This document shows positions 1-64,000 of a stretch of DNA of 64,000 nucleotides, one piece after another (position 1 is the first letter of the stretch; every line of letters begins with the position of its first letter). Origin of the DNA: Macrostomum lignano (Eukaryota); the NCBI GenBank assembly GCA_002269645.1, contig NIVC01003640.1, positions 22,208 through 86,207 on the forward strand. Direction: 5' to 3'. Below the pieces are notes generated by a model. That model had not been told where the DNA came from. It did not search any database and saw only the letters and a program-made list of their open reading frames with translations. Made by a program: the position numbers and the translations under genes.

Positions 1-499
1 AATCAGAGCAAAGCTGAGGATACGAACCCTGCCTCAGCCAATCAGAGAAAAGCTGAGGATGCGAACCCTGCCTCAGCCAATTAGAGCAAAGCTGAGGATG
101 CAAACCCTGCCTCAGCCAATCAGAGCAAAGCTGAGGATGCGAACGCTGCCTCAGCCAATCAGAGCAAAGCTGAGGATGCGAACCCTGCCTCAGCCAATTA
201 GAGCAAAGCTGAGGATGCAAACCCTGCCTCAGCCAATCAGAGCAAAGCTGAGGATGCGAACGCTGCCTCAGCCAATCAGAGCAAAGCTGAGGATGCGAAC
301 CCTGCCTCAGCCAATCAGAGCAAAGCTGAGGATGCGAACCCTGCCTCAGCCAATCAGAGAAAAGCTGAGGATGCGAACCCTGCCTCAGCCAATTAGAGCA
401 AAGCTGAGGATGCAAACCCTGCCTCAGCCAATCAGAGCAAAGCTGAGGATGCGAACGCTGCCTCAGCCAATCAGAGCAAAGCTGAGGATGCGAACCCTC
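1..499. repeat. 39-bp tandem minisatellite (~13 copies, runs off the window start)
   Basis: Unit AATCAGAGCAAAGCTGAGGATGCGAACCCTGCCTCAGCC with an internal GCTGAGG/CCTCAGC inverted pair. ORF 59..553 is only its 13-aa periodic translation. Confidence 0.97.
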
Positions 500-1231
500 T
501 GCGTCACTTTACGAATTAGAGTCGTATTTCGTATGTATAACAACTCTGTTTAGTCTACTTGAATTGGTAGAAAGTTAAGCGCTAACACAACGACTCTGAC
601 GAATTTTTACGATTCTGCAACTCTCAACAGTTGGTCCAGAGTCGCCAGAGTCACCAGTAAGTTGTTTGCAATGACCCTTTAGCGATTCTTAACACCATTC
701 AAGACTTGTACAGAAGATTACTGTAATTGTGATTGAGCGGGAGCCATAAGACCAGAGACTATACTTGATATATTTCAGCGCACTAAACTTCAGCTTCCAG
801 TCCAGTGGCGCGAACAGTCCATGACTAATATGTATATAAGCTATAACTCCAGTAACTACAAAAACAGACAGAAAGTATGAAAAACTTTGATTCAATCTCA
901 AGCCATGGAAATGCATGCGGAACGGTGTGAAATATTACAAACATTAATTTAAAAGAAAGTCAGAATTCTTTTTTTAAATCACAATTTTGATTAAAAATAC
1001 AATATTTTTTTTTCACAAAAGCACAGCATTAACATATTTCAAATTCATTATCACGGTACTAACAGTAGTCTAAGAGAATATGAGCTATAAAATACGCAGT
1101 CTGCCCGCTAAACAGAAAATAGTAATAAAATTTCAACTGGAGCAGAACGCAAGGCAATTTGCTTGCAATGTTGCTTATATAATTTTAGTATTTATCCCAT
1201 AGCTGAGATTTACACAATACAGTATACAACC

Positions 1232-1545
1232 AATCTCAGGGTGAGATTTCGCATCTATCAACTAATCTCATTGTGAGATTTTGCATCTATCAACTAATCT
1301 CATTGTGGGATTCTGCATCTATTAATTAATCTCATTGTGGGATTCTGCATCTATTAACTAATCTCAGGGTGAGATTTTTCATCTATCAATTAATCTCATT
1401 GTGGGATTCTGCATCTATTAACTAATCTCAGGGTGAGATTTTTCATCTATCAATTAATCTCATTGTGGGATTCTGCATCTATTAACTAATCTCAGGATGA
1501 GATTTTGTATCTATCAACTAATCTCACTGTAAGATTGGTTTCATC
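1232..1545. repeat. 32-bp tandem minisatellite
   Basis: Unit ~AATCTCA(TTG/GGG)TG(A/G)GATT(T/C)TGCATCTAT(C/T)AACT, period 32 (starts at 1264, 1296...). Degenerate copies near 1551 and 1613. Confidence 0.93.
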
Positions 1546-1670
1546 TAACAAATCGCAGGGTGAGATTTCGCATTACTAAAAAATCCGAGCGATATTTGAA
1601 TCTTTTAAAAAATCTCAGGGTGAGATTTTTGCATAAATAGGGAGACACGAGCTGGCAAAGCTGCCAGTCC

Positions 1671-2855
1671 CTACCTCTGCTGCCCCCAGGCTGCACTTCC
1701 GCCGCCTCTGCCGCCGCCGCGATGCTGAGGGTGGCCGGGGCCGCGCCGGTGCGCCGGGTAGCGGCCGTGCGGGTGCAGCCTGGAGGCGCCGTTCCGCCCG
1801 CCGCTGCCGGCCTGGGGCACGGATTTTCTCGCCGAGTGGCCGCGCACGAAACTGCCGCCGCCGACGCCGCTATAAGTCGCCGCCGTCGCCACCGGATGGT
1901 CGCTGGTGCTGCGTCGAAAACCGCCCACGCATCCGGCAGCTGCAGCTGCAGCGGCGGCCGCCGCCAGGGCGTTTGACGACGAAGCCGTCGACGAAGAGTT
2001 GGCGGAGATCCAGGAGTCCGTGGGCGACTGGACCGGGTCAGAAGTGGACGCGGTGCGCTGGACGATCTGGGCGAAGGTGGGGCGGCGCTCCGGTTCCAGG
2101 GCGGGGTGCAGCCGCTGCTGCTCCGACAGCAGGGAGATGCCCGACAGCGACTCGATGGTGGCCGTGATGGACGGCGACGCCGAAGCTTCAAGGGCGAGTC
2201 CGCTGACGGCCTCCTCGTGGTAATAGCCGTTGGAGACAGAGGGCGAGGCGGCGGGACAGTCGGCGAGGCTGAGCTGCACGAGCTTCTCGATGCCGCCCCA
2301 GTGCTTGACCCACAGGCCGGGCAGCGGCAGGCTGCAGTGGCTGGGCTTGGCCACCAGGCGCGGCCGGAACTCCACGCGGATGCTGGGGGCACCGGCGGCG
2401 GGCGCCGGGGAGGCAATCCAGTCGGGCATGACGAAGGCGCAGGCGGAGCCGTCAGGGCTGGGGGCGGGCAGCATGCGGGCGCACAAGATCGAGTTGCCAA
2501 ACAGGAGCTGCACGGACTTGACGAGCTCGTGCGGCCCTGGCACCGGCGGCTCGGCCGAGCTGTCCGAAACGTCCTGGACAAGCGCGGCGTCCAGCAGTAA
2601 TTTGCGGGGCCCGGGCAGGACTCGGCCGGGCCGCAACAGGCGGTGCACAGAGAGGCTCAGCGCCACTGTGGAACGACGCCGACACTGCGGCGAACCCGGA
2701 GACTCGGCGGCGCCGCCGACTGAGACGAGCGACGCCTCGACGGAGGCGCCCAGCCTGGGGTAGTGCCTGCGGGCGGGGTGGGCTGGATGCCTTAAACACG
2801 AATATTGCAGCATTACCGAATCGAAGCATTTGATGACAATCTAAAACAGGCAGGC

Positions 2856-2894
<39 letters not shown>

Positions 2895-2967
2895 GACAGA
2901 CAGGCAGACAGACAGACAGACAGACAGACAGACAGGCAGACAGACAGAGAGGCAGAGACAGACAGGC

Positions 2968-3018
<51 letters not shown>

Positions 3019-3051
3019 GAGGCAGACAGACAGACAGACAGACAGACAGGC

Positions 3052-3082
<31 letters not shown>

Positions 3083-3093
3083 GACAGACAGGC

Positions 3094-3126
<33 letters not shown>

Positions 3127-5616
3127 GGCAGACAGACAGAGACAGACAGGCAGACAGACAGACAGAGCAGCCTCACCTCTCAGCATGGCTGATCCTCCGC
3201 AGCCGCTCTTTGGCCTCCAGCAGGTCCTTCCTGTGCCCGTAGGACTTGACGCCCATGGCCAGCAGGTCCGGGCCGGTCAGCGCCATGAAGGCGGCGCCGT
3301 CCACGCCGTGCTCAAGCATCACCCGACCGTACTGGGCGAGGTCGCCGCAGCCGCCGAGCCGGCCGGCCAGCCAGTGGCAGAGGTCGGCGGCCCGCCAGTC
3401 CGCGGGGTTGACGTCGTTGAGCCGCAGCAGCCGCAGGTTGCCCGCCAGCTCGCTGCGCCGCACGCCGTCCAGCAGCCGGCGCTGGGCGCGCAGAGCCTCC
3501 TCCGTGTGGCGCATCCGCGCCAGGGCCGCGTCCAGCCAGCCGCGCCAGACCTCGCGCTGTCGGCCGAAATTGTCCAGCGCTGCCCGGGTGTCCGGGTCGG
3601 CCAGCTTCTCCAGCCGGCTCACAATGCTGCCGAAGGTGGGCCGCTTGGTCGGGTCCTCCGACCAGCACTTCTCCAGCAGCAGCGACAGGCCCGTCGGGCA
3701 CTGCGGCGGCACCGGCAGTCGTTCGCCTTCCTCGACCACCGAGTACACGATCTGCGGGCGGGAGCCAACGAATCTCTTGCTACAAATATCCTCTCAGAGA
3801 AGCTTGCTTACCTTCGGTAACTATTCAAGATAGTCGTAGCCTTAGCAACTAGATCCCAGATAATCCCAGCCCTAGCAGCTGGATCCCAGATAATCCCAGC
3901 CCTAGCAACTAGATCCCAGATAATCCCAGCCCTAGCAACTAGATCCCAGATAATCCCAGCCTTAGCAACAAGATCCCAGATAATCCCAGCCTTAGCAACA
4001 AAATCCCAGATAATCCCAGCCTTAGCAACTAGATCCCAGATAATCCCAGCCTTAGCAACTAGATCCCAGATAATCCCAGCCCTAGCAACTAGATCTTAGA
4101 TAATCCCAGCCTTAGCAACTAGATTCCAGATAATCCCAGCCTTAGCAACTGGATCCCAGATAATCCCAGCCCTAGCAACTAGATCCCAGATAATCCCAGC
4201 CTTAGCAACTAGATCCCAGATAATCAATGAGAAATGCACATCCAGCAAGTTGCAATCTCAATACAAATTTCACCTGCAGCGGCTGCAGACCCCTGAACGG
4301 CACCTGCCGGGTCAGCAGCTCCCACAGCACCACGCCGTAGGACCAGGCGTCGCACGGTTTACCCGCCGACCGGTCGCCGCGCAGCATCTCGACGGCCATC
4401 CAGGCGGGGGTGCCGGCCAGGGTGACCCCGGAGCTGCCCAGCACCACCCTGGCGGCGCCGAAGTCGCACAGCTTGCAGACGGAGAAGTCAGCTGTCAGCA
4501 CCACGTTCTTCGACTTGAGATCCCTGCGGGTTCACAGGGCAGCTGTTGACTCAGGGGCTTCTGCTCAAATTCTGCGATAAAGCGAATCTCGACTCTTTGA
4601 GGCCGCTCTCAGCAAACTTGATGTAGGCCGGGGTCCCAGACTTAAATGTACTTTGAAGAGCATCTTGTGCTTGATAATTTAAGAGCCAATGTGGAAAGCT
4701 TTGGGTCTGGGGATCTGGCAGGCTGGCCCAGCAACTGGGGATCTGGGAGGCTGGCCCAGTAACTGAGGATCTGGCAGGCTGGCTCAGCAACTGAGGATCT
4801 GGGAGGCTGGCCCAGTAACTGAGGATCTGGCAGGCTGGCTCAGCAACTGAGGATCTGGGAGGCTGACCCAGAAACTGAGGGATCTGGGAGGCTGGCTCAG
4901 CAACTGAGGATCTGGGAGGCTGGCCCGGTCACTGACACTCTAGGAGGCTGGCCCAGCAACTGAGGATCTGGGAGGCTGGCCCAGCAACTGAGGATCTGGG
5001 AGGCTGGCTCAGCAACTGAGGATCTGGGAGGCTGGCCCAGCAACGGAGGATCTGGGAGGCTGGCCCAGCAACTGGGGATCTGGGAGGCTGGCCCAGCAAC
5101 TGGGGATCTGGGAGGGTGGTGGGTGGAACAGCTTGGGAATATGGGAGAATGGCGGGTGGAACAGCTTGGGAATATAGGAGGGTGATGATGATCAAGCCTA
5201 AGAATCTGGGAGTTGCAAAACAGTTAAACCCACCTGTGCACAATGGTCTGCGGCGCCTCATCATGCAGGTAGCGAACTCCGCAGGCAATCTGAGTGGCCC
5301 AGTTGAGCAGCCTGTCAGGCCCGAGGTCCCGGCCGCTGTCGTGCAGGTAGTCATAAAGTGAGCCGCCCTGGGCCAGCTCCGACACGATGCACTGATTGGG
5401 CCGCTGCAGGCTGGCCCCCAGCAGCTGGATGATGTTCCTGTGGCGCACCTGGTTGAGCAGCGCGGCTTCAGTCTGGTCCAGCTCAAGCAGCTTCTTCACC
5501 GCCACCTGTCTGTTTTCGCTTTTCCAAGTGGCCCGATAGACGCTGCCCTTGGAGCCGGCGCCCAGCAGCTCGTGGAACTGCAGGTCCGCGTACTGAATCT
5601 GGCGAATGCCAGACAT
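1671..5616 (-). CDS. MAP3K20: ZAK-alpha-like MAP3K (kinase, leucine zipper, SAM, YEATS-like domain); exons 5616-5234, 4523-4274, 3751-3177, 2766-1671; 767 aa if the CDS ends at 1671
   Basis: Kinase motifs GAGSKGSV, VAVKK, HR|DLKSKN (split by intron 1), DFG, GTPAWMA, DAWSYGVVLWELLT, CW..DPTKRPTF. SAM domain WRAADLCHWL...GVDGAAF...GVKSYGHRKDLL. Exon 4 contains LVKSVQL...FVMPDWI, resembling the ZAK-alpha YEATS-like domain. All junctions are GT-AG with matching phases (2,0,2), and three acceptors end in CCCGCAG. The 3' end could splice further at AG|GTAGGG (1675/1674). Confidence 0.88.
2844..3166. repeat. (GACA)n microsatellite filling ZAK intron 3
   Basis: GACA tetramers with GGCA/GAGA variants. 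The ORFs RQTD../LSVC.. are artefacts of it. Confidence 0.97.
3836..4224. repeat. 30-bp minisatellite (13 copies) in ZAK intron 2
   Basis: Unit CTTAGCAACTAGATCCCAGATAATCCCAGC. Confidence 0.97.
4706..5115. repeat. 28-bp minisatellite in ZAK intron 1
   Basis: Unit GGCTGGCCCAGCAACTGAGGATCTGGGA. Confidence 0.95.
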
Positions 5617-6414
5617 GAGCAGCTGGAGGGGGCGGGGTTCAAAGTTCAGATTGAAAATTTTAGTGAAATACACAGCAAGTCACATTCCTATAATCACAAG
5701 TTAATAGAAATTGATTAGAAAATATATATGAAAAGGGACCTTATTTGTTATCTTTGAAAAATGATGACAGCTATATTTTTACTTTAAACACAAAGTTCTA
5801 AAAAACAAATCAACAAAAGTGATATTGCTAAGCTAAAAAAATAGAATCTAAGCTAAAATTTTCTATGCTTATAACATGACAAACTCAGATAATAAATTTG
5901 ATTATATATATAGGCCTAGCCATTATATCTAATATAGGCATACATACTATAATATATTATTTTAAGTCTTTCTACATTTATGCACTTGCTTATGTTTAGC
6001 AGTCAGTAGAATAGGCAAAATGACCTTAGTATTAGTTGGGGAAACTTTAACACATTGCCTTAATATGCTAAGAACCTTTTAATAAATACAATTGTAAAAA
6101 ATAGTTGATTTATGCCTTGATGTACCTATATGCCACAATTTTGCTACATTATACTAGGCCTACTAATAAATGCTATTTTTTATTATATCATGTCATGTCT
6201 TAATATGCTACACTTGCCATTATAAGCAACTTACTACCTCTTGCTATGCAATGCTAGACCCATGTATTATCTTCTTGCATTATATACCAAAGATACTATT
6301 GCAAGAATTTTGATAGTTGCATTATTTTAAGGTGTTTTTTATAATTATTAAACTATTTGAAGCACTATAAAAGTTAATGCATTTATATAATTTATAAAAT
6401 ATGTAAGAGATTTA

Positions 6415-6803
6415 TAGAGGTCGGATGGGATCCCAATCCCGATCCTAAAATCTCGGGATCCCAAGGAAAATTGAATTCCTGTGGAACCAGAATCCCGACC
6501 CTAAAAAACTTGAGATTTGGGAACAGGTCTTTTGATTAAAAATTTATAGAATTAGTGATTACTTGAAGGTATTTTGCTTCAACTTGTACTCGTTACATTA
6601 TTTACTTTGTTGGTTACAAAACTTCATATCAATTTTGTTGTGTTTTACTTCTTGATCTTGACAATCTTTTCTCAATTTTGTTTAACTTTACATGGACAAT
6701 ACACTGATCTGATCCCAATTCCCAAATCCTGATCCCGATCCTAAGAAAAAAATTATTCCCAATCCCAATCCCGCCTGAAGATTTCAATCCCATCCAACCT
6801 CTA
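6415..6803. mobile_element. Non-autonomous hAT-type DNA transposon (MITE, 389 bp)
   Basis: 17-bp TIRs TAGAGGTCGGATGGGAT / ATCCCATCCAACCTCTA (1 mismatch). Flanks GAGATTTA (6407-6414) and GAGATTAA (6804-6811) form an 8-bp TSD with 1 mismatch. Interior is rich in ATCCCG/GATCCC. Confidence 0.8.
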
Positions 6804-6812
6804 GAGATTAAT

Positions 6813-7006
6813 AATGTTCAACATGGTGGCTCTTTAATGTTCAACAAGGTGGCTCTTTTATGTTTGACATGATAGCTCTTTTATGTTTGAAATGTTGTCT
6901 CTGTTATGTTTGACATGGTGGCTCTTGAATGTTTGACATGGTGGCTCTTTAATGTTTGACATGGTGGCTCTTTAATGTTTGACATGGTGGCTCCTAAATG
7001 TTTGAC
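6813..7006. repeat. 23-bp minisatellite block (copy of 8813-9006)
   Basis: Unit GACATGGTGGCTCTTT(A/T)ATGTTT, with the same order of variant units as 8813-9006. Confidence 0.93.
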
Positions 7007-7229
7007 CTAAATATTAATATAGAGATTAGTATTATTGATCAAAACATTTCTTGCTAAGAAGAACCTTAATAAGATTAGTATCCAACTAGCAATCTTTGCC
7101 CCCCAATGAGGGACATCTAGATAGAATCTCTGTTCTCTACAAGTATCAATAAGATGACCAAACAAAGCCTTCACATAGTCAAAAAAAAACTGCTCAGATG
7201 AAGAGCAATGCAAAAAGAAAACATCCTAA

Positions 7230-8115
7230 GACAGCAAGCATCCCCCCAGATAGCAAGCACCTCCAGATAGCAAGCACCCCCAGATAGCAGGCACCCCCAG
7301 TTAGCAAGCACCCCCAGATGGCAAGCACCCCCCAGATAGCAAGCATCCCCCCAGATAGCAAGCACCCCCCAGATAGCAGGCACCCCCCAGATAGCAAGCA
7401 TCCCCCAGATAGCAAGCACCCCCAGATAGCAAGCACCCCCAGATAGCAGGCACCCCCAGATAGTAGGCACCCCCAGATAGCAGGCTCTCCCAGATAGCAA
7501 GCACCCCCAGATAGCAAGCACTCCCAGATAGCAGGCACCCCCAGATAGCAAGCACCTCCAGATAGCAAGCACCCCCAGATAGCAGGCTCTCCCAGATAGC
7601 AAGCACCCCCAGATAGCAAGCACTCCCAGATAGCAAGCACCCCCAGATAGCAGGCTCTCTCAGATAGCAAGCACCCCCAGATAGCAAGCACCCCCAGATA
7701 GCAAGCACCACCAGATAGCAAGCACCTCCAGATAGCAAGCACCCCCAGATAGCAAGCACCTCCAGATAGCAAGCACCCCCAGATAGCAAGCACCCCCAGA
7801 TAGCAAGCACCTCCAGATAGCAGGCACCCCCAGATAGCAAGCACCTCCAGATAGCAAGCACCACCAGATAGCAAGCACCCCCAGATAGCAGGCTCTCCCA
7901 GATAGCAAGAACCCCCAGATAGCAGGCTCTCCCAGATAGCAAGCACCCCCAGATAGCAAGCACCCCAGATAGCAAGCACCCCAGATAGCAAGCAACCAAT
8001 TGATAGCAAGCACCCCAGATAGCAAGCAACCAATTGATAGCAAGCAACCAATTGATAGCAAGCACCCCAAGATAGCAAGCACCCCAGATAGCAAGCAACC
8101 AATTGATAGCAAGTA
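7230..8115. repeat. 17-bp minisatellite (~50 copies)
   Basis: Unit GATAGCAAGCACCCCCA. The GACYLGVLAIW ORFs are artefacts. Confidence 0.96.
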
Positions 8116-8179
8116 TTGATCCTTAAATAGCAAGCATCCACCGGACAATAAGTAGCAAGTGCAACAATTTCCTTAGCTT

Positions 8180-9200
8180 TATAATGGCTCCTTTGTGATT
8201 GGCATGATGCTTCTTTTTACGTTTGAAACTGCGTCTCCTTTGTTTGACTTGGTGGCTCTTCAATGTTCAACATGGTGGCTTTTTACTGTTAGACATGGTG
8301 GTTCTTCTATGTTTGACATGGTGGCTCTTTTATGTTCGACATGGTGGCTCTTTTATGTTTGACATTGAGTCACGTATATGTTTCACATGATGGCTCTTTT
8401 ATGTTTGACATGATGGCTCTTTATGTTTGACATGGTAGATCTTTTATATTTTACTTAGAGGCATTTTTATGTTCAACATGGTGGCTCTTTAATGTTTGAC
8501 ATGGTGGCTCTTTTATGTTTGACATGGTGGCTCTTTTATGTTTGAAATGTTGTCTCTGTTATGTTCGACATGGTGGCTCTTGAATGTTTGACATGGTGGC
8601 TCTTTAATGTTTGACATGGTGGCTCTTTTATGTTCGACATGGTGGCTCTTTTATGTTCGACATGGTGGCTCTTTTATGTTTGACATGGTGGCTCTTAAAT
8701 GTTTGACATGGTGGCTCTTTATTGTTTGACATGGTGGCTCTTTAATGTTTGACATGGTGGCTCTTTAATGTTTGACATGGTGGCTCTTTAATGTTTGACA
8801 TGGTGGCTCTTTAATGTTCAACATGGTGGCTCTTTAATGTTCAACAAGGTGGCTCTTTTATGTTTGACATGATAGCTCTTTTATGTTTGAAATGTTGTCT
8901 CTGTTATGTTTGACATGGTGGCTCTTGAATGTTTGACATGGTGGCTCTTTAATGTTTGACATGGTGGCTCTTTAATGTTTGACATGATGGCTCCTAAATG
9001 TTTGACATGGTGGCTCTTTAATGTTTGGAATGGTGGCTCTTTTATATTTGGCATGGTGGCTCTTGAATGTTTGACATGGTGGCTCTTTAATGTTTGACAT
9101 GGTGGCTCTTTTATGTTTGACATGATGTCTTTTCTGTGTTCGACATGGTGGCACTTTTATGTTTGGCATGGTGGCTCTTTTATATTTGACATTGCGCTTC
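8180..9200. repeat. 23-bp minisatellite (~44 copies)
   Basis: Unit GACATGGTGGCTCTTT(A/T)ATGTTT, degenerate at both edges. Confidence 0.95.
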
Positions 9201-11204
9201 TTTTATGTTTAGCATTTTGTGTTTTAAAGTGTTTTAATAAAAAAATTATTTTGCTCTACTAAGATTCGAACCCTACATTAGCAGTCGCTACATTACATTA
9301 GTCGCTACATTAGCAGTCCAGTCTGTTCGCATCTTGGCTATCTCTTTTCAATTGGAGAACATGAATTGTGGCCCTTATAATTCAATTCTTACAGCAAGTC
9401 AATTGGAGTAGAAAGTTATGACATAATCAATTTCTCAGTCAGCCAGTATCAGTCTCAATTTAAGTTAGCAATATGGTTACGCAATTTTAATCAAGTCGGG
9501 TGTGTATTTTTTCGACACTGTTTTCATCTTGTTGTGATGCAGTCTTTATCGCTATCGGAATTGAGCCAGTCAGTTTTTTCTCTAGCATTCTTACAATGCA
9601 TTCCAGGCAAGGACTTCTAGTCTAGAAGTCCTTGATTCCAGGTCGAAAGAGCTGCTTGACCTTTGCAAAAAAAGCATGTTTTTTGAATATTTAATCCCTT
9701 TAAAATTGAGCAATTTCTTAGCCAGGATGCATGTACCGTCCCAGAAAAATTTCTGATCGAATGGTGCAAGTTTGAAGAAAATTGGTTGAGCCATTTTCAT
9801 TTTTAGTATATTGGATACTTTTCCAGGTTTCCAGGTTTATTAAAAAAGGTTTTTGGAAATAGAATATAATGTTTTATATTGTCACTTGAAAAAAACTACT
9901 TAACTAGTTTGCTACTTTTCTATATATCAAAATGATTTAAGAAAAACATGTATTTTTACATATAGACTCATGTGTATATTCCTAAGAAATCTAGTATTAG
10001 GTTTTAGCAAGAGATAGGCCTATAGGGATTATAATAAACAATGTATTTAGCCTAAAATATTCTATTAAACAATAGCAACTAAATTCTAAAAGAACTATGG
10101 TGTCAAATCTTAAAGGCCATCTAGGAAAGAGGCTAGGCCCCTATAATTTACACTTGTAGTAAGGCAAAAATGTTCTTATATATATAATTTTAATTTATAA
10201 TTATCGCCAAGCCAATTTTTTACTTATTTTACAATTGTTCACCTATTATAGGCCCTACTACTTTTAAAATGACCTAGTTAGCTTTTTTCAATCCTATATA
10301 CTTTTTTATAGATCTGCACTTAAACTTGAATGTTGAATATGATTTATAAAATATAGGTCTAAGGCTTAAATCAATAAAAGGCTCCCCCAGGCCCAGCCCC
10401 CCTCAGCCACAGCCAAAAAATGTGGGCCATATTGATTGTGGGCCAGACAATATACCAAGTCTATTGTCCACTATTGGGTTGTATTGCTTAATATAGCTTG
10501 CATCCCTTCCCTAAAAACATTTCTGGATCGGTGCCTGATTTATTTTACCACCACGTCCACACAACACGGCCGACGGGTCTTTCGAAGAAATAAAAAGAAA
10601 CTCACGAAGCACATTCTTCAAGAATTTGAAAGTTAGTTTATTATTTTTAAACAAAGCTAGTGAAATATTAACTTTAAAATTTACGTTATTGCTCAGTTTA
10701 ATACAAAAAATGTATTAAAACTTTTTTAAACTGATAATAAAATTAATATTGTATTGCTTAAGACTATTTAAAAAGAGTTTCCTCCTTTTTCAATTTCGCA
10801 TAGCTGAGATTTTTCTGTGCGCCTGCATGGACTCCGACGAGGAGAGACAAGGGGCTGTAAGTCTTGAGTGCCTTTTTTAAATAATTTCCTTGTTTGTACT
10901 ATTTTACCTAAGCAATAATTCACTCGTACGGGTGACTTGAACCTTTGTCTCATTTTAAACTAAGAATAATTCCCCATTGATAAGAGAAAAGAGATATCCC
11001 CATATCTCTTTGGCTTATAAATTTTCAAGCCCATTTTTATAAGTATTCCGGGTACTTATTATAAGTATTATAAGTAAACCATCACCATCTTAACAGAACG
11101 CATGTTTTTAAGTTAACAACGAATACAATCTCCGGTTCAATTCATATTGTCTTAACTTAGCATTTCAATCTAAAAGATTGTGTTAAATTTAAAACTTCCC
11201 CCAG

Positions 11205-11310
11205 AACAAGTCCATTTTCCACAATCAGCCATTTGATGAGTCGTTGCAAGTCTCCGACCCAGAAGACATAGACAGTACATATGAGCCAACTCCGAGAATA
11301 GGAGGAGTAG
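11205..11310 (+). CDS. IFT46: IFT46 N-terminal coding exon A (NKSIFHNQPFDESLQVSDPEDIDSTYEPTPRIGGV)
   Basis: Acceptor CTTCCCCCAG|AAC and donor G|GTAAGC; 106 nt (phase 0 to 1). Carries the NQP(Y/F/H)DE motif I recall from IFT46 N-termini (e.g. Chlamydomonas NQPHDEEV). Not in the ORF track. Confidence 0.72.
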
Positions 11311-11616
11311 GTAAGCAGGAGGTTTTACTGGAAGGAGGTTCTTTAAAAGCGCGTCGTGTTTTTCAATAGATTGAACTCAACTGCTAATCCAATAATTTCT
11401 TAACAATATTAAACATATTTTGTATAACGAAAAATTGATTTGAATTTACTCGTAATCAGCAGCAATTGGCTCACAAATTGCCTTGCAATATAAAAAAAAT
11501 GTTTTCAACGGATTTTTACTCAATGATTTCTGTATCACGTAGTTGTATTTAACCTCGCTTTAAACAGCTGCGTTGCTTATCGCTACATTCGCTAAATTCA
11601 TGACCAAATTTCACAG

Positions 11617-11704
11617 GAAAACTTGCACAGTAACAAACCCTACGACGAGTCCATTGATATTCCCGACACTGAGGATATAGCCACACCCCGAGTGCCATCG
11701 TTCA
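11617..11704 (+). CDS. IFT46: IFT46 N-terminal coding exon B (ENLHSNKPYDESIDIPDTEDIATPRVPSF)
   Basis: Acceptor TTTCACAG|GAA and donor A|GTAAGA; 88 nt (phase 0 to 1). Clear paralog of exon A (NKPYDESI..D.EDI...TPR). Confidence 0.7.
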
Positions 11705-12274
11705 GTAAGACTATTTCCTTTAGTTTACTCTGCCTGAACAAATTACTGCTTACCCAAACATAATACACTACTATATTGCTGTCTTCAGTAGTATCGTTAG
11801 TACCTCAACGTAATTATGCTTCTCGCACTGCGATGCAAATCTTGCACTTAATTTGCTTAACTCTGAGCATAAATCTTGCACAAATTGCTGCCGCTATCCA
11901 CAACTGTTGCCCCCCCCCCCCCCGGATTGCCCTTGCCACTTTCCACTTTCCAGCATTAATTAATCGGGCCTGAGCAGCAGCTGCCTTGAGCACGCAACAC
12001 CCCCCCTGACTCAAATGACACACAATTATTATGAGCCTAGAAGACATTCTCCTCAATTCCTTCCTGCTCTTCCCGCTCAGCCCGAGCTCCCTACCCGAAG
12101 GGAAAGGGGATCCCAGGCTGAGGCTCCCCCCCCCCGAGCCCGAACCTCTCCCCCTTCCCTCCGCAGATTCCCTAACGAGCTCCGCAGTCCGCACTGCACA
12201 CCTTGCCTATAGGAGGGGCTGGGCAAGACGAAGCTGAGCCACTAAGGTATAATACCGAGGCCAGTCCTCCCCAG

Positions 12275-12513
12275 GGGGGTCAGCTGCTTTTCCAACTTCC
12301 CAAATCCCCATCGCTTCGATGTTGCAGCTTCCCGACCAGCCCCACCTGTGGTTCGGCGAGCAGCAGCTGCGGCCCCCCGCCCGGCTGAAAGTCCTCAGGC
12401 ACCCGCCGCCGCCTCCCGCAGGACCGGGTCGAACTCCAGACAGTCGGCAGCAGCAGCAGCAGCATCTCAGGCCCGGCTCGGAGGACAGCGGCAGCGGAAG
12501 GTCTCAGAGAATG
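12275..12513 (+). CDS. IFT46: Probable low-complexity internal IFT46 exon (frame and acceptor unresolved)
   Basis: Strong donor ATG|GTGAGC at 12513. Phase-1-compatible acceptors at 12274 (CTCCCCAG, Gln/Pro-rich frame) or 12327 (TTGCAG, Ala-rich frame). Confidence 0.4.
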
Positions 12514-12617
12514 GTGAGCTGCGGCAGCTGCAGTCCACGGCCGGATCAAGGAGGGGATGGGAGAGTTCATTTCTAGAGGAATGCAGAGGTTTAGGGAACA
12601 GACGCATTATCTCAAGC

Positions 12618-13084
12618 ACCATCACCATCACTATCACCATCACCATCCCCATCACCATCACCATCCCCATCACCATCCCCATCACCATCCCCATCACCAT
12701 CCCCATCACCATCCCCATCACCATCCCCATCACCATCCCCATCCATCCCCATCACCATCTCCATCACCTCCCCATCACCATCACCATCACCATCACCATC
12801 ACCATCACCATCACCATCACCATCACCATCCCCATCACCATCCCCATCACCATCACCATCACCATCACCATCACCATCACCATCACCATCACCATCCCCA
12901 TCACCATCACCATCCCCATCACCATCACCATCACCATCACCATCACCATCACCATCACCATCACCATCCCCATCACCATCCCCATCACCATCACCATCCC
13001 CATCACCATCCCCATCACCATCACCATCACCATCACCATCCCCATCACCATCACCATCACCATCACCATCACCATCCCCATCAC
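12618..13084. repeat. (CATCAC/CATCCC)n hexamer repeat, ~78 units
   Basis: All three + frames are open (His/Pro, Ile/Thr, Ser/Pro). The His/Pro frame runs into the IFT46 core ORF. Confidence 0.96.
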
Positions 13085-13090
13085 CGACAG

Positions 13091-14470
13091 CAGCAGCAGC
13101 CGCAGCAGCAGCCGCGAGCTCCGGCCCGCTCGCCAACCGAGGAGGAGGACGATGACGAGAGCGGCTCCGAGAGCGGTGAGGAATCTGAGGAGGATGACAC
13201 GCAGCCGATCGAGGGCGCGTACAACCCCGAGGACTACAGGGACGTGAGCGCCAGCCACCCGGAGTTCGCCGAGCTGTTCGACTACATCAAGCGCTACACG
13301 CCGCAGCACATCGAGCTGGACCACCGCCTCAAGCCGTTCATCCCGGACTTCATCCCGGCCGTGGGCGACATCGACGCCTTCATCAAGGTGCCGCGGCCGG
13401 ACTCGAAGCCGGACCAGCTGGGCCTGCGGATGCTGGACGAGCCGTGCGCCAGCCAGTCCGACCCCACCGTGCTGGACCTGCAGCTGCGCGCTGTCGGCAA
13501 GCTGCTGGTGTCCAAGAAGACGCAGGTGTCCCGGGTGGAAAACGCCGAACGGAATCCGCACGCAATTGAAAAATGGATCTCCAGCATCTCGGAGCTGCAC
13601 AAGCACAAGCAGCCGCCAACGGTGAACTACACCAAGCCCATGCCCGACATTGAGCAGCTCATGAGCGAGTGGCCGCCCGAGATTGAGGAGCTGCTTAAGG
13701 AGGTCGGGCTGCCCACCTCGGATCTGGAGTGCGACCTGCCCGCCTTCTGCGACATCGTCTGTGGTGGGTTGCGATTGGGTGGCTCATGGGTGCTTGAACA
13801 ACCTGTATAAACACAGGGGCACTCAGGTGCGGACCACAGGACGCTAGAACACACGGTGCACAGGACGCTAACGCAGGATGTACAGGACGCTAACACACGA
13901 TGCACAGGACGCTAACGCAGGGTGTACAGGATGCTAGCACAGGTTGTACAGGGACGCTAACGCAGGGTGTACAGGATGCTAGCACAGGTTGTACAGGGAC
14001 GCTAACGCAAGGTTTACAGGACGCTAACGGAGGGTGTGCAGGGACGCTAATGCTGGGTGTACAGGACGCTAACACAGGTTGTACAGGACGCTAACACAGG
14101 TTGTACAGGACGCTAACACAGGTTGTACAGGACGCTAACACATGTTTTACAGGGACGCTAACGGAGGGTGTGCAGGGACGCTAATGCTAGGTGTACAGGG
14201 ATGCTAACACATGGTACAGAGACGCTAACACTAAGATAAGCCGCCTTTTTCGCCTTAGCAACTGGCATCCCTCTGCTCCCCCTCGCAGGCCTGCTGGACA
14301 TCCCAGTCTACAAGAGCCGGGTGCAGTCCCTGCACGTGCTGTTCACCCTCTACTCGACCTTCGCCAACTCGCAGCACTTCCGCAGCCTGGCCGAGGGCAA
14401 CAGGCTGGACAACCGGCTGAAGCAGCAGCCCCAGCAGCGGGAGAACTCCGACTATGACGGTTTTAACTGA
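13091..14470 (+). CDS. IFT46: Intraflagellar transport protein 46, core and last exons (13091-13763 and 14289-14470)
   Basis: Acidic tract, then EGAYNPEDY...[40 protein letters not shown]...LDEP...QSDPTVL...[11 protein letters not shown], and [29 protein letters not shown], matching IFT46 as recalled. Phase-1 GT-AG intron 13764-14288; stop TGA at 14468-14470. The 5' boundary of the core exon is uncertain. Confidence 0.96.
13815..14235. repeat. 22-23-bp minisatellite in the last IFT46 intron
   Basis: Unit ~GCTAAC(A/G)CAGG(T/G)TGTACAGGAC, with a 45-bp dimeric variant. Confidence 0.9.
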
Positions 14471-15049
14471 CAGCCTGTCTTGACCTTGTCAGTGTGCAAA
14501 CAGTTTTTTTAGTTTTCCTTCTATCCTAGAATCTGCCACCTCTTCTGCTTGTTCAAAATAATACACTGGAAACTGACTGATAAGCTCAGTTTAATCGGCA
14601 CCGAATAATTTAATTATCGTCTACATTTTAGGCATTTTTTTCAAACAGTTCTACTAACAAGTAGAGTATTCAGAGCACGATAAAAATTAAATCAAGTAAA
14701 AAAACACGACAAAATGAGATTGATGTTGTGAAGCTCCTGAATTTAATGAAAATTTCACCCAATGTCAGGCAGTCACTGGTGAGGCTTCAGGTCGAGTTTC
14801 TGACCGCATGCTCTTGAAAAAACAAATTGTTGCATATTATACGGCCAAGCTGGGATACTTGCTGCTCAGGTATTGCACTGGCTTCACTTTTGATGTGAAT
14901 CTTATTAGTCTTTGCTTTGTCAATAATCTTATTATTTAATTAGTTCCACTTTTGAGCTTTCATAACAGCCTGCTTATAACATTGCCATGTTCTTCTATAT
15001 TCTATATTCTACTCGTAGCGGGCAATGAACTGCTACTGGGGTCATAGGC

Positions 15050-15650
15050 AGCTGTACTTGGGTCATAGACAGCTAGTGGGGTCATAGATAGCTAGTGGGG
15101 TCATAGACAGCTAGTGGGGTCATAGACAGCTAGTGGGGGTCATAGACAGCTGGTGGGGGTCATAGACAGCTAGTGGGGGTCATAGACAGCTGGAGGGAGT
15201 TATAGACAGCTAGTGGGGGTCATAGACAGCTAGTGGGGGTCATAGACAGCTAGTGGGGTAATAGACAGCTAGTGGGGTCATAGACAGCTAGTGGGGGTCA
15301 TAGACAGCTAGTGGGGGTCATAGACAGCTAGTGGGGGTCATAGACAGCTAGTGGGGGTCATAGACAGCTAGTGGGGTCATAGACAGCTAGTGGGGGTCAT
15401 AGACAGCTAGTGGGGGTCATAGACAGCTAGTGGGGGTCATAGACAGCTAGTGGGGTCATAGACAGCTGGTGGGTGTCATAGACAGCTAGTGGGGGTCATA
15501 GACAGCTGGTGGGAGTTATAGACAGCTGGTGGGGGTCATAGACAGCTAGTGGGGGTCATAGACAGCTAGTGGGGGTCATAGACAGCTGGTGGGAGTTATA
15601 GACAGCTAGTGGGATCATAGAGAACTATTGGAGGTCAAAGACAGCTAGTG
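15050..15650. repeat. 20-21-bp minisatellite
   Basis: Unit GTCATAGACAGCTAGTGGGG(G). Confidence 0.96.
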
Positions 15651-16032
15651 GTGGTCATAAGGCTTTCATATAAAGAAATTTTTGCCCAGGTATTGTCGCA
15701 AGTTCAGTTTCGACTGGCCTCAGACAGCAGAGCAAGCCGCCATCAACTGCCCTGCCGATGTTTCCTGCCCATTATCAAACAATGGGATTCCGCACTATTC
15801 TGGCTGGAGCAAAGGAGGGTCCCGGACATTCCGAGAGATATTTCTGATGTTCATAAATCAGGTTAAGAAAAACAAGCTTGCAAAAGACTCTAAAAATCTG
15901 CTTTCAAAAAGATTTATTGTCCGGATATAACGCCTTACTATCTGGATTAGTTGGATTAGTAGGTAAATTTTTCAAAGGTTTGGTAGCTTGATAGTCTGCT
16001 GGATTTCAAGCTCACTCGTAATCGATATGCTA

Positions 16033-16676
16033 GCTAGCTAGATAGATAATCCGATAGGTTAGTAACTAGATAATCCGATAGACTAGTAGCTAGATAATCC
16101 GATAGGTTAGTAACTAGATAATCCGATAGATTAGTAGCTAGATAATCCGATAGGTTAGTAACTAGATAATCCGATAGACTAGTAGCTAGATATTCCGATA
16201 GACTAGTAGCTAGATAATCCGATAGACTAGTAGCTAGATAATCCGATAGATTAGTAGCTAGATAATCCGATAGGTTAGTAGCTAGATAATCCGATAGACT
16301 AGTAGCTAGATAATCCGATAGATTAGTAGCTAGATAATCCGATAGGTTAGTAGCTAGATAATCCGATAGATTAGTAGCTAGATAATCCGATAGATTAGTA
16401 GCTAGATAATCCGATAGATTAGTAGCTAGATAATCCGATAGGTTAGTAGCTAGATAATCCGATAGACTAGTAGCTAGATAATCCGATAGATGAGTAGCTA
16501 GATAATCTGATAGATTAGTAGCTAGATAATCTGATAGATGAGTAGCTAGATAATCCGATAGATTAGTAGCTAGATAATCCGATAGATTAGTAGCTAGATA
16601 ATCCGATAGATGAGTAGCTAGATAATCCGATAGATTAGTAGCTAAATAATCCGATAGATGAGTAGCTAGATAATCC
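16033..16676. repeat. 24-bp minisatellite (~27 copies)
   Basis: Unit AGCTAGATAATCCGATAGATTAGT. The DYLATNLS ORF is an artefact. Confidence 0.97.
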
Positions 16677-17044
16677 AACCGCAGGCTGCACATTTCGCTG
16701 GAACAGCAAACTGCTGATTTTCAGCAAGCCGTTAAAGGCCGAAAATTTGAGTCAAAACACAAAACGGTGTCGGAACTTGGAGAGCCTCTTCAAAACTGAT
16801 TGTGGCTTACGAAGAAAATGCGTAGAAATTTTTCTTAATTTTTTCTTGAACCATTGATTTTCTTTTCTGCCTCGTGACCTCCAGGCTGAGCCGGGGATCG
16901 GATTGCGCCCCCCTCGCTGACGGCGCCTCCCAGGCCAGCAACGAACAATCAGAACAGAAGCGCGGAAACAACCTCCGAGACAAAATGAAAAAAAAGGTCA
17001 GGAACTTTAATAATAGAAATTTTTTTCCTACCTTCAAACCAAAA

Positions 17045-18295
17045 AGCACCCCTGACATCAAAATGGCACTCCTGACATCAAAATGCACCCCTGACATCAA
17101 AATGGCACCCCTGACATCAAAATGGCACCCCTGACATCAACATGGCACCCCTGACATCAACATGGCACCCCTGACATCAACATGGCACCCCTGACATCAA
17201 AATGGCACCCCTGACATCAAAATGGCACATCTGACAAAAAAGGGCACCCCTGACATCAAAATGGCACCCCTGACATCAACATGGCGCCCCTGACATAGAA
17301 ATGGCGCCCCTGACATAGAAATGGCGCCCCTGACATAGAAATGGCACCCCTGACATAGAAATGGCGCTCCTAACATAGAAATGGCGCCCCTGACATAGAA
17401 ATGCCACCCCTGACATAGAAATGCCACCCCTGACATAGAAATGGCGCCCCTGACATAGAAATGCCACTCCTGACATAGAAATGCTACCTCTGACATAGAA
17501 ATGGCGCCCCTGACATATAAATGGCACCCCTGACATAGAAATGGCGCCCCTGACATAGAAATGGCACCCCTGAAATCAAAACGGCACCCCTGGAATCAAA
17601 ATGGCACCCCTGACATCAAAATGGCACCCCTGACATCAACATGGCACCCCTGACATCAACATGGCAGCCCTGACATCAAAATGGCACCCCTGACATCAAC
17701 ATGGCACCCCTGACATCAACATGGCACCCCTGACATCAACATGGCAGCCCTGACATCAAAATGGCACCCCTGACATCAACATGGCGCCCCTGACATAGAA
17801 ATGGCGCTCCTAACATAGAAATGGCGCCCCTGACATAGAAATGCCACCCCTGACATAGAAATGCCACCCCTGACATAGAAATGGCGCCCCTGACATAGAA
17901 ATGCCACTCCTGACATAGAAATGCCACCCCTGACATAGAAATGGCGCCCCTGACATAGAAATGGCACCCCTGACATAGAAATGGCGCCCCTGACATAGAA
18001 ATGCCACCCCTGACATAGAAATGGCGCCCCTGACATAGAAATGCCACCCCTGACATAGAAATGGCGCCCCTGACATAGAAATGCCACCCCTGACATAGAA
18101 ATGGCGCCCCTGACATAGAAATGGCACCCCTGACATAGAAATGGCGCCCCTGACATAGAAATGGCACCCCTGACATAGAAATGGCGCCCCTGACATAGAA
18201 ATGCCACCCCTGACATAGAAATGGCACCCCTGAAATCAAAACGGCACCCCTGGAATCAAAATGGCACCCCTGACATCAAAATGGCACCCCTGACT
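17045..18295. repeat. 20-bp minisatellite (~62 copies) with an internal block duplication
   Basis: Unit ATGGCACCCCTGACAT(AG/CA)AA. The rare variant ATGGCGCTCCTAACATAGAA recurs 440 bp apart (17361, 17801). Confidence 0.97.
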
Positions 18296-19627
18296 CACCC
18301 CTGGGACTGCAGAAGTTGCACTCCTGACATCAAGTCAGTCTGTCCTCACTCGGCGACCCTGGAGCAAAGCTTGCAGCAGAGCAAAACGCCAACAAAGGCA
18401 GGACTTGTACGCCTCTGATGATAGCAAAATATCAGCTTACGAAAGAGGGATTTGGTAGCGGAATGATTTCGGGGCAGCCCGGGCTCAGCCCCACCCGGCT
18501 GCCCCTCCTCATGGCAGCTCAACAGAGCCGGAGACAAAAGGATTCGGTTGGGGGGGGGAGCGGATGGGAAGTCTCAAGCGGAGAGGCTCAGGAGGGATTT
18601 TCGATAATCCGCAGCCGCCAGGCTGAGAGCAGGCGTGCAGGGGGCGGCGGCACTCCGGTCGGGCTGTTACTTGGACTGAGCTAATCCAGTAGCGCGCGAT
18701 ATAGTGAGGTTAAAGCGCGTCTTGTAATCGCGCATATAGACGAAGCGCGAACTAACGAAACGCGCAAATTGACAAAGCGCGCACATTGACCAAGCGCGAA
18801 ATGTACAAGTGCGCAATAATTTGAAAGAATTGTGACTGCACTTTCTACAGAACAGCTGCATCAGTTCTGTGGTGACTTGGCTGATCTAGTTGTAGTAGTG
18901 TTGTTACCATGTACTTTATTCAGTGTTTTGGAGTTGGTGTTTTTATCCGTTTCACTACGTGCGCCTTTCTACATGTACAATGTTTCGCTGCACATTCTTA
19001 CTCATGTACGCTCTTGCTCTCCATCCCCAAGTCTTATCCACCCAGTCGTAATCGTGCTCAAAAATTACCTCGTATCAAGCGAATGTCATTCTACCCCGAG
19101 GCGAATACCTGAGATTGGCGCAGACCCTCGCCAGCCAGCTGCAGGGGAAGTCGCCAATTACTTGCCAAAAAAGCTCTCTGACGTCTTTAGCGTTCGGCTT
19201 TCAAGCAAATGAAAAGAAAATTCCCATAAATTCAGCGATTGAATATTGAATTTATTTGACGACAATAAACCGATAGCAGCTGGCTCGCCAGATGGCGCTG
19301 TTCCCTGCACAGAAGCCCTGAACACCACAGTACGGAGAGTACTACGAGTAGAAAGTCCTGGGCCTAAGAGGTCGGGGAACTCGCCAAAACAACAGGTGCT
19401 AAGCAAAGCAGGCTGGAATATTTGAGGCGTGTCAGATGCTCCGGTCTCGCGAGCTTGCATTGATGCCCAGTGAAAAACATCAAACAGAAATTATTTTACA
19501 TGCACAACACAGAGAAACGATCAGTACTCGTAGTCCGATTGCAAAACACAGGTAAAAGTTTATATAAGCTGGTGCTTTCAGTCAATGAGTTTTACACCAA
19601 TATGGAATCGGTATGTTGATCCCTCCA

Positions 19628-19775
19628 CCGGATTGGCTGGCGAGATCGCGGAGGCTGAGGTGGGTGATTCTGTGCTGCCACCTGATTGGCTGGCGAGATC
19701 GCGGAGGCTGAGGTGGGTGATTCTGTGCTGCCACCGGATTGGCTGGCGAGATCGCGGAGCTGAGGTGGGTGACTA
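19628..19775. repeat. ~55-bp tandem repeat (about 2.6 copies) downstream of the GPCR
   Basis: GATTGGCTGGCGAGATCGCGGAGGCTGAGGTGGGTGATTCTGTGCTGCC is repeated. Confidence 0.85.
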
Positions 19776-19852
19776 AATGGTCCAGCTTGATTGGCTGAAT
19801 CTAGACAAAATTTATCAAACTCAGCCTCGCACGCCTTGGGAGGCCTGATGGC

Positions 19853-20883
19853 TCAGACGGGCCGCCTGGCTCGGTTCGCCCTGGCCCGGCCTGTCCTGGC
19901 CAGGATCTGGTACAGCCCGCGCCGGAAGCTCTCAGACAGGCAGCTGTAGATGGCGGGGTTGGCGCAGGCGTTGCAATAGGACAGCAGGATGGTCAGCTGG
20001 TTGAAGCGGTTCAGCGCCATCAGGTTGGCGGCCGAGACGTCGGGCAGGAAGAACACCCGACAGACGAAGAAGGCGGTGACGATGTCGGCGACGTGCAGCG
20101 GCAGCCAGCAGATGAAGAAGGAGAAGACCAGCGCCACAACCAGGGCGATGACGCGCCGACTGTTGGCGGCGCCGCGGTGCCGGCCGAAGCGCCACAGGCG
20201 GCGCAGCATCCGCACCGAGCAGAAGGCGATGATGACGAACGGCACGGCGTAGCCCAGCGTGGCGCGGCCGGCGAACAGGCCGATCTTGAGCGGACCGTAC
20301 TGCTCAGACAGCTCGTAGGTGCAGACGCCATTCTTCACCCGGTACACCAGCGGCCAGGGCAGCGCCACCAGTACGGCGCCGGCCCACAGAGCGCCTGCGT
20401 AGCGCGGAGCGGCGGCCGCGCGCTGGGAGCCGCGCATCGAGCCCGCCACTCCTCGGCCGGCGGCGCTGCCGAGGCCGGAGACGGACAGGCAGCGGTCGAC
20501 GGCCATGGCGGTGAGGAAGGCGGCGGAGGCGTGCATGGCCAGCGGCTGCAGGAAGTGCAGAAGTTTGCACATGGGGTCACCCAGAGGCCAGGCACTGGCC
20601 CAGAAGAACACGATGGTGTGCACCGGGGCGCAGATGGCCAGGAAGAACAGGTCGGCGGCGGCAAGGTGGGTCACGTAAGTGTGCACCGCGGACCGGCGAT
20701 ACTGCCTGGCACGGATGCTGACCAGGAGGATGAGGCTGTTTCCAAGGAGACCGGCGGAGGTCACCAGCAGGTAGACAGCCACAATGACGTTGTCTCCGGT
20801 TTGAGAGATCTCAGACAGGCGCTCGAGGTGGTTCTCGATGCTGACGCCGCAGTGCCATTTCCCTTCGTGGTCGGAGAGGTTCG
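19853..20883 (-). CDS. Rhodopsin-family neuropeptide GPCR, galanin/allatostatin-A receptor-like (main 7TM exon; N-terminal exon not located)
   Basis: GN (TM1), LAAAD (TM2), WPLGDPMC, DRC (TM3), W (TM4), GYAVP (TM5), CWLP (TM6), NACANPAIY (TM7), FRRGL helix 8. Acceptor CCTTTCGCAG at 20884, phase 1. The upstream MGHTQLGSYT part of the ORF is repeat-derived. Confidence 0.88.
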
Positions 20884-20917
20884 CTGCGAAAGGAGGGGGC
20901 GGGGACGGGACGAGCTG

Positions 20918-21680
20918 TGTATGACCCAAGCTGTGTATGACCCAAGCTGTGTATGACCTAAGCTGTGTATGAGCCAAGCCGTGTATGAGCCAAGCTGTGT
21001 ATGAGCCAAGCCGTGTATGAGCCAAGCTGTGTATGACCCAAGCTGTGTATGACCCAAGCTGTGTATGACCCAAGCTGTGTATGACCCAAGCTGTGTATGA
21101 CCCAAGCTGTGTATGACCCAAGCTGTGTATGACCCAAGCTGTGTATGACCCAAGCTGTGTATGACCTAAGCTGTGTATGACCCAAGCTGTGTATGACCTA
21201 AGCTGTGTATGACCTAAGCTGTGTATGACCTAAGCCGTGTATGACCCAAGCTGTGTATGACTCAAGCTGTGTATGACCTAAGCTGTGTATGACCCAAGCT
21301 GTGTATGACCCAAGCTGTGTATGACCCAAGCTGTGTATGACCCAAGCTGTCTGTGGCCCAAGCTGTCTGTGGCCCAAGCTGTCCGTGGCCCAAGCTGTCT
21401 GTGGCCCAAGCTGTCCGTGGCCCAAGCTGTCTGTGGCCCAAGCTGTCTGTGACCCAAGCTGTCTGTGACCCAAGCTGTCTGTGACCCAAGCTGTCTGTGG
21501 CCCAAACTGTCTGTGGCCCAAGCTGTCTGTGACCCAAGCTGTCTGTGGCCCAAGCTGTCTGTGGCCCAAGCTGTCTGTGACCCAAGCTGTCTGTGGCCCA
21601 AGCTGTCTGTGACCCAAACTGTCTGTGGCCCAAGCTGTCTGTGACCCAAACTGTCTGTGGCCCAAGCTGTCTGTGGCCTA
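20918..21680. repeat. 16-bp minisatellite in two variant domains, upstream of the GPCR main exon
   Basis: CCAAGCTGTGTATGAC (20918-21347), then CCAAGCTGTCTGTG(G/A)C (21348-21680). Confidence 0.97.
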
Positions 21681-22125
21681 AGTAAATGGTCAGTATACTG
21701 TGTGTTACGCAAAAGTTATTTATGACCCAAGCTGCCGAAGATATGATCTGCGACTTCAACTGTCGATGACTGAAGCCCCAGAGTTTCTCGTGACGGCCCA
21801 ATAGTGAGTCATGCAAACTGCCCGAACGGATCAGACGAGCAGTCGTCTTTTTGAAGAGAATTTTTCTTGAATTTTATATTAGGTTGTAATTAGGAAAAAT
21901 TCAGTCTTCAGAATGCAGGAAGTCATTAGGCATTCAAGGCAGAAGCACTGAAAGGCAAAGGCGCCCGTTGGAAAATCATTGACAGAGGCGGGTACAGGTG
22001 GTGGGGGTTCATACAAAGGTCAAAGCCGTCTTCGGACAGCTGTGCACCTGCTGCTCCGGGGACTCTAATCACGTGCACCGCGTGACCCAGCCCGTAGCCG
22101 ATATCTGCAAAGCAAGTTTCCGCTG

Positions 22126-22340
22126 GCCGATGACTGCAGTGGCTTCATCAGATCATCACTACAGGGTTGCCGATGACTGCAGTGGCTTCATCAGATCATC
22201 ACTACAGGGTTGCCGATGACTGCAGTGGCTTCATCAGATCATCACTACAGGGTTGCCGATGACTGCAGTGGCTTCATCAGATCATCACTACAGGGTTGCC
22301 GATGACTGCAGTGGCTTCATCAGATCATCACTACAGGGTT
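22126..22340. repeat. 43-bp tandem repeat, 5 near-perfect copies
   Basis: Unit GCCGATGACTGCAGTGGCTTCATCAGATCATCACTACAGGGTT, with no spacers between copies. Confidence 0.97.
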
Positions 22341-22900
22341 GCAAATTTTGCAGCCTGCAAATAAAATTTACGACTGTGGGAAAAATGCTCGGGAAAGCGG
22401 AACTTCAACTTCAGCTGCTTAAGCCGCCTTCCCCATCGGAGTGCCGTGATGCTGAGAATCAATTCCGACTCGGCATTGAGACGGGAAATGAATTGGGGAT
22501 TCAATTTCAAAGAATCAAAGGCAGAACTGCGCATTGTTCAAAGCAGCGACGCTTCGGCCTTGTCAAAGGATTTGCTGGCAAATTTTCAAAAATTCCAGGG
22601 AAGCTGAGCCACCGGCCCACGCAGCGGCTTCTCAGTGATGGAGCCGCTAGAGACATTTCGGAAAATATTTTGCTAGAATCCTTCCCAGCCTCCTCAGCTT
22701 CATCGGATAGAGGTCCGGATTGAGGGCAGTTCGGCCTCAGTGATGCTTGGCAGTGCCGGGGATGCGGGGCCAAGACAGGAGGACGTCAGCCCCGCTGTCA
22801 CGAGACCCGCACTGGTGCAGCAAGCGAAATTCCAACTGGAAATGCGAGCCGTCATGACCTCCTCACATCCCACCAGATCAGTGGCAGCAGCGTCAGGAAG

Positions 22901-24179
22901 CAGTCAGCAGTGTGTCAGACAGCACAGTCAGCAGTGTGTCAGATAGCACACAGTCAGCAGTGTGTCAGACAGCACACAGTCAGCAGTGTGTCAGATAGCA
23001 CACAGTCAGCAGTGTGTCAGACAGCACAGTCAGCAGTGTGTCAGACAGCACAGTCAGCAGTGTGTCAGATAGCACACAGTCAGCAGTGTGTCAGATAGCA
23101 CACAGTCAGCAGTGTGTCAGATAGCACACAGTCAGCAGTGTGTCAGACAGGACAGTCAGCAGTGTGTCAGATAGCACACAGTCAGCAGTGTGTCAGATAG
23201 CACACAGTCAGCAGTGTGTCAGATAGCACACAGTCAGCAGTGTGTCAGACAGCACAGTCAGCAGTGTGTCAGACAGCACAGTCAGCAGTGTGTCAGATAG
23301 CACACAGTCAGCAGTGTGTCAGACAGGACAGTCAGCAGTGTGTCAGATAGCACACAGTCAGCAGTGTGTCAGACAGGACAGTCAGCAGTGTGTCAGATAG
23401 CACACAGTCAGCAGTGTGTCAGACAGGACAGTCAGCAGTGTGTCAGATAGCACACAGTCAGCAGTGTGTCAGACAGGACAGTCAGTGTGTCAGACAGGAC
23501 AGTCAGTGTGTCAGACAGGACAGTCAGTGTGTCAGACAGGACAGTCAGTGTGTCAGACAGGACAGTCAGTGTGTCAGACAGGACAGTCAGTGTGTCAGAC
23601 AGGACAGTCAGTGTGTCAGACAAGACAGTCAGTGTGTCAGACAGGACAGTCAGTGTGTCAGAAAGGACAGTCAGTGTGTCAGACAGGACGGTCAGCAGTG
23701 TGTCAGACAGCACAGTCAGTGTGTCAGACAGGACAGTCAGCAGTGTGTCAGACAGGACAGTCAGTGTGTCAGACAGGACAGTCAGCAGTGTGTCAGACAG
23801 GACAGTCAGTGTGTCAGACAGGACAGTCAGTGTGTCAGACAGGACAGTCAGTGTGTCAGAAAGGACAGTCAGTGTGTCAGACAGGACAGTCAGTGTGTCA
23901 GACAGCTCAGTCAGTGTGTCAGACAGGACAGTCAGTGTGTCAGACAGGACAGTCAGTGTGTCAGACAGGACAGTCAGTGTGTCAGACAGCTCAGTCAGTG
24001 TGTCAGACAGGACAGTCAGTGTGTCAGACAGGACAGTCAGTGTGTCAGAAAGGACAGTCAGTGTGTCAGACAGGACAGTCAGTGTGTCAGACAGCTCAGT
24101 CAGTGTGTCAGACAGGACAGTCAGTGTGTCAAACAGGACAGTCAGTGTGTCAGATAGGACAGTCAGTGTGTCAGACAGC
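22901..24179. repeat. 21-26-bp minisatellite (GTCAG(CAG)TGTGTCAGACAG core)
   Basis: 24-26-mers in the first half and 21-mers in the second half. An inverted relative lies at 26714-26945. Confidence 0.96.
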
Positions 24180-24582
24180 TGGTTTTGTTCCACCTGGCCG
24201 CTCAAAGCTGCCGAGTGCGGGAGCCGGCAAGCCACAACTGAAGCGGAAAGCCCTTACTGATCATACTAATCAGATAGTAAAAGTGCACTTTGCTCAGTGC
24301 CCACCAACTCACCCTCGCTGGCGTTCGCGCCGGTGAGATTGCTCATTTTGCCAAATTGCTTTTGCCGCTTCCAGGAGCAGAAAGACGATTTGCCGGCTCT
24401 ATGGGCTGATGGAGAGAGAACTCGGGGTTGAGGCAGTGGGGACCAGATGTTCGCCTGCGAGATTTATACCTGTGCCCCCCCATTCGCTCTCCCCTCCCCT
24501 TCCACTGCAGGCGCGGCCAAGGAGGCCCACAACCAGGACATGGAGTCAGCATTGCAAGACTACTACAGGCTGGTGTGGTGGC

Positions 24583-26006
24583 TTCTGCGTCACATTCACT
24601 GAGGCTTTCACAGCTTCTGCGTCACATTCACTGAGGTTTTCACAGCTTCTGCGTCACATTCACTGAGGTTTTCACAGCTTCTGCGTCACATTCACTGAGA
24701 CTTTCACAGCTTCTGCGTCACATTCACTGAGACTTTCACAGCTTCTGTGTCACATTCACTGAGGTTTTCACAGCTTCTGCGTCACATTCACTGAGGCTTT
24801 CACAGCGGTTTTCACAGCTTCTGCGTCACATTCACTGAGGTTTTCACAGCTTCTGCGTCACATTCACTGAGGCTTTCACAGCTTCTGCGTCACATTCACT
24901 GAGGCTTTCACAGCTTCTGCGTCACATTCACTGAGGTTTTCACAGCTTCTGCGTCACATTCACTGAGGTTTTCACAGCTTCTGCGTCACATTCACTGAGG
25001 TTTTCACAGCTTCTGCGTCACATTCACTGAGGTTTTCACAGCTTCTGCGTCACATTCACTGAGGCTTTCACAGCTTCTGCGTCACATTCACTGAGGTTTT
25101 CACAGCTTCTGCGTCACATTCACTGAGGCTTTCACAGCTTCTGCGTCACATTCACTGAGGTTTTCACAGCTTCTGCGTCACATTCACTGAGGCTTTCACA
25201 GCTTCTGCGTCACATTCACTGAGGTTTTCACAGCTTCTGCGTCACATTCACTGAGACTTTCACAGCTTCTGCGTCACATTCACTGAGACTTTCACAGCTT
25301 CTGCGTCACATTCACTGAGACTTTCACAGCTTCTGTGTCACATTCACTGAGGTTTTCACAGCTTCTGCGTCACATTCACTGAGGCTTTCACAGCGGTTTT
25401 CACAGCTTCTGCGTCACATTCACTGAGGTTTTCACAGCTTCTGCGTCACATTCACTGAGGCTTTCACAGCTTCTGCGTCACATTCACTGAGGCTTTCACA
25501 GCTTCTGCGTCACATTCACTGAGGTTTTCACAGCTTCTGCGTCACATTCACTGAGGTTTTCACAGCTTCTGCGTCACATTCACTGAGGCTTTCACAGCTT
25601 CTGCGTCACATTCACTGAGGTTTTCACAGCTTCTGCGTCACATTCACTGAGGCTTTCACAGCTTCTGCGTCACATTCACTGAGGTTTTCACAGCTTCTGC
25701 GTCACATTCACTGAGGTTTTCACAGCTTCTGCGTCACATTCACTGAGACTTTCACAGCTTCTGCGTCACATTCACTGAGACTTTCACAGCTTCTGTGTCA
25801 CATTCACTGAGGTTTTCACAGCTTCTGCGTCACATTCACTGAGGCTTTCACAGCTTCTGCGTCACATTCACTGAGGCTTTCACAGCGGTTTTCACAGCTT
25901 CTGCGTCACATTCACTGAGGTTTTCACAGCTTCTGCGTCACATTCACTGAGGCTTTCACAGCGGTTTTCACAGCTTCTGCGTCACATTCACTGAGGCTTT
26001 CACAGC
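24583..26006. repeat. 32-bp satellite (~44 copies) with higher-order structure
   Basis: Unit CACAGCTTCTGCGTCACATTCACTGAGG(T/C)TTT. The variant series GAGACT, TGTGTC, CACAGCGGTTTT recurs three times. Confidence 0.97.
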
Positions 26007-26713
26007 TTCGGCTTGATTAAGTTCAAGAATCCATTGAGCCCATCGAGCGGTCGGTGGCAGCCCTGAACGAATTTGTCAGAAATTTGTCAACTGGGCGGGT
26101 GTCGGACTTGGCACTCCAGGCTCTGATTTTTCGACTTCCTTGGCCTGGCCAACTTCCCGGATCCCGCTGGGACCGGCCAATGGACTGCGCCAGCGCCACC
26201 CAAACTGGGGATTTGCCGGCCGCGGCTGCACTGAGGGCGGGAAGGAGAGAAAGAACTGGGGGGGGGGGGGGGGGGGGGGCTGCTGCCTGCTTTTTGAAAT
26301 CCAATTTCGGGGAAGCGAAAGCCGAACTTGGCGAAGAAATCCCGGGAGAGAGGGGAGCTGCAGTGGACTTCGAAAACCCAGCCGATTCTGGCAGCACTGA
26401 TTTCGAGTCAAGAGGCTGAGCCCCAGACAGCGAACAGGCCTCCTCATCATGTCTCGGTGCCGACCGGTGCAGCAGATGACCAGGGCTGCAGCTGGGGATG
26501 TGCAGACAGGATGTGCAAGCGGAGTCGGGCTTTAGGAGGACAGGAGACCTGATCCCCGGCTTATGCCTGGCTGACTGATAAGGGATAAGCAAATGCAGCA
26601 TCTTTTGCTGATAATTTGATCTTGTAGAGGTAAAAGCTGCGTGTTAGGTGATTAAACAGCCGCATACCTATAACGGCTCGTGTAGCTAGGCCTTGGGACA
26701 TATTCAGTGCCTC

Positions 26714-26945
26714 TGCTGTCTGACACACTGCTGACTGAGCTGTCTGACACACTGCTGACGGTGGTGTCTGACACACTGCTGACTGAGCTGTCTGACACAC
26801 TGCTGACGGTGGTGTCTGACACACTGCTGACTGAGCTGTCTGACACACTGCTGACTGAGCTGTCTGACACACTGCTGACGGTGGTGTCTGACACACTGCT
26901 GACTGAGCTGTCTGACCTGTCTGACACACTGCTGACTGAGCTGTC
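26714..26945. repeat. 24-bp minisatellite, reverse complement of the 22901-24179 family
   Basis: Unit GCTGTCTGACACACTGCTGACTGA, whose reverse complement is TCAGTCAGCAGTGTGTCAGACAGC. Confidence 0.93.
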
Positions 26946-27499
26946 GCCAAAGCCTACCCCATGGCTCGTTCGCATTCGCAGCAGAACCTGACAGCAGTCA
27001 CAATGTAGCGCATATTGTAGCAGCCATGCAGCTTCCCAAAAGCTAAAATTAGTGCATCTTTTTGATACTTTTGAGGCAACAGACGGTCGGCCCAGTGATT
27101 TCAGGCCCCACCGGCACCCACGCATCTGTCCATCACGCTCGCACTAGAGTAATAATTAATTTTCGCCGAAGCAGAGCCCCCCCCTGCACCGCACCGGGCG
27201 GGCTGGTTGGGAAGAAATTCGGTCACTCGGTTCATTCCAGGCACCGAGGCTGTATCGAGAATATTGCTGTCGCAGTCGAGACCCGACTAGCGGGACATCG
27301 AAGCAATGGGCTATTTTAATATTTATGTAGATCAGGCCGAAGTGCGTTCACAATGCTGACAGAAATATTAATATATAAGGCGGGCATAACTGTTCAGCAA
27401 TCTTGTTTACTAACTCTGCTGAATAACCCGAACTGACTGCGCAGCATTCTGCCACAACAGAATCTGCTGTTTAAATTCCCTCACTTGATCCGTTCCTGT

Positions 27500-28322
27500 C
27501 CTATTTCCCACTTCCTGACCCACAATCCTTCTTCCTGACCCAATCTCCCTCTTTCTGACCCCCTCTCCCTCTTCCTGACCCCAATCTCCCTCTTCCTGAC
27601 CCCCTCTCCCTCTTCCTGACCCCCTCTTCCTCTTCCTGGCCCCCTCTCCCTCTTCCTGACCCCCTCTCCCTCTTCCTGGCCCCCTCTCCCTCTTCCTGAC
27701 CTCAATCTCCCTCTTCCTGACCCCCTCTCCCTCTTCCTGACCTCAATCTCCCTCTTCCTGACCCCTTCTCCCTCTTCCTGACCCCAATCTCCCTCTTCCT
27801 GACCCCCTCTCCCTCTTCCTGACCCCAATCTCCCTCTTCCTGACCCCAATGTCTCTCTTCCTAATCCACTCTCCCTCTTCCTGACCCACTATCCCTCTTT
27901 CTGACCCACTATCCCTGTTCTTGACCCCAATCTCCCTCTTCCTGACCGCAATCTCCCTCTTCCCGACCCAATATTCATCTCCCTGACCCACAATCCCTCT
28001 TCCTGACCCTCTCTCTCTTCCTGACCCCAATCTCCCTCTACCTGACCCCAATCTCCCTTTTCCTGACCCACTATTCATCTTCCTGATCCCCTCTCCCTCT
28101 TCCTGACCCCAATCTCCCTCTACCTGACACCAATGTCTCTCTTCCTAATCCACCCTCCCTCTTCCTGACCCACTATCCCTCTTTCTGACCCACTATCCCT
28201 CTTCCTGACCCCCTCTCCCTCTTCCTGACCCCCTCTTCCTCTTCCTGACCCCAATCTCCCTCTTCCTGACCGCAATCTCCCTCTTCCTGACCCAGTATCC
28301 CTCTTCCTGACCCAATCTCCCC
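27500..28322. repeat. Pyrimidine-rich ~20-21-bp degenerate minisatellite
   Basis: Unit ~CTCCCTCTTCCTGACCCC(AAT/CT); strongly C/T-biased on the + strand. Confidence 0.92.
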
Positions 28323-28729
28323 TTTTTTATCACACTTTAATTACCCAACATGTCTCCTCAACACTTGATATGTTTCGCTAAAAGCAACAAGAACGAGGGC
28401 ACAAAATGAGGTCAATCCGGTTAAAGGCGGAAGGCAGAGCAATAAAAAAGCATTGAGTATTTTTATTTAACATCTAATAGCGGATTTGAGCAGACAATGC
28501 TCAACACAGACTGCCAAGAAGAACAGAAATGCAAGCGCAAACAGCGACCGGCAGTTCCATCACGAATTTGTGCATCATTTCACAAAAGCATTTTATGATT
28601 ATTGGAGACTTGGCACGGGTTAAAAACTCCGCAGACACATTCAGATGCTGAGAGGCAAACAGGAGAGGAATGAAGGAGAGGACTTGGCAGTCAAGTCGCG
28701 CGTCTCTGTTATCAACCAGGGAATCGAGC

Positions 28730-29822
28730 TTAGGACCGCTTCTTGCGCAGCTGTTTTGCCTTCTTCTGCTCGGCCTCCTGCTCCTTGTAGCGCTTGGCAA
28801 CGTAATAAACAGCGTAGAGAATGAAGGCGGGGACGGCGATCAGGGAGGCGAGGCTGTGCAGTGAGGCGCCCGACAGGTCGAACCGGCCGCCGGAGTCCCT
28901 CTTGATTGACACCAGCTTGGTCTCGAATACCAGGGTTGAGTCCGCTGCGGTGGTGAGTGCAGGTTTGATTGCGATGCAGGTGTGCGGGAGGTCACTGATG
29001 CAGGTGTGCGGGAGGTCACTGATGCAGGTGTGCGGGAGGTCACTGATGCAGGTGTGCGGGAGGTCACTGATGCAGGTGTGCGGGAGGTCACTGATGCAGG
29101 TGTGCGGGAGGTCACTGATGCAGGTGTGCGGGAGGTCACTGATGCAGGTGTGCGGGAGGTCACTGATGCAGGTGTGCGGGAGGTCACTGATGCAGGTGTG
29201 CGGGAGGTCACTGATGCAGGTGTGCGGGAGGTCACTGATGCAGGTGTGCGGGAGGTCACTGATGCAGGTGTACGGGAGGTCACAGAGGCAGGTGTGCGAG
29301 AGGTCACTGATGCAGGTGTACGGGAGGTCACAGAGGCAGGTGTACGGGAGGTCACAGAGGCAGGTGTACGGGAGGTCACTGATGCAGGTGTGCGGGGAAC
29401 TCACGCGGAATGACAGGCGGGTGGCCCTGCTTGCCGTAGGCGAGCTCCGGCGGGATGACCAGCTTGCGGATTTCGCTGAAAATCGGCGGTGATTGGGTCA
29501 GGCGGGTGACGGATCGGTCAGGTAATTAGATCCCCAATCCGAACATGGGAGACCAGACTTACTCCACACACATGCCCAGCAGGCCCTGCTCCCAGCCAGG
29601 GATAACGTGCCGTTTGCCCAGCACAAATTCGATTGGCTCGCCGCGGCTGTAGGAGGAGTCGAACACCTGGCCGCTGGCGAACTTGCCGGTGTAGTGCACG
29701 GCAACCCGGTCGTTCTGTCGCACCTGGTCCTGGCAGGCGTCTGGCTTGCTCAGGGTGGTGATTTCAACATAGCCAGCTCTGCAGAGCAGGGGCAGCAGCA
29801 GCACAAGCGTCAGTCTTGGCAT
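28730..29822 (-). CDS. FKBP11: FK506-binding PPIase FKBP11/FKBP19-like; exons 29822-29563, 29475-29405, 28944-28730; 181 aa
   Basis: Signal peptide MPRLTLVLLLPLLCRA, FKBP domain VHYTG...FDSS...VIPGWEQGLLGMCV|DEIRKLVIPPELAYG...IP|DSTLVFETKL, then a C-terminal TM helix and Lys-rich tail (..KKAKQLRKKRS). GT-AG junctions are phase-consistent (2,1). This architecture matches FKBP11. Confidence 0.87.
28975..29395. repeat. 24-bp minisatellite filling FKBP11 intron 2
   Basis: Unit GCAGGTGTGCGGGAGGTCACTGAT, ~17 copies. Confidence 0.97.
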
Positions 29823-30202
29823 AGTAGTTCAGTGCAGGACATGCAATAAAATAATAGATTGTGAATTTGCCTCCTGTTCAACTGAATTCAATTATAGAAT
29901 TTTAGGAATTCAGACAGATAAAGTTATTAAATAAAGCATATATATGCTAAAAACCAGTGGCTTAAATTCTAAAGTTAGACTCCCACAAAAATCACACTGA
30001 AAAACTGACAAGAAATATTGGAAAATGAAAAGTGGACAGTGTAGAAGTATAGGCCACTGAAATTGTATAACTAGTGCTGTAGTGCAGAGGCTTGATGTAA
30101 ACCTTATATAATGATATTGGTCATGCACTTTGTATTTAACCTTGGCTTATTTTAGCCTTTTCTATCTTTTGGATATTAAAATCATATATAATTAATTAAT
30201 TA

Positions 30203-30472
30203 TTGATTACACCTGCCCTAATGGGCAGATATGCAAGCTATTGTATGGGGCATCTGAGGGCTGCATATGGCTGTTTAGTCTAAGGAATAGGGGGTTGCCC
30301 TACACACACCCTTAATTACCCCAACAAATGCTAATACCCATTTTACAACTGGATAAACTGAATCAATGCAGAGTTAAGTATCTTGCTCAAGGACACAAAT
30401 TGTTCTGAGTGGATTAAGGATTGAACCCCTGACCTTCCAGTTATAAGTGCAATGCTATAACCACTAGGCACT
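30203..30472 (-). mobile_element. tRNA-derived SINE, uninterrupted copy
   Basis: On the - strand: A-box-like TGCCTAGTGG, B box GGTTCAATCC, central TGTGTCCTTGAGCAAGATACTTAACTCTGCATTG (CORE/V-SINE-like), 3' GGGCAGGTGTAATCAAT and an AT-rich tail. Homologous to the split copy at 53611-56379. Confidence 0.75.
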
Positions 30473-33445
30473 AGGCTAAAAGCCCATCAAAAATCATACA
30501 ATATTGACAACTAAGGACAATGAATAATAATGCTAATGGGACATAGAAAATTTCCACAAGTTCTCTAAAGCACAAAGGAAAAAATAATAAATGCTAAAAA
30601 GGGGATTACAAAAAGCCTTTTACCTATCCTAATTATTCTAAAGCTTAAGCATAATTTATCACCATGACAAAAATGACTAGGCCTAGACTAGGCCAAGTTG
30701 GATAGTGCCACAAAACAAAGTACTATTAATCTATTACTATTGAACTACTGAGCTCCTTTTCTGGTTTATAGTTAGGTTTACTAATGTAGTTAAACAAACC
30801 AACAAATGTTTCCATGTTACAATTGGTTTTTGTAGTCCTAAGAGTAAGAAAATCAACTTTAAGTTATTTAGTTACTAAATCTAAATTCAAATGAAAAAAA
30901 TTGCAAATAAAACTGTGTAGTAATGCCTATATTTATTTTGTTCATTTTGCTTTAAGTCATTATATTTTAAAAAATACTCCTAGAAATATAATATATGGTA
31001 AGCCATAGCTATACTATAGCATTGGCATAGCATTAAATTATAAAAATTAAACAACTTAACTGTCGATACAAATAAAATAGAAAGGCTACTAGTACTAGGT
31101 ATTATTATACTATGATAGCAAGTTATAAAAATAGTCTAGGACAAAAGGAATACAATTCTAGAAGAGATGTGAATAGAGGAAAATAAGCTTCAATAATACT
31201 AATATTTTTATGTAAGTATATAAATTAAATGTATTATATTATTTTCAGTGGCGGATTTAGGGGGAGGCACGCAGGGTGCGCCCCCTGGCCCTGTCCAGTT
31301 AGAATTTTTTTTTAATATGGAAATCTCTCGTGTACATTTACATAAATGATTATACATGTACCTTAGTAATCTGCGCCCCATTCAAAATTTTCTAGATCCA
31401 TACCCAATTATTTCAAACAATAATTTACATGTTTTTAAGACTTTTTAAACGGCGATTAAAAAACATATGTAGCTTAAACTTTAAAATAGGGCCTAAAATT
31501 ACCCCTGTAAGTATCACAATAATCACGATATGAAAATGATAGTTATTCTGTGCTACATATGTTTTTAGTACTTATTCTGTGAGTGATACATATTTGGGAT
31601 ACACACATCCATACCCAAGGGATTTGGACTGGGAATCCTGGGATTTTGCAATTCATTGACTCTCTTTGTATTTTGTTTTATGTATTTCTTTGAATTATAT
31701 ACAAATTAAAATCGCGCGTCCACGTTCGTATCCAGCGTCTCTTAACAACTTAAAAAGTTAAAAAGGCCTAGCTGGGTCGGTGCATTTAATGAGTTTTAGC
31801 TTCTTATTCTGAATTAACAGTTCTAAGTCAGAACTTCTAGCATTCTGCTATAAACGTACAGAAAATTTCAGATTATTTGTTACGCTATATTTTTCATTTC
31901 TACTTTCTACTTTCTCACTTTCTACTTTCTCATTTCTAAGTTCAGTGGCGTATATCGAAAATTTGTTGCATTTTGCTATCAAATATTCTATCCCTGAAAT
32001 AAAAATACAATTAAGTAACCGATATTTTCGACGCATACATTATGATAATCTAATGTATCATGATGTATGCCGTTGTACATTAGCTTGTGACGTCAGTTTA
32101 CGTAGCCACGCCAAGGGCCGTTTTGACATACGGTACCAATCTTTAATATTACTGGTTTCGTATTCTCACGTCTGCTTAAAGTAGTGCCCAAAAATTTTTT
32201 TATCAGCTGCGTACAATTGTAAACCCTGCGTACAGCGCGCGATCGATAATTTCTATTCCTGTTTTTGTCAGCCGGCCAATAAAAAAGCCGCGCATTAATT
32301 ATATTAATTTCTCTCGCACCCCCCCCCCCCCAGCCCGCTCTTTATCAGTTCTGTCTGGCCGTGCGCTCGGGGTTTAGACCCGTTCAGACCCTGTTTTGAC
32401 TCCTTTGCTCCGCCGCCAACCTCATCGTCCCGCCTGGCTTTGCGTCCCCGCCTGTAGGCTCTTGCCGCCTTTACTTGTTTACTTGCCTTCTCTCTCCGCC
32501 TCGCTCCCCCACGGTTTTAGCCACGCCTTTGCCTTTGCCACTCTCAGCCACGCCACTTCTACTACCTATGCTATCTAACTTATTGTTGTGTAGTCGCCAG
32601 TGCATTGTTACGATTTCAACCTGTACTTTTGTTGACAATAAACAAGTCTGTCTGCAGTCATTGATTGCTTTAGCATTAACTTTAACTTTAACTGATATTA
32701 CGGCCAAGTGCTACCGCTACAAATTTGCCTCTGCCGCATTCATTTGCTTTTGCTTATTCTCGAGGCCGCCACACTAGTATTCGTCACAAGCTGGTTTCTT
32801 CCCTCTAGTTTACCGTCTTTACCTACCCACCAGTAATTCTCCACGCAATGATGAGCGATTTTGTGGCTCATGTGCTCCAAGTCTATATGCTTGGCCGGTT
32901 GCTGACATCGTGCTACTATATAGACTCACTACAGACACAATCAATGCATCGCACAATATTCGACTCTTGCTCGCCACAAACATGTGGCTGTATGAAAGTC
33001 ACTAAAAAAGCTACAATAAAGAACAATAGATAAAATCGTTCTTACAAACGAAATTCTAAATAAAAATTACTCTTTAAAAAAGTACATGGCAATGTTTAGG
33101 CTTTATTGGAGAGTGTGACATTCTGTTGTTAGACGAATGTAAGAAAAGGAGTTGATACGATGAGTTTTTTGTCCAGTAAAAGCTTAGTAAGAGATAAACA
33201 AAACACAAAGTAAGAGCTGTGCGCGCGCGCGTCCATTTTTTGCACGATGCAGGCCCGTCTGAGGTGGTCGAGTGATGCACAATACCTCAGAGTGAATCCA
33301 TATGAATCATTTACTAATACTTTTCGTCAAGCGAGCTACATAATGCCTGAATCATGAAGACATTTGATATGAACTGAGTTATATAATTCATCACTAAGTC
33401 CATTGATTAAGTGTAGCTATAAGTTTTGCTTTTGGAGCCATCGAG

Positions 33446-34386
33446 TAGGGATTCCAAAATCCCGACATTTTACAATCCCGGGATTGAATAGTCCCGAAAT
33501 CCCGATGCTGTTGAAATCCCGGGATTCAAAATCCCGGAATCCCGGTGCTTTTGCAATCCCGGGATTAAAAATCCCGGGATTCGATTCCCAAAAAAATCCC
33601 GGGATTCAAATCCCGGATTTTTGGCCCCAATCCCGGGATCCCGGGATCCCGGGATTGGAATCCCTAAATTGCTAGACGGACTGTGCAGCGTGCCGCGTGC
33701 AGTAGTCATGGTCTCGCGACTCTCAGAGTCTCAGGGCCTTTTCATATTACCAATTCCAGAACCAGAATCGGTTCGGAATTCCAAGAAAAACAGCAGTATA
33801 ACTATTAAACTCTGTTAATATTTGACTGCCTTAACAGCCTCACTTAGCACAATTTTTCACTTTCTTCTTGGCGACTGTCATTCAATTATAAAAACTTTAT
33901 AGCACGTATCTCCCTCTAGTTATGGAGACAAAAAGTTTATACTTCACAAATTGGTTCTTGTTCTGGAACCAGAGCAAGCAATATGAAAAGGCCCTCAGTC
34001 TCGTCTCGTGGTAGAAAACGAAAAAAAAGTTAAAATTATCTATAATTTACAGTTCACATTAACAATTTTTAGCTCAATTAAGACAGGAGCTTTGCAAATG
34101 TTTAACGTTTCATTGAGAAACAGCAAAAACAAATAAATGTTTTATTATTCAAATAAACGTTTAGACTTTAAATTATCTAATTTAGGCATTGAAAGGTCGT
34201 TCTAATCCCGGACCAATCCCGGGATTAAGGCCTTGAAATCCCGGGATCCCGATCCCGGTCTTTTGCAATCCCGGGATTAAAAATCCCGGGATTCGATTCC
34301 CAAAAAAATCCCGGGATTCAAATCCCGGATTTTTGGCCCCAATCCCGGGATCCCGGGATCCCGGGATCCCGGGATTGGAATCCCTA
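33446..34386. mobile_element. Composite non-autonomous hAT-type element (941 bp)
   Basis: TIRs TAGGGATTCCAA / TTGGAATCCCTA with a perfect 8-bp TSD CCATCGAG (33438-33445, 34387-34394). An internal copy of the right end finishes at 33666. Confidence 0.88.
33733..33995. mobile_element. Small TIR element (263 bp) nested in the hAT composite
   Basis: Perfect 15-bp TIR AGGGCCTTTTCATAT / ATATGAAAAGGCCCT, further inner inverted similarity (TTCCAGAACC / GTTCTGGAA), and AGTCTC on both flanks. Confidence 0.72.
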
Positions 34387-35257
34387 CCATCGAGTCGCAA
34401 GCGGAGACGGAGAAAAAACATCATTAATAACTTTGCTGTAGTTTACCATATATAGGGTCATTCACACCCACCATCAATTTTGCGGGGGTTACACCAAGGG
34501 GTGGACATTCTTAACAGCAAAGCTCTAGCAACGACCAACGCTCATTTTGGTTTTCGGAGTTATGATATTTCCAAGGACTGACTAGACTAGAACACTATAA
34601 CGAAGTATTCCTAGTGGTCCTTGGATATTTTGTGTTTAGATATGTGTTGTGATATTTCGGGTTTGTGATGTTTCGGGTTGTGATGTTTCGGGTTTTTGAT
34701 ATTTCAGTTTGTGATGGCGACCCCGAAACGCCGAGTGCGAGAGCTGTCCTGGTCTTGGCCCATTGGCGATCTTGTCCCATTCCGGACCGCGATGACCAAC
34801 CCAAGATGCTTGAAAAACCAAGTGCTCGGACAGACTGACTGCACCGGAGGTGGATTATGACATGTGTTGTGTCGCAGTGACCTTGCACCGCAAGCCGTCC
34901 TTGGCTGGCAGTCGGGTGCGCCTGATATTGCACCAACCCCCTCCCTCTCACTAATTTCTCTCACCCGCCCCAACTGCCTGCTATGCCTCTGAGCTGAGCT
35001 GGCTGCCCCCCACCACCCCCGTCGCGTTTTTTATCTCGTCCCTTTCTGTCCCTCCCACGCCACCCGATTGGCTGCCACCACTTTCTCAAGCCCCCGGCCC
35101 CCACGCGCTCTAAGCTTGTTTATTTTCTGAATGTTTTGGCTGGCTGGCCCGGGATGAGCGATTACCCTAGGGTTTAACCATTCAGCCTAAATATAAAGTT
35201 GCGCGCTCCCGACGAGTGGAGGGCTCCCATCAAGAAGTGGGAGGAGCGCCACGTTCT

Positions 35258-36026
35258 TTACGATATGTCTGTGACTGTGATGGTACTCGTATTGGGATTA
35301 GGGACGGGCTGAGCCGGAGATTTGCGACGCGACCTCACGCACCGGTTCAGACTCAGTTCAACTAGGGCGGCAGAAACCATCTTGCGTTCGTCGTCCTGAA
35401 TAGTAACAAACGGAAAACTCCCCTTTAGGTAGCAGTCTCGGACAAGGGATACTCAGCAACATTACCATTAGAGGTTTAAAGCTCATTATTTTCTTATCCA
35501 ACACAACACCAAGCGGCATCTCGCGCGCCCTGGAGAGGTTCGAGTCCAAACTCCGTTTCTATACAGCTAACTGAATCCTTGCGTCCAATCCAGTTATTTG
35601 GCCTCCAAAAAATTGGGAGATAAAGTGCGCGATAAGATTGATTTAGGCGTATTTTGTTTCCTGCCTACAGAAGAGAAAGGCCCAGAGAATCTGAGCCGGT
35701 CAGTCATTGATAGAGCAGCTAGTTGCAGAATACACCCTTATACTCACAAATCTATATTGACAGCTAGAGCATAGCGCTCTCTTTTCTGTAATCTCGCTCT
35801 GAATAAGCTGTATGGAACGGAGTTCGGAGTTGAAATTCTTCAGGAGTGCCTTTTCAAGCCGGTAGTGTGCCTGCAGCAGACCAGCGGGCGCCTCATCAAC
35901 TTGCTGTTCGAGCAAGCCGGTCAACGTCCATGACTCGACTTTGAATAAAGCAGGACTGTCTTGACCACCGCCTGAAAAAAACGCCGCTCTCTGGCGGTCA
36001 GATAGGCGCTCGGACTGCAGGACCAT
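35258..36026 (-). CDS. Uncharacterised 3-exon gene, 169 aa; exons 36026-35748, 35558-35466, 35395-35258
   Basis: Two canonical phase-0 introns (TTT|GTGAGT...TATAG|AAA and ATG|GTAATG...ATTCAG|GAC) join three stop-free exons into MVLQSERL...HYRLEKALL...TEKRALCSSCQYRF|KRSLDSN...KPLM|DDERKMV...VTDIS*. Additional 5' exons are possible (acceptor TTTTTTCAG near 35972). Confidence 0.6.
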
Positions 36027-37113
36027 CCTCACGGCAGGGACTACTTGAACTAGTTTAAATAGTCCCTGCCCACGACGCCCTGCAGACGTACGAAATGTGT
36101 GTTTTTACACCAACCAAGCGACAGAATTATTCAATCCACGGCCAAGTACAGAAGCAGAACTTATTACTACTAGTAGGATTACAGCGTCTTTTTACTCCGC
36201 TCTATTCGCGTCGTTAACTTGCGACATGCAATCTGAGGGCATGGTGTACTTCTTTTGCTTCTTTTGGTAAAAACTTACATGTATTTATCTCGCATACTTA
36301 AGGGAAGTAGCAGCGTCCGTCTGTTTCTTGCAAGCGTCGAGATTTCAATCAACAATTAATCAGTTCAGTGGCAAATCTTGTCTAATAAATGAAGATCAAT
36401 ATGTATACAAGAGACAAATTCATTTAACAACTAACAGTGAATTTAGCGGCAGTGATCTTGTGTCTGCCGATTTCCTTCTCTTCAGTTTAAATTCAATATT
36501 AAGAGCTAGGACGCACATGAAGACAGGTAAGTTTAAGACTACTTTGGTGAATCAGTTTGCAAAGGTTGATGTCGGCAGGATAGTCCAATCCTAAGGATCA
36601 GATAATCCAATTGCCGACCTTAAAATCCCTGTGCCATTCAATCACAGTATCGCTACTTGGGGCTGGCGACGAGATCGGCAGTGAGAACGTCCCAGAGGCC
36701 AGCGCTGTCTCGGCTGTAAAGACCGAATCTCCCCCCAGACTATCTTCTGAGACCCGACCTGCTAATTTTAACGAGTGTAACCAATTTGTCCATGGCTTTG
36801 ATACTTGCCGTACTACATTGCCTTACACCGCCCCCAAAGCTGCTACACCATCCGTCTACCTGTCTAAGCTGCTGCACCGACGATCTAGAATAATAAGCTG
36901 CAATCAACTGTGGAAAAAATTCAAAACTTTCAGTCTGTCTAAAACTCTGCATTTAGACAAAATCTGAAAAAAATATTTTGCAACAAAAATTTATTTTTTC
37001 ACGATGATGTTCTTCGGTGGATAAAAAACGAATTCCTTCCAAATTCATGCAGAAGTCACCGCGGTGCACGCGAGTTCAATTCATTCTCTTCATTCTTCAT
37101 TCAGTTCCGAAAT

Positions 37114-38643
37114 TCACGCAGCCGATGGCAGTGGCGGCTGTGGCCCATCGGTCACCAGTGTCTCGGTCAGGTCTTGGATGCGAGTGTCCGGCAGACTGCG
37201 GGTCGGAAAGGCGGCAACGAAACAGGCGAGGCCGATGGTGGCGAACCTGGCCGGGATGTAGGGGATGAAGTTCACCAGCGGCGACAGCATGCAGCCGGTC
37301 CGCAGGGTGGCCATCAGGAGCCCAAGTCCGGTGTTGCGTACCGCTGTCGGGTAGATCTCCGCTCCGACCGCCGTGATGGCACAGAAGGCGATGTTCGAGA
37401 AGAACTTGCCGCTCACGGCCAGGAAGACCAAAAGAACGATGACACCAGTGCTAAGCTGCTCGTCTTCGGAATGCACGGTGACAAAAACAATAATGATCGC
37501 AACGCAGCAGCAAAAGATTGCCACCCCGCTGAAAAACAGAGTGCGGCCCCGACTGAATATGTTCAGCAATGGCAGAGCCGGTGTCTCCACAGCGGCCATG
37601 AGAGCGAAGGTGATATAGATGTTCGGTACGGCGTGGGTGATCACGAACGTGAAACCGTAGAAAGCAAAACCGCTGCTGAAACTGTACAGGCAAGTGGACA
37701 ACAGGCGGAAGACCACTACCCTGTCTGATAGCAGCTTCTTGATGGAGGTGCACAGCGAGCCTCCGAGCATCGCGCGAGGCGTCCCATGGTCTTTGGTTTG
37801 CTGAGTCTCGAGAAGCTCTCCGTTCTCTTCGAGCTGCAGCGACTCCTCACCTTGACCACCCGAGCTCAGACTGAGAACACTCTCTGGCAATGAGCGCCTG
37901 TTGATCCATGCAATCTTCTGCAGCGCTCGTTTCACCTTCTTGACGGATTTCGTTCGTTGTGAGAGCAGCCAGGACGGACTCTCGGGCAGAAAAGCGATTG
38001 CAATGACCGGCGGTATAACGAAGAAGCTGTTAGCGATCATCAACCACTTGTAGTCTCGTAGTGCAAAAGCCAGAAGAGCCAGCAAGACACCGCCTTGAGC
38101 TGTGCCCAGATTGTACGACTTGACGTACCTGCCCCGGTGCTCCGTCATCAGCACCTCGTTGCCGTACACAAACACTGAGCCCATAGTCCAGCTGGCGAAG
38201 AAGCCGCAGACAAGACGGCTGGCCAGATGCAGCCAGAACTGCGGCGCTAGCGCGGCCAGCAGATTGGTGGCCAGAGTGCACAACAGGCCGATCAGCAGTC
38301 CGGGAATTCGCCCGATGCTGTCGGTGACCGGCCCGGCCATCAATGAGCCGGGGATGCAGCCGGCAAGTAGGAAGACGCCGGACAACTCACCGAGAGAGGC
38401 CTGACTGTCACAGAGACCGTACTCGGCGCTGACGGACGTCGTGAAGCCGTGCTGGCTGCTGTTGGCCGCGGCGACAATGTCTTCCGCAGTCGCGTTGGCG
38501 CTGCAGGTCATGAGGTTGTGGAAAGCTCCACCAGCGATGATCATCCCGCAGAAGCCGCAGGTTAAGCAGCCAACAATGCAGACGATAACCTGGTAGAGGC
38601 CAAAGCCGCCGATGTCCCTGAAAGTAGCCTGTAGGTCAAGCAT
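37114..38643 (-). CDS. SLC22/SVOP-like MFS organic cation/anion transporter, paralog 1 (intronless, ~509 aa from MLDLQ)
   Basis: 12 hydrophobic segments; D(S)IGR in loop 2-3, PESP after TM6, EIYPT.VR..G.G in loop 10-11, LPDT at the C-terminus; N-terminal IGGFGLYQ. Confidence 0.93.
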   Translation of the reverse strand: MLDLQATFRDIGGFGLYQVIVCIVGCLTCGFCGMIIAGGAFHNLMTCSANATAEDIVAAANSSQHGFTTSVSAEYGLCDSQASLGELSGVFLLAGCIPGSLMAGPVTDSIGRIPGLLIGLLCTLATNLLAALAPQFWLHLASRLVCGFFASWTMGSVFVYGNEVLMTEHRGRYVKSYNLGTAQGGVLLALLAFALRDYKWLMIANSFFVIPPVIAIAFLPESPSWLLSQRTKSVKKVKRALQKIAWINRRSLPESVLSLSSGGQGEESLQLEENGELLETQQTKDHGTPRAMLGGSLCTSIKKLLSDRVVVFRLLSTCLYSFSSGFAFYGFTFVITHAVPNIYITFALMAAVETPALPLLNIFSRGRTLFFSGVAIFCCCVAIIIVFVTVHSEDEQLSTGVIVLLVFLAVSGKFFSNIAFCAITAVGAEIYPTAVRNTGLGLLMATLRTGCMLSPLVNFIPYIPARFATIGLACFVAAFPTRSLPDTRIQDLTETLVTDGPQPPLPSAA

Positions 38644-40042
38644 GGCAGCGGTAGCAGCAGTAACAGCCAAAAGAAATGATCCTGGACTGGCGGGAAGACC
38701 TGGCGGCTTTATTATTTATGCCTGGATAGCCAAGTGTTTCATCTGACCGAAATCTAAAATCTTTTGTAGATCTGGTGGCAGCGACAGTCTTTTTTATTTA
38801 TGGTCTCGGCAAAGCTACTTTGCTAAGCCGATTTTATGAGAGTGAAAAACCTAAAGAGAAAAGGGCTTTATAAACATTGCATGTTTTTGAACGCTGCCGC
38901 AGCTGTTGGTCGACAAGCTGGTCTCTCTGTGGGGGCCGAATTTCATCTGCATAAAAAATTGCTACGCCTGCTCCGCGGAAAGAAGTTGGGGAAAGGCAGC
39001 GAGAGACAGAGATGAAGAGACAGAGAGTACATGCATGTCCCCGGTGAGAGAGTATTATGCCGCACTACTGTATAGTTTTTTTCGACCGCACTTTTTTCTG
39101 TTTATTTGCTGGTAGACTCTGCCCAGAGTCTGATAGAATGTAATTACAGAGGGGGGAGAAACCAGTTAGAGGTCAAAGTAGTTATCGATGTAGCATCTAG
39201 CGGACTTTGTGACTGCATGCAGGCCACTGGTGATGGCAGGGCATTGTGCAGCAAAGTCAGTTAGTGAACGGAGAACGGCCGTCATTGCAGTGCAGATTGA
39301 GAGGTGGAAGGCGGATGGGGACGGGGAGAAGGCGGGGTGTGCGGAAGCAGAAAGAGGGAATGGAGAGGGGAGCACGATGCAGAGGGAAAGGAGTACAGAA
39401 TCCCCGGCTGAGGATCTGCAGTTTTGCGCTACTGAACACTGAAAAATGCTCTTTGGAATGCTTTAAGTGCATGCATCCGTTCAGCCAACCAGAATTCAAG
39501 CTTTAAACTCCCTGCAGCCTCGCAAAGTGCACTTCTCTCACAGATGGATTCTCACTAACTCTAGCCAAGCCAATACAGCCTTTCTCAACATCTGAGATGA
39601 GTTTACGTTACTCTACTGCAAGTAGTCAAGTAGGTTCGAAATTTATTGCGAGAGTTGTTTTTAAACATGGCGCGGACTAGTTTTAGGACTGCTGTCTCAA
39701 AGTAAATCTCATCGATTCTCCGACAATATTGCAAGCATGTTACTCGCCGTGTATCAGCTTGGTCAGTCACCAACGTCAACGTTAACAGGCAATCAGTTTT
39801 GTTGAATTCTCTCGGCAAAGTGAACGTGGTACATGGTGTTGTCAAGATCACACTGCTGGTCTGATCTGAGGATCTGCACGGCGGTGATGGCTGTGGCCAG
39901 CAGTGATGCCCGTTATGGATGGGCTGCCTGGGTTGAAACGCGATTGAAACGCTCTACATTTGTCCGCCGTCACTGTCTATGGTAAAAGTGAATCTGCTCA
40001 AGACTGATTTAAACACGCCGGAAGGAGCCAAACGAGACAAAG

Positions 40043-41127
40043 TCAGTTGCGAAAAGCAGGCAGCGGCCGAGAAAGCGGATCCCAACCCCAATGATGGGGA
40101 AGGGAAGGAGTACAAGCGGGAAGGCAGTCAGGTGGACGCAGCCTGCAGCTGCGAAGCCATGAGAGAAACAGAGCGCTGGCGCCGCAGGACAGGGCAGAGC
40201 TGGCAGAAAAGTAGCGGAGAACAGCGTCCGATCTACAGCCCCCAAGAGCCCGAACGTCCGATTCTGACAAGCCGATTTGATGGCAGAAGCTGGCACCCCC
40301 ACGCCGGATGCTGTGGCCGGAGAAACCGGCAGCTGGAAGGCCGCACGCAGCCAGACACGCACGAAGACAGCTGATGAACTGGCTGGCTGAGAGCTCGCCT
40401 CCGAGGCCGTAGCCAAAGAGTGGCGCCCTTGGGTCGCTGGCTGGTGACAGGTGCAGGTGAGACAGTAGAGCGCGCACAGGGCAGAGCGGTGACTCTTGAA
40501 CAGGTGGCAGAAGAACGACATGCGGCGTCGACCCGAACTGGTTGGTCTTGGACTTAGGGAGGGCCAACTTCCAGCAGCCAGATGAAGCCGACAGGCAGGC
40601 CCGTGAGACAGATCGGCTGCCGCGGGTCGATAGGAAGTCGCCAAGGCGCAACATGCCCCACCAGCCCACCAGAAGAGCCGACCAGAAGGCGGCCCTGAGA
40701 TCTGCGCTTGAGATGGAGCGCGGGAGCTGCTGATGGATGCTCTTGAGGTGCTCGATGGTCAGCGGCTTCGCCTGTTTGCATCGCAGGCCCAGATGACGTT
40801 TGGCGCCGCGGAGGGCCAGCTGCACGGTGAAGTCTTTCGCTGGGTCAGGGGCGCCGGTGGCTTGGTGCAGAAAAGAGACGGCATGGATCTAGGATCGGAG
40901 GCTAGAGAAAGACCGGAGCCGGGTGCTCACCAGGTGCGCAATGTAGCGGCAGAGCAGGTCACCGTCAGCTGGAGATGAGGGGCGGCCTGCGCTAACACAG
41001 AAGGCTTCCCAGGAGCGAAGCTGGCTGAGGTAGGATCGCCAGGAGTTCTCCGCCAGGCCGAGGCGGCACAGGTGTCCGGCGGACACAGCGTGAGGGGCGG
41101 GCGGCGTCTCCGAAGGGCGAGGGCGAC
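40043..41127 (-). pseudogene. Tyrosine recombinase ORF of the retroelement, interrupted by one in-frame TAG (40889-40891)
   Basis: ORFs 40889..41086 and 40043..40825 are the same frame: ..SWRSYLSQLRSW..SLRS*IHAVSFLH.. Catalytic motifs MLR, KSKT, HSIRRGG, GGCRS (Cys at the usual Trp) and LRY. No AUG in the N-terminal part of the frame. Confidence 0.88.
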
Positions 41128-42783
41128 CTGCAAAAGGAGGCGAGATTGGGAAGCGGCAGAGAGCGCGTGCGACGCGAACTCAAGCGGGCAGATCACAAGC
41201 GTACGGTAGTAGCGGCAACAAAAGTTAATGAGCTCAGACTGCGAGGCAAACATGCGGGAGGCGGCATCAGCAAAAATCTGCATGCGACCAGGAAGGTGAA
41301 AGGCCTCCAAACTGATGCTGTTCCTGATGCACAGCAGAGCCACAGTCTGGTACACCTGCAGGAACCGCGGGTCACGACAGCTCAGCCGATTGATCATGCC
41401 AGCCGCAGCGGTGCTGTCGGTGTAGATGACAATCTTGCAGTTCTTTAGCTGAGAGCGACGGTGCAGGATGATCAGCAAAGGTGCCAGAGCCTCCTTGAAG
41501 TTGATATGAACATTCTTGAACACACCACCGCAGTCCAGCTCCCAGTCGATGACACTCCAGAAACTCTCGGCACCCCAGATGACTGCGGCTGCGCCCGACC
41601 GGCTGCTGTCAGTCTCCATGGCAAACTCCTCATCAAAGCGCGGCCACAAAGACACCGGGGGGAGCCGAGCCAGGGCTCTGAGCCACCAGGACAGGTTGGC
41701 GCGGGTCTCATCGGTCACCCAAAGCTTGCAGTCAACAGCAGTTGTCAGCCAGTCGAAGAGCGGACGCAGGAAGACTCTGACATGAGGGACAATCTGACAG
41801 AACCAGCTAAGCTTGCCAATCAGCGTCTGAGCAGAGCGCAAGTGCACCCGAGTCTCCGAGCAGGTTTGAGTCAGCAGCTTTGTCGTCTCGAGAGCTTTCT
41901 CCTCGGGCAGCGACTTGGTGCCGGTAGCGGTGTTGATGCGCACGCCAAGGAAGTCGATGCATTGCGTAGGTCTGACAACCTTGTCCCAGTTGATGGCAAA
42001 GCCGAGGCGCTGCAGGATGTCCAGCAGGCAATTGAAAGCAGCGAAAGCCTCGGACTCGGATTTCCCAGCGACTGCCCAGTCATCCAGGTAGTTCACCGTA
42101 GCAGAAAAGCCAAGCCGGTGCATGTGCCGGGTAACGGCGGCTGAAAGACGGTGAAAAACTTCGCAAGCAGCTTTGGCGCCGAAAGGAAGCCTGGTGTCGC
42201 AGAGCAGACTATCCTGGCTGTCTGAGTCAAACCGCCAGGCGAGGCCGACGAGCCGGTAGTCAGCAGGCCTGATTGGCACGGACCTGTAGGCGCTTTTGAG
42301 ATCAACTTTGGCCATGTAGTGTCCCGGATGGAGATGATGAACCAGCTGCTGGACAGTGCAGTACTTGATGTGCTTCTGTTGGTCGTAGAAGTCGTTGACA
42401 GACTGGCCGGTCGGATAGGACAGGTCATAGATCAGGCGGACCCGCCCGTTGGACTTGGGAAGGGCGCCGATGGGGTTGATTTTGATCGGGCCGCTCCACC
42501 GGATGTACCTCCCAAGGCGCAGCTCCTCCTCGACCTGGGCTTCCACAGCGGAGCGGTGCAGCAGGGCGGAGGTGTGGTTCTTGGACGAAGTCAAAGGTGG
42601 CTGGCCAGCATTGGTGAGAGCGAAACCGTTGACGACGCCTTGCATCAGAAAGTCGCGGTCTGGGTCGTCGCTGAGCAGAGCACTCCAGGCGTCAGGTTGC
42701 AGGTCAGACGAGATGGGCAGCGAAGAAGTAAAAGCAGAAAAATCGGAATTAAAAGCAGAGCAGTCAGCTGGATAAAATGGCAT
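40927..42783 (-). CDS. Reverse transcriptase-RNase H (Pol) of the YR retroelement
   Basis: PIGALPKSNGRVRLIYDLS, KVDLKSAYRSVP, LPFGAKAACEVF, YLDD, FLG; RNase H TDSS, HINFKEALA, YTDST, ADAASR. Open for 618 codons from the ATG at 42783. Confidence 0.95.
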   Translation of the reverse strand: MPFYPADCSAFNSDFSAFTSSLPISSDLQPDAWSALLSDDPDRDFLMQGVVNGFALTNAGQPPLTSSKNHTSALLHRSAVEAQVEEELRLGRYIRWSGPIKINPIGALPKSNGRVRLIYDLSYPTGQSVNDFYDQQKHIKYCTVQQLVHHLHPGHYMAKVDLKSAYRSVPIRPADYRLVGLAWRFDSDSQDSLLCDTRLPFGAKAACEVFHRLSAAVTRHMHRLGFSATVNYLDDWAVAGKSESEAFAAFNCLLDILQRLGFAINWDKVVRPTQCIDFLGVRINTATGTKSLPEEKALETTKLLTQTCSETRVHLRSAQTLIGKLSWFCQIVPHVRVFLRPLFDWLTTAVDCKLWVTDETRANLSWWLRALARLPPVSLWPRFDEEFAMETDSSRSGAAAVIWGAESFWSVIDWELDCGGVFKNVHINFKEALAPLLIILHRRSQLKNCKIVIYTDSTAAAGMINRLSCRDPRFLQVYQTVALLCIRNSISLEAFHLPGRMQIFADAASRMFASQSELINFCCRYYRTLVICPLEFASHALSAASQSRLLLQVALALRRRRPPLTLCPPDTCAASAWRRTPGDPTSASFAPGKPSVLAQAAPHLQLTVTCSAATLRTW

Positions 42784-43898
42784 CAGTTTTTTGCACTCGC
42801 ACCGGTCACGTGACCCGGCAGCTGTCCGGTGAGTAATGGCTGCGGCGACTGCGTGTGAGCGTGAGCCGGGTGCGCTGCCAGGCAGCCTTGGATTTTGCAG
42901 ACGTGGCGGAACTTGCAGTTCTGGCGGTTGCATCCGGACTCGGAGTTGAAGCGCAGACAGATCGGCCTGGTTGCTGCCGGGATTTGCTGCTGGCTGGGCT
43001 GCTTAGCGAACGTGAACCGCAGGTTTCTTGGGGCGTTGAGGTGCTTGTGGTACAGCTGAGGGGGCTCTTCACCCCACGCCATGCCCGACTCCGCCACCAG
43101 CTTCCGGTAGTCCTCATCAAACTCCCAGATTACGGACTCCGGGTAGTCAGCAGCCAGCAGCTCTCCAATCTTGCGATTGTAGTCAAGGTAGCCAAGGACG
43201 CCAGTCAGGAGACCATCAGTGCTTCCAGCAGCCGCCGGGAGTTTTTCCTTGATCAGCTTTTGCAAGATGATCGAGTTGGCCGCGATCCACTGACCAGCAG
43301 AGATACTGGACAGCTTCGGCTCCTGCTTTCTGAATGTGAGCGAGCCATTCTCCATAGTGGCGACCAACTGCTCCTGATTGGCTGAGCCGGGTCCTCTGGC
43401 TAGCTTGATGTGGTCTCTGACGAGATGCAACTTGCGAGTCGGAGCCTGGCAATTAGCGGCCTGAAGCTGAGCCGCCTCCCTCATCCCAGATTCAAAAACC
43501 TCGGGCAACTGCAGACTGGCATGTGCGTTATGCTCACCTGATGATGATGCTGGCTGGGGCTGAGCCGTCAAGCGCTGCTGAGTGTGAAGCTGTTGCTGAA
43601 GATCACGATGACGGCCTTCCAGGACTTGCAATTCGAGCAGCTCCACCTCCTGCCGCAGCGCAGCCAGCCGGTCGCTCCCCGCCCCCGGAGGCGCCTCGCC
43701 CGCGCTGCCGATGCCGTCTTCGGCGTCCGGAGCAGAAGTCATCTCGGAGTTGTTGAAGTCTTCGTCAGCTTGCTCTAAACCGAGTGCAGTAGACAAGCGC
43801 TTGGCAAGCTTCTGTTTGCGGCCCGTAGTAGACAGGCCTCTGTTTCGCAGCTCAGCCTTGAGTTGGCGCACGTTTAGTCGCTTTGGGCTGGCACTCAT
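42783..43898 (-). CDS. Gag-like ORF with N-terminal SAP domain and C-terminal CCCH/CCH zinc-finger region
   Basis: LNVRQLKAELRNRGLSTTGRKQKLAKRL matches the SAP consensus, followed by a coiled coil and CLRFNSESGCNRQNCKFRHVCKIQGCLAAH. Likely start ATG at 43898. Confidence 0.85.
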   Translation of the reverse strand: MSASPKRLNVRQLKAELRNRGLSTTGRKQKLAKRLSTALGLEQADEDFNNSEMTSAPDAEDGIGSAGEAPPGAGSDRLAALRQEVELLELQVLEGRHRDLQQQLHTQQRLTAQPQPASSSGEHNAHASLQLPEVFESGMREAAQLQAANCQAPTRKLHLVRDHIKLARGPGSANQEQLVATMENGSLTFRKQEPKLSSISAGQWIAANSIILQKLIKEKLPAAAGSTDGLLTGVLGYLDYNRKIGELLAADYPESVIWEFDEDYRKLVAESGMAWGEEPPQLYHKHLNAPRNLRFTFAKQPSQQQIPAATRPICLRFNSESGCNRQNCKFRHVCKIQGCLAAHPAHAHTQSPQPLLTGQLPGHVTGASAKN

Positions 43899-44514
43899 GG
43901 CGGCGGCTGAGCAAAAAAATTGAGAAATGGCGGCGGAGCCAAGCCGGGCCGGGTGCAGAGGCTTTAAGCTGGCCGGCGCGGCCAACACCCCCACACCTCA
44001 ACCCCCCGCCAAAGTACAGCGATATGTACAGCGGCACCCTCCGGCGCGTCTAACACCCCTTACTCAGAGAGTAACGATTGCATTAAGCATGGGTAAAATA
44101 GGAGAACTTTTCGTCTCAGTAATTGCACTGCGGAAGCAAGCACAGCAGCAATGAAACGCAAAATAAACATAAGAATTAATCAGTAAATAACGTTTGAGAA
44201 CACAGAATGATATGCGGTTGGATAGTTCATCAATAGTTCAAATACATGGCCCACCCCACTAGATATTTCTATAGTGCGTCACGTGGAGAGCGGTTTGATC
44301 CGTAGTCTATTTGCGTTTGGCTCCTCGACTTCTTGCACTGCAGCTTCCTCTTCTCCTGTCAGTTTCCGCGGAAGCTCGGCATTCGGCATACAAAATGCTT
44401 GGATTAGACAATTCTGCGCCAAGCAACTGCTGCTGTCCTGCGCTCAGACCAGTCCACTGATTAACTTTTTCAGCAGGATCACGGTGTCCAAGTTGCCACA
44501 GAAGCTCAAGCTCA

Positions 44515-45200
44515 TCCACACATACTAATTGTGTAAGATCTGTTTGTCTGTCTGTCTGTAGCGCTCTAGAGATTGAACCCAATTGACCAGTTCTGATTGC
44601 GTTTTCTCCAAATGATCTGTAATTATATGAAAAGAAGACAGTTAAATTTTTTTTGCTTTTTGTAGAAGCCTCTATAGCTAGAGATCTCTGTAGTGTATTT
44701 TTCACGCATCTATTGCTCAATTTTCAATTTTATATTATTGGTTGCTGCTCATGATCTGATTACCAACATTTATTCAATTTGTTCTAACATATAGAAACAT
44801 ATATGTGGCATGTAGAATCGAATGTATATCCATATATGTACGAGTAAATGTATCCATATATATACACTAGACTCGAATTGATTTAAGTTCAACTAAACCT
44901 CGACATTGCACAATGCTGTACGATCTGACCAAACGTGGTGCTAAAAATGAGTTGCACAAGAGTCGCGAGGCAAAGCGACGTCGGAGAGAGGAGAATGCCG
45001 ATGCACGAGAGAAGCGCCTGCAGCAAAACAGAGATCGGTCAGCGTAAACACGATCGGCTGAGTCGGCAGGAGAGCGTGATTTTCTTCTGCAAGCTCTGCA
45101 GAAGCATAGAGCGCAACGTCGATCGGCTGAGTTGGCAGACGAGTTCGGCCTCAATCCGTTGAGACAGAATTTGCTTCCTTTATTAATGTGCCTCTGCTTG
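44515..45200 (+). mobile_element. Helitron-like 5' fragment with a decayed STPR-repeat ORF
   Basis: CATACTAAT...TCTGTTTGTCTGTCTGTCTGT resembles Helitron 5' ends. From ATG 44913, two 23-aa repeats (EENADAREKRLQQNRDRSA*TRS / AESAGERDFLLQALQKHRAQRRS) resemble the STPR repeats of RepHel N-termini. One stop; no Rep or helicase domain. Confidence 0.55.
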
Positions 45201-45554
45201 ACTGTACGTTGCGCAATCAAATTCGAGCATCACAGATGTACGACCTATAGATATTTTACTTTCGTTGACTGCCCGTGAATAATTTTTGTGCCCATCCGTC
45301 AATATTCGGAGCAGCCGTTTTGTAGACAGGAAGGACTTGGCATAGGCTACAGTTTGGCAGTTTAGGTCTGCAATAAAGCAGAGAATTTATCTGAATTAAA
45401 ACCAAGTCAGTTTTTTACCTGAGATTAATTACTGTCTTCCATGCAGAATCAATGCTTTACTAGCGCACTTTAATATTTTTTACATTTGAATTAGAAGATA
45501 TTTAGCTGGAACTGTGTTAATATTCTAGAGCAGTGCCAATCTGCTGTGAGTAAA

Positions 45555-46147
45555 TGTTAATCTAGGGGAGTGTTTCTAATCTAGGGGAGTGTTTCTAATC
45601 TGGGGGAGTGTTTCTAATCTGGTGGAGTGGTGCTAATCTGGAGGAGTGGTGCTAATCTGGTGGAGTGGTGCTAATCTGGAGGAGTGGTGCTAATCTGGGG
45701 GAGTGGTGCTAATCTGGGGGAGTGGTGCTAATCTGGAGGAGTAGTGCTAATCTAGGGGAGTGGTGCTAATCTGGAGGAGTGGTGCTAATCTGGGGGAGTG
45801 GTGCTAATCTGGAGGAGTAGTGCTAATCTAGGGGAGTGGTGCTAATCTGGAGGAGTGGTGCTAATCTGGGGGAGTGGTGCTAATCTGGAGGAGTAGTGCT
45901 AATCTTGGGGAGTGATGCTAATCTGGGGGAATGGTGGTAATCTTGGGGAGTGGTGCTAATCTTGGGGAGTGATGCTAATCTGGGGGAATGGTGGTAATCT
46001 GGGGGAGTGGTGCTAATCTTGGGGAGTGGTGCTAATCTGTGGTAGTGATGCTAATCTTGGGGAATGGTGCTAATCTGGGGGAGTGATGCTAATCTGGGGG
46101 AGTGGTGCTAATCTGGGGGAGTGATGCTAATCTGGGGGAATGGTGCT
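45555..46147. repeat. 19-bp G-rich minisatellite (~31 copies)
   Basis: Unit GCTAATCTGG(G/A)GGAGTGGT. Confidence 0.96.
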
Positions 46148-46736
46148 CTGATGATAATAGCAATGATGCCAATCTGATGGTAGTCGTTTAACATAGCTAA
46201 AACAAGACTAGACATATATTATAGAGAAAATAAATAATGATATAGTAAGATAAATAGTCGTAAAAAATAAATTTACATTGCAAAGTTGCAAACATTGAGA
46301 AATATAACGGCTTGGAGATTTAGTGACTATCTGCTCTAGGCTGTGCAAAACTGCTTGTCGACAAGCGCCACACTGCTAAGGAGCCACCCGAAAGAGGCGA
46401 AATGGCCAGTTCTCAGAACACATTTTGCCTGCTTAGCGCATCCGCAAACCAAAAGCTTTTTTGGAAATCTCTAATTAAAAATGTTTCCGCGATCAGCAAG
46501 CAATACCTGCAACAGAATCACTCATCAACAGACAGGTTGATTTCTCATGAGAAGACTGAATTTTTAGGTTGTGACAAAGCGAGGTGAGAAACGGAGGCTC
46601 ACGTCACGATTTACAATCTCACTTTAGACGATCTCCTGATGGCAGAAATTTAACAAGCAAACGTCCCAGAAGTGGCTTCGGCTGGGATCAAGCCTGTCAA
46701 TTCGGATGCTGTACATTTTCACCGTGCCTCTTTTCT

Positions 46737-48242
46737 TCACAATCGAACGCCACCAGCAGCTGTCGGCACTGTCTCGGTCAGGTCTTGGATGCGAGTGTCC
46801 GGAAGACTGCGGGTCGGAAAGGCGGCAACGAGACAGGCGAGGCCGAGGGTGGCGAACCTGGCCGGCATGTACGGGATGAAGTTCACTAGCGGCGACAGCA
46901 TGCAGCCGGTCCGCAGGGTGGCCATCAGCAGCCCGAGTCCCGTGTTGCGTACCGCTGTCGGGTAGATCTCTGCCCCGACCGCCATGATGGCACAGAAGGC
47001 GATGTTCGAGAAGAACTTGCCGCTCACGGCCAGGAAGACCAAAAGAACCATGACACCAGTGCTGAGCTGTGTAGGCACAACGAAAAAAAATATTCCGATA
47101 AAAAAGCAACAGCAGAAGATTGCCACCCCGCTGAAAAACAGAGTGCGGCCCCGACTGAATATGTTCAGCAATGGCAGAGCCGGTGTCTCCACAGCGGCCA
47201 TGAGAGCGAAGGTGATATAGATGTTCGGTACGGCGTGGGTGATCACGAATGGAAAGCCGTAGTAGGCGAAGCCGCTGCTGAAACTGTACAGGCAAGTGGA
47301 TAACAAGCGGAATATCGACACCCTATCTGATAGCAGCTTCTTGATGGCAGTGCAGAGCGACCCTCCCAGCATCGCGCGAGGCCTCCCATGGTCTTTGGTT
47401 TGCTGAGTGTCGAGAAGCTCTCCGTTCTCTTCGAGCTGCAGCGACTCCTCACCTTGACCACCCGAGCTCAGACTGAGAACACTCTCTGGTAATGGGCGCC
47501 TGTTGATCCATGCAATCTTCTGCAGCGCTCGCCTCACCTTGACGGATTTCATTCTTTGTGAGAGCAGCCAGGACGGACTCTCGGGTAGGAAGGCGACCAC
47601 AAAGATTGACGGAATAATGAAGAAGCTGTTAGCGATCATCAGCCACTTGTAGTCTCGGAGGGAAAAGGCTAGAAAGGCCAGCAGGATGCCACCCACAGTG
47701 GTGCCAAGGTTAAAAGTCTTAACAAACCTGTCCCGGTGCTCCGTCATCAGCACCTCGTTGCCGTACACAAACATTGAACCGACGGTGCAGCTGACGAAGA
47801 ATCCACAGACAAGACGGCTGGCCAGGTGCAGCCAGAACTGCGGCGCTAGCGCGGCCAGCAGATTGGTGGCCAGAGTGCACAAAAGGCCGATCAGCAGTCC
47901 GGGAATTCGCCCGATGCTGTCCGAGGCCGGGCCAGCTATCAGCGAACCGGGGATACAGCCTGCGAGCAGCAAAACGCCGGATAACTCACCGAGAGAAGCC
48001 TGACTGTCGCACAGACCGTACTCGGCGCTGACGGACGTCGTGAAGCCGTGCTGGCTGCTGTTGGCCGCGGCGACAATGTCTTCTGCAGTCGCATTGGCGC
48101 TGCAGGTCATGAGGTTGTGGAAGGCACTGCCTGCGATGATCATCCCACAGAAGCCGCAGGTTAAGCAGCCAACAATGCATACGATCAGTTGGTAGAGGCC
48201 GAAGCCACCGATGTCGTTGAAGGTAGACTGTAAGTCAAGCAT
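46737..48242 (-). CDS. SLC22-like transporter, paralog 2 (intronless, 501 aa)
   Basis: Same motifs as paralog 1, with a shorter TM9-10 loop and a different C-terminal tail. Confidence 0.93.
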   Translation of the reverse strand: MLDLQSTFNDIGGFGLYQLIVCIVGCLTCGFCGMIIAGSAFHNLMTCSANATAEDIVAAANSSQHGFTTSVSAEYGLCDSQASLGELSGVLLLAGCIPGSLIAGPASDSIGRIPGLLIGLLCTLATNLLAALAPQFWLHLASRLVCGFFVSCTVGSMFVYGNEVLMTEHRDRFVKTFNLGTTVGGILLAFLAFSLRDYKWLMIANSFFIIPSIFVVAFLPESPSWLLSQRMKSVKVRRALQKIAWINRRPLPESVLSLSSGGQGEESLQLEENGELLDTQQTKDHGRPRAMLGGSLCTAIKKLLSDRVSIFRLLSTCLYSFSSGFAYYGFPFVITHAVPNIYITFALMAAVETPALPLLNIFSRGRTLFFSGVAIFCCCFFIGIFFFVVPTQLSTGVMVLLVFLAVSGKFFSNIAFCAIMAVGAEIYPTAVRNTGLGLLMATLRTGCMLSPLVNFIPYMPARFATLGLACLVAAFPTRSLPDTRIQDLTETVPTAAGGVRL

Positions 48243-49222
48243 TGCAGCAGCAGCAGCAGCAGCAGCAGTATATCAGGAAATGATGGTCGCGAGCTGGCTG
48301 ATAGCAGGAAGCTCTGTTATTTACTTTGTGTTTTATTTGTTTCACAGCGTTTTGTACATGTTGTTAGTAGTCACTTTTCAGTGTCATTTACACATGATAG
48401 TAAATAATGATTTATCTAACGCCCTTTGAGCTCTACCTTTGCTCTCTCTTGTGGTTAGCTCACGTGCGCCTCCTACTCATTCTAGCTGTCAGTAACAGCA
48501 TTTGTGCACCCAGAAGAGAAAAAGCTACATAAATACTTTTTAATGCAGCAGAAGCTGCTTGTTTCAACGCTTATCTCGCTTTTGGCGACTGCTCTCTTAT
48601 TGCTAAGCTCTCTCATATATGTTGCTCCTTTCAACTTTGGACCCTGTGGACTGAAATCACGACTCCATATAGGGGGCGAGTCAGTGTAGGGAGGAAGGGG
48701 AAAGAGAGGCAGACAGAGATCGAGCATCCACGCGTCCAAATACATCATGATCACTCAGTTGTTTACAGGTGGCAACTGGGCTCGGGATCGCACAATCGCA
48801 CAGTGCATGCAGCCTTCTATGTGTATAGCTAAACACGCTGGCAGGAGACCAACCCGTGAAACTTGTTCAGTGTTTAAGAACAGAGTTTCTGAGAGAGTGG
48901 AGAGAGAATGAGATAGAGGGGCGATAGAGGCAAATACACAGGCGAAAAGCGGCGAATAGGGAGCCGGAAATAGAGACAGAGAGAGGAAGCAGAAGAAAAA
49001 AAATGTTATTGGTATGCGTTTTTTATATCTCTGCAACGGACTTTCGTTTAAAATACAAAACGTTTCGCCCACTAATGCTTTCTTTCGTATGGCAGCTATG
49101 TTTATATAATATGTACTACATGTAGAGAAATTCTTTTCCTGCAAAAAAGTTCTTTATCCCATCGATGCATTCGTGTGCAATATTATCTCTCAGCATTCTT
49201 ATTTTGATTTTTCTGTAAAATT

Positions 49223-50755
49223 TCAAGCGACGGATGGCGGTGGCGGCTGTGGCCCATCGGTCGGCACTGTCTCGGTCAGGTCTTGGATGCGAGTGTCCGG
49301 AAGACTGCGGGTCGGAAAGGCGGCAACGAGACAGGCGAGACCGAGGGTGGCGAACCTGGCCGGCATGTAGGGGATGAAGTTCACCAGCGGCGACAGCATG
49401 CAGCCGATCCGCAGGGTGGCCATCAGCAGCCCGAGTCCCGTGTTGCGTACCGCTGTCGGGTAGATCTCCGCTCCGACCGCCATGATGGCACAGAAGGCGA
49501 TGTTCGAGAAGAACTTGCCGCTCACGGACAAGCAGACCAAAAGAACGATGGCACCAGTGCTGAGCTGTTCGTCTTCTGCCGCCGGCACTGTGGCGAAGAC
49601 GATGCCGATGAAGAAACAACAGACGACGGTGACCAGCGCGCTAACGAACAAAGTGCGGCCCCGACTGAATGTATTCAGGAGAAGCAGAGATGGTGGCTCC
49701 ACAGCTGCCATGAGAGCGAAGGTGATATAGATGTTCGGTACGGCGTGGGTGATCACGAACGTGAAACCGTAGTAGGCGAAGCCGCTGCTGAAACTGTACA
49801 GGCAAGTGGATAACAAGCGGAATACCGACACCCGATCTGATAGCAGTTTCTTGATGGAGGTGCACAGCGAGCCTCCTAGCATCGCGCGAGGCCTCCCATG
49901 GTCTTTGGTTTGCTGAGTGTCGAGAAGCTCTCCGTTCTCTTCGAGCTGCAGCGACTCCTCACCTTGACCACCCGAGCTCAGACTGAGAACACTCTCTGGC
50001 AATGGGCGCCTGTTGATCCATGCAATCTTCTGCAGCGCTCGCCTCACCTTCTTGACGGATTTCGTTCTTTGTGAGAGCAGCCAGGACGGACTCTCGGGTA
50101 GGAAGGCGACCACAAAGATTGACGGAATAATGAAGAAGCTGTTAGCGATCATCAGCCACTTGTAGTCTCGTAGGACAAAAGCCAGAAGAGCTAGCAGGAT
50201 TCCACCTACGGCAGTGCCAAGGTTGTACGTCTTGACGAATCTGCCCCGGTGCTCCGTCAGCAGCACTTCGTTGCCGTACACAAACACTGAGCCGAGAGTG
50301 CAGCTGACGAAGAAGCCGCAGACAAGACGGCTGGCCAGATGCAGCCAGAACTGCGGCGCTAGCGCGGCCAGCAGATTGGTGGCCAGAGTGCACAACAGGC
50401 CGATCAGCAGTCCGGGAATTCGCCCGATGCTGTCTGCTGCTGGACCGGCCATCAACGAGCCGGGTATGCAGCCGGCGAGCAGAAAGACGGCGGACAACTC
50501 TCCGAGAGAAGCCTGACTGTCACAGAGACCGTACTCGGCGCTGACGGACGTCGTGAAGCCGTGCTGGCTGCTGTTGGCCGCGGCGACAATGTTTTCCGCA
50601 GTCGCGTTGGCGCTGCAGGTCATGAGGTTGTGGAAAGCTCCACCAGCGATGATCATCCCGCTGGAGATCAGTGTGAAGCAGCCGACGATACAGACGAGAA
50701 GCTGGTAGAAGCCGAAGCCGCCAATGTCATGGAATGCAGCCTGCAAGTCGAGCAT
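49223..50755 (-). CDS. SLC22-like transporter, paralog 3 (intronless, 510 aa)
   Basis: Same motifs; intact ORF. Confidence 0.93.
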   Translation of the reverse strand: MLDLQAAFHDIGGFGFYQLLVCIVGCFTLISSGMIIAGGAFHNLMTCSANATAENIVAAANSSQHGFTTSVSAEYGLCDSQASLGELSAVFLLAGCIPGSLMAGPAADSIGRIPGLLIGLLCTLATNLLAALAPQFWLHLASRLVCGFFVSCTLGSVFVYGNEVLLTEHRGRFVKTYNLGTAVGGILLALLAFVLRDYKWLMIANSFFIIPSIFVVAFLPESPSWLLSQRTKSVKKVRRALQKIAWINRRPLPESVLSLSSGGQGEESLQLEENGELLDTQQTKDHGRPRAMLGGSLCTSIKKLLSDRVSVFRLLSTCLYSFSSGFAYYGFTFVITHAVPNIYITFALMAAVEPPSLLLLNTFSRGRTLFVSALVTVVCCFFIGIVFATVPAAEDEQLSTGAIVLLVCLSVSGKFFSNIAFCAIMAVGAEIYPTAVRNTGLGLLMATLRIGCMLSPLVNFIPYMPARFATLGLACLVAAFPTRSLPDTRIQDLTETVPTDGPQPPPPSVA

Positions 50756-53610
50756 GGCTGTATTAAAATGATAGCAACAAGCTTCTATTGCTTTTGTCTG
50801 CAGTTTGAGTCAGTGCGTGCGGGAATGTTTTTGAGCTCAAAATGTTTTGCTTAAGGAGAGAATAGAAAAAAATTGCATAAGTACTTTCTCTTTGTGTAAC
50901 AGCAGCTGCTTGTTACAGAACGTGTGCCAACTTTATAAAATAAATTGCTGTGTTGCTCTTCGGTCCTTCTCTGTGGAAAGAAATTAGGAGAGACAGAGAC
51001 AGAAGTGGATAGGTGAGCACATCCAAGTCCCCGGCGAGGCGAGACAATATATTATCATCATGGCTTTGTGTCTAATTGCATGCTGAGAGTGAGGTGGTCG
51101 AACTGACCTAAAAGAGTTTTGAGTTTAGGTCACAGGTGAAGGTGCACGGGGCCATGTGTACACCAGAATTTCATCAGTTAGCGAAGCAGTCGTAGAGAGC
51201 TGAAGGCACAGATAAGAACATAGGATGATTAGAAAAAAAAGCATTCAGCCCGCTAATAATACAAGCCATGACTGCGGCAGTCAGAGACGGCAGCATTTCA
51301 ATATAGGCGATGACGAAAGCAATGTAAAACAAAGCCAGTAATTTTTTAGCGAATCGGACCGGACGTTCTGGAGTGGCTTCGATGGACTTCGATGCTAAAT
51401 TAAAAGAATGGTAATCTTCACTGCTTTAGATCAAAGGCAATCATCATATGATAAAAAATGATTTTTCCTATCACCATTTTTCCACGAAGTTGACCTCCAA
51501 AAAATTACACCATCTTTGTAATTTTTCCCGTGTCCTGTTATACTACAGCGGTCCTTGCCCCACCCTTTGTCGTGGCTAAAAAGGTATGGCCCAAATTGGC
51601 TAATTGCATGTAGATTTTCTAATGTTGAGTTGTAGTTGCTTGGTATAGCTTGCCCCCCCCCCTACAAGTGGTCCTTGCTCGCGAGCTCAGTTGTCAGCAA
51701 AGTGAGCATAATTAATTATTGTTGTATTGTATTTGCTTGACTGGAGGTCGACTCTCTTGCAGCGATGAACTCATAGGCAAAGCGCCTGAGGCAGCGCTGG
51801 ATTCTACCGCTGTACTTATGACTAAGTGACTAGCTGATTGACTATTGAAATATTGACTGTACATCCAGTGTACCCACCACCCCGATTTCGTACCCCGTGC
51901 GCCCCGCCACCCCAATGCGTTAATAATTATATATTGAGCTTCGTTTGTGTTAGCATCGTTTATGATTAATATATCGAGACTGAGACATCGTTTATTTACA
52001 ATACCAAATCATCGTGTTGCTCAGTTGAACTCTTAATTAAACGACGCGACAGCGCCTTTTTATGTATTTTATGCTTTGGTTTTATTAGTTAACAAAACCC
52101 TACTTGTTTGCGTCGCCTTGACCTTGCATGAGCTCTTGGAGAGCCAGGAGGGAGTCGCTTTGGGGGTTGGCCTCCGGGCTGACTATATGCGTGCGTGGGG
52201 TTGTGGGCCTTGGCGTTCGTGTTTGGTCTTGGTCCAAAGGCTTTAGCCTCGCGGCCGTTTTAGTTTTAGCGTCCTGCTAATTGCCCAATTTTTTGGATGC
52301 TGAAGATAAGCTGTGAAGTGCGAACATTTTCTCGCTTCGCCGCGCTGGCGTGTTTTATTAGATCAGCTCATATGCCTGCAGTTCTAATAAGAGACAGTAA
52401 ATAGGACTGCACAGCTAACAAAACCAAAAGTGAGGGCCCGGCCCCGTGGTAAACAAATTAGGACAGGGGGGCAGGGGCAGGCTAAGATCCCCCTCACCCA
52501 CCGCCCCAAACAGCAGCTTCAACCCCCTGCCCCCACCAGCCAATCAACGACACCGCGAGGAAAATAACAAAGCAGCCGCAGCCAATCAGCGCCCAGTAAA
52601 CAAGCGATACCAAGAAGGCCTGACTGCAGAATCGTGGCAGCACGGCCAGCATGAAGGAAGATGGGTGGTGTTAGAGTCAGTCTGCTATATATTAGACCAT
52701 ATTACGCAGTCGAGACGCATGGGGGCCGGCTATTGGTACTCTCTGCGTTTCTGGTACGAGGCACTCCGTCCTCTTCCAGTGTCTCCCCAGTCCCCACACT
52801 GTGTAGCATCAGCCACAATCCGTTATAAATATCTATATATGTTGGCTTCATCAGGTCAAGTATGATGGAGCTGGAGTCTGCTGTGCCAACATTACACGCA
52901 CGCGTGTACATACCAATTGAGCCATGTAAGGCAAGGAAGACCTTGAAAACACTTTTAACACCGCATGACATAAGCACTATTGTCACCATCTACCGTGACG
53001 CCCGTGTGCCCTACTCATCTGGGCTGCCAGTCGGCCCTCTGTTGTGTTGCGACACAGAAGTCTTATGTTTCCAGATGCTTGTATGGATATAGAGCAGCTG
53101 TGTAGTTATAAGTGCTCTTTAACACTCGTTTATTAGTCGTGTCCATAGACATAAATCAAACACACAGAGAATGAGTCTATGAGTCTATCATAACATAACA
53201 CTATGCATCAGATGGAGATTTGAAAACGTCAATCATAGGCCATACACGATTAGGACAGCCACCCGATAGACTTTAACGTCAACGTCGTCAACCGGTTTAG
53301 ATATTGTCAGAGAGCTTGCATTTTGTATTTTTTTGGTGTCGGTGAAAAGAAAACAGTTAACGTTTTCAGGCCGAAATCTCTGCTATCAATCTTTGTCCCA
53401 CGCTGTAAGCTCATTATTCATTTCTTAAAGCCGTTTCACATTAATACTAGTAGCTGTGTGGGTCAAAGATTGCTCATATTAATGCATTTGATTCAGACCA
53501 ATTTTAATATTAATTTGAGCAATATTCGACCCCCGCAGCTGACTATAGCGTTAATGTGAACACAGGCCTTTATCTCTCAGTCTGCTATCTAAATCTCTGC
53601 CGTTCCTGAG

Positions 53611-53727
53611 GGTTGTATAGCTTAGTGGTGAGAGCATCGGACTCACTCACGACTGAAAGGTCTGTGGTTTTATCCTCAACCCACTCGAAACAATTCGTGT
53701 CCTTGAGCAAGACACTTAACTCTGCAT
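53611..53727 (+). mobile_element. tRNA-derived SINE, 5' half (split by the Crypton)
   Basis: A box TAGCTTAGTGG, degenerate B box GGTTTTATCC, then GTGTCCTTGAGCAAGACACTTAACTCTGCAT, collinear with the 30203-30472 copy. Confidence 0.75.
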
Positions 53728-56189
53728 TGTCCAGAAGACACAGCCTGGCGTAATGACAAACTCAACTGGCCATTATTTCAGCTTTAACAGACGTTTGAAC
53801 CATAGACGATTAGTTAAAGTATTCATATATTAACTGGCATAAGGGAATAATGTTCACAGTAATGATAATCACAACAATAGTAATATTAGTGAGAAGAAAA
53901 ATGATAGTCAAAACTATTTAGCCACAAAACTATTTAGCAGAAAACGCGCCTAACACAAAAACAACATAGTAGTCGTAGTCTGTTCATCAGAAGTTGCTCA
54001 TTAAAAATGAAATGTGCAATCCTTGAAGTGGCAATTCTCTAAAAACCGAACTGCACTTTCTGAATCCATCCGACCTGCAGATTAATGGGTATTGTAAAAA
54101 ATTCACTGTTTCTATATAACCAATAGTATAGCCGCTATACTAATTTACTAATTTACTAATTTGCTAATTTACTTACAACTTAATGTACATGTACTTACCA
54201 TGCTTCATCCGCGTCTCCTGTCTCACGTCCACTGAAGCATAGGGGGTTGCACTGCTAGTTGTGACAACACTTTGCTTATTTGCCAGTGTCTCATGCTGCT
54301 CAGATGCTCTCTTCAGAGCACTGCTTATCGCTGTCGAGGCTGCACGCACGGCTCGGTCCCGTTTATGTGACTAGTACCTACGGACAGTTCGTTCGCTTTT
54401 CTGGCCTGTGATACACATTATGTCGCTCATGTCATGTCCAGCATCACGGAGATCTGATATCCTGGTGACCCGAATGCAGTGGTTTGAGTAGACACGGGAT
54501 AGAGCACATGTTTGGCTTAATTTCTGCATGAAGCCAGCCATCCAATTAAATCCTCGAACCATCTTGTCTGAGAAGCGAATCCGTTGAATAATCGTTGGCT
54601 AATGGTTTAGGGAAAAAGCTGTTGTCCCTCGTGTTCTCCGGCAGCAGGGCAGCATACCGCAATACAAGATCACGTTGCTCGCCGTACAATCGAGACTGCT
54701 TGCGGACGTCGTCCTTGCAGCGGTTGGGATCAGCGGACTGGTTTTTGGTAGGCATGGCAGGCAGCTCCAAATAAGGATTTTCGTCGGCGTCGGTCTTTTC
54801 CTGCAGGGTTCCCTTTCTACGCATCTGCTTTAGGTGCTCCTGCCCCTTTCACCAAACACGTAGAGGATAGTAAATAGGACTTCATTTTGCAACTTCTCAC
54901 CCGTGCTCCTGTCGAAGTAGTCTCGCAGCTTCGCTAAATCTCCTTCATTGATAGGCTCGTACTGAGTGGTCACACCGCCACTGTTGTGGAACTCGCGAAC
55001 CGTCACTCTCAACATTCTGTTGGCACTCTCAAAATCGGTTCCACTCACCAGATTGATAGCACGATGCTTGACCAGATGGAGGTACCGTTGGATGCCTGCC
55101 CGAACGCATACAAGAGTAGCTGGAGCGTAGGGCTCTCCGGTCGTTTTTTTCAAACCGAAATAGTAGTATCGAAGGTACTCGTTAAGCTTCCAGGAAGGCA
55201 TCGTGACGCAATCCTCTGCAGTATTGTCCTGCAAGAACTTTTCAAAGGCTCCACCATGTCGCATCATTTGCTCCCTAGACGTTCTTGGCAACGACTGGAT
55301 TTCCACGGCGTCAAGGTTGACTCCATCTTCGGCGGGAGGCAGCTCCGGCAAGTCTCCAGAATCAGCCAGTGGATCTTCGAGCCACTTGATAAATGAACTC
55401 AATTCTACATCCTGTTGATGCTCCTTTGCACTTAGCTCGAATAGTAGTTCTAACTCATATCTAGATACTCCGTTAAGGCTGTCCACGGGAAGATGCGACC
55501 AATTGATAAGCGCCATAGCCGAAAAAAGAAAAGACAGCTCTGTTAATCCTCGATCTCGACTATCTCTACTTCTCGTCAGCTCAAGCCTATCATCAGCTTA
55601 TTCATTTATAGTCTATGGCCCAACAGCTTTTTTATTTATAGTCTATGGCCCAACCACCGCCCTCTTTACGCAGTCGCACGCACGCAGACTCTTACCCTGA
55701 AATAATGACCGCTTCCGGCACGCTGAAATAATGGCCAGGCTGTGTCTTATAGACAATGACGTTGCGTAGTAGGGGCTGAAATAATGGCCAAACACGAGTG
55801 CGCGTAGCATTACGCCAGGCTGTGTCTTCTGGACAATGCATTGTTTGTAGTAATATATTGTTCTGCATTAAAAATGTGAATAATGATCGTCAAATTACTA
55901 AACAATGCATTTTTTGTAGTAATGGATTGTTCTGCATTAAAAATGTGAATAATGATCGTCAAATTGCTAAATAATGGTAGATTGCGTAGTAGGTAAGGGG
56001 CTGAAATAATGGCCAAACACGAGTGCGCGTAGGATCTGCCATTGTCTGTAGGATCGTCAAACAGAAAAACAATGCAAAGAATCGGCGGTCGCAGCACGTG
56101 ACAACGATTTGTCTATGGCTCGCGACTACCGGCGCTCGCCAGACAATAGTTGTCACGCACTGGGACCGCTGATTATTTATCCATTGCAT
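53723..56189 (-). mobile_element. Crypton-type tyrosine-recombinase DNA transposon (~2.46 kb) inserted in a SINE
   Basis: The SINE halves resume on both sides. TGCAT direct repeat at 53723-53727 and 56185-56189; 33-bp perfect inverted repeat at 53723-53755 / 55808-55840; DUF3504-like YR gene inside. Confidence 0.8.
54001..55516 (-). pseudogene. Crypton tyrosine recombinase (DUF3504 / KCTD1-ZMYM-QRICH1-related), two frameshifts and a nonsense codon
   Basis: LRYYYFGLKKTTGEPYAPATL..RAGIQRYL; FGERGR(E)HL (1-nt deletion ~54840); (W)FSDKMVRGFNW (1-nt deletion ~54570); YSNHCIRVT; ITGQKS..RRY*. Donor G|GTAAGT at 54198 and a terminal LENCHFKDCTFHF* segment ending at 54001. Confidence 0.82.
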
Positions 56190-56379
56190 GCTTCAGTTCA
56201 CCCAGCTGTAAAATGAGTTGGGTAACAGCATTAGCTGGGGTAATTGAGGGTGTGTACGAGCGTAAATGGCGACTCCCCAACCGTACGCAGGCTTCAGAGA
56301 TGCGCCGCGCAATAGCTGCGGCTGAGCTGTCGGTTGCACATCTGGCCCGATTGGGGCAGGGGTAATCAATTATTATTAT
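56190..56379 (+). mobile_element. tRNA-derived SINE, 3' half
   Basis: CTTCAGTTCACCCAGCTGTAAAATG...GGGGTAATTGAGGGTGTG...GGGCAGGGGTAATCAAT(TAT)n aligns with the 3' half of the 30203-30472 copy. Confidence 0.75.
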
Positions 56380-57184
56380 GTCCCAGGCGCACCCCTCTCT
56401 CCTAATTGGCCTTAATCGCACAGCGAAGTTGTACACTGCACTCCTTTAAATTATTTCACCTTCAACCCTCTGTGTGTGCAACCTCCCAGAACCAGCTGAC
56501 TTAGCTCGTACTTATATATTAGGTGGTATTGGTACTTATTAGGGACCTTATCTGATTCTGATAAAGGCTGTTCTGACCTACTTTATTCAAATTACCGCAA
56601 TTAGCTTGGGTTTTCTTATCTATTGTCTACGGCAAACAGCTCATTATATTCTGTCGCTTGCTCTGTCGCTGTTAAAAAATTCCCAACCAAGTTAGTCTGT
56701 TTTAAAAAAGCCTGCAGAACATTACGGTCAAAATTGACTAGACGTATGGCCTCGATGGCATCCTGGGCAGCGAGCTCAAGGACCAGCTCGCCAAGGAACT
56801 GAAAAATACAGACACGCTCATTATTCGTCGTCGGGTCAGCTTGTGTGCCCTCCCATAAACTGCAATCCTTCTGAGTGGGTAACGGACAAGCTGGCTCGTC
56901 CTGGTTAAAGACGGGCTTACTTGACTCAGCTGCATCCGGATGCAGTGAGGAGGCGTTTCCGCCCAGTTTGCTAACCCCTGGCGACCACGGGCAGCTGGTG
57001 CTGCGGTTTCGCGCAGGGAGTTCCGGTGGTGCCGGTGTCCGCAGCGCGGTCCCCCTCCGGAGAGTCCAGGAGGTGGATGGTCGCTCGCCCGCGGTGGCCC
57101 TTAGGTAGCGGACGATCGCTGGCGGTCCGGGTTTGGGCCGAGGTAGGCGAGTCTGTCCTGAGTAAAGGCGAGGCATTAACAGAT

Positions 57185-57603
<419 letters not shown>

Positions 57604-58481
57604 TCACATCTCTCGTGCTTGAATGTCGCCCACCGGTTAACCCGGGAGATGACAGCGGCGGTACCACAATGGTGGCAATGGTTCGGGAGCCGAAGGCAAG
57701 GCTGCCAGAAATTGAAAAACCGGGTCCAAACTCAGGATGCCAAATTGAAATCCCGGATGCTAGCTGGCATCAGTCGAAAAAATCAAAATCAATTAATAAT
57801 GCTGAGCCTCTCTTAATCTGCAGATGTCGCAGAAGTCTGCAGACTTCATATCTACAGATTACTCAAATTAATAGAATTCTTGAACCCTCAATAATCATTT
57901 ATTGATACTTCGAATGATATGTGAATTTAAGAAAATTGGAACTTAAATTAAATCCAGCAGCACATAGTCTGGAAAAGTAGGGTGCCAAATTGGCATCCGG
58001 GGTCCGAATTCAGGAGGCCAAAATTTAAGATGATGATAACGACACGCCATGACAAAAAACGATAAAAATGTTTAAACCAGCCAGCAAGACTGTCATCAAG
58101 TTCGTTGCCTCGGTGCCCGAGTGCCCATTATGGACACTTTGCTCGAGGAGCCTAAGCGGACGAGTTGCGACTGCATAAGCAATCGAGGATGAGCAGGAAG
58201 TGGTACGGGGTGTAGATAGTGCAGAGTAGGAAGTGAGCAATTGTGACAAAAAATTAACTAGTTCCAGAACTCAAATTTTGTTCCTAAGCATCTATTCCGT
58301 TTTTCTGAGCCTTCAGCTAAACCAGAAATACTTTCCATAAGACCTGATTTTGAAGTACTTCAGCTTACTGAGTGAGCATTAAAGTCTATCAACTTAATGT
58401 TAAAACCACAGTGGTTCACTTGAGTATCTGAGCTCTTATAAAATTCATTCTCAGCCTTCTGGTTTGGCTCAACTTCAAAAT

Positions 58482-60014
58482 TCAAGCAGAGGACGGCGGC
58501 GGCGGCCGTGGCCCATCGGTCGGCACTGTCTCGGTCAGGTCTTGGATGCGAGTGTCCGGCAGACTGCGGGTCGGAAAGGCGGCAACGAGACAGGCGAGAC
58601 CGAGGGTGGCGAACCTGGCCGGCATGTAGGGGATGAAGTTCACCAGCGGCGACAGCATGCAGCCGGTCCGCAGGGTGGCCATCAGCAGCCCGAGTCCCGT
58701 GTTGCGTACCGCTGTCGGGTAGATCTCTGCCCCGACCGCCATGATGGCACAGAAGGCGATGTTCGAGAAGAACTTGCCGCTCACGGAAAGGCACACCAAA
58801 AGAACGATGACGATCATGCTGAGCTGTCCGTCTTCTGCTGCCGGCACTGTGGCGAAGATGATGCCGATGGAGAAACAACAGCCGACGGTGACCAGCGCGC
58901 TAACGAACAGAGTGCGGCCCCGACTGAATGTATTCAGGAGAAGCAGAGATGGTGGCTCCACAGCTGCCATGAGAGCGAAGGTGATATAGATGTTCGGCAC
59001 GGCGTGGGTGATCACGAAAGTGAAACCGTAGTAGGCGAAGCCGCTGCTGAAACTGTACAGGCAGGTGGACAGCAGGCGGAATACCGACACCCTATCTGAT
59101 AGCAGCTTCTTGATGGCAGTGCAGAGCGACCCTCCAAGTATCGCGCGAGGCGTCCCATGGTCTTTGGTTTGCTGAGTGTCGAGAAGCTCTCCGTTCTCTT
59201 CGAGCTGCAGCGACTCCTCACCTTGACCACCCGAGCTCAGACTGAGAACACTCTCTGGCAATGGGCGCCTGTTGATCCATGCAATCTTCTGCAGCGCTCG
59301 CCTCACCTTCTTGACGGATTTCATTCTTTGCGAGAGCAGCCAGGACGGACTCTCGGGCAGAAGGGCGGCCACAATGACTGGTGGAACAATAAAAAAATTA
59401 TTTGTGATCATCAGCCACTTGTAGTCTCGAAGGACGAAGGCCAGGATAGCTAGGAGAATGCCACCCACGGCTGCACCCAGGTTGTACGTCTTGACGAACC
59501 TGCCCCGGTGCTCCGTCAGCAGCACTTCGTTGCCGTACACAAACACTGAGCCGAGAGTGCAGCTGACGAAGAAGCCGCAGACAAGACGGCTGGCCAGATG
59601 CAGCCAGAACTGCGGCGCTAGCGCGGCCAGCAGATTGGTGGCCAGAGTGCACAAAAGGCCGATCAGCAGTCCGGGAATTCGCCCGATGCTGTCTGCTGCT
59701 GGACCGGCCATCAACGAGCCGGGGATGCAGCCGGCGAGCAGAAAGACGGCGGACAGCTCTCCGAGAGAAGCCTGACTGTCACAGAGACCGTACTCGGCGC
59801 TGACGGACGTCGTGAAGCCGTGCTGGCTGCTGTTGGCCGCGGCGACAATGTCTTCCGCAGTCGCGTTGGCGCTGCAGGTCATGAGGTTGTGGAAAGCTCC
59901 ACCAGCGATGATCATCCCGCTGGAGATCAATGTGAAGCAGCCGACGATACAGACGAGAACCTGGTAGAGGCCGAAGCCTCCGATGTCCTTGAAGGTAGCC
60001 TGCAGGTCAATCAT
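58482..60014 (-). CDS. SLC22-like transporter, paralog 4 (intronless, 510 aa)
   Basis: Same motifs; intact ORF. Confidence 0.93.
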   Translation of the reverse strand: MIDLQATFKDIGGFGLYQVLVCIVGCFTLISSGMIIAGGAFHNLMTCSANATAEDIVAAANSSQHGFTTSVSAEYGLCDSQASLGELSAVFLLAGCIPGSLMAGPAADSIGRIPGLLIGLLCTLATNLLAALAPQFWLHLASRLVCGFFVSCTLGSVFVYGNEVLLTEHRGRFVKTYNLGAAVGGILLAILAFVLRDYKWLMITNNFFIVPPVIVAALLPESPSWLLSQRMKSVKKVRRALQKIAWINRRPLPESVLSLSSGGQGEESLQLEENGELLDTQQTKDHGTPRAILGGSLCTAIKKLLSDRVSVFRLLSTCLYSFSSGFAYYGFTFVITHAVPNIYITFALMAAVEPPSLLLLNTFSRGRTLFVSALVTVGCCFSIGIIFATVPAAEDGQLSMIVIVLLVCLSVSGKFFSNIAFCAIMAVGAEIYPTAVRNTGLGLLMATLRTGCMLSPLVNFIPYMPARFATLGLACLVAAFPTRSLPDTRIQDLTETVPTDGPRPPPPSSA

Positions 60015-60722
60015 GGCAGCAATATTAGCAACAAGAGGTGACTGGGGGTTAGCAGGAAGGCCAGGCTTCAGTGTTTTATGCCTGGACGGTCAAGTGTTTC
60101 ATCTGACCGATAAATCTAAAAAAATGCTACGCATGCAGAGACGCCAGCGGCAGGCTTCATATTTATGATCGCAGCTTTGGTCAGTGCAATTTATGAGCCC
60201 GAAATTTGTTCGCAGGCTAAGAGAAGCAAAAAGCTTCATCCAAACCGCATGCAGTTCTTGCAACAGCAGCTGCTGTGCAAACTTATCTCGCAACGCCGGC
60301 GCCTAAATTTCACCAAATTGCTACATGTATGCCCTTGGGGCGGCCTCTGTAAATTTACTGAAATGTGTGACGATTGTGAAAGAGGGGCTTCGAATTCCTA
60401 GATGAGAAAATTTATTACCATGGCTCTGCAGCCCACCGCGGCACTGTCCCCAGCATCACAGTGTGACACTGCTGTTTGGCATTCGTATATCCGTTAGTAT
60501 AGCTTAAATAGCAGTGTGCAGCGGGAGAAGAGACAGATAGAGGAGAGAGTAATTATCGGTACACAGTAAACACACGGAAGAACCAAATGACTCCAGGTCA
60601 CCTGTGACGACGGGGCTTCTAAGAAAAAGCTCAGTTGATTGCTGAAGTTAGAGCAGAAGTGACAGAACAAGTGGACTGAGCGAGACTGAGGGTCCAACAT
60701 TGGGGCGACATTGGACTGCCGA

Positions 60723-60838
60723 CCCTAACCCTAACCCTAACCGGAACCCTAACCCTAACCGGAACCCTAACCCTAACCGGAACCCTAACCCTAACCGGAA
60801 CCCTAACCCTAACCGGAACCCTAACCCTAACCTAATCC
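60723..60838. repeat. Interstitial telomere-like repeat, (CCCTAA)2-CCGGAA with 18-bp period
   Basis: CCGGAA variants at 60741, 60759, 60777, 60795 and 60813 inside a CCCTAA run; unique DNA on both sides. Confidence 0.92.
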
Positions 60839-62692
60839 TACATGTAACCCTTATCTAACTCACTGGCTTTCCGGACGTTCACAAATGAATTTTTTGCAGA
60901 CCTGCGAAATACGCAATATTCTACTGCGGCAAGTAGTAAAGTAGGTTTTTTCTATGCTTACTCAGAAAGAATTTATTCTAGATTGTAGGCTTTTTGAACT
61001 TTTTGACTTTCGATTTCGTCTTGCTTTCTGAGTATGAAATGCAAATCAGCTGACCTGCCTTAATCCCAAACATTTTTTATTTTGCAATTTACCCTCTCAT
61101 GGCTGAAGTAATGTCCATGCACAAGGCTCGCAGCACCGACTGACCCTCCCAAGATGACTCTCTCGGCTACTTTCTAAGCGTGACCGACTTTCATGGCGAC
61201 TGCCGTCATGAATAGTTAATTTGGACAGGGGGCCCTGTGGCCCTGCAGTTCTTGCATGAAGAGTGCAGCAGTGGAATGGGATGTTGGGAAGTTATTTATT
61301 GGAAGCCTCTCAATCCCCCATCTGCCCGAGCCCTCGCCCAGACTACTCAACCAAATCCGAGAAATCCGCATGCATCACGCAGCTTCGCTATTCCACTGTC
61401 AGTAACAATGGTTTCAAGAACAAAGGACTGCCAGGCAGCAGTTCCTCAGCTACTGCTGCTTTGACAAGCAGAATTCTCTTTGGAAGTTTTGAATTTGAAA
61501 GCAGAGGAAAAGTGATTGATGGGTTGCATTTAGGGGGGCCGTAGCCCAGCGGTAGCGCAGCTGCTCTGGTGTGCCAGCGAGCCAGGCTCGATTCCAAGTG
61601 CAGCCACATTAATTTGGGGCTGAATTGGAATCTCGGCTTGGCTCTGCTCGTGCAATTAACGGCATTGAGAGCCAACTCCCCAAGGCGCAGTGAAGTGTAC
61701 ATGCCTAACGATAATATAAAGTTAGGGCCGCTGTACACTCCTGTGTGAGTGTGTGCCTGCGTACGTATCCGCGCGCTTGTATGCCTGCTCAGGGGAGTCG
61801 GCGGAATGGGCAGTAATGCCTCTCGCCGGTTGTGTGCCCATGTCGCTTAAAGTGCGCCAGGGTGCACACAACCCCTGCATCTAATAAAAAATGGGTTGCA
61901 TTGATGGGTTCGAACCTCAGCCGGTTGATTTTCAAAGGTTGACAACAGATGCGAAGGCTTGATCTGCTTGACAGCTTGCAGGGCCGGGGAGCTTTAGACA
62001 GATGATCCCCAGCAGGGGACTCTGTACTCGTTTTTTATCTAGTCTAGTTTTTAATCCAGTCTAGTTTTTAATTTAGTCCAGTTTTTAATCTAGTTCAGCA
62101 TTGTCTATAGACTGGAGTTAACTTGAAATTCTCTCCGACGGGAGAACCTTGTGGGAAAACCTCGGCGGGAAAACTTCCTGCGGTAAATTCTCGTGCTCCC
62201 TCTTCAGGCAGTGGTTACAGCGATCTGGGCCCAGGCGGTTGGCCCTCATGGACTTGGGGGCATCGCACGACAAGCCGTTCGCGGAATCGAACCCAATAAG
62301 AATCCAAAATGTGCCAAGAGATTCAGCTGCTCTCCGACAGTTTAATACGCGCTGCAAACGCCGGCAAGTTGCTTTTTTCTGTGGGCGTGAACACGACTTT
62401 TTAGGTGGAGTGGAGATATGAGTGGAGATATGCGGGAAAAGCAAAAAAATTATCACCAAATTTGGTCCGACAGGCGCGGTGCAACCGCTGCATTTTTGAG
62501 AAGTTTTATGAGCACGGGAGGCCAAAGCTGGTAGCGGCTGTGCGTGGGCGGTGCTGAGCTTTGGCAACTTTTTGTGCTTGTCACTTGCACCTGAGAGATT
62601 TGAAATCTGCAGTTAACTCCTGCCGGATGGAAATCTTTTAGAAATTTGCTATGCAGTTCAGGAATTATTGACCATAAAGAGACTGTGAGAAA

Positions 62693-64000
62693 CCTGCTAT
62701 AGATTCTGTGAGAAATCTGCTATAGATTCTGTGAGAAATCTGCTATAGATTCTGTGAGAAATCTGCTATAGATTCTGTGAGAAATCTGCTATAGATTCTG
62801 TGAGAAATCTGCTATAGATTCTGTGAGAAATCTGCTATAGATTCTGTGAGAAATCTGCGATAGATTGTGAGAAATCTGCTATAGATTCTGTGAGAAATCT
62901 GCTATAGATTCTGTGAGAAATCTGCTATAGATTCTGTGAGAAATCTGCTATAGATTCTGTGAGAAATCTGCTATAGATTCTGTGAGAAATCTGCTATAGA
63001 TTCTGTGAGAAATCTGCTATAGATTCTGTGAGAAATCTGCTATAGATTCTGTGAGAAATCTGCTATAGATTCTGTGAGAAATCTGCTATAGATTCTGTGA
63101 GAAATCTGCTATAGATTCTGTGAGAAATCTGCTATAGATTCTGTGAGAAATCTGCTATAGATTCTGTGAGAAATCTGCTATAGATTCTGTGAGAAATCTG
63201 CTATAGATTCTGTGAGAAATCTGCTATAGATTCTGTGAGAAATCTGCTATAGATTCTGTGAGAAATCTGCTATAGATTCTGTGAGAAATCTGCGATAGAT
63301 TGTGAGAAATCTGCTATAGATTCTGTGAGAAATCTGCTATAGATTGTGAGAAATCTGCTGGGTTCTGTGAGAAATCTGCTAGAATGTGGTAGAAATCTGC
63401 TAGAATGTGGTAGAAATCTGCTAGAAACCTGCTAGAAATCTGCTAGAAATCTGCTAGAGATCTGCTAGAAACCTGCTAGAAATCTGCTAGAAATCTGCTA
63501 GAAATCTGCTAGAAATCTGCTAGAAACCTGCTAGAAATCTGCTAGAAATCTGCTAGAAATCATGTAAAAATCTACTAGAAATCTGCTAGAAATCTGCTAG
63601 AGATTTGCTAGAAACCTGCTAGAAATCTGCTAGAAATCTGCTAGAAACCTGCTAGAAATCTGCTAGAAATCTGCTAGAAATCTGCTAGAAATCTGCTAGA
63701 AATCTGCTAGAAATCTGCTAGAAATCTGCTAGAAACCTGCTAGAAATCTGCTAGAAATCTGCTAGAAATCATGTAAAAAATCTGCTAGAAATCTGCTAGA
63801 AATCTGCTAGAGATTTGCTAGAAATCTGCTAGAAATCTGCTAGAAACCTGCTAGAAATCTGCTAGAAATCTGCTAGAAATCTGCTAGAAATCTGCTAGAA
63901 ATCTGCTAGAAATCTGCTAGAAATCTGCTAGAAATCTGCTAGAAATCTGGTAAAAATCTGCTAGAAATCTGCTAGAAATCTGCTAGAAATCTGCTAGAAA
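62693..64000. repeat. 23-bp satellite switching to an 11-bp satellite (runs off the window end)
   Basis: GAAATCTGCTATAGATTCTGTGA to ~63350, then GAAATCTGCTA. Confidence 0.97.

What the first reader, a model, noticed from the sequence alone, without database searches (positions are those of the whole stretch)
11205..11704. IFT46 has two tandem paralogous N-terminal exons that look mutually exclusive
Exon A (11205-11310, NQPFDESLQVSDPEDIDSTYEPTPR) and exon B (11617-11704, NKPYDESIDIPDTEDIATPR) both have canonical AG/GTAAG boundaries, enter in phase 0, leave in phase 1 and are 3n+1 long (106 and 88 nt). Including both shifts the frame, so only one can be used per mRNA, the classic signature of mutually exclusive exons. 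Each encodes the short conserved motif in the otherwise disordered IFT46 N-terminus, the region known in Chlamydomonas to bind ODA16 for outer dynein arm transport. Isoforms tuned to different cilium types (motile epidermal, sperm, sensory) are an inference. I do not know of such an exon pair in IFT46, and neither exon is in the ORF track.
Basis: partly seen in the sequence, partly recalled or inferred. Interest (0 to 1): 0.8.

Follow-up and report, generated by a model that had tools for sequence, protein, structure and literature searches.

The report
Alternative dynein-adaptor docking exons in IFT46
The flatworm Macrostomum lignano carries two old, selectively maintained copies of the small IFT46 exon that encodes the docking site for the dynein-arm adaptor ODA16/DAW1, arranged so that a working mRNA can hold only one; this would give two versions of a cilium-building protein, but use of the second exon in RNA has not been shown.

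Summary
The window is the Macrostomum lignano IFT46 locus Mlig020277.g2. Exon A (11205-11310, 106 nt) and exon B (11617-11704, 88 nt) both have CAG/GTAAG boundaries, enter in phase 0, leave in phase 1 and are 3n+1 long. Including both gives a stop at codon 51; skipping both gives a stop at codon 93.

A profile built from 76 IFT46 N-termini of other animals hits only these two places in the 64 kb (49 and 40 bits; next best 5 bits). Both exons carry the Nxxx(D/E)E motif shown in Chlamydomonas to bind ODA16.

Exon A is in the RNA-seq-based GenBank models. Exon B is in one UniProt model (A0A1I8IRV3). Exon B is not a decaying copy: it shares 17 of 20 residues with the only motif exon of trematodes, with synonymous sites saturated (pN 0.06, pS about 1). 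A and B differ at nearly all synonymous sites.

Tandem copies of this exon with the same phase logic also occur in Capitella teleta (three copies) and in three unidentified metagenomic eukaryote contigs (two each). Seven other animal loci have one copy.

No RNA junction evidence for exon B, or for true mutual exclusion, could be reached with these tools. I file it as a new member of a known kind: a frame-enforced pair of mutually exclusive exons made by tandem exon duplication.

The parts
10803..10856 (+). IFT46 exon 1: short 5' UTR, ATG at 10827, coding MDSDEERQGA, ends in phase 0, donor GCT|gtaagt
   Evidence: tblastn of P0001, 100% identity. Splice context. Identical in the paralogous loci L001 and L002.
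11205..11310 (+). Long-form ODA16-binding motif NQPFDESLQVSDPEDIDSTYEPTPR. Used in all GenBank Mlig_3_7 models.
   Evidence: Motif HMM 49.2 bits. Same length and phase as Lottia exon 2, also 106 nt.
11307..11312 (+). Possible weaker alternative donor GGA|GTAGGT, 4 nt upstream of the main donor. It would make exon A 102 nt and allow an in-frame A+B mRNA with two motifs.
   Evidence: sequence arithmetic only; no evidence of use.
11311..11616 (+). Intron of 306 nt between the two alternative exons, 33% GC
   Evidence: Too long for steric exclusion. No significant RNA structure.
11617..11704 (+). Short-form motif NKPYDESIDIPDTEDIATPR. Orthologous to the single motif exon of trematodes.
   Evidence: Motif HMM 40.4 bits. 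Present in UniProt A0A1I8IRV3 / P0125. 17/20 residues identical to Calicophoron, pN 0.06 and pS about 1. Identical in all three paralogous loci.
11705..12421 (+). Intron between exon 2b and exon 3. Holds CTGCTTACC (11746-11754), complementary to the exon A donor GGTAAGCAG (11310-11318).
   Evidence: pair I1. A 9-bp match is expected by chance about 5 times in this region (my estimate), so it is only a lead.
12422..12513 (+). Exon 3, 92 nt. Its first two bases complete the split codon (Gly after A, Arg after B). Ends in phase 0 with ATG.
12514..13090 (+). Intron 3, containing a (CACCAT)n microsatellite at 12617-13085
13091..13763 (+). Exon 4: acidic linker and most of the IFT46_B_C core domain
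14289..14470 (+). Exon 5: end of the core domain and stop codon (TGA 14468-14470)

Best explanation
The M. lignano IFT46 gene has a two-member cluster of homologous alternative exons, 2a (A) and 2b (B), made by tandem duplication of the ancestral exon 2. That ancestral exon is about 103-106 nt in the related animals measured and runs from phase 0 to phase 1.

Each copy is 3n+1 long. Only mRNAs with exactly one copy keep the IFT46 reading frame. Double inclusion or double skipping creates early stop codons, and such mRNAs are expected to be removed by nonsense-mediated decay.

The two productive mRNAs encode proteins of 360 and 354 aa that are identical except for about 30 residues. This segment is the peptide that, in Chlamydomonas, docks the outer-dynein-arm adaptor ODA16/DAW1 onto IFT trains. 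Both versions keep the Nxxx(D/E)E core and the following strand. A has the long form usual in animals (…DSTYEPTPR). B has the short form found in trematodes (…EDIATPR).

Isoform A is the major form in whole-worm RNA. B is proposed to be a minor form, or one specific to a cell type or stage, with altered adaptor or cargo binding.

Shown by the data: exon anatomy, frame logic, homology, purifying selection on both exons, and recurrence of the same arrangement in other animals.

Inferred: that B is spliced today, that NMD removes the non-productive combinations, and that the two peptides differ in function.
For: - **Anatomy and frame logic:**
- **Only two motif-coding pieces in 64 kb, both highly significant:**
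- **Exon A in RNA-based models.** It is in the GenBank models of all three paralogous loci. That annotation was built from RNA-seq with TACO run at --isoform-frac 0.75, which discards minor isoforms (PMC5730564).
- **Exon B joined to exon 3 in a public model:** UniProt A0A1I8IRV3.
- **A versus B.** They share 49% nucleotide identity. Synonymous sites are saturated (pS 0.95), but pN is 0.23 in the motif core. P = 0.001 for so few non-synonymous changes.
- **B versus trematodes.** Against Calicophoron, 17/20 residues are identical, with 14 synonymous and 3 non-synonymous differences (P = 2e-7). The Schistosoma haematobium comparison points the same way (pN 0.12, pS 0.84, P = 3e-4).
- **Exon B is intact and identical in all three M. 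lignano paralogous loci:**
- **Exon-like GC content.** A is 45% and B is 49%, against 31-33% for intron 1 and the A-B intron; the first 300 nt after B are 46%.
- **The motif is the validated ODA16-binding site:** PMC11879689.
- **The same architecture elsewhere.** Tandem copies, all phase 0 to 1 and 3n+1, occur in Capitella teleta (three exons of 109, 130 and 112 nt) and in three metagenomic eukaryote contigs. For two of those contigs (L018, L022) the donor sites are only candidates, chosen among several.
- **The single exon of Lottia (106 nt) and Lingula (103 or 100 nt) has the same phase class:**
Against: - No RNA-seq junction, EST or long read containing exon B could be examined.
- A protein search with the B isoform returned nothing.
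- The only B-containing model differs from the window by one base in a C run and uses a non-consensus donor. It may therefore be a prediction guided by trematode proteins rather than by RNA (and my analysis).
- The three paralogous loci are too similar (introns 1-1.5% diverged) to show extra conservation of exon B.
- Seven other animal loci have a single exon. The arrangement is therefore not general, and whether it arose once or several times is unresolved.
- No regulatory RNA structure was found.
Confidence: 0.72

Rival explanations
1. Exon B is used, but not by cis-splicing from exon 1. It would be the first coding exon of a transcript from an internal start, or of an SL trans-spliced mRNA. 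The 35-nt M. lignano spliced leader ends in ATG. Exon B starts in phase 0, so SL|exon B would read M-ENLHSNKPYDES… in frame, like trematode IFT46 proteins that begin M..DKPYDE.
For: - The SL sequence CGGTCTCTTACTGCGAAGACTCAATTTATTGCATG ends in ATG, and 30-39% of M. lignano genes are trans-spliced (PMC8629364; PMC5730564).
- The UniProt model P0125 begins exactly at the first codon of exon B without a Met.
- Trematode proteins start right at the motif.
Against: - The exon B acceptor (TCACAG) does not fit the reported trans-splice acceptor motif [T/C]TNCAG.
- Two strong upstream cis donors (exon 1 and exon A) would normally outcompete trans-splicing; the cited requirement is an acceptor with no upstream donor.
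- No promoter evidence exists.
Confidence: 0.1
2. Exon B is a recently silenced relic, or a poison exon. Either it is no longer spliced into productive mRNA, or it is included only after exon A, where its in-frame TAA triggers NMD and lowers IFT46 output.
For: - A+B inclusion gives a stop at codon 51.
- All five A-type public models skip B.
- No RNA evidence for B was obtained.
Against: - A poison exon needs no protein-level conservation. Yet B keeps 17/20 residues with trematodes while synonymous sites are saturated.
- It has an intact frame and consensus CAG/GTAAG sites in all three paralogous loci.
- The published annotation pipeline would have removed a minor isoform anyway.
Confidence: 0.1
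3. Both exons are joined in frame through the weaker donor GGA|GTAGGT at 11306/11307. Exon A would then be 102 nt, and the protein would carry two ODA16-binding motifs in tandem.
For: Arithmetic only: 102 + 88 nt keeps the frame, and the resulting ORF is open.
Against: - The donor 4 nt downstream (TAG|GTAAGC) matches the consensus much better.
- The M. lignano donor consensus is GT[G/A]AG, which GTAGG does not fit.
- No public model has both motifs.
Confidence: 0.03

Closest known systems
Frame-enforced mutually exclusive exon pairs created by tandem exon duplication (for example the mutually exclusive exon clusters surveyed in C. elegans, PMC4165533; general origin of such clusters, PMC6071210)
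   Same: Adjacent homologous exons of similar length in one intron slot. Identical splice phases and canonical GT-AG sites. Lengths not divisible by 3, so double inclusion or double skipping breaks the frame.
   Different: - No transcript-level proof yet.
- No docking/selector RNA structure, short-intron steric block or U2/U12 incompatibility was found.
- The alternative segment is a short linear docking motif in a disordered tail, not part of a folded domain or channel segment.
Chlamydomonas IFT46 N-terminal ODA16-binding motif (residues 23-44, core 29-Nxxx(D/E)E-34; PMC11879689, PMC5576905)
   Same: Both exons encode N-x-x-x-D-E followed by an alternating hydrophobic/acidic stretch near the N-terminus of IFT46: NQPFDE in A, NKPYDE in B.
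   Different: - In Chlamydomonas, and in all species discussed in those papers, there is one copy of the motif. Here there are two alternative copies.
- Binding of either flatworm peptide to flatworm DAW1/ODA16 is untested.
- Mammalian IFT46 has lost the motif.
Trematode IFT46 N-terminus (Schistosoma, Fasciola, Clonorchis, Calicophoron: M..DKPYDE[ST][IV]DVPDSEDIATPR)
   Same: Exon B shares the K after N/D, the I/V-D-x-P-D-x-E-D-I-A stretch and the same 5-residue deletion before TPR. 17/20 residues are identical to Calicophoron.
   Different: - The two trematodes examined at genome level have only this one exon, with no A-type copy within about 10 kb upstream or in the gene.
- In most trematode models the exon carries the start codon.
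Capitella teleta IFT46 locus (KB300512.1), found here
   Same: Three tandem motif exons (109, 130 and 112 nt), all AG/GT bounded, phase 0 to 1 and 3n+1, lying between exon 1 and the next exon. One short-form copy and two long-form copies.
   Different: - The order is short form first. M. lignano has the long form first.
- Two of the copies look like a recent Capitella-specific duplication (shared SVY).
- Only the middle copy is in the public model P0002. No RNA evidence was examined.

Membership tests
IFT46 gene | IFT46_B_C core domain (PF12317) | tested here: met
   260 bits, E 2e-77. 100% identical to M. lignano PAA50422.1, and 60-67% identical to IFT46 of other animals.
IFT46 gene | N-terminal Nxxx(D/E)E ODA16-binding motif | tested here: met
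   NQPFDE in exon A and NKPYDE in exon B. HMM of 76 animal N-termini scores them at 49.2 and 40.4 bits. Motif definition from PMC11879689.
Mutually exclusive exon cluster from tandem exon duplication | Neighbouring exons in the same slot that are homologous to each other | tested here: met
   306 nt apart, between exon 1 and exon 3. 12/29 aligned residues identical; tblastn E 0.013; both match the same family profile.
Mutually exclusive exon cluster from tandem exon duplication | Same splice phases, similar length, canonical splice sites | tested here: met
   Both phase 0 to 1; 106 and 88 nt; CAG acceptors and GTAAG donors. These match the M. lignano consensus GT[G/A]AG and CAG.
Mutually exclusive exon cluster from tandem exon duplication | Mature mRNAs contain exactly one member; each member is seen in transcripts | not testable with these tools
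   A-only models are RNA-seq based. A B-only model exists in UniProt, but its evidence basis is unknown. No read-level data were accessible.
Frame/NMD-enforced class of mutually exclusive exons | Exon lengths not divisible by 3, so both or neither gives a premature stop | tested here: met
   Both included: stop at codon 51. Neither included: stop at codon 93. Both stops lie well upstream of the last exon junction. Actual NMD degradation was not tested.
RNA-structure (docking site / selector) class of mutually exclusive exons | Conserved competing base-pairings between intronic elements | tested here: inconclusive
   Folding of 11296-11770 gives z = -0.15. The best inverted repeat is a 9-bp match of the exon A donor to 11746-11754, at chance level. 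The paralogues are too similar for a covariation test.
Steric-hindrance class of mutually exclusive exons | Intron between the alternative exons too short to be spliced | tested here: not met
   The intron is 306 nt.
U2/U12 incompatibility class of mutually exclusive exons | One U12-type and one U2-type splice site pairing | tested here: not met
   All four sites are ordinary GT-AG with GTAAG donors.

The most novel reading that the evidence does not exclude
The exon that encodes the ODA16/DAW1 docking peptide of IFT46 is a recurrent, and partly ancient, hotspot of mutually exclusive splicing in spiralian animals. The evidence is a flatworm pair at least as old as the Macrostomorpha-Neodermata split, an annelid triplet, and further cases in uncultured eukaryotes. 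On this reading, the alternative peptides set which dynein-arm cargo or adaptor is loaded onto IFT trains in different cilium types, such as multiciliated epidermis, protonephridial flame cells and sensory cilia. That would be the first case of alternative splicing re-wiring an IFT cargo-docking site.
Probability: 0.25. Interest if true: 0.75.

Novelty: new member of a known kind. Interest (0 to 1): 0.6.

Why it matters
How IFT trains choose their cargo is a central open question in cilium biology. The IFT46 N-terminal peptide is one of the few cargo-adaptor docking sites defined at residue level.

A genome that keeps two alternative versions of exactly this peptide under purifying selection gives a natural experiment on docking specificity. 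Other animals have done the same independently or inherited it.

The experiment is feasible in an organism with transgenesis, RNAi and single-cell data. Feasible tests include exon-specific in situ hybridisation, isoform-specific knock-down, and peptide-DAW1 binding assays.

The result also corrects annotation. Exon B is missing from GenBank models, at least one trematode model (Calicophoron P0029) is N-terminally truncated, and two Capitella exons are absent from the one public model examined (P0002).

If exon B turns out to be unused, the case remains an ordinary duplicated exon.

Tried and rejected
1. **Protein search with the B-isoform N-terminus.** It returned nothing, not even the A-isoform protein that shares about 100 residues, probably because of low-complexity filtering. 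It is therefore uninformative about transcripts.
2. **Comparison of the three paralogous M. lignano loci.** Exon B has 0/88 differences, but the flanking introns differ by only 1-1.5%. There is no statistical power.
3. **Search for selector/docking RNA structure.** There was no signal above shuffled controls.
4. **Reading the His-rich ORF 12557-13810 as coding.** Rejected: the (CACCAT)n array lies in intron 3 of the RNA-based model.
5. **The acceptor at 12326 and the frame-0 path through 12327-12513.** Rejected after mapping P0001, which uses the acceptor at 12421|12422.
6. **Look-up of the Liolophura locus (P0003).** Not on record.
7. **RefSeq isoform sets of ten other animals.** Their isoforms differ by presence or absence of the motif or by small indels. 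None has alternative motif exons.
8. **B-type profile against 1.84 billion representative proteins.** Most of the hits I retrieved are trematode or trematode-like fragments (two are named Paragonimus). Two unnamed environmental fragments (P0225, P0229) could not be assigned to a taxon.
9. **Literature check on Macrostomum sperm axonemes.** It gave no usable statement.

Full report
**What the window is.** The 64-kb window comes from the flatworm Macrostomum lignano. The long ORF at 12557-13810 contains an IFT46_B_C domain (PF12317, 260 bits). Its core is 100% identical to GenBank PAA50422.1, 'BOX15_Mlig020277g2' (P0001).

Mapping P0001 onto the window and checking splice sites gives this gene model on the + strand:
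- exon 1: 10803-10856, with the ATG at 10827;
- exon A: 11205-11310;
- exon 3: 12422-12513;
- exon 4: 13091-13763;
- exon 5: 14289-14470.

The His-rich (CACCAT)n stretch that a naive ORF scan joins to the core lies in intron 3.

**Check of the observation.**
- Exon A is 106 nt, with acceptor cccccag|AAC and donor TAG|gtaagc.
- Exon B is 88 nt, with acceptor tttcacag|GAA and donor TCA|gtaaga.
- Both start in phase 0 after exon 1 and end in phase 1. Exon 3 supplies the two missing bases, giving Gly after A and Arg after B.
- Exon1-A-3-4-5 encodes 360 aa. Exon1-B-3-4-5 encodes 354 aa.
- Including both exons gives TAA at codon 51. Including neither gives a stop at codon 93.

The splice sites fit the published M. 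lignano consensus: donor GT[G/A]AG and acceptor CAG (PMC8629364).

**Is the resemblance more than chance?** I built a profile from the N-terminal 34 residues of 76 distinct IFT46 proteins of other animals, with no Macrostomum sequence included. I searched all 2893 stop-to-stop fragments of the six frames of the window. The piece containing exon A scores 49.2 bits (E 6e-14). The piece containing exon B scores 40.4 bits (E 3.5e-11). The next best fragment scores 5.3 bits (E 3.2). There are thus exactly two IFT46 N-terminal motif exons in the window.

**What the peptide is.** A 2025 study showed that residues 23-44 of Chlamydomonas IFT46, with the core 29-Nxxx(D/E)E-34, bind ODA16. Mutating the motif abolishes binding. 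The motif is conserved in many ciliated organisms but lost in mammals (PMC11879689; see also PMC5576905). Exon A has NQPFDE and exon B has NKPYDE, each followed by the alternating hydrophobic/acidic stretch. Both exons therefore encode a complete version of the docking peptide for the outer-dynein-arm adaptor.

**Evidence that each exon is used.**

*Exon A.* It is in the GenBank models of all three paralogous M. lignano loci (g1, g2, g3) and in two UniProt entries. That annotation was assembled from RNA-seq with StringTie and TACO. TACO was run with '--isoform-frac 0.75', which removes minor isoforms (PMC5730564). Exon A is therefore the major form in whole worms. The absence of exon B from GenBank says little.

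*Exon B.* It is the first exon of UniProt A0A1I8IRV3 (P0125), which reads ENLHSNKPYDESIDIPDTEDIATPECH-RPGRTP…. Compared with the window, this model needs one C fewer in the CCCC run and a GTTCAG donor 5 nt upstream. I read that as an error of the older assembly, with the gene predictor compensating for it. The poly-Q and acidic-tract lengths show it is the same locus as the window. I could not establish what evidence this model rests on.

No read-level RNA data were reachable. A protein search with the B isoform found nothing.

**Selection on exon B.** This is the strongest result.
- A and B share only 49% nucleotide identity over 29 aligned codons. Synonymous sites are saturated (pS 0.95). 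In the 16-codon motif core pN is 0.23, and six of the nine identical residues use different codons. The probability of so few non-synonymous changes under neutrality is 0.001.
- Exon B is nearly identical at protein level to the N-terminal motif of trematode IFT46. The M. lignano sequence is NKPYDESIDIPDTEDIATPR; Calicophoron has DKPYDESIDVPDSEDIATPR, and Schistosoma, Fasciola and Clonorchis are similar.
- Against Calicophoron, 17/20 residues are identical while 14 of the 17 nucleotide differences are synonymous (pN 0.06, pS about 1, P = 2e-7).

A sequence that had drifted since such a deep split could not look like this. Exon B has been translated for most of its history. It is also intact and identical in all three M. 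lignano paralogous loci, although the surrounding introns differ by only 1-1.5%, so that comparison has no power on its own. Both exons stand out in GC content: 45% and 49%, against 31-33% for intron 1 and the A-B intron.

**Origin.**
- Exon A has the long form usual in animals (…STYEPTPR). It has the same length (106 nt) and phases as exon 2 of Lottia; Lingula has 103 or 100 nt in the same phases.
- Exon B shares with trematodes the K after the first N/D, the …EDIATPR end and the same 5-residue deletion.
- The most economical reading is that the duplication predates the split of Macrostomorpha and Neodermata, and that trematodes lost the A-type copy. Calicophoron and Schistosoma haematobium have a single motif exon in the gene and in 10 kb upstream.
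- Parallel evolution cannot be excluded. Short forms have arisen elsewhere, for example in lamprey and in one Capitella copy.

**The same arrangement in other animals.** I scanned genomic loci of other species with the motif profile.
- Capitella teleta has three tandem motif exons: L003 7285-7393, 7490-7619 and 7780-7891, of 109, 130 and 112 nt. All have good acceptors and GT donors, all are phase 0 to 1 and 3n+1, and they lie between exon 1 (phase 0) and the next exon (phase 1). Only the middle one is in the public model.
- A scan of metagenome contigs found three more unidentified eukaryote contigs with two tandem motif exons each (L012, L018, L022). Plausible AG/GT boundaries again give 3n+1 lengths; for L018 and L022 several candidate donors remain.
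- Owenia, Lingula, Lottia, Tubulanus, Branchiostoma, Calicophoron and Schistosoma have one copy.
- RefSeq isoform sets of ten other animals show forms with and without the motif, but no alternative motif exons.

Because the ancestral exon is 3n+1, any tandem duplication of it automatically yields a frame-enforced alternative pair. Such a pair has been kept at least twice in named species.

**Mechanism.**

*Shown by sequence:* the frame rule. Only single inclusion is productive, and the two non-productive combinations carry early stops far upstream of the last junction, which makes them typical NMD substrates.

*Not supported:*
- steric exclusion, because the intron between A and B is 306 nt;
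- U2/U12 incompatibility, because all sites are ordinary GT-AG;
- a docking/selector RNA structure. Folding gives z = -0.15. The only notable pairing is a 9-bp match between the exon A donor and 11746-11754, at chance level.

*Inferred:* trans-acting splicing regulators choose between A and B in different cells or stages, and the two peptides differ in affinity or partner choice for DAW1/ODA16 or a related adaptor.

**Rivals.**
- *Spliced-leader start.* The M. lignano spliced leader ends in ATG and both exons start in phase 0. An SL-exon B mRNA would therefore start the protein right before the motif, as in trematodes. The B-only model starting exactly at the acceptor fits this. The acceptor does not match the reported trans-splice motif, and two upstream donors argue against it.
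- *Poison exon or recently silenced relic.* This is hard to reconcile with the protein-level conservation.
- *Two motifs in one protein.* A weaker donor 4 nt upstream in exon A (GGA|GTAGGT) would allow an in-frame A+B protein with two motifs. It cannot be excluded without RNA data, but nothing supports it.

**Comparison with what is known, and novelty.** The arrangement meets the sequence-level criteria of a mutually exclusive exon cluster made by tandem exon duplication, of the frame/NMD-enforced class (general background: PMC4165533, PMC6071210). The transcript-level criterion could not be tested. Full-text searches found no description of mutually exclusive or duplicated exons in IFT46. I therefore rate it a new member of a known kind.

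Its interest lies in where it sits. It replaces precisely the residue-level-defined docking site of a cargo adaptor on IFT trains. It is under selection, and it recurs in an annelid and in other eukaryotes. That is why I score it moderately high despite the missing RNA evidence.

Noticed in passing
window 12617-13085 (within intron 3, 12514-13090): A (CACCAT)n microsatellite of about 470 bp keeps the exon 4 reading frame open. A plain ORF scan therefore reports a spurious 417-aa His-rich 'IFT46' ORF (12557-13810). The array length differs among the three paralogous loci.
   Followed up: partly
window 13836-14231 (intron 4); L001 13566-15163: A 22-nt minisatellite in IFT46 intron 4 is strongly expanded in the paralogous locus L001. 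This explains why that gene spans 5.4 kb instead of 3.4-3.7 kb.
   Followed up: no
window 19853-21121, minus strand: An intronless ORF encodes a rhodopsin-family GPCR (PF00001, 133 bits). Its 5' part runs into a 16-nt tandem repeat (20913-21670) that translates as GHTQLGSYTAWVIHSL units.
   Followed up: partly
whole window: The density of minisatellites is very high: 34 Tandem Repeats Finder rows with score 300 or more, with periods of 16-64 nt, for example at 7229-9210, 15038-18294, 22901-25962 and 62683-64000.
   Followed up: no
L004 9910-10018 (Calicophoron daubneyi CAXVIE010000822.1): The public IFT46 model P0029 starts at an internal Met. The ODA16-binding motif (DKPYDESIDVPDSEDIATPR) lies in the same ORF directly upstream, so the model is N-terminally truncated. 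No in-frame ATG precedes the motif in that exon, so the start must come from further upstream or from a spliced leader.
   Followed up: partly
L003 7285-7393 and 7780-7891 (Capitella teleta KB300512.1): Two additional tandem copies of the IFT46 motif exon flank the annotated one and are absent from the public model P0002. All three are 3n+1 and phase 0 to 1.
   Followed up: yes
L012 519-612 and 1319-1424; L018 320-431 and 2100-2214; L022 1470-1602 and 2998-3124: Metagenome contigs from unidentified eukaryotes (Ga0126339_10085773, JAAUYG010010459.1, JAAUYG010306965.1) each carry two tandem IFT46 motif exons. The source organisms could not be determined.
   Followed up: partly
proteins P0127, P0021, P0073, P0009 (Liolophura, Antedon, Hydractinia, unnamed): Predicted isoforms in several animals lack the motif exon altogether and start at a downstream Met (M[ST][ED]xSDD…). 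IFT46 forms with and without the ODA16 docking site may therefore be common.
   Followed up: no
L001 3277-7889 and L002 3475-7964, minus strand: In both paralogous loci the upstream neighbour of IFT46 is a protein kinase gene with a SAM domain, which shows that synteny is conserved among the M. lignano gene copies.
   Followed up: no
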